A stretch of DNA of 33,901 bases from Octopus bimaculoides (GCF_001194135.2 NC_069009.1:6298530-6332430), one strand, 5' to 3'; positions 1-33,901 are shown, numbered from the stretch's first letter. Numbers and translations: made by a program. The notes: a model not told the origin generated them from the letters alone.

Positions 1-53
<53 letters not shown>

Positions 54-750
54 CACACATATATACAGTTCGGTAATAGGTCCCACACCATCGCCACCAC
101 CTATTGGCGGACAGTGTCCGAATGTCCGGTTAGGAAATTAATAGTCCTGTCTACGTACATTCTCAGGCAGCCATATTGAATTTCATAAGTGTCTAGCGAT
201 CACATAGTAGCTGATGACTCATTTCCAATAAGGGTGGCCGAACTGGGTAGGTAGGTGGGCATATGTGTGTTGTGCTAGTATGTAAAGTGGTGATGGTCGT
301 GGTGGGGTTGGTGAGGAGGAGAGGAAACCGAAACTATTGTTAAAGTGTTACGTTAGATTTGTGTGTGTGTGTCACATCTATATGTGGATTTATATAAACA
401 TTTCTGTGTATGTGCAAGTACATGTGTGTATATATGTGTGCATACAAATGTGTATATATATATTTATATATATATACTTATATATATGTGTGTGTATATA
501 TATATGTGTGTGTGTGTGTGTGTACATATCAAGCTATATTCGCATGTATGTGTGTATATGCACATGTATTGTAAAAATGATTTATTAACACATTCAGTAC
601 ACACATATAAATATACATACACATACATACATATACATACGTGCGCACAAATATGTGTGTGTGTGGGTGTGCATATGTATATATATATATATATATAACT
701 CCATATAAACAAAGATACATATGCATATATATTGCACGTACATGTGTATG

Positions 751-822
<72 letters not shown>

Positions 823-832
823 NNNNNNNNNN

Positions 833-864
<32 letters not shown>

Positions 865-1049
865 CACAATCACATACATATTCTATGTATATACATATGC
901 ATGCTTATATGTTTATATATTGATATATATATAGGGACATATAAAAACGTATAAGTCTGCATGTATGTATATATATATACACACACACACACATGTACTC
1001 ATACCTATTTAAATGAGTGTGTATGTGTATGGCTATTATAGTGTTATCT
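1..1049. repeat. (TA)n/(TG)n/(TC)n microsatellite-rich region, with a ~300-bp non-repetitive island at 56-360
   Basis: Dinucleotide runs visible directly; the ORFs here are YI/CV/SL low-complexity translations. Confidence 0.9.
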
Positions 1050-1430
1050 NNNNNNNNNNNNNNNNNNNNNNNNNNNNNNNNNNNNNNNNNNNNNNNNNNN
1101 NNNNNNNNNNNNNNNNNNNNNNNNNNNNNNNNNNNNNNNNNNNNNNNNNNNNNNNNNNNNNNNNNNNNNNNNNNNNNNNNNNNNNNNNNNNNNNNNNNNN
1201 NNNNNNNNNNNNNNNNNNNNNNNNNACGTATAAGTCTGCATGTATGTATATATATATACACACACACACACATGTACTCATACCTATTTAAATGAGTGTG
1301 TATGTGTATGGCTATTATAGTGTTATCTGTTTTCCCTCTCTTATATACAGAGAAAATAGTATCTTGTCCCTTTAACTAATTTTTTTACATGAATCTGTAT
1401 TCAATAGACAGAGATTTCATTGCAAATTGG

Positions 1431-1803
1431 CTTTGTTTAGCCCTAGGTCAGTCCTGATCTAGCAGGCATTTGATCAAAGTTTTTACTGCTGTCACTATCC
1501 CATCATTACTTCAAACACAGTCTATCTTGGACTACATTATCTAATGTACAGTACAGTAGTTTGTATTAGAAGCCGTAGTTGTTCTGGTTTAAGCTAAAGT
1601 CAATCCTAATCCATCAGACCTCTGATCAATGACATTCTTATTGTGACCATCCCAACTTTTATTCAGATATAGCATATCTGGGCTACGTTACTAACAATTG
1701 CAATTGTAGCACACCTTTATATTAGTTACCTATTAGTGGCTATAATTGTTGTTGTTTAGCCCTAGGTCAGTCCTCATCCAGTAGACTTATGATCAAAGAC
1801 ATT
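1431..1803. repeat. Tandem array of a ~150-165-bp repeat unit (about 2.4 copies)
   Basis: Motif TTTAGCCCTAGGTCAGTCCTGATC...GATCAA recurs at 1436, 1588 (diverged) and 1755; same family as 6018-6385. Confidence 0.8.
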
Positions 1804-2058
1804 GTGTGTGTGTGTGTGTGTGTGTTTCTGTGCATGTGCTTCTCTGTGCGTGTGTGTGTGTGTGTGTGCATGTGTTTCTGTGTGTGCGTGTGTGTGTGCA
1901 CATGCTTCTGTGTGTGTGTGTGCACATGCTTCTCTGTGTATGTGTGTGCACGTGTTTCTGTGTGCGTGTGTGTGTGTGTGCACATGCTTCTCTGTGTATG
2001 TGTGTGCACGTGTTTCTGTGTGCGTGTGTGTGTGTGCACATGCTTCTCTGTGTGTGTG
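1804..2058. repeat. Compound (TG)n minisatellite with GCACATGCTTCTC / GCACGTGTTTC interruptions
   Basis: Direct inspection; runs into an N gap. Confidence 0.85.
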
Positions 2059-2678
2059 NNNNNNNNNNNNNNNNNNNNNNNNNNNNNNNNNNNNNNNNNN
2101 NNNNNNNNNNNNNNNNNNNNNNNNNNNNNNNNNNNNNNNNNNNNNNNNNNNNNNNNNNNNNNNNNNNNNNNNNNNNNNNNNNNNNNNNNNNNNNNNNNNN
2201 NNNNNNNNNNNNNNNNNNNNNNNNNNNNNNNNNNNNNNNNNNNNNNNNNNNNNNNNNNNNNNNNNNNNNNNNNNNNNNNNNNNNNNNNNNNNNNNNNNNN
2301 NNNNNNNNNNNNNNNNNNNNNNNNNNNNNNNNNNNNNNNNNNNNNNNNNNNNNNNNNNNNNNNNNNNNNNNNNNNNNNNNNNNNNNNNNNNNNNNNNNNN
2401 NNNNNNNNNNNNNNNNNNNNNNNNNNNNNNNNNNNNNNNNNNNNNNNNNNNNNNNNNNNNNNNNNNNNNNNNNNNNNNNNNNNNNNNNNNNNNNNNNNNN
2501 NNNNNNNNNNNNNNNNNNNNNNNNNNNNNNNNNNNNNNNNNNNNNNNNNNNNNNNNNNNNNNNNNNNNNNNNNNNNNNNNNNNNNNNNNNNNNNNNNNNN
2601 NNNNNNNNNNNNNNNNNNNNNNNNNNNNNNNNNNNNNNNNNNNNNNNNNNNNNNNNNNNNNNNNNNNNNNNNNNNNNN

Positions 2679-2709
<31 letters not shown>

Positions 2710-3141
2710 CAAACACACAGAGTAACATACTAAAGACGGGGAACTTGTGCTGGTGAAGCATAGACTCGATTTGATGTGATACCTACACTATACCACAAAC
2801 TGAGATCTTTTTTTCCCAGCTTGTTTCAATGCGCATTATTTCATTCACCCATTCATTACATTATATATATATATATAAATATATACACAATTGTCTTCCT
2901 TAGCTTTTCTATTGTTCTATGGTTTAGAAAGATATAATGCCATAGCATAAAGCCTGCATTTATATACACACCATTCGCATAGAATTCCTATAAATTTAGA
3001 AACACCACATGGAAGATTTTAGAATAGAAATCTTTTCTTAGTTGTCATAACAATTGATATTTGTGTTAATAGTTTTGTGATGGAAGAGGATTTCTTCCAT
3101 GTTTTAAGATCTGAAGTTACTTATCTTTCATCTTTTATCTC

Positions 3142-3745
3142 TTATTCGTTTCGGTAATTAGACTGTGGCCATGCTTGGGCAATGCCTTGAAGAGTTGTGT
3201 TTGAACTAATTGACTCCAGTTTTTTCTTTTCTTTTTTTTAAGCCTGGTACTTATTTTATCAATCACTTTTGCAAAACTGCTATGTTACAAGGACGTAATT
3301 ACACCAACACTGGTTGCCAAGATATAGTTGGGGGCATACGCAGACAAAAAAATGCGCGCGTGCGCGCACACACACGCACACACACATTTATACACTCACA
3401 CATATAAATGTATACATATACATATATATATGGTTCCAATGTACTAAAACCAAAAGACAAAGACATGTGAGGGAATGACAAAGTGTTTGATACTCAGGAA
3501 AAATGGAAGTGTTTTGATGTTTCAGACCTATGCTCCTTGAAAGAAAGGATTAAAGAAATGTGCTTGGATCAACGATTTCACATGCCAGATAGGCTTCTTT
3601 CAGTTTCCCTCTACCAAATCCACTTGTAGAGTTTTGGTCAGCCTGAGACTTGAAGATACTTGCCCAAGGTGACATGCAGTAGGACTGAACCCAAAACCAT
3701 GTGGTTGGGAAGCAAGCTTCTTACCACACAACCACACTTCTACCT
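3142..3745 (-). mobile_element. tRNA-derived SINE family A (octopus-type), diverged, with extra internal sequence at ~3430-3585
   Basis: Head at 3588-3745 (A/B boxes on minus strand, CCTTGGGCAAG-type core); body and tail at 3142-3340 match other family A copies. Confidence 0.8.
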
Positions 3746-3810
3746 ATTGTTTTTATATCATATAGTTGATAATATACTCTTTTACTCTTTTACTTGTTTC
3801 AGTCACTTGA

Positions 3811-3985
3811 TGTAAAGTGGCTGAGTGCTCCACAGACATATGTATTCTTAATGTAGTTCTCAGGGAGATTCAGTATGACACAAAATATGACAAGATTGGC
3901 CCTTTTGAATTACAGGTACAGCTAATTTTTTTTCAGCTGAGTGGACTGGAGTAAAGTGATGTGAAGTATCTTGCTCAAGGACACT
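3811..3985 (-). mobile_element. SINE family B fragment (body)
   Basis: Reverse complement matches the body of copies at 13064-13313 and 23585-23974 (GTGGCTGAGTGCTCCACAGAC...CTCAGGGAGATTCAG). Confidence 0.75.
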
Positions 3986-4229
3986 GGCACACTCTGTCAG
4001 TTACAAGGGTGAGGATTCCAGTTGATCCAATCAATGGAACAGCCTGCTCATAAAATTGACATGCACGTGGATGAGTACTCCACAGACACTATACAGATAC
4101 CACTCATTTTTGCCAACTGAGTGAACTGGAGCAACATAAAACAAAGTATCTTGTTCAAGCTTACAATGCACTGCTAGGAATCAAATGCAAGGATTTACGA
4201 TTGTGAGCTGAAGACCCTAACCACTAAAC

Positions 4230-4673
4230 CAGGGATGGGCAACTTTTTGTCAACGGGGGGAGGGGGGTTCATCGTACCATTTCCAACAGGGTGAGGACCA
4301 CATGATAAAACACAGATGCATGAGATATTACTTGCCCACTTTACACTGAATTTTTTGCAGTTCTTCTTAATTTTATTTGTCGTAGTATGAAATTTTATTT
4401 GTTTTATTATGAAATTTTATTTGTTTTATTATGAAATTTTATTTTCTTAGTATGAAATTTTATTTGTCGTAGTATGAAATTTTATTTTCTTAGTATGAAA
4501 GTTTATTTTCTTAGTATGAAATTTTATTTGTTTTATTATGAAATTTTATTTGGCGTAGTATGAAATTTTATTTGTCTTAGTATGAAGTTAGTAGCCTAGA
4601 AACTCGTCAAGGGCTGCACAACAGCATGTCAAGGGCCACATGTGGCCCTCGGGCTGCAGGTTGCCCATGCATG
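4230..4673. mobile_element. hAT-type non-autonomous DNA transposon (MITE)
   Basis: 14-bp TIRs CAGGGATGGGCAAC (4230-4243) / GTTGCCCATGCATG (4660-4673); 8-bp TSD CACTAAAC (4222-4229) / CACTTAAC (4674-4681); subterminal palindrome GGGCCACATGTGGCCC. Confidence 0.85.
4368..4587. repeat. 21-22-bp minisatellite, ~10 copies (ATGAAATTTTATTTGTCGTAGT variants)
   Basis: ATGAA starts at 4387, 4409, 4431, 4452, 4474, 4495, 4516, 4538, 4560, 4582. Confidence 0.95.
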
Positions 4674-5099
4674 CACTTAACCATGTGCCTTCAAGCAATA
4701 AAAGAATAAACATAATTACCAACGTTTAACCTGGAAATAGGTTCCATGTCATTTTGTTGGGGTGTGGCTGAGGGCGGTAGGGCCCCGGGGGCAACTGGCA
4801 TCTTATCAAAATATTGATTGATACACCCCACCCATTTCACACAGAAATCCTGAAGTTCAAGTCCTGCTCCTTTTCTGGGGTGGGTGGATCCTTAATAAAA
4901 CAATTAGACTGTGGTTGAATAAGTATCTCACACCCCTGAGGAGTGGTTCCACCCAACATGTGTTCCATTTAACGATGGTGTAATTAAAAGAATATATAAT
5001 GTATGCTAATTGATTGGTGGTGGGAAAATTGTTTTGTTTCAAAGTCTGTCAGGCGTAAGTAACTTTATGGTGTGTTTGACCTGATTAATAGAAATAGTA

Positions 5100-5700
5100 G
5101 CTGAACCTCCCTCACACTACAACACCACCAACACCATCGCCAGCACCACAATCACATACTACCATCACCAGCACACTGTAACACCACCTCCACACTGCCA
5201 CCATCTTCATCACCATGACAACCACCACCCATCACCACAACCACCTTCATTGCCACCATCACCACCACCATCATCATTACTATTACTACAACCACCACCA
5301 GCCATCGTCACGACGACGACGACCACCACCATCATTATCACCTCCATCACTGCCACCAGCATTATCACAACTATCATCACCACCACCACCACCAACACAA
5401 CCACCACCACCACCATCATCACCACTATTACTACACAACCACCACTACCATAACCAACAAAACATACTACAACCTGACTACTACATATTTCCACTCGACA
5501 CCATCTCTCTCTCTTTCTCACACACACACACACACACATTGAAACAACTATACAATACACCACCACTTCCACTGCCACCACTTGAACACAACACCATGCT
5601 ATGCGACAATAACCCCCTACCCCTTCATCAGATATTTCCACCCATGAGGAATGACACCTACCCTAAACAACTTCAACCACAACAACAACAAACAATTTAA
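5100..5700. repeat. (CAC/ACC/CAT)n low-complexity tract
   Basis: Direct inspection; the poly-T/H/P ORFs are translations of the repeat. Confidence 0.85.
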
Positions 5701-6017
5701 TATTATCACAGATGTCATTGAAAGCAACTTGACACCTCAAACACCACCACCACCACCACCAGTGACATTAGATAAGGCAGGTACCTCTATGCAGTCTCTC
5801 AACCTGCGAAAAAACTACCCCACAAAACCTCCCGTCTATGACACCCTCCTGCTGCTGTTGTATTTAAGAGCTGAAACCCATCTCTTGCCTGTGGCTAATT
5901 AATGTATTTTTAGATATACTAACTGTTGTACATACGCCATATTTGTATATGCATTTAGCTATATAAGCACGTGTATATATGTAAGCATGTGTGTGTGTGT
6001 GTGTGAATATATATGAT

Positions 6018-6385
6018 GTATAGTACAGTAGTTAGTATTTGGTGGTTATAGTTTTTGTTGTTTAGCCCCAGGTCAGTTTGATCCAGCAGACCTATGATCA
6101 AAGATCATCCCATCGTTAATTCAAACATAGTGTATCTAGGACTACATTATCTAATGTACAAATTAAAAGTTAGTCTCGTGGCTATAGTTCTCATTGTTTA
6201 ACCCCAGGTCAAACCTGATCCAGTAGTCTTATGATCAGAGATGTTCCAGCTATGACCATCCAATCATTTATTCAGACATTGTGTATCTAGGACTACATTA
6301 TCTAATATACAGTATAGTAGTTAGCACTTGTGGCTATAAATGTTGTTGTTGTTGTTGTTTAGCCCCAGGTCAGTCCTGATCCAAA
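6018..6385. repeat. Second tandem array of the ~150-bp repeat family (about 2.5 copies)
   Basis: TTTAGCCCCAGGTC-type motif at 6061, 6197 and 6358; shared GTGTATCTAGGACTACATTATCTAAT. Confidence 0.85.
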
Positions 6386-6578
6386 AGATTAACCTGACAT
6401 GCTAGGATGAAATACTTTTCTCCCATTCTCACCGCCAACCTTTATATGCCCATCAACAATAAACATTCCATTTTACCAATTTCAGTATATAGGCCTGTCT
6501 TTTATACCAAGACAAAACGTGCAATCAATTAAGATCAGAAGTCCTAAGAATCACTACCAGGTACTGCATTGGGGCATA

Positions 6579-6630
<52 letters not shown>

Positions 6631-6645
6631 ATATTAGACACCGGA

Positions 6646-6790
6646 GTGGCTGTGTGCTAAGTATCTTGCTTACCAACCACATGGTTCCGGGTTCAGTCCC
6701 TTGGGCAAGTGTCTTCTACTATAGCCTCGGGCCGACCAAAGCCTTGTGAGTGGATTTGGTAGACGGAAACTGAAAGAAGCCGGTCGTATA
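6646..6790 (+). mobile_element. SINE family A head (rest lies in the gap)
   Basis: GGAGTGGCTGTGTGCTAAG...GGTTCAGTCCC (A/B boxes) followed by TTGGGCAAGTGTCTTCTACTATAGCCTCGGGCCGACC. Confidence 0.9.
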
Positions 6791-6794
6791 TATG

Positions 6795-6827
<33 letters not shown>

Positions 6828-7154
6828 NNNNNNNNNNNNNNNNNNNNNNNNNNNNNNNNNNNNNNNNNNNNNNNNNNNNNNNNNNNNNNNNNNNNNNNNN
6901 NNNNNNNNNNNNNNNNNNNNNNNNNNNNNNNNNNNNNNNNNNNNNNNNNNNNNNNNNNNNNNNNNNNNNNNNNNNNNNNNNNNNNNNNNNNNNNNNNNNN
7001 NNNNNNNNNNNNNNNNNNNNNNNNNNNNNNNNNNNNNNNNNNNNNNNNNNNNNNNNNNNNNNNNNNNNNNNNNNNNNNNNNNNNNNNNNNNNNNNNNNNN
7101 NNNNNNNNNNNNNNNNNNNNNNNNNNNNNNNNNNNNNNNNNNNNNNNNNNNNNN

Positions 7155-7329
7155 ATTGGTAGCATGCTGGGTGAAAAGCCGAGTGGTATTTCGTTCGTCT
7201 GCCGCAAAATTCTGAGTTCAACTTTGCTGCTCATCCTTTTGGGGTCAATAGATTAAGTATCAGTGAAACATTGGGGTCAATGTAATTGACCTCCCCCAAA
7301 ATGGCTGCCCTTGTGGAAAAATTTGAAAC

Positions 7330-7330
<1 letters not shown>
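7155..7330 (+). mobile_element. SINE family C (partial)
   Basis: GAGTTCAA B-box, CATCCTTTTGGGGTCAATAGATTAAGTATCAG body, (TTA)n tail. Confidence 0.8.
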
Positions 7331-7380
<50 letters not shown>

Positions 7381-7383
7381 TTT

Positions 7384-7590
7384 AAGGCAGTGAGGTGGCA
7401 GAATCATTAACATGATGGGCAAAATGCTTATCAGCATTTCATCCGTCCTAAGTTCAATTTCCACCGAGGTTGACTTTGCCTTTTATCCTTTCAGGGTCAA
7501 CAAATTAAGTACCTGCTGAGCACAGGGGTCAATGTAATTGACTAGTGCCCCTCTCCCAAATTTCAGGCCTTGTGCCTGTAGTAGAAAGAA
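7384..7590 (+). mobile_element. SINE family C, tRNA-derived, with a central block resembling the Nin/Deu-type SINE domain
   Basis: AAGGCAGTGAGGTGGCAGAATC head; GACTTTGCCTTTTATCCTTTCAGGGTCAACAAATTAAGTACC body. Domain name is from memory, not a search. Confidence 0.8.
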
Positions 7591-7639
7591 TTATTATCAT
7601 AATTACTTTGGGCTGAGAAAGGACTTTCAGACATTGGAC

Positions 7640-8415
7640 CTCACAAAGATGATAAGGGTCCAAGACTCCAGGTGGTTTGCTATGCTTGAGTAGACATGTG
7701 AAGCAAAGTAGAATAAGTAAAATCGTGGCTGTCCATGCATGTCCTATACATTCCTCTCCCAGATTCTAGTCTTGTGGCTTGTGGGTGCTGGTGTCACATA
7801 AAGGTACCCATGTTGGTGCCATATAAAAGTACTGTGCCTATGCCAAATAAAAGCCCCCATGATGGTGCCCCTGATGATATCACATAAAAGTGCCTGATTC
7901 AGGGCACACATAAAAATGCTTGTGTCAGTGCCACGTAAAAGTGCTCATGTTGGTGCCGCATAAAAGTGCCCACATCAGTGTCACATAAAGTATCTGCACT
8001 GGTGCCACATAAAATTGCCCATACAGATGTCACATAAATGTGCCAGTGTAACATAAAAGGACTTGTGCCAGTGCCACATAAAAGTGCACATGTTGGTGCC
8101 GCATAAGAGCACCCATGCCAGTGACATGTAAAGTGCCTGTGCTGGTGTCACATTAAAGCACCCGTACAGGTGCCATATAAAAGCACCCATGTCAGTGCCA
8201 CATAAAATTGCCCTTAACAGTTGCAACATAAAAGCGCCCATGCTGGTAAAAGCACCTACTATTCTCTGTAAAGTGGTTGACATTAGGAAGGATGTCCAAC
8301 CGTAGAAACCATGCCACAACAGATAAATGCAGCCCAAGCACCCCTCCGATTCACCAACTCTTGTCAAACTGTCCAACCCATGCCAGCATAGAAAACAGAC
8401 ATCAAAAGACGATGA
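7640..8415 (+). mobile_element. SINE-like family D with an internal ~24-bp tandem array and a (GAT)n tail
   Basis: About 19 copies of GTGCCACATAAAAGCACCCATGCTG-like units at ~7785-8255, then GGTTGACATTAGGAAGGATGTCCAACC...GTCCAACCCATGCCAGCAT...GATGATGA; matches 16830-17078 and 29010-29430. Confidence 0.8.
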
Positions 8416-8683
8416 TGACTAGGGTACTCCAAACTCTCATAATGCTTTGTTTTGTCCATAGAGACCATAATAGGAAGCAGTACTGAAGCTAAAATGTGAA
8501 AAATGCAGAGAAGAGAAGAAAGATGGCATCAAGAGATCTCTGGAGAGGAAAGTACTGAGGGTTCATGAGAACAGTCAGTGGGCTACATCAGTTTTATTGA
8601 TGATCTGTGTAACTATGGCTGAGTTAGAAAATTACTATTTTAAAGTCTCACAATGAGAGATATTCAGCAACAGTAATTTGGAG

Positions 8684-9010
8684 TAAAGATTGTTTCCCAA
8701 CAAAACATGCCAGTCCTGGTTTAGGATGAATGTTGTTGTAATTTAGCCCCAGGAGACATCATCTCCAGCTGGCTATATGATACGATCTGTGTCCGAACAA
8801 TTATTCTGTGCTGATGAAGGGAAACAACCCAGAAATCGTGATACACAGATATTGTTTTGAGCTGAGTGGGGGTGCTAGATTCCCTTGTTTGAAAATATAA
8901 GGACACAGATCATGTCATATAGCCAGCTGGAGATGATGTCTCCGGGGCTAAATTACAGCAACATTCGTCCTAAACCAGGACTGCCATGTTATGTTGGCAA
9001 GCAATCTTTA
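8684..9010 (+). mobile_element. Inverted-duplication element carrying a hammerhead ribozyme (Penelope-associated / retrozyme-like)
   Basis: Arms 8684-8794 and 8901-9010 are reverse complements (8 substitutions and 1 indel in 111 bp); the spacer contains the HHR; colinear homology to 20996-21088. Confidence 0.75.
8795..8857 (+). ncRNA. Type I hammerhead ribozyme motif (10.1-11.1 pair mismatched)
   Basis: Stem I TCTGTG/CACAGA extended by GAACAAT/ATTGTTT across an internal loop; CTGATGA 8811-8817; stem II GGG-AAACAA-CCC flanked by A.A; GAA 8832-8834; near-palindromic stem III ATCGTGAT; AUA triplet, predicted cut after 8843. Confidence 0.75.
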
Positions 9011-9129
9011 TGGCTTAGTTTGTTGTCCACCTAAGGTACATGTATGTATATGTGTTTATGTGTGTTCATAATGTATATAGCTCCATTGCAGTTGATATAT
9101 ATATATATATATATAAATATAAAACTTCC

Positions 9130-9265
9130 CACACCAGTGCCACATGAAGCACCTGCATTGTTGCCATGTAAAAGTGCCCCTACAGATGTCACATAAATGT
9201 GCCAGCATCGCATAAAAGCACTCGCGTCAGTAAAAGCGCTCGTGCCACGTAAAAGTGCACATGAA
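9130..9265 (+). repeat. Partial family D ~24-bp array
   Basis: GTGCCACATGAAGCACC / GTGCCACGTAAAAGTGC units as in 7785-8255. Confidence 0.7.
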
Positions 9266-9453
9266 CTCCAGGACGGAAGCCATAGGGAGTTGTTAACATA
9301 TTTGGAAATTTTTACTTCAAAATTGGAAAGCTCTAGCTATCAAGCAAAGGAAGAAAACTTGCCCAGCCATAATTTTTCTAAGAGGAATATTTCTTGAACT
9401 ATCACCAGGGTTCTTGTGTTTTAAGAAAAAAACCTTTGCAGAGAACAGTTATC

Positions 9454-9519
9454 GTTTAGAAAAACTGAAGAAATGTCTAGTTCACACTAGATATGAAACC
9501 AATGGTTTTCTTTCTAAAC
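9454..9519 (+). ncRNA. Type I hammerhead ribozyme motif
   Basis: Stem I GTTTAGAAAAA/TTCTTTCTAAAC (11 bp, one bulged C); CTGAAGA 9465-9471 plus extra A; stem II ATGTCTAG-TTCACA-CTAGATAT (8 bp); GAA 9495-9497; stem III ACCAATGGT; GUU triplet, predicted cut after 9507. Confidence 0.8.
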
Positions 9520-9864
9520 TGTAACTTTACACACACANNNNNNNNNNTATCGACTAATATATATATAAATTTAAAGTAAGCAGAAAATGGAGAAATACTG
9601 ATTAACAACAATTGACTAACATCAATTATTACTTTTTAATTAAATACAAACAGATTGTATCCCGTCTAACAGCTGTTTCGGTTTCCAATGTTTTACGGTA
9701 TTGCCACTGAAAATTCTGCAAATAATATTCATCATATTTGGTAATACATCCAATCTGGAACATGGAGCTTCATGAGAGTGAAGAAAAATACATAAAAGAA
9801 AAGAAGAGAAAAGAAGAAGAAGAAGAAGAAGAAGAAGAAAGGCTTAATATCTTTAAATTATACC

Positions 9865-10055
9865 ATTTTATCTTTCACTTGTTTCAGTCGTCAGACAGGG
9901 GCACCACCTTGAAGGGTATTTTTAGTTGAATGATTCTACCTTAGTGCTTATTCTATTAGACTCTTCTACTGAACTATTAAGTTACAGGGATGTAAACACA
10001 CCAACACCAGTTGCCTAGTGGTGATGGTGGGGGAGACAAACAGATACAAAGACAC
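9865..10055 (-). mobile_element. SINE family A body/tail fragment
   Basis: CACTTGTTTCAGTC...TAAGTTACAGGGATGTAAACACACCAACACC...GGGAGACAAAC matches other copies. Confidence 0.75.
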
Positions 10056-10207
10056 ACGCTCACACATAGATATAGACACACACAAATACACACATACATA
10101 CATATATATATATATATTTATAAATAAGGATAAGATCAATATTTAGATATCGATTCTATTAAGTGGCCAACATGGGAATAAAAACCATTAAAGGTAACAA
10201 TTATTTA

Positions 10208-10323
10208 AAATTGTAATTTAGGCTATCTAAGAGATACCGCCATGAACGTTTTATTGTGGTTTAGAGTCAAGATTTGGCTACTATTTTCAGCATGGCAGTA
10301 TCTCTTAGATACCCTAAATTATA

Positions 10324-10327
<4 letters not shown>
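10208..10327. repeat. 37-bp inverted repeat with a 46-nt spacer
   Basis: 10208-10244 versus reverse complement of 10291-10327: 34/37 identical. Confidence 0.85.
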
Positions 10328-10355
<28 letters not shown>

Positions 10356-11357
10356 NNNNNNNNNNNNNNNNNNNNNNNNNNNNNNNNNNNNNNNNNNNNN
10401 NNNNNNNNNNNNNNNNNNNNNNNNNNNNNNNNNNNNNNNNNNNNNNNNNNNNNNNNNNNNNNNNNNNNNNNNNNNNNNNNNNNNNNNNNNNNNNNNNNNN
10501 NNNNNNNNNNNNNNNNNNNNNNNNNNNNNNNNNNNNNNNNNNNNNNNNNNNNNNNNNNNNNNNNNNNNNNNNNNNNNNNNNNNNNNNNNNNNNNNNNNNN
10601 NNNNNNNNNNNNNNNNNNNNNNNNNNNNNNNNNNNNNNNNNNNNNNNNNNNNNNNNNNNNNNNNNNNNNNNNNNNNNNNNNNNNNNNNNNNNNNNNNNNN
10701 NNNNNNNNNNNNNNNNNNNNNNNNNNNNNNNNNNNNNNNNNNNNNNNNNNNNNNNNNNNNNNNNNNNNNNNNNNNNNNNNNNNNNNNNNNNNNNNNNNNN
10801 NNNNNNNNNNNNNNNNNNNNNNNNNNNNNNNNNNNNNNNNNNNNNNNNNNNNNNNNNNNNNNNNNNNNNNNNNNNNNNNNNNNNNNNNNNNNNNNNNNNN
10901 NNNNNNNNNNNNNNNNNNNNNNNNNNNNNNNNNNNNNNNNNNNNNNNNNNNNNNNNNNNNNNNNNNNNNNNNNNNNNNNNNNNNNNNNNNNNNNNNNNNN
11001 NNNNNNNNNNNNNNNNNNNNNNNNNNNNNNNNNNNNNNNNNNNNNNNNNNNNNNNNNNNNNNNNNNNNNNNNNNNNNNNNNNNNNNNNNNNNNNNNNNNN
11101 NNNNNNNNNNNNNNNNNNNNNNNNNNNNNNNNNNNNNNNNNNNNNNNNNNNNNNNNNNNNNNNNNNNNNNNNNNNNNNNNNTATGTTGGAGAAGCAACTC
11201 GTGCTTATCCCTGTATTTTATGATTATAAATGGTTTTACCGATAAAGGTTTTTTCATACTGAACTACTTGGCTAAATTGTTAATTATTAATTTTATTACT
11301 AATTGACGATTCCCTGCCCTATATCTGTATATATATATGTATATATATATATATATA

Positions 11358-11520
11358 TGACAGGCTTTTCTTGGGTTCCATCTACCAAATCCACTCACAA
11401 GGCTTTGGTCAGTCTGAGGCTACAGTATAAAAGACTTGCCCAAGGTGTCACACAGTGGGACTGAACCCAGAACCATGTGGTTGGGAAGCAAATTTCTTAC
11501 CACACAGCCACTCCTGTGCC
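11358..11520 (-). mobile_element. SINE family A head
   Basis: CTACCAAATCCACTCACAAGGCTTTGGTC...GGGACTGAACCCAGAACCATGTGG...CACACAGCCACTCCTGTGCC. Confidence 0.9.
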
Positions 11521-12020
11521 TATATATACAAACATACACAAACATACACACACATACACATACATGCAATATTTATACCACAATTAATATATCGCAGCGA
11601 AAATGTACACACGTATTTGTGAAATATGACTAACAGAATATAAAGTATATGCAGAATATAATATATAATATATACACACAAAACATATATGTATATATAG
11701 CACATTTATATTATATAAATATTTACACACCCCAACACACACACACATAAATGATCTTATATAAATATTGGATGCATACATATAGGTAAATACATGGCAT
11801 ATATACCTGTATATGCATGTATATATAAATATACATATACATGTATATATCGATAGAGAGAAAAAGTGATATAAATATATATACATATATATGTATGTAT
11901 ATGTATGTATGCATGTATGTATATATATATATGTATATATTTGTTGTGTATCCAAGTTTATGGTAGTGTATATAGTGATAACCGTGCATATAATGTTACA
12001 TAAATGTTTATATTATATTG

Positions 12021-12075
<55 letters not shown>

Positions 12076-12377
12076 GACAGAGTGAACTGTATTCAAATAT
12101 ATATTTCTGTGACATCAATATTAAACAAATATTTAGATAAACGTGTATAATATTTGTGCGTGTATTAAATATCCATAATGTGTATGTTCATATATGTATA
12201 ATATATATACATACATACACACATATATACAGACACACACACACACACATGCACAAACGTTTTGCTGTCTGCTCTGTATAGAATGTCGTATGTTGTATGC
12301 GAGTGTACCTGCAATTGTATACACATTCAGGATATGTTTGCATAACTGCACACACACACGTGTCTGTGTGTGTGTAC

Positions 12378-12409
<32 letters not shown>

Positions 12410-12483
12410 TCATATATATATGTATATATATGTATATATATGTATGTTTATACATATATATGTTATCAATCATAAACACATAC

Positions 12484-12537
<54 letters not shown>

Positions 12538-12559
12538 AATAATAACAATGTAATATAGA

Positions 12560-12602
<43 letters not shown>

Positions 12603-13060
12603 ATATATGTATATGTGTGTGTCTGAATGTATATACTGTATATGCACATAAAATATTTAATATACATGCCAGTATATACATGTTGGTGTTGTCTTCTGAG
12701 TCATTCAATATGGAATGGTAGAGACTGTGGAACCAACAGAGTTTATTGCCAATATATACACTGGATACCATCGTTGACTCATCATCATCATCATCATCAT
12801 CGCCGTCATCACCATCGTTATCATTGTCGTCATCATCATCATCATCATCATTTGCGCTGTTGACATGATCATCAGCATTGTTGCTTTCATCGTCATTATC
12901 ACCCCCCCCCACCCCCGCTTCATGTCATACTCAATCACCACTACCATCACTGTCATCATCGTCGTCATCATTTGCATTATTCCAATCTACGTCATCATCA
13001 CCATCAGCATCATTAATGTCATCATCATCATCATCATTCACATCTTCGTCTTCATCATCA
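11520..13060. repeat. (TA)n/(CA)n and (CAT)n microsatellite-rich stretch
   Basis: Direct inspection. Confidence 0.8.
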
Positions 13061-13063
13061 TTG

Positions 13064-13968
13064 TGAAGGCATGTGGCTTAGTGGTTAGGGACTTCAGCTT
13101 GCAATCCTAAGGTCATGTGTTCAGTTCCTGGCAGTGCATTGTATCCTTAATCAAGACACTTTACTTCACCTTGCTCCAGTCCACTTAACAGGCGAAAATG
13201 TGCTGTACTTATAATTCAGAGGGGTCAGTCTTTTCACATTTTGTGTCATGCTGAATCTCCCTGAGAACAACGTTAAGGGTTACGCATGTCTCAGGAATAC
13301 TCAGCCATTTGCACTCTCTTTTACTCTTTTTACTCTTTTACTTGTTTCAGTCATTTGACTGCGGCCATGCTGCAGCACCGCCTTTAGTCGAGCAAATCGA
13401 CCCCAGGACTTATTCTTTGTAAGCCTAGTACTTATTCTATCGGTCTCTTTTGCCGAACTGCTAAGTTACAGGGACGTAAACACACCAGCATCGGTTGTCA
13501 AGCGATGGTGGGGAGACAAACACAGACACACAAACACACACACATATATATATACATATACATATATATACGACGGGCTTCTTTCAGTTTCCGTCTACCA
13601 AATTCACTCACAAGGCGTTGGTCAGCCCAAGGCTATAGTAGAAGACACTTGCCCAAGGTGCCACGCAGTGGGACTGAACCCAGAACCATGTGGCTGGGAA
13701 GCAAGCTACTTACCACACAGCCACTCCTATGCCTATGCACNNNNNNNNNNNNNNNNNNNNNNNNNNNNNNNNNNNNNNNNNNNNNNNNNNNNNNNNNNNN
13801 NNNNNNNNNNNNNNNNNNNNNNNNNNNNNNNNNNNNNNNNNNNNNNNNNNNNNNNNNNNNNNNNNNNNNNNNNNNNNNNNNNNNNNNNNNNNNNNNNNNN
13901 NNNNNNNNNNNNNNNNNNNNNNNNNNNNNNNNNNNNNNNNNNNNNNNNNNNNNNNNNNNNNNNNNNNN

Positions 13969-14001
<33 letters not shown>

Positions 14002-14236
14002 CATATATACGACGGGCTTCTTTCAGTTTCCGTCTACCAAATTCACTCACAAGGCGTTGGTCAGCCCAAGGCTATAGTAGAAGACACTTGCCCAAGGTGC
14101 CACGCAGTGGGACTGAACCCAGAACCATGTGGCTGGGAAGCAAGCTACTTACCACACAGCCACTCCTATGCCTATGCACGTTAATTTTATGATCAGATCA
14201 GCTGGAACCTTTGTCATCACAACTGATGTAGTACCA
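13064..14236 (+). mobile_element. SINE family B (head type B1) interrupted by a family A SINE
   Basis: TGAAGGCATGTGGCTTAGTGGTTAGGG A-box and GTTCAGTTCC B-box; body stops at TTGCAC (13313) and resumes ATGCACGTTAATT (14174), with TGCAC duplicated. Confidence 0.8.
13314..14173 (-). mobile_element. Full-length SINE family A nested in family B (head appears twice because of a gap-flank duplication)
   Basis: Near-consensus copy at 13314-13734; 13969-14179 repeats 13546-13740 across the N gap. Confidence 0.9.
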
Positions 14237-14244
14237 GTTTTTAG

Positions 14245-14532
14245 TGAGGTTGCGTGGCTTGTAAGGCTGTCAGTTCAATTCCCAGTGGTGTAGTGTGTCC
14301 TTGGGCAAGACACTTTATTTCACACTGCTCTGGTTCACTCACCTGGCAATAAAGAGCTGTACCTGTATTTCAAAGGGCCAACCTTGTGACACACTATGTC
14401 ATGCTAAATCACCCTGAAAACCACTTTAAGGGTACATGTGTCTGAGGAGTACTCAGCCACTTGTACATTAATTCCAGGAGTAAGTTGTTTCATTGATTGG
14501 ATCAACTTGTCATTGTAACAGATGGAACACCA
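14245..14532 (+). mobile_element. SINE family B, diverged copy with a shortened head
   Basis: GTTCAATTCCC B-box, CCTTGGGCAAGACACTTTATTTCAC, and the shared tail AAGGGTACATGTGTCTG..GAGTACTCAGCCAC. Confidence 0.8.
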
Positions 14533-14649
14533 CTCTTCATTATCCTCATCGCTTTCCTTGTCATCATTATCATCATCCCCGTTGTCATCATCATCATCAC
14601 CATCATCATTATCATCATCTTTGTTGTTGTCATTATTATCTCCACTTAA

Positions 14650-15223
14650 GAGAAGGTTAAAGAAGGTCTTCATCCATGTAAGGTGGTGTAATCGTTTATT
14701 GGGATATGAAAGGTTTAGTCCGCTTTACACTTTTAAACCCAAACCAAACGATAACGAAGGAGATCTACTGCGAGCAGCTTGAGTGGCTTAAGTCAGCGCT
14801 AGAAGGAAAATGATCATCTTTGGTTTCAAGATGAAAGGTGTTCTTCCATCAGGATAAATGCTCAGCCACTTACAACAAGGATGACATTCCAAAAATTGGA
14901 GCAGTTTCAATGGGAAACGATGCCTCACTAACCATATTCATCAGACATTGCCCCAAGTGATTATCATTTATTCTGCAGTCTTTGAAATCATTTGGACGGA
15001 AAAAATATGAATTCTATAGACAAGATCAGAACAGTACTGGAGGAGTATTTTTCATCGAGGACAACTGAATTTTGGAAGAGAAGCCTTGCAAGTCTACCAG
15101 ATAGATCGAAGAGCATTGTAGAAAATGAAGGAGAGTATAGTTTAGATTAAAAAAAGAACTTTGTTTATCTTAATTTTGAAAAATAAAAGTATAAAAAACT
15201 GCATTATTTATGGGATGACCCAA
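14650..15223 (+). pseudogene. Mariner (DD34D) transposase 3' relic with right TIR
   Basis: Manual translation with frameshifts and stops: KEGLHPCKV / WDMKGLVRFTLLNPNQTITKEIYCEQLEWLK / FFHQDNAQP...WETMPH*PYSSDIAPSDYHLFCSL*NHLDGK...SLPDRSKSIVENEGEYSLD* (stop 15148-15150). 34 residues separate the last two catalytic D. TIR (RC TTGGGTCATCCCATAAATAATGCAGTTTTT) ends at 15223, followed by TA. Confidence 0.92.
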
Positions 15224-15230
15224 TATATAT

Positions 15231-15911
15231 ATAATATGGTATAATCTTCCATACATGGACATGACTACAAATAAAGCTAGATGATTTCTGAAATTTGTAG
15301 ATATCCTTTTCTCACACTCAAATAAATATCACAAGATCTTTGATAGAAACACAGTTAAAGTTAGCTACAATTGCCTCCCCAACACAGGTTCAATGATCTT
15401 CAATCACAATAAAGATAATACCATAAGAAACATCCCTCATAGATTATGTAATTATTTTACAGCTGCTGATAACTGTCCACCAAACAATATGTGCCTGCAA
15501 AAAGATCTGGTCACAAGACTAATATCTCTTACACTGATTACATCACAAGAATTTACATTGATATAATTGAAAATACCTTCAAGGAAAGATACACACAGCA
15601 CTTGGCTTTGCTTGGAGAAAAGAATAGATGATATACATCTTTGTCAAACATGATATAGAAACTTAAAGGTAGGAGCATGGATAATCCACCCAAAACTGGA
15701 GCATCACAGCTACAACAACTATAAGGGATGAAACAACAGATGTAACTTCTGTATCACAGAGAAATTAAGCATCACAACATCAACAACAAACATTTTTAAC
15801 AATAGGAAAGAAACCTTCTCCCATTGCATGCACAAATACCAATTTAAATTAGGAGCTTTCAAGCATGACCCATTGTCCACCTTAGCATGTATCCAACGAG
15901 GATCAATTTAA
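15231..15911 (+). pseudogene. Penelope-like element relic: Cys-rich linker plus GIY-YIG endonuclease region (Neptune-like)
   Basis: IIWYNLPYMDMTTNKAR*FLKFVD...YHKIFDRNTVKVSYNCLPN...LCNY...NCPPNNMCLQKD / IYIDIIENTFKERYTQH...TSLS / CNFCITEKLSI...FNNRKETFSHCMHK. These match the remembered PLE motifs IIWFNPPY, HKIFNRNTVKVSYSC, YIG.TE..FK.RY..H and C.LCL.EK...LN.R.E...C.H. Confidence 0.85.
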
Positions 15912-16168
15912 GATATAATGTTGATGTTGATTTTATGCACAACATGCATGATAGACATTTACTCCCAAGAAATCATGCTTGAATTCTAAACTGCACAGAT
16001 ATGTGTAACATACACATAACACTTACAAGACATCATGCAGCTTGCGAAATATATTTCATAGATTAATGCATATTCAAAACCCATGGAAACCCGATAAATG
16101 AGAAGATGCACATGTGCATACATCAAATGTTCAGTACATTAGTATACTTTAGAATATTCTTATATATA

Positions 16169-16564
16169 CTCTTTACTCTCTCTTTACTCTTTTACTTGTT
16201 TCAGTCATTTGACTGCGGCCATGCTGGAGCACCGCCTTAAGTCAAGCAAATCGACCCCAAGACTTATTCTTTGAAAGCCTAGTACTTATTCTATCGGTCT
16301 CTTTTGCCGAACTGCTAAGTTACGGGGGACGTAAACACACCAGCATCGGTTGTCAACCGATGTTGGGGGACAAACACAGACACACATATACATATACATA
16401 CGATGGGCTTCTTTCAGTTTCCGTCTACCAAATCCACTCACAAGGCTTTGGTCGGCCCAAGGCTATAGTAGAAGACACTTGCCCAAAGTGCCACGCAGTG
16501 GGACTGAACCCAGAACTATGTGGTTTGTAAGCAAGCTACTTACCACACAGCCACTCCTGCACCT
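16169..16564 (-). mobile_element. Full-length SINE family A
   Basis: Near-consensus head, microsatellite middle and tail. Confidence 0.95.
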
Positions 16565-16829
16565 ATATGTGAAAAATGCCAAAACCAATGTAAAGAAAAA
16601 AACAACTGAAAAAGTTACCACATGAATTGCCTCCCCTTATATGTGTCTCTATCACTTTCGAAGTCTCACATAACCTCATATAATCTCATCCAAAATGAAC
16701 GTGATTACCAACATTTTAAAGTGGGATGCTTGAAGAATTGTGAAAATTTCCACATGAAACCAACTTACTAATTTCCTACACCTTGATCCATGGATCTTTC
16801 CTTTACATATCATAATGTATATATATCAG

Positions 16830-17078
16830 GATCATCATCATCATCATCGTTTAACGTCCGCTTTCCATGCTAGCATGGGTTGGACGATTTGACTGAGGAC
16901 TGGTGAAACCGGATGGCTGCACCAGGCTCCAATCTGATTTGGCAGAGTTTCTCCAGCTGGATGCCCTTCCTAACGCCAACCACTCAGAGAGTGTAGTGGG
17001 TGTTTTTACATGCCACTAGCACTAGGGCCAGTCAGGCAGTACTGGCAACGGCCATGCTCAAAAGGGCCTCCAAAGAAA
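16830..17078 (-). mobile_element. SINE-like family D 3' portion
   Basis: (CAT)n CGTTTAACGTCCGCTTTCCATGCTAGCATGGGTTGGAC...CTGGATGCCCTTCCTAACGCCAACCAC. Confidence 0.85.
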
Positions 17079-17087
17079 AAGTCCTGG

Positions 17088-17175
17088 GGTTGATTTGCTC
17101 GACTAAATGTGGTGCTCCAGCATGGCCACAGTCAAATGACAGAAACAAGTAAAAAGAGTAAAAAAAAAGAGTAAA
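17088..17175 (+). mobile_element. SINE family A 3' tail fragment
   Basis: GTCCTGGGGTTGATTTGCTCGACTAAATGTGGTGCTCCAGCATGGCCACAGTCAAATGACAGAAACAAGTAAAAAGAG. Confidence 0.85.
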
Positions 17176-17378
17176 AGTCTGGGAACCTTTTGATACCCCC
17201 TCATATAAACATTCTGGTATATAATTGCTTTACAAAATTACTTAAGCAGACATTATAGTCAAGCGATTTGGGACAAGATGGAAAAGAATGGTGCAATCAA
17301 GACAGAATTGGAAGTGCATTGTGATCAGTGGTGTATAACAGCATCTGATGGTCTGGTTGATACTCTGATACTTTGAGA

Positions 17379-17410
<32 letters not shown>

Positions 17411-17423
17411 AATAGAGAAAAAA

Positions 17424-17775
17424 AATTTTTTAATTCTCAAATGCGTGATAATGCTAATAAATAGCGTGATCAGGATAAATTATCCATACGTTGCAGAAAA
17501 ATATGTTACAAGCCAGCCATGAGACTCGAACACACATGTCAAGTGCTTTAGCATTAAGCTAAACTCTCCAGTAATGAATTCTTCTGCAATTTTAGAACTT
17601 ATGCTAACGTTAAATTCAACTTATGATGAAAGTAAACAAACAAAGTTTGTTTTAGAAGCGTTGAGATGTATTGAAAGATACAGAAATAATTTTTTTTAAT
17701 TCTCAAACGCATGATAATGCTAATAAATAGCGTGAGCAGGATAAATTATCCATGCATTGCAGAAAAATACGTTAC
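17424..17775 (-). repeat. ~86-bp direct repeats (period 266 bp) enclosing a tRNA-like Pol III-type segment
   Basis: 17424-17509 matches 17688-17775; the minus strand of 17511-17570 has TAGCTTAATGCT (A-box-like) and GTTCGAGTC (B-box). Confidence 0.65.
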
Positions 17776-17934
17776 CAGATATAAATACGTTACGGATAAT
17801 ATATCCATACTTTGCAGTCCCACACAAACGCAAAACATGTGCATGTGTGAAAAAATGTAAGAATGGTAGTACACAATATATGGACATAGCCCCAGATTTT
17901 AACTTATGAAGATTATTAGGGCGTACATATGCTT

Positions 17935-18180
17935 CTAAAGTGGATGCACAAGGCAAACTGGTTAGAGTGGTGGACTCATAAATGTAAGATTCTGGTTTCA
18001 ATTCTGGACTGGATGATATACTGTGTTCTTGAGCAAAACACTGCATTTCACATTCCCTCCAGTCCACTCAGCTGGTAAAAAGGAGTGATGGCTGTGATGG
18101 ACTGGCGTCCTATCCAGGGTGGTATATATATGTCAGAGAAACTTGGAAACTGGCCCCTTATGCGGACTAACCCTATATGC
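17935..18180 (+). mobile_element. Diverged tRNA-derived SINE (B1-like head and core, different 3' module GATGGACTGGCGTCCTATCCAGGG)
   Basis: CTGGTTAGAGTGG...GGTTTCAATTC; TTGAGCAAAACACT...CCAGTCCACTCAGCTGG shared with family B1. Confidence 0.7.
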
Positions 18181-18189
18181 CTATGAAAC

Positions 18190-18499
18190 TGAATAATGTG
18201 CAACCTAGACAACATGTTACAACACACACATACATATATATACACACTAGCACACATACAAATACACACATGCACACACACACACACACGTATGTGTATA
18301 ATGAGGTCTCAGGAAAGCGTATGTTTGAACATACATGATGTACATGCAATTATTAACACCCCTGTATATACTCAGTGAGCAATTATCTATGTGTGTGTGT
18401 GTGTGTGTGTGTACACACACACACAAGCACACACATTCATAATTGAGGAAAACCATAAATTTAATAGATGCCTGTTTATAATAACAACAACAATGAAAA

Positions 18500-18530
<31 letters not shown>

Positions 18531-18745
18531 AAGAAACGCACAAAAGACAAATCACACCCTGCTACTACTTCCTACAACAACAACTATTCAACACCAGCGC
18601 CACCACTACTACTACTACTACTAATAATGATGATAACAGTAAAAATAATAATAATAATAATAATTATGTACTTTGATATATATGTATGTAGGTGAGTGTA
18701 TAAATATATATATATATATATATACATACATATATATATATATAG

Positions 18746-18801
<56 letters not shown>

Positions 18802-19121
18802 CCTTATACACATTTCTGGTAATTATAAATACCATTGAACAAAGGAAGAGATTTGTACTGAGCAACCGAGCCCAAATTGGTTAATATATATAATATGTCT
18901 AACCACACACTGTGAATGAGATTATTTATATTTTTCTGAGCACAAGTATGATGTATATTGTGTGCGGCTGCATATATATATATATATGCAAACACACACT
19001 TTAAGTATATATATATATACACGCATATGTATTAAAAGTATATATACACACACATATATATTAAGCATATATGTGTATATATATATGTATATATATAGGG
19101 GGAGAAGGAGAAAGATTTATA

Positions 19122-19173
<52 letters not shown>

Positions 19174-19227
19174 TACATACATATATACACATACATATAG
19201 AAGCATTTATATATATATATATAACAT
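18190..19227. repeat. Microsatellite-rich stretch: (CA)n, (GAA)n, (TAA)n, (TA)n
   Basis: Direct inspection. Confidence 0.8.
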
Positions 19228-19483
19228 TTGAGAGACATGCAAGACATGGATGCGGAGGTCTTCAAGACAAAGCTCAACGCTTTCCTCTCCACAGTACCAG
19301 ACGAACCAATGGCTCGTAATGAGACGCAGTTTAGGGCAGCTATGTCAAATTCTCTTATACACCAGATGTGCCATCAAAACTCTTGATTGGACCATGTCAG
19401 GTGGGGGAGAAGAGCCATGCAAGGAACGTGAAAATCACGGTGGTGCACCAGCATGACTGCAGCCACTTGGCTGAAACACATAA

Positions 19484-19490
<7 letters not shown>
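19228..19490 (+). mobile_element. CR1-clade LINE 3' end (ORF2 C-terminus plus 3' UTR)
   Basis: 19228-19386 translates LRDMQDMDAEVFKTKLNAFLSTVPDEPMARNETQFRAAMSNSLIHQMCHQNS*, fitting the FK..LD.FL..VPDEP...AA.SNSL terminus of invertebrate CR1 ORF2; the UTR ends ...GGCTGAAACACATAAATAAATA. Confidence 0.8.
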
Positions 19491-19527
<37 letters not shown>

Positions 19528-19625
19528 GTTTATTATATATAAATGCAGGTACATATATATATGTAAATGTAAGAATGTGTGTTTGTGTATATATAGGGTC
19601 TTATATATCTGTTATATATATGTAC

Positions 19626-19666
<41 letters not shown>

Positions 19667-20674
19667 TATATAGATACATTTATAAAAAATAAGTGTATCA
19701 CTTGATAAACAAATAAATATACAAGTGCACATGCATATATATGCACAAATACATATGCACATGTGCAAAAGCACCATACACTCACTCAGATGTGTGCATC
19801 AAACACACACCCATGTATACATACATTAACATATACATATATAAATATTTGCCTATAAACAAATATATATATATATATGTATGTATGTATATATATGCGC
19901 ACTCACGTATATGTATATGCATGACAGTTATTATAGGTGACTGCTATTTCCTGTAACACTGTGCTGGCTTTTACTTGATACACATTTCTTTAGGCATTAT
20001 TATTTTCAAATAAAGATTTTAAAAAATATCCTAAATTCCCTTATTGTTGAAATTTGAATTGAAATTAAATTTAAATTCATGTAGCCTGCTGTTTGAAAGT
20101 CTCTAGCAGAAAAAAAGAAACATGTTTAAAAACGTAAGCATAAATTTCCTTCTGTGCAAAATGTATAAATCTGTCTCCTACATTGAATATCATAGCAGAT
20201 ACAGTACTTCAACCACGGAAAATTTGCATCTCTTCCTTCCGTTAAATGGTTCCATTTTATACCCACTTCTTGCTTCTATTATGTGTTTCCAGTTTAAATC
20301 CACACCATTTACTACACCTTCTTTGAGGTTCTACATGTGTTGTGTTGGTGAATCATAGTTGCTTCTGTCAGTATTTTTTAATGAATGTGTGTGTGTGTTA
20401 TACATCATGTTTTGATGGTGTTTTCTGTTAATATCACATAAGCTTTTTTTTTATTTTTCAAAAATAGAAATAATACATGTCTAAATCTCTCAGAGAGATT
20501 TATACAGTAGTAACACTATAAAGTGGTGGTATGTTGTCAACTTAATGTGACAGTCTCATGAGAGGGAATAATACTACTGCTATTTAGTCCTAGGAAGCAC
20601 TGCTTCTTGTTGGCCTTGACACATTTCCTGTGTCCTTATGTTTACAAAGTGGGAGATAAGCACCTCCACCCAGC

Positions 20675-20740
20675 AAAGCCAGCATCCAGAGACTAGTTTC
20701 TGAGTCATTGCTCATCATCAGTTTGGAGTAGCATGGCTTG
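20675..20740 (-). ncRNA. Minimal type I hammerhead ribozyme (GUC site, palindromic stem III)
   Basis: Minus strand reads TCCAAA-CTGATGA-TGAG CAATGA CTCA-GAA-ACTAGT-C-TCTGGA; one mismatch in stem I. Confidence 0.85.
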
Positions 20741-20929
20741 CTAGCTGTCAATCCTATCTGCCTCTGTAAACATAATAATTCAAGTGAAATACACTCACAG
20801 ATAATGATAACTACTGTATAAATCTCTCATAGAGATTTAGAAATATATTATTTCTATTTTTGAAATCAGTGAATGTATTTCACTTGAATTATTATATGTT
20901 TACAGAGACAGATAGGTATTGACAGCTAG

Positions 20930-20995
20930 AAAGCCAGGCTACTCCAGACTGATGATGAGCAATGACTCAGAAACTATTCTCTGGATGCTGGCTTT
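20930..20995 (+). ncRNA. Minimal type I hammerhead ribozyme (stem III mutated, UUC triplet)
   Basis: AAAGCCAG-GCTAC-TCCAGA-CTGATGA(20949-20955)-TGAG CAATGA CTCA-GAA-ACTATT-C(20979)-TCTGGA-TG-CTGGCTTT: 6-bp plus 8-bp stem I with an internal loop. Confidence 0.85.
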
Positions 20996-21569
20996 GCTGG
21001 GTGGAGGTGCTTATCTCCCCCTTTGTAAACATAAGGACACAGGAAATGTGTCAAGGCCAACAAGAAGCAGTGCTTCCTAGGGCTAAATAGCAGTAGTATT
21101 ATTCCCTTTTTCATGGGACTGTCACATTAAGTTGACAACGTAACACCAAGCTTTTTTCCTTTATTCCAGTTGTTGATTTTACTTTAAGCTCTACACTTCT
21201 ATTTATTAGGAATCCTCGTTAGTGAAAGAAGATTAGTGTATTTCTTTCTACAAATGAATTATAATTGATGCATTGCTACTTTTCTTTTTATGCAGTTGGA
21301 GTGAGTCTCTCTTATCCAAACAACTGTAGCTCTTTTTGTGAAATTCTCTTAAATATATTTTTCATGTTGGTGTGCACTTTTCAATATGAAAAATTTCCAT
21401 TTTATATGTGTGGTGATAGTTATGCTATATGTAGGGATGTACCATGTTATCTTTCTATCTATTTCTATGCTCAGTATTTATATACATATGTTTATATGCA
21501 TGTATGTCATTATTTAGTTTTATTTAAAAATTTCTTGCCAACAGAGAAAGAGCCATCTTGTTTGTTGTT

Positions 21570-21615
21570 AACACAACATTTCGGCTGATATACCCTCCAG
21601 CCTTCATCAGGTGTC
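21570..21615 (-). ncRNA. Minimal type I hammerhead ribozyme (stem III ACGT mutated to ATGT)
   Basis: Reverse complement of the 21763-21808 motif with one substitution. Confidence 0.7.
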
Positions 21616-21762
21616 TTGGGGAAATTTTGAACGTGGGTTCTCATTCCTAACGATGTTACTATTATTATATTATTATTATTATTATTATTAATACTATTAT
21701 TAATCAGGTCGCTGCCGTGAATCATCGTTAGGAATGAGAACCCAGGTTCGAAATTTCCCCAA

Positions 21763-21808
21763 GACACCTGATGAAGGCTGGAGGGTATATCAGCCGAAAC
21801 GTTGTGTT
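21763..21808 (+). ncRNA. Minimal type I hammerhead ribozyme (palindromic stem III, likely acting as a dimer)
   Basis: GACAC-CTGATGA(21768-21774)-A-GGCTG GAGGGTATAT CAGCC-GAA-ACGT-T(21803)-GTGTT; GUU triplet. Confidence 0.78.
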
Positions 21809-22304
21809 AACAACAAACAAGATGAGGACAAATATCCGTCAAATGTAAATAATGTAAATAATTCCTCATCTCTTAAATATAGAACTGTAGAGAAAGAGCC
21901 AGTTTCTAATCTGGACCCAAGGTTCCTTCATTGGAATGTCAACAACAGGGTATTTTTGTTTGTATGTTTATAGACATGCAGATTTGTATGTTTTCTTTTA
22001 TGCATGTCCTCATGCAAATACTTGCATATCTAGACATGCTCATATATATTTAAATGATAAACTTCTAGAAAGTTTTACAGATTCTTACAGTTCTAGTGAT
22101 GGCTTGGATTTCTAGTCATTGAATCAGCTTTCTCCTTCCTGATTTTGAGAAGCCTAATTTCCCAAGATTGGTATTTAGGCAGTGTTTTACATGTATGTAT
22201 GTATGTATGTATGCATGTATGTGTGTGTATGTATGTATGTTTGTATGTATGTATGTTTGTATGTATGTATATGTGTGCATGTGTATGTGTGTGTGTGTGT
22301 GTGT

Positions 22305-23210
22305 ATTTGCTGTCTCTTTTCAATTTACAGTAAGTCTTGACTGACTGCCTACATTTTAGTAAGGTTGTGAAGGAAATTATCCTGATTTAATTGTCATCCT
22401 ATAAATCTTAAGAAGTTCTTGCAGACTTTTACAGTCTCCGATATCCTGATCATTTGTAGTGTGTGAATTAAGGATTTTCATTCTCCCTCCAAGAACCAAG
22501 ATCAGCCTTACTTTGCTCCAAACCAATTAGTATATTTCCTGTTGTTCCAATAACGATAGGTAAGAGGCTGAAAGTTTATCTTCATTACTGGATTGGCAAA
22601 CTCCTTACCAATGATCCATAGATGTCCTCTTTGCTCTTGTATTTTTCTAACCACATTCGTGTCCAGAAGGCAGCCGATTTCAACAACAGAACACAACTTT
22701 CTTTTGTGGTCCCACACAACGATATCTGACCAGTTGTGGTTTAATTTGTTGGCTGATTTAATTTTCAAGTTCCACCAATATTCTTTTGACCCATCAGTCT
22801 CAATATAATCAGCTTCATTTGTAGGAGGTATTCTCTTTTTATCGTGTTATCCTGTTCCAGATTGTTCTGTCTGCTGCATCCTCCCTCTTGAGAAGATAAT
22901 ATCGGGAAGACATTCTCCCGCAGTTGACAATAATATGATGGATGTCTTCAGTCCTGGTCTTGCACAGCCTACATTTGTTGTCTGTCAATGTTTTCTGCCT
23001 CTTATGTTTTTGGTACTTGGTGGGGGTGGGGGTCTCTTGTTCTTGGATTGCATAGATGTAGCCTTCAAAGAGGGATGCCACAAACTTGTCGGTACTCCAT
23101 GCCAAGATGTTGATAGGCTCGACCCCTTCATTGGTTTTTGTTTTATGTGCCAAGTCCCCATGTACTATCTTCTCAGGGAACTGGTTAGTTTTTTTCTTCA
23201 GTTGTTCTGA
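22305..23210 (-). pseudogene. RLE-type non-LTR retrotransposon relic: CCHC zinc knuckle plus PD-(D/E)xK endonuclease
   Basis: HGDL..KT...EGYIYAIQEQ...DNKCRLCKTRTEDIHHIIVNC..MSSRYYL; KIKSANKLNHNWSDIVVWDHKRKLCSVVEIGCLLDTNVVRK; C-terminus LIHTLQMIRISETVKVCKNFLRFIG* (stop 22394-22396). Confidence 0.9.
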
Positions 23211-23230
23211 TATGTATATATGTATGTATG

Positions 23231-24044
23231 TCATTATTCAGTTTATTTCAAGATTTCTTGCCAACAGAGAAAGAGCTGGTTTCTAACCTAGATCCAAGGC
23301 TTCTTCATTGAAATTTCAACACCATTAACTGGGTATTTTTGTATGTATGTATGCATATGTGGAGATTTGTATGTTTTGCCTTGTGTATGTATTCTCATGC
23401 ATATAGCTACATATCTAAACATGCTCATATATATTTAAATGATAAACTTCTAGAAAGTTTTACAGATTTTTACAGTTCCCATGATAGCTTGGATCTGTAG
23501 CTTTCAAATCAGCTTTCTCCTTTCTGGTTCTGAGAAACTTAATTTCTCAAGATTGGTATTTAGGCATTGTGTTACATATCCTAGTGGAGGCGCAATGGCC
23601 CAGTGGTTAGGGCAGCAGACTCGCGGTCATAGGATCGCGGTTTTGATTCCCAGACCGGGCGTTGTGAGTGTTTATTGAGCGAAAATACCTAAAGCCCCAC
23701 GAGGCTCCAGCAGGGGATGGTGGTGAACCCTGCTGTACTCTTCCACCACACCTTTCTCTCACTCTTACTTCCTGTTTCTGTTGTGCCTGTAATTCAAGGG
23801 GTCAGCCTTGTCACATTCTGTGTCACGCTGAATATCCCCCGAGAACTACGTTAAGGGTACATGTGTCTGTGGAGTGCTCAGCCACTTGCACGTTAATTTC
23901 ACGAGCAGGCTGTTCCGTTGATCGGATCAACTGGAACCCTCGACGTCGTAAGCGATGGAGTGCCAACAACAAAATACATATCCTAGGGCCCCCAATAATT
24001 ACAGGTATAAACCTGAACTTGTAATCTAGATAGAGTTGCTGCAG
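23231..24044 (-). mobile_element. RLE-type LINE 3' fragment, copy 3, split by a SINE
   Basis: With the SINE removed it reads LQQLYLDYKFRFIPVIIGALGYVTQCLNTNLEKLSFSEPERRKLI*KLQIQAIMGTVKICKTF*KFII*; both ends abut (CATA)n. Confidence 0.85.
23585..23974 (+). mobile_element. Full-length SINE family B (head type B2) with TSD
   Basis: GGAGGCGCAATGGCCCAGTGGTTAGGG A-box, GGTTTTGATTCCC B-box, (AAC)n tail; 12-bp TSD TACATATCCTAG (23573-23584 and 23975-23986). Confidence 0.92.
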
Positions 24045-24119
24045 ATGTATGTATGTAGGTATGTACCGTTTGTTCTATGCACTTTAATTTGTTTTTAGTT
24101 CGGGTTTAGTATAGGAAAG

Positions 24120-24888
24120 CTTTATTTAATCTTTTTCATCTTTCTTCCAAACCTTCCTACTGCATTCTCTTCCTATATCAGACTCATCCTTTCACTCTTT
24201 TCCTCTCTCTCTCTATCCAGTCTATCTCTCTCTTTCTAGACATACACTCTCTCTCATTCTCTCCCTCTATCTACCTTTCTTTCCCTGGTTTGCCTCTCTT
24301 CCCTGCCACTCTCTGTTAATCCCACCACCACTACCTCTTTCATGATCACTCATACCCTCTCTCTGAATATATTAAGCTGACTCTTTAAATAACTTTCTTT
24401 CTCTCTTTCTAATTATATTAACTCCAGCTTTTCTATATCTCTTGCTCTCTCTCTCTCTATCTATCTATCTATCTGTCTGTCTGTCTGTCTGTCTAACTCT
24501 CCACATCTATATTAAGTTTGCTCTTTCTATATCTCTCTCTCTCTGTGTGCCTCCCTCCCTCCCTCCCTCCTTCCACTCCCTCCAACCACATTAACTCTAC
24601 ATTAACTCTATACCGCCATCTTTCTCTCTCTCTTTCTCTATGTCTATCTATCTCTCTTTCTTTCTTTCTTTCTATCCAACCATCCATCTCTCTCATTCTC
24701 TTCCTCTCTCGCTCTCACTTTGCCTTTTACTTTCTCTCTCTGTCTCTATCCATTCCTTTCTCTCTATCTATCCATCTCTCCTTCTTCCTTTCTTTATTTC
24801 TTTCTGTCTTTCTTTCTTCCTTTCTCCATCATTTTCTTCTTTCATTCTTTGTCTTTAACTACCCACCTCTATCTGTCCTCTGTTTGTT

Positions 24889-24919
<31 letters not shown>

Positions 24920-24922
24920 GTA

Positions 24923-24959
<37 letters not shown>

Positions 24960-24969
24960 GTATCTCTCA

Positions 24970-25001
<32 letters not shown>

Positions 25002-25057
25002 ATATCTATCTGACTGTCTGTGTATCTATCCATCTATCTATCTGACTCTGATGTCTG

Positions 25058-25100
<43 letters not shown>

Positions 25101-25760
25101 CTCCGACTGTCTGTCTGTCTATTTGTCCATCCATCCATCCATCCATCCGCCTCCTTCCTTCCATATCCCTCCCCCTCACCCAATTCTCACCCTTCCCACT
25201 TCACCAACTATATTAACTAACCACTTCCTCCCACGACCACCACCACAATTGCATTAAGCCCTATTACCACCAACTAGCCATATTTAGAGGAAGGGGAACG
25301 CTAGTGTCAGTCTGTTGGTTGGTGGCAGAGGGAGTGCATCCTTGTTTAAATGTCTCCCCTCCAGTTCCATATAATTTAATTATCGACCATGTCAACCGGA
25401 ACATTTTATACTCTCACCGCTACCACAGTCATTTGTTGGTTAGTGGGGTGGCTGGGATGGAGATGATCGTGGTGGTGGTGGTGGAGGGGTTGTGGTTGTG
25501 ATGGTGGGAGTGGGGTGGTAGTAGTGGTAGTAGTGGTGGTAGTGGTGGTGGTAGTGGTGGTAATGGTGGTGGTAGTAGTTGTATTAGTAATTGTAGTAGT
25601 AGCAGTGGTAGTAGTAGTAGTAATGGTGGGGTGGTAGTGGTGGTAATGGTGATAGTGATGGTGGTGGTGATGGTGGCGGTGGTGGGATGGTGGTAGTGGT
25701 TCTTGTAAATAGTGTTAGTAGTGATGGACCTTGTGGTGGTTGTAGAGACTGTGTTCTGTG
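24120..25760. repeat. (CT)n/(CTAT)n/(CTGT)n pyrimidine tract followed by a (GGT/AGT)n tract
   Basis: Direct inspection. Confidence 0.85.
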
Positions 25761-25861
25761 TCCCTTGAAGGGAAATAACACTCGAAAGCTAGAATTGGGA
25801 CTGAAACCTTGCATCTGGAAGGTCACCAGATGGTCAAAACACTCAACCAGTTCAGCAATGC

Positions 25862-26025
25862 ACATGGAAGTATGGCCCTGTGTTAAAGACGCTTGTTTAG
25901 TAACCACATGGTTTCAGGTTCAATCCCACTGTGTGACACCTTCAGCAAGTGTATTCTACTCTGGTCCTGGATAAACTAAAACCTTGTGAATGGATTTTGT
26001 AGGTGGAAACTGAAAGAAACCCGCT
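25862..26025 (+). mobile_element. Diverged SINE family A head
   Basis: AACCACATGGTTTCAGGTTCAATCCCACTGTGTGACACCTTCAGCAAGTG...GGAAACTGAAAGAAACCCG. Confidence 0.8.
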
Positions 26026-26167
26026 TGTGTGTGTGTCTGTGTGTGTGCATGCATGTAATTAATTATTTGGACTTTGGGTATACGTTTAGTAGTATACCAG
26101 TTAAAGCACTTCCACTGTTTAGGCTATCTGATGTCATCTGCAGTTTTGATATAAATTCATTATATAT

Positions 26168-26752
26168 AGGCGCAGGAGTGGCTGAGTGGTAAGTAGCTTG
26201 CTTACCAACCACATGGTTCCGGGTTCATTCCCACTGCGTGGCACTTTGGGCNNNNNNNNNNCATTCCCACTGCGTGGCACTTTGGGCAAGTGTCTTCTAC
26301 TATAGCCTCGGGCCGACCAAAACCTTGTGAGTGGATTTGGTAGACAGAAACTGCAAGAAGCACGACTAGGTGAAAAGCGCTTTATTTAATATGTGACATG
26401 AATAAAAATCTGTAAATGTACAAACATCCAGATTTCTGAGTACCTTAATTTTTTTCTATATAATTTCTGTACATCACCTCCAAACCTTCAAATATATATA
26501 TGTATATATATATATGTATATATATATATGTATGTGTGTGTATATGTTTGTGTGTCTGTGTTTGTCCCCCCAACATCGCTTGACAACCGATGGTGGTGTG
26601 TTTACATCCCTGTCACTTAGCGGTTCGGCAAAAGAGACCGATTGAATAAGGCTTCCAAAGAATAAGCCATGGGGTCGATTTGCTCGACTAAAGGTGGTGC
26701 TCCAGCATGGCCACAGTCAAATGACTGAAACGAGTAAAAGAGTAAAGAGTAA
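26168..26752 (+). mobile_element. Full-length SINE family A with a ~125-bp internal insertion
   Basis: AGGCGCAGGAGTGGCTGAGTGG...GGTTCATTCCC head; non-family sequence at 26367-26490; tail GACTGAAACGAGTAAAAGAG. Confidence 0.9.
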
Positions 26753-26797
26753 AGGGGAAAGAAATAATCATCATCATCATCATCATCATCATCATTA

Positions 26798-27055
26798 TTC
26801 TTTTATTCCTTTACTTGTTTCAGTCATTAGACAGCGGCCATGCTGGAGCACCACCTTCAAGGGTCTACAGTCGAACGAATCGACCCCAGTATTTATTTCT
26901 CCTTAAAGCCCGGTACTTATTTTATAGGTCTTTTTTTGCCAAATTGCTAGATTATGGGGACGTAAACACACCAACACCGGTTGTCAAGTAGTGATGGGGG
27001 AGGGAGAACAAACACAGACACAAAGACACACACACACTCATAGATACATACGCAC

Positions 27056-27086
<31 letters not shown>

Positions 27087-27260
27087 TATATATAAATATA
27101 TGCGATGGGCTTCTTTCAGTTTCCACCTACCAAATCCACCCCGAAGGCTTTGGTCGGCCCGAGGCTATAGTAGAAGACACTTGCCCAAGTTTCCACACAG
27201 TGGCACTGAACCCGGAACCATCTAGTTGGAAAGCAAGCTTCTTACCATACAACCATGCCT

Positions 27261-27262
<2 letters not shown>
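26798..27262 (-). mobile_element. Full-length SINE family A, tail-to-tail with the previous copy
   Basis: Reverse-complement match to family A across head, middle and tail. Confidence 0.9.
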
Positions 27263-27303
<41 letters not shown>

Positions 27304-28376
27304 TGTCGCTGTTATGAATCTCATCACAAAGACGACAATTACATGGAGCACAGCTGCAAGATGAAGAGGGGACATTTGCCCTTGGNNNNNNNNNNNNNNN
27401 NNNNNNNNNNNNNNNNNNNNNNNNNNNNNNNNNNNNNNNNNNNNNNNNNNNNNNNNNNNNNNNNNNNNNNNNNNNNNNNNNNNNNNNNNNNNNNNNNNNN
27501 NNNNNNNNNNNNNNNNNNNNNNNNNNNNNNNNNNNNNNNNNNNNNNNNNNNNNNNNNNNNNNNNNNNNNNNNNNNNNNNNNNNNNNNNNNNNNNNNNNNN
27601 NNNNNNNNNNNNNNNNNNNNNNNNNNNNNNNNNNNNNNNNNNNNNNNNNNNNNNNNNNNNNNNNNNNNNNNNNNNNNNNNNNNNNNNNNNNNNNNNNNNN
27701 NNNNNNNNNNNNNNNNNNNNNNNNNNNNNNNNNNNNNNNNNNNNNNNNNNNNNNNNNNNNNNNNNNNNNNNNNNNNNNNNNNNNNNNNNNNNNNNNNNNN
27801 NNNNNNNNNNNNNNNNNNNNNNNNNNNNNNNNNNNNNNNNNNNNNNNNNNNNNNNNNNNNNNNNNNNNNNNNNNNNNNNNNNNNNNNNNNNNNNNNNNNN
27901 NNNNNNNNNNNNNNNNNNNNNNNNNNNNNNNNNNNNNNNNNNNNNNNNNNNNNNNNNNNNNNNNNNNNNNNNNNNNNNNNNNNNNNNNNNNNNNNNNNNN
28001 NNNNNNNNNNNNNNNNNNNNNNNNNNNNNNNNNNNNNNNNNNNNNNNNNNNNNNNNNNNNNNNNNNNNNNNNNNNNNNNNNNNNNNNNNNNNNNNNNNNN
28101 NNNNNNNNNNNNNNNNNNNNNNNNNNNNNNNNNNNNNNNNNNNNNNNNNNNNNNNNNNNNNNNNNNNNNNNNNNNNNNNNNNNNNNNNNNNNNNNNNNNN
28201 NNNNNNNNNNNNNNNNNNNNNNNNNNNNNNNNNNNNNNNNNNNNNNNNNNNNNNNNNNNNNNNNNNNNNNNNNNNNNNNNNNNNAAAAAAAAATTCCATT
28301 TTTATTACTACTATTATTTTCATTATTATTATTATTATTATTATTACTATTATTATTATCATCATCATTATTATTA

Positions 28377-28432
<56 letters not shown>

Positions 28433-28434
<2 letters not shown>

Positions 28435-28914
28435 GATGGTGAGTTGGCAGAATCATTGGCATGTTAAGCAAAATACTTAGCAGTATTTCATCCATTTTTA
28501 TATTCTGAGTTCAAATTCAGCCAGGGTTGACTTTGACAGTTATCCTTTTGGGGTCAATAAAATAAGTACCAGTCAAGCACTGGGGTCAAAGCAATCCACT
28601 TGTCCCTTCTCCTGAAATTCCTGGCCTCGTGCCTATAGTAGAAAGGACTATTAATAAAAGAAATAATAATAATAATTATAATTATAATTATTATTATTAT
28701 TATTAAGGTGGTGAGGTGACAGAATCGTTAGGATACAGGATGAAATGCTTAGCACCATTTTATCTGTCTTTAGATCCTGAGTTCAAATTCTGCCAAGGCT
28801 GACATTGCCTTTAATCCATTTGGGGCCAATAAAATATCATTTGGACACTGGGAGCAATACACTTGGCTTACCCACTTCCCAGAAAGTGCTGGCCTTGTGC
28901 CAAAATTTGAAACC
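28433..28914 (+). mobile_element. Two tandem SINE family C copies (28433-28650, 28705-28914) separated by (TAA)n
   Basis: Each has the GGCAGAATC/GACAGAATC head, GAGTTCAAATT B-box and ATCC.TT.GGGGTCAATAAA body. Confidence 0.85.
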
Positions 28915-29009
28915 ATTATTAGTATTATGACTAAAATAATATTACTATTATTATTATTATTAGAATCATTATCATTTGTGTAAGTATCAATATCATTATT
29001 ATTATTACT

Positions 29010-29430
29010 TATATTTGTTTCTTTCAAGCTTTGGGCCTTACAGAGGCGAGGTGACTGAGTTTCTTTCAAGCGTTGGGCCCCATGGAGGCACAGTGGCTGA
29101 GTTCCTTTGGAATGTTGGGCCTCACAGAGGCAATGACAAAGATATTTGGCATTATGTTGTGCTTGAGAAGAAGACCCATCAAGCTGAGCAAAATTGCAAT
29201 CTTGGCAGATACCAGTGTCATGCAAATGGCACCTGTGCTGGTGACACATAAAAGCTCCCATTACACTCTAAGATTGTAATGGGAGTGCATTAGGAAGGAC
29301 ATCCAACCAAAGAAAACCATGCCAAATCAGATTGGAGTCTGGTGCAGCCTTCCAGTGTTCCAGCCCCAGTCAAATTGTCCAGCCCATACCAGCATGGACA
29401 ATGGATGTTAAATGATGATGATGATGATGA
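29010..29430 (+). mobile_element. SINE-like family D copy with a ~34-bp triplicated 5' unit and a single ~24-bp unit
   Basis: TTCTTTCAAGC.TTGGGCC..A..GAGGC x3; GCATTAGGAAGGACATCCAACC; GTCCAGCCCATACCAGCATGG...GTTAAATGATGATG tail. Confidence 0.75.
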
Positions 29431-29453
29431 TTGTACAATCATCATTGCCACTG

Positions 29454-29506
<53 letters not shown>

Positions 29507-29591
29507 TTATTGTCTTTGCACAGCTTCTAACACTGGAGATGTATTATAGTATCAGCTGTTTACTGCCAGTGAACTAAGGTAACGTCCCTTA

Positions 29592-29622
<31 letters not shown>

Positions 29623-29687
29623 TATATTATTATTATTATTATCATTATTATTATCATTATTATATTATTATTATTATTATCATTATT

Positions 29688-29737
<50 letters not shown>

Positions 29738-30241
29738 TATANNNNNNNNNNNNNNNNNNNNNNNNNNNNNNNNNNNNNNNNNNNNNNNNNNNNNNNNNNN
29801 NNNNNNNNNNNNNNNNNNNNNNNNNNNNNNNNNNNNNNNNNNNNNNNNNNNNNNNNNNNNNNNNNNNNNNNNNNNNNNNNNNNNNNNNNNNNNNNNNNNN
29901 NNNNNNNNNNNNNNNNNNNNNNNNNNNNNNNNNNNNNNNNNNNNNNNNNNNNNNNNNNNNNNNNNNNNNNNNNNNNNNNNNNNNNNNNNNNNNNNNNNNN
30001 NNNNNNNNNNNNNNNNNNNNNNNNNNNNNNNNNNNNNNNNNNNNNNNNNNNNNNNNNNNNNNNNNNNNNNNNNNNNNNNNNNNNNNNNNNNNNNNNNNNN
30101 NNNNNNNNNNNNNNNNNNNNNNNNNNNNNNNNNNNNNNNNNNNNNNNNNNNNNNNNNNNNNNNNNNNNNNNNNNNNNNNNNNNNNNNNNNNNNNNNNNNN
30201 NNNNNNNNNNNNNNNNNNNNNNACAATCATCATTGCCACTG

Positions 30242-30294
<53 letters not shown>

Positions 30295-30379
30295 TTATTG
30301 TCTTTGCACAGCTTCTAACACTGGAGATGTATTATAGTATCAGCTGTTTACTGCCAGTGAACTAAGGTAACGTCCCTTA

Positions 30380-30410
<31 letters not shown>

Positions 30411-30475
30411 TATATTATTATTATTATTATCATTATTATTATCATTATTATATTATTATTATTATTATCATTATT

Positions 30476-30525
<50 letters not shown>

Positions 30526-30535
30526 TATATTATTA

Positions 30536-30571
<36 letters not shown>

Positions 30572-30573
<2 letters not shown>

Positions 30574-30885
30574 TTGACTTTTGCTTTGCTTTGTGTTTGT
30601 ACAAGTTGACTTCAAATCTCGCCCAGAGACCTCAAGAGACAACAAGTTAGAAGTTCATGTTGGTGTTATGCCTAGGGTGTCATATATTTGGTTTTGCACA
30701 TAGTATTGTTCTAGAGAATGTTTAAGAAAACATAAGAAAATTATGTGTTTGTTTTAAAATTTGAGATTACATAGACAGTATTTTGCATAGGATATGGGCA
30801 GTTCCCATAAGTACTATTTTTTGAATTTCTGGCATTTTGGGATTTCCTGGTATCTGAGCTAGGTAGCAATCAGCCCCTTTTGTCC
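30572..30885 (-). mobile_element. R4/Dong-like RLE LINE 3' end abutting (TAA)n
   Basis: 30883 to 30767 translates TKGADCYLAQIPGNPKMPEIQKIVLMGTAHILCKILSM*; the 3' UTR has TTGAGGTCTCTGGGCGAGATTTG and runs into (AAT)n. Confidence 0.82.
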
Positions 30886-30971
30886 AGCTCAGTAACAATT
30901 CTGCCAGATCATCATCTTCATCATCGTCGTCGTCGCCATCGTCATCATCATCATCATCACCATCATCATTT

Positions 30972-31611
30972 AAGGCAGCTAGCTGGCAGAATGATTAGTG
31001 CTCTAGGCCATATGCATAGCAACATTTGGTCCATCTTTACATTCTGAGTTCAAATTCTGCCTGAGTCGGCTTTGCCTTTCATCCTTCCAGGGTCAACAAA
31101 AAAAAGCACCTATCCCCACCCCCAAATTTCAGGCCTTGTGATTTTAGTAGAAAGGATTATTATTATTACTATTATTATTATGAAGGTGGTGAACTGGCAG
31201 AGTCGTTAGCATGCTGGACGTAATGCTTAGTGGTATTTCACCAGTTGCTACATTCTGAGTTCAAATTCCACCGAGGTCGACTTTGCCTTTCATCCTTTCA
31301 AGGTCAATAAATCAAGTACCAGTGAAATACTGGGGATTGATGTAATAGACTAGTCCCCAACTGTCAAATTTCAAGGCTTGTGCTTAGAGTAGAAAGGACT
31401 ATCATTATTATCATCATAATCGTTAGCATATCTGGAGAAATGCTTAGCAGTATTTCGTCTTTCGCTACATTCCAAGTTCAAATTGTGCAAAGGTTGACTT
31501 TGCCATTCATCTTTCGGGGGTCAATAAATTAAGTACCAGTTGTGTACTAGGGTCAATGTAATCAGCTATCCTCCTCCCCACATTTCAGGCCTTGTGTCTA
31601 TAATAGAAAGG
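30972..31611 (+). mobile_element. Three tandem SINE family C copies (30972-31156, 31182-31400, 31418-31611)
   Basis: Repeated GAGTTCAAATT(C) B-box and TTTGCC.TTCATC.TT..GGGTCAA body, separated by (TTA)n. Confidence 0.85.
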
Positions 31612-31731
31612 ATTATTATTATTATTATTGTTGTTATTATTATTATTGTTGTTATTATTATTATTGTTATTATTATTATTATCATTATCATTATTATTAT
31701 TCTCATTATTATTATTATTATTATTATTATT

Positions 31732-31766
<35 letters not shown>

Positions 31767-31790
31767 CATTATTATCATTATTATTACCAT

Positions 31791-32207
31791 TCTCTTTTAC
31801 TCTTTTACTTGTTTCAGTCATTTGACTGTGGCCATGCTGGAGCACCGCCTTAAGTCTAGCAAATCGACCCCAGGACTTATTCTTTGTAAGCCTAGTACTT
31901 ATTCTATCAGTCTCTTTTGCGGAACCGCTAAGTTACGGCGATATAAACACACCAGCATCGGTTGTCAAGCGATGTTGGGGGAACAAACACAGACACACAA
32001 ACAGACACACAAATACACATACATATATATATATACATATACACGATGGGCTTCTTTCAGTTTCCCTCTACCACATCCACTCACAAGGTTTTTGTCGGCC
32101 CGAGGCTATAGTAGAAAACACTTACCCAAGGTGCCATGCAGTGGGGCTGAACCCGGAACCATGTGGTTGGTAAGCAAGCTACTTACCACACAGCAACTCC
32201 TGCGCCT
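31791..32207 (-). mobile_element. Full-length SINE family A
   Basis: Near-consensus copy flanked by (TTA)n. Confidence 0.95.
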
Positions 32208-32789
32208 TATTATTATTAACATTATTATTATTATTATTATTATTATCATTATTAATAATAATAATAAAAAAAATCATTATTATTATAAATGTTATGATAT
32301 TACGACGGAACATGGCAACTATAGAACTAGCGCCACCACCAAAACCAAAATATAGAAATAAACAGCATTAATGAATATATATTAAATTTCTTGGCAATAA
32401 TCTAGATTCAACTCCCTAAAAATATTTCTCCCTTTTTGGTGTTCCCATTTTATTTATTATTTATATTATATTTGTACACTTATTTTGTTATTTTCTTATT
32501 TCTTGTGTGTGTTTTTGTATNNNNNNNNNNNNNNNNNNNNNNNNNNNNNNNNNNNNNNNNNNNNNNNNNNNNNNNNNNNNNNNNNNNNNNNNNNNNNNNN
32601 NNNNNNNNNNNNNNNNNNNNTATATATATATATATATATAAGTATAAACACTTATATATGCTTTTACATGTGTATATGTGTATATGTTTGTATATGTATA
32701 TGTGTGTGTGTGTATGCATTGGCAGTCACAGCTGAAACGATGCATGCTGTCACGTATTGACCATCTTTTAATTATCCTATTATTGAGTT

Positions 32790-32832
<43 letters not shown>

Positions 32833-33119
32833 GACAGAGAGCGAGGTGGGAGGGGTAGTAGGAAGAAGGGACAGGAATAGATATGTAGTGATAAGGGTCA
32901 ACAACCCTTACGTGTGGACATCCAATATGAGCCCCTAATTTGCAGTCTCTATTTAATACAATTATATATACATATATACAAAGGTCTATGTGCATATATT
33001 CAAATATGTGCAGGTATATACACATAAATATATACATGCAGACATATATATATAAATACATACATACATATAAATATATACATACATACAAATATATACA
33101 TACATACATATATATATAC

Positions 33120-33205
<86 letters not shown>

Positions 33206-33355
33206 ATCTATATATATATATATATATATACATACATATGTATATATGTATACTTACATATATGTAAATATATACACACATGCACATATATAGACATATG
33301 TGTAAATATATGCATATATATACACACACACATGTATATATATATAGATATATAT

Positions 33356-33505
33356 GTGGCTTTGTGGTAAGAAGCTTGCTGCTCAACCACAGCATTCCAG
33401 GTTCAATCCCATTTTGTGGAACCCTGGTTAAGTGTCTTCTACTGTAACTTCAGGCCGACCAAAGTCTTTGAGTGGATTCGGGAGATGGAAACTGAAATGA
33501 AGCCT

Positions 33506-33557
<52 letters not shown>

Positions 33558-33790
33558 TAGATGTGTGTGTGTATGTGTACATATAAGTGTCTTTGTGCCT
33601 GTTTTTGTCCTGTACCTCTGCTTAACCGGTGCTGGTGTGTTTACATCCCAATAAGTATGCGGTTTGGCAAATGAGATTGATAGGATAACAGGCTTAAAAG
33701 GAACAATGAAAACAAGTACTGGAGTCGATTCACTCAACTAAAATGCTTTAATGCATGCCCCAGCATGGTCACAGTAAAATAGCCAAAGGT
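33356..33790 (+). mobile_element. Diverged full-length SINE family A
   Basis: GTGGCTTTGTGGTAAGAAGCTTG...GGTTCAATCCC head, (TA)n middle, GGTGCTGGTGTGTTTACATCCC body. Confidence 0.8.
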
Positions 33791-33863
33791 AGAAGATATA
33801 TATAAATATATATATAAATATGAATCTGTATATGTGTGTGTATATATATATATGTATGTATGG

Positions 33864-33901
<38 letters not shown>

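What the first reader, a model, noticed from the sequence alone, without database searches (positions are those of the whole stretch)
20440..21157. Two circularly permuted ~350-nt hammerhead monomers, head-to-head: footprint of a circular RNA (retrozyme) template
The repeats are interleaved (A-B-A'-B') rather than nested. In HHR-sense terms the left copy (minus, ~20802 to 20456) reads B' then A', and the right copy (plus, ~20801-21148) reads A' then B'. Each is about one full unit starting at a different point of the same cyclic sequence (~346-351 nt), as expected from reverse transcription of a circle or concatemer. The consensus of the two copies gives a perfect HHR (TCCAGA/TCTGGA stem I, ACTAGT palindromic stem III, GUC site); each copy has lost a different base. 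The unit also has a TAAATCTCTC-A-GAGAGATTTA hairpin (20482-20502). AAGCTTTTTT flanks the whole structure (20440-20449 and 21148-21157), a possible TSD.
Basis: partly seen in the sequence, partly recalled or inferred. Interest (0 to 1): 0.9.

Follow-up and report, generated by a model that had tools for sequence, protein, structure and literature searches.

The report
Inverted hammerhead-ribozyme retroelement insertion, Penelope-style
Two inverted copies of a ~350-base repeat carrying a self-cutting hammerhead RNA motif entered an animal genome in one event whose layout matches Penelope-like retroelement insertions, so this is a new example of a known kind, not proof of an RNA-circle template.

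Summary
At 20456-21148 two ~95% identical copies of a ~350-nt unit lie head-to-head. Their segments interleave (left, minus strand, reads Y'-L-X'; right, plus strand, reads X'-Y'). AAGCTTTTTT flanks the whole and occurs nowhere else in the window. Each copy carries a type I hammerhead with one damaging mutation. Rfam does not detect it, but a descriptor scan is significant.

A second, ~62% identical relative at 8628-9009 keeps the fold: 6 of 12 helix pairs changed on both sides and every core base is intact. It has its own flanking duplication and the same layout: inverted arms with 3' ends outward, one ending at an AC-rich stem-loop, the other 56-68 nt further on.

Head-to-head arms, a one-sided "tail" and variable duplications in AT-rich DNA are the published signature of Penelope-like element (PLE) integration, which extends both target strands from two internal start sites. 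I read this as an ORF-less hammerhead repeat (animal non-LTR retrozyme, or pLTR derivative) mobilised by PLE machinery.

The template spanned a unit junction, so it was a multimer or a circle. The recurring 3' ends show the "permutation" is not arbitrary. A circle is allowed, not required. Nothing outside the window could be retrieved.

The parts
20440..20455 (+). Left target-site duplication: AAGCTTTTTT exact (20440-20449), possibly extended by TTTATT
   Evidence: The 10-mer occurs only here and at 21148.
20456..20523 (-). 'Tail' of the left (minus-strand) arm: X' (20456-20511, contains palindromic hairpin 20482-20502) plus the 12-nt linker L (20512-20523). It extends beyond the point where the right arm ends.
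   Evidence: The counterpart in locus 2 is 8628-8683.
20524..20802 (-). Y' segment of the left arm. It carries hammerhead copy 1: helix I 20727-20722 with 20690-20685, core CUGAUGA 20721-20715, cleavage after C at 20691. Helix I has a G to A mismatch.
20803..20809 (.). 7-nt filler (AATGATA) at the head-to-head junction of the two 5' ends
20810..20864 (+). X' segment at the 5' end of the right arm (palindromic hairpin 20819-20839). It is directly continuous with Y', which proves a unit junction in the template.
20865..21148 (+). Y' segment of the right arm. Hammerhead copy 2: closing stem 20930-20937 with 20988-20995; helix I 20943-20948 with 20980-20985; core 20949-20955; helix II 20956-20959 with 20966-20969; GAAA 20970-20973; cleavage after C 20979; helix III has G to U. 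A 3' stem-loop UGUCA/UGACA is followed by the AC-rich end ...ACGUAACACCA.
21148..21165 (+). Right target-site duplication: AAGCTTTTTT exact (21148-21157), possibly extended (CC)TTTATT
8614..8625 (+). Locus 2, left target-site duplication TATGGCTGAGTT
   Evidence: 11/12 identical to 9009-9020; 14 of 2000 shuffles reach the score.
8628..8794 (-). Locus 2, inverted 5'-truncated arm (unit positions ~167 to ~338), including a 56-nt tail at 8628-8683
   Evidence: nhmmer E=5e-43, by construction
8795..9009 (+). Locus 2, plus-strand 5'-truncated arm with a structurally intact hammerhead: helix I 8805-8810 with 8844-8849, core 8811-8817, H17 = A at 8843. A 3' stem-loop UGCCA/UGGCA follows.
9009..9020 (+). 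Locus 2, right target-site duplication TATGGCTTAGTT

Best explanation
The region is one retrotransposition insertion (20450/56-21147) of a non-autonomous, ORF-less repeat of ~350 nt that encodes a type I hammerhead ribozyme. That makes it an animal 'non-LTR retrozyme', or equivalently a Penelope-like-element (PLE) pLTR derivative.

Shown:
- Two inverted copies lie with 5' ends facing and 3' ends outward, bracketed by a 10-bp (perhaps 16-18-bp) duplication of an AT-rich target.
- Both unit junctions are present, so the template exceeded one unit.
- The hammerhead fold is conserved by compensatory changes in a diverged relative.
- That relative at 8628-9009 has its own flanking duplication and the same asymmetric architecture.

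Inferred mechanism: a PLE reverse transcriptase/GIY-YIG endonuclease nicked both strands of the target and extended both on retrozyme RNA. Reverse transcription started at one of two internal sites. One site lies just after the AC-rich 3' stem-loop (right arm). The other lies 56-68 nt downstream, after the palindromic hairpin (left arm), which produces the one-sided 'tail'. The two minus-sense cDNAs met and were joined through a 7-nt filler.

The template was a multimeric transcript or a circular monomer; the data do not decide between them. Since insertion the arms have diverged ~5%, and each hammerhead has acquired one destabilising substitution. The copies are therefore decaying relics, not active sources.
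For: Anatomy.

Single event: the 10-mer flank occurs only at the two borders, and the extended match is 16/18.

Hammerhead:
- The descriptor gives 1 hit against 0.003 expected.
- Three-sequence covariation gives 91.7% of cells paired, against 14-44% for slid controls. Six of 12 pairs changed on both sides, and all core bases are invariant.
- The MFE folds recover helix I, helix II and a closing stem in all three copies, although the closing stems differ in sequence (AAAGCCAG/CUGGCUUU versus AACAAU/AUUGUU).
- The unit folded as a circle is more stable than shuffles (z = -4.2 and -6.5; 61-63% paired).

Second locus with the same architecture. Its 3' stem-loop is kept with a compensatory change (UGUCA/UGACA versus UGCCA/UGGCA).

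Literature:
- PLE insertions often have an inverted 5'-truncated copy adjacent at the 5' end and an extension at one end (PMC8557442).
- A purified PLE protein cleaves and extends both strands, prefers AT-rich DNA, and starts reverse transcription at two internal sites in an AC-rich stem-loop that delimit the tail (PMC11167929).
- Animal retrozymes are 150-450-bp units with type I hammerheads, and PLEs are their proposed mobilisers (PMC7229834; bioRxiv 10.64898/2026.07.22.740005).
- Dual hammerheads on opposite strands 100-700 bp apart were seen in Schistosoma (PMC4209133).
Against: - No PLE ORF (RT or GIY-YIG) was seen in the window. The only RT trace is a weak zf-RVT fragment of a non-LTR element.
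- Homology of the unit to any PLE pLTR could not be tested.
- Only two loci (four arms) are available. No other copy could be retrieved from any collection.
- The tail is 56-68 nt, longer than the 30-40 bp described.
- No head-to-tail tandem array is present in the window.
- Rfam's hammerhead models do not match.
- The base of helix II is U-A (locus 1) or A.A (locus 2) instead of the usual G-C.
- Self-cleavage is untested.
Confidence: 0.7

Rival explanations
1. Each arm is a cDNA of a monomeric circular retrozyme RNA, started at a different point of the circle and ended after one lap.
For: - The left arm is exactly one unit. It begins at AUCUGUG and ends at ...UUUUUGAAA, which are adjacent in the right copy (20855-20875).
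- The right arm is 4-12 nt short of one unit.
- Neither arm ends at the GUC cleavage site, which fits a re-ligated circle.
- The unit folds as a stable circle.
- The published retrozyme model has target-primed circRNA as the template (PMC7229834).
Against: - The two start points recur in the independent locus 2, whose arms are only ~167 and ~215 nt. The end points therefore reflect defined RT start sites plus ordinary 5' truncation.
- In the model proposed for PLEs a linear multi-copy RNA is the template, and it gives the same junctions.
- Unit-length arms could come from a roadblock at the next start site on a multimer, or from chance.
- The published circle model predicts tandem cDNA, not an inverted pair.
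Confidence: 0.3
2. A hammerhead-bearing SINE-like element (like Schistosoma Sm-alpha) copied by a LINE, with 'twin priming' producing the inversion.
For: - Twin priming gives an inverted 5' part plus TSDs of 7-20 bp (established L1 knowledge, recalled from memory, not looked up here).
- A decayed non-LTR RT fragment lies 1.7 kb away.
- The target is T-rich. If TTTATT is not part of the duplication, the left arm ends in AAUAAAAAAAAA.
Against: - The inverted architecture with a one-sided extension occurs in 2 of 2 loci, whereas I would expect twin priming to affect only some copies of a family (my expectation, not checked here).
- The right arm and both arms of locus 2 have no A-tail or microsatellite tail.
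- The A-rich stretch is better read as part of a 16/18 duplication.
- The template must have been longer than one unit, which is not SINE-like.
Confidence: 0.1
3. A DNA-level origin: an inversion or foldback within a former tandem array, or a MITE/foldback DNA transposon.
For: There are long inverted repeats and a flanking direct repeat.
Against: - Un-inverting the left half gives Y'-L-X'-X'-Y', which is not a head-to-tail dimer. One inversion cannot explain the layout (logic).
- The outermost ends are not inverted repeats of each other, because the tail is on one side only.
- Duplication lengths differ between loci (10-18 versus 12 nt), unlike the fixed length typical of DNA transposons (general knowledge).
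- The internal junctions differ between loci, as expected for independent 5' truncation.
Confidence: 0.05
4. A hairpin-RNA, miRNA or siRNA gene, or an assembly artefact.
For: Rfam gives sub-threshold matches to plant miRNA precursor models over 20712-20958 (67 bits). The window is a gapped draft with 11 N runs.
Against: - The miRNA scores are far below gathering (67 versus 211; 34 versus 171). They follow from any long hairpin.
- The arms differ at ~5% of positions and sit in a gap-free 12-kb stretch with a precise flanking duplication.
- A second locus has the same design.
- A transcript through the locus would form dsRNA, but that would be a consequence, not the origin.
Confidence: 0.04

Closest known systems
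Metazoan non-LTR retrozymes (Cervera & de la Pena 2020, PMC7229834): newt/axolotl satellite 2, mussel and coral hammerhead repeats
   Same: - The unit is ~350 nt, inside the published 150-450 bp range and equal to the mussel (350-390) and axolotl (330/350) sizes.
- GC is below 50%, and there is no LTR and no ORF.
- The hammerhead is type I, with helix I of 6 bp plus internal loop and closing stem, helix II of 4 bp, and helix III of 2 bp with a palindromic cap (ACUAGU).
- The base of helix II is weak, as in axolotl HHR_Amex2.
- The TSD is larger than 4 bp.
- The predicted circle is highly self-paired.
   Different: - No head-to-tail array occurs here; there is one inverted pair per locus.
- Expression and circularity are unknown.
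- The sequence is unrelated to anything I could retrieve.
- The host is probably a cephalopod (my recollection of its SINE, not verified). I found no paper in the library that mentions retrozymes together with cephalopods.
Penelope-like element insertions (pLTR with hammerhead, inverted 5'-truncated copy, 'tail'; PMC8557442, PMC3846280, PMC11167929)
   Same: - The copies are inverted head-to-head with 3' ends outward.
- The extension sits on one arm only.
- The TSD is 10-18 nt in AT-rich DNA.
- A palindrome lies near the unit's 5' end and the inverted junction.
- The hammerhead is inside the repeat.
- The 3' end lies at an AC-rich stem-loop.
   Different: - There is no RT/GIY-YIG ORF between or beside the repeats.
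- X' both precedes and follows Y', so the repeat is a tandem of pLTR-like units, not the 3' stump of an autonomous copy.
- The tail is 56-68 nt rather than 30-40 bp.
- The hammerhead is of the 'canonical' kind, not the minimal PLE kind.
Schistosoma Sm-alpha and dual opposite-strand min-hammerheads (PMC4209133)
   Same: It is a hammerhead-carrying short interspersed repeat of ~330 nt. Pairs of hammerheads on opposite strands 100-700 bp apart were noted there; here they are ~260 bp apart.
   Different: No pol III/tRNA-like head was detected (ARAGORN found none), and there is no sequence similarity. I recall Sm-alpha being described as SINE-like (from memory).

Membership tests
Hammerhead ribozyme, type I | Conserved core: C3 U4 G5 A6 N7 G8 A9, G12 A13 A14, A15.1-U16.1, H17 | tested here: met
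   All are present in both arms of locus 1 and in locus 2 (H17 = C, C, A). They stay invariant across ~62%-identical copies.
Hammerhead ribozyme, type I | Three helices around the core, with helix I open and helices II and III capped, supported by covariation | tested here: met
   91.7% of cells are paired, against 14-44% in slid controls. Six of 12 pairs changed on both sides. MFE folds recover helices I and II and the closing stem. Only 3 sequences were available, 2 of them near-identical.
Hammerhead ribozyme, type I | G10.1-C11.1 pair at the base of helix II (usual in natural hammerheads) | tested here: not met
   It is U-A in locus 1 and A.A in locus 2. A weak helix II base is described for axolotl HHR_Amex2.
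Hammerhead ribozyme, type I | Match to Rfam Hammerhead_1 covariance model | tested here: not met
   No hammerhead family is listed at gathering score, nor at E<=10 on 1-kb or 86-nt slices.
Hammerhead ribozyme, type I | Site-specific self-cleavage after H17 | not testable with these tools
   This needs in vitro transcription of monomer and dimer constructs.
Metazoan non-LTR retrozyme | 150-450-bp unit with a type I hammerhead, low GC, and no LTR, PBS, PPT or ORF | tested here: met
   The unit is 347-352 nt with GC 0.37-0.39. Its longest ORF is 53 aa and has no homologue.
Metazoan non-LTR retrozyme | Head-to-tail tandem copies in the genome | tested here: inconclusive
   No tandem array is in the window. 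Both unit junctions are present within the arms, so the template exceeded one unit. The rest of the genome is not available.
Metazoan non-LTR retrozyme | [quoted passage not shown] | not testable with these tools
   No transcriptome is accessible. Only the predicted circular fold could be assessed (z = -4.2 and -6.5).
Penelope-like element insertion signature | Inverted 5'-truncated copy adjacent to the 5' end (head-to-head), flanked by a TSD | tested here: met
   Locus 1. Locus 2.
Penelope-like element insertion signature | Optional short 'tail' extension at the 3' end of one arm only (two alternative RT start sites) | tested here: met
   The tail is 68 nt at locus 1 (20456-20523) and 56 nt at locus 2 (8628-8683). 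In both it is on the arm opposite the one ending at the AC-rich stem-loop. It is longer than the published 30-40 bp.
Penelope-like element insertion signature | Element-encoded RT plus GIY-YIG endonuclease ORF | tested here: not met
   There is no such ORF at either locus or among window ORFs of at least 100 aa. The element is therefore non-autonomous.
Penelope-like element insertion signature | Sequence homology of the unit to the pLTR of an autonomous PLE in the same genome | not testable with these tools
   Neither Repbase nor the host genome is available.

The most novel reading that the evidence does not exclude
The locus is a direct genomic footprint of PLE-type target-primed reverse transcription on monomeric retrozyme circRNA. 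Each target strand primed on a circle at one of the two start sites, and synthesis stopped after exactly one lap when it reached its own start. That would explain why the left arm is one unit to the nucleotide and the right arm one unit minus 4-12 nt. It would also give the first structural evidence, in an invertebrate, that retrozyme circles are the substrate of the PLE machinery.
Probability: 0.25. Interest if true: 0.7.

Novelty: new member of a known kind. Interest (0 to 1): 0.4.

Why it matters
Animal hammerhead repeats (retrozymes) are abundant circRNA producers, but how they move is still inferred. The case for Penelope-like elements as their drivers rests on co-occurrence and, in Xenopus, on sequence similarity to pLTRs.

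Here two diverged members of one invertebrate family carry the PLE-specific integration scars: head-to-head arms, a one-sided tail between two fixed 3' ends, and variable duplications in AT-rich DNA. This is independent, structure-based support for that partnership. It also matches the 2024 in vitro finding that a PLE enzyme extends both strands from two internal start sites.

The locus adds a hammerhead variant that Rfam's models miss. It also suggests a simple genome-wide test, the distribution of arm lengths and 3' ends on the cyclic unit, that could separate circular from multimeric templates.

Tried and rejected
1. Rfam at gathering score over the whole window, and at E<=10 on 1-kb and 86-nt slices. 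No hammerhead came up. The only hits were sub-threshold miRNA and C/D-box models caused by the long hairpin and the UGAUGA string.
2. Retrieving other copies through proteins. The 53-aa ORF of the unit and the nearby zf-RVT ORF have no homologues in the protein collection.
3. Exact 26-nt hammerhead core against metagenome and viral contigs: 0 hits. The bacterial genome, phage, plasmid and E. coli collections were not searched because they cannot hold an animal repeat.
4. Other copies in the window by blastn and nhmmer. Only the four arms of the two loci were found.
5. Snap-back (self-priming) at the palindromic hairpin. The 16 nt between Y and the hairpin are not the reverse complement of the 25 nt between the hairpin and Y' (read), so this was rejected.
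6. A single inversion of a tandem dimer. Un-inverting gives X'-X' adjacency, so this was rejected.
7. Whether the 7-9 nt at the central junction are a remnant of linker L. About 6 of 9 match with an indel, which is too weak to decide.
8. Host identity. ARAGORN finds no tRNA. Octopus is my recollection of the SINE sequence only.

Full report
**Context.** The window is a gapped draft of an animal genome. It has 11 N runs, dense (TA)n/(TG)n/(ATT)n microsatellites, SINE-like repeats and ~33% GC. I suspect a cephalopod, from memory of the SINE sequence, but could not verify this. The finding lies in a gap-free stretch (13969-26251).

**What is there.**
- The repeat finder gives two sets of inverted repeats. 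One nested set pairs 20524-20802 with 20865-21148 (four blocks, 92-97% complementary). One interleaved pair joins 20456-20511 with 20810-20865 (93%).
- Read in the hammerhead sense, the left copy (minus strand, 20802 to 20456) is Y'(279)-L(12)-X'(56), 347 nt. The right copy (plus strand, 20810-21148) is X'(55)-Y'(284).
- The copies differ by 13 substitutions and 3 small indels in Y', and 4 substitutions in X'.
- Seven bases (AATGATA) separate the two 5' ends.
- AAGCTTTTTT flanks the whole and occurs nowhere else in 33.9 kb (expected 0.05). With a CC indel the match extends to 16/18.

**The hammerhead.**
- Rfam finds no hammerhead at any threshold tried.
- The sequence UCCAGA-CUGAUGA-UGAG-CAAUGA-CUCA-GAAA-C-UA-G-U-C|UCUGGA has every core nucleotide. 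Helix I is 6 bp, helix II 4 bp, and helix III 2 bp within the palindrome ACUAGU. Beyond an internal loop there is an 8-bp closing stem (AAAGCCAG/CUGGCUUU).
- This is the architecture described for 'canonical' metazoan type I hammerheads.
- A strict descriptor hits once in the window, against 0.003 expected.
- The usual G10.1-C11.1 pair is replaced by U-A.

**A second locus settles two questions.**
- A sensitive self-search found a ~62% identical relative at 8811-9000. Closer study shows an insertion at 8628-9009 with its own duplication (TATGGCT[G/T]AGTT, 11/12).
- First, its hammerhead keeps all core bases while helix I (UCUGUG/CACAGA), helix II, helix III and the closing stem (AACAAU/AUUGUU) have changed in a compensatory way. 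Six of 12 pairs changed on both sides. Paired cells are 91.7%, against 14-44% when partners are slid. The fold has been under selection in the family.
- Second, its architecture is the same as locus 1. A minus-strand arm (8794 to 8628) is truncated at unit position ~167 but runs through L and X'. A plus-strand arm (8795-9009) is truncated at ~position 65 and ends just after a stem-loop (UGCCA/UGGCA).
- That stem-loop corresponds, with a compensatory change, to UGUCA/UGACA at the end of the right arm of locus 1.
- In two independent insertions, then, one arm ends at the AC-rich stem-loop and the opposite arm ends 56-68 nt further on.

**Interpretation.**
- Biochemistry explains them. A purified PLE protein cleaves and extends both strands of AT-rich DNA. 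It starts reverse transcription at two internal sites in an AC-rich stem-loop of a multi-copy RNA, and the interval between those sites is the tail.
- In locus 1, X' both precedes Y' (right arm) and follows it (left arm) with no ORF between. The template was therefore a tandem or circular array of the short unit, that is, a retrozyme-type non-autonomous element. It was not the stump of an autonomous PLE.
- PLEs are already the proposed drivers of animal retrozymes.

**Circle or multimer?**
- The left arm is one unit to the nucleotide and the right arm nearly so. Neither ends at the GUC cleavage site. The unit folds as a stable circle (z = -4.2 and -6.5). These points fit a circular monomer.
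- The arms of locus 2 are ordinary 5' truncations, and the end points are fixed start sites. A multimeric transcript, as in the scenario proposed for PLEs, suffices.
- I put the circle-specific reading at about 0.25-0.3.

**Rejected alternatives.**
- LINE twin priming: there are no tails, and the architecture recurs in 2 of 2 loci.
- A single inversion of a dimer: un-inverting gives X'-X'.
- Snap-back at the hairpin: the flanks are not complementary.
- MITE or foldback: the ends are asymmetric and the TSD length varies.
- miRNA or hairpin gene: the Rfam scores are far below the cut-offs.
- Misassembly: the arms have diverged, the duplication is precise, and a second locus shows the same design.

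**Limits.**
- Only four arms in one window were available. No other copy, host genome, transcriptome or Repbase could be consulted.
- Cleavage activity, circular RNA and the identity of the autonomous partner remain untested.

**Verdict.** This is a real, well-formed feature and a new member of a known kind. Its value is modest but genuine, as structural support for the PLE-retrozyme link.

Noticed in passing
window 8614-9020: A second, ~62% identical member of the same hammerhead repeat family. It has its own TSD, inverted arms, a one-sided 56-nt tail and a structurally intact hammerhead (core 8811-8817).
   Followed up: yes
window 7800-8250 and 9120-9270: Two blocks of one ~25-nt satellite (TGCCACATAAAAGTGC...; higher-order period 143) bracket ~870 bp of unique DNA that contains locus 2. 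This suggests a larger insertion into a satellite array.
   Followed up: no
window ~6670-6830, 13560-13740, 14010-14190, 32000-32170: Several copies, in both orientations, of a SINE-like repeat lie next to (TA)n tracts and assembly gaps. ARAGORN calls no tRNA. From memory the sequence resembles octopus SINEs, which is the only clue to the host.
   Followed up: partly
window 22839-23234 (-): A 131-aa ORF gives a weak Pfam zf-RVT match (E=1.8e-4, below the cut-off). It is probably the decayed 3' end of a non-LTR retrotransposon and has no homologue in the protein collection.
   Followed up: partly
window 20712-20958: Rfam gives sub-threshold matches to plant miRNA precursor models (MIR8562 at 67 bits against a 211 cut-off; MIR6224). 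They are caused purely by the long inverted repeat and show how such loci can be mis-annotated as miRNAs.
   Followed up: yes
window 21352-21384 (-): A relaxed hammerhead descriptor (U3/A8-type core, helix I 5/6, helix II 3 bp) gives one extra hit 200 nt downstream of locus 1. It is AT-rich and probably chance.
   Followed up: no
window 31203-31625; 4369-4586: There is a 217-bp tandem dimer (75% matches) of another SINE-like sequence, and a 22-nt x 10 tandem array. Neither is explained.
   Followed up: no
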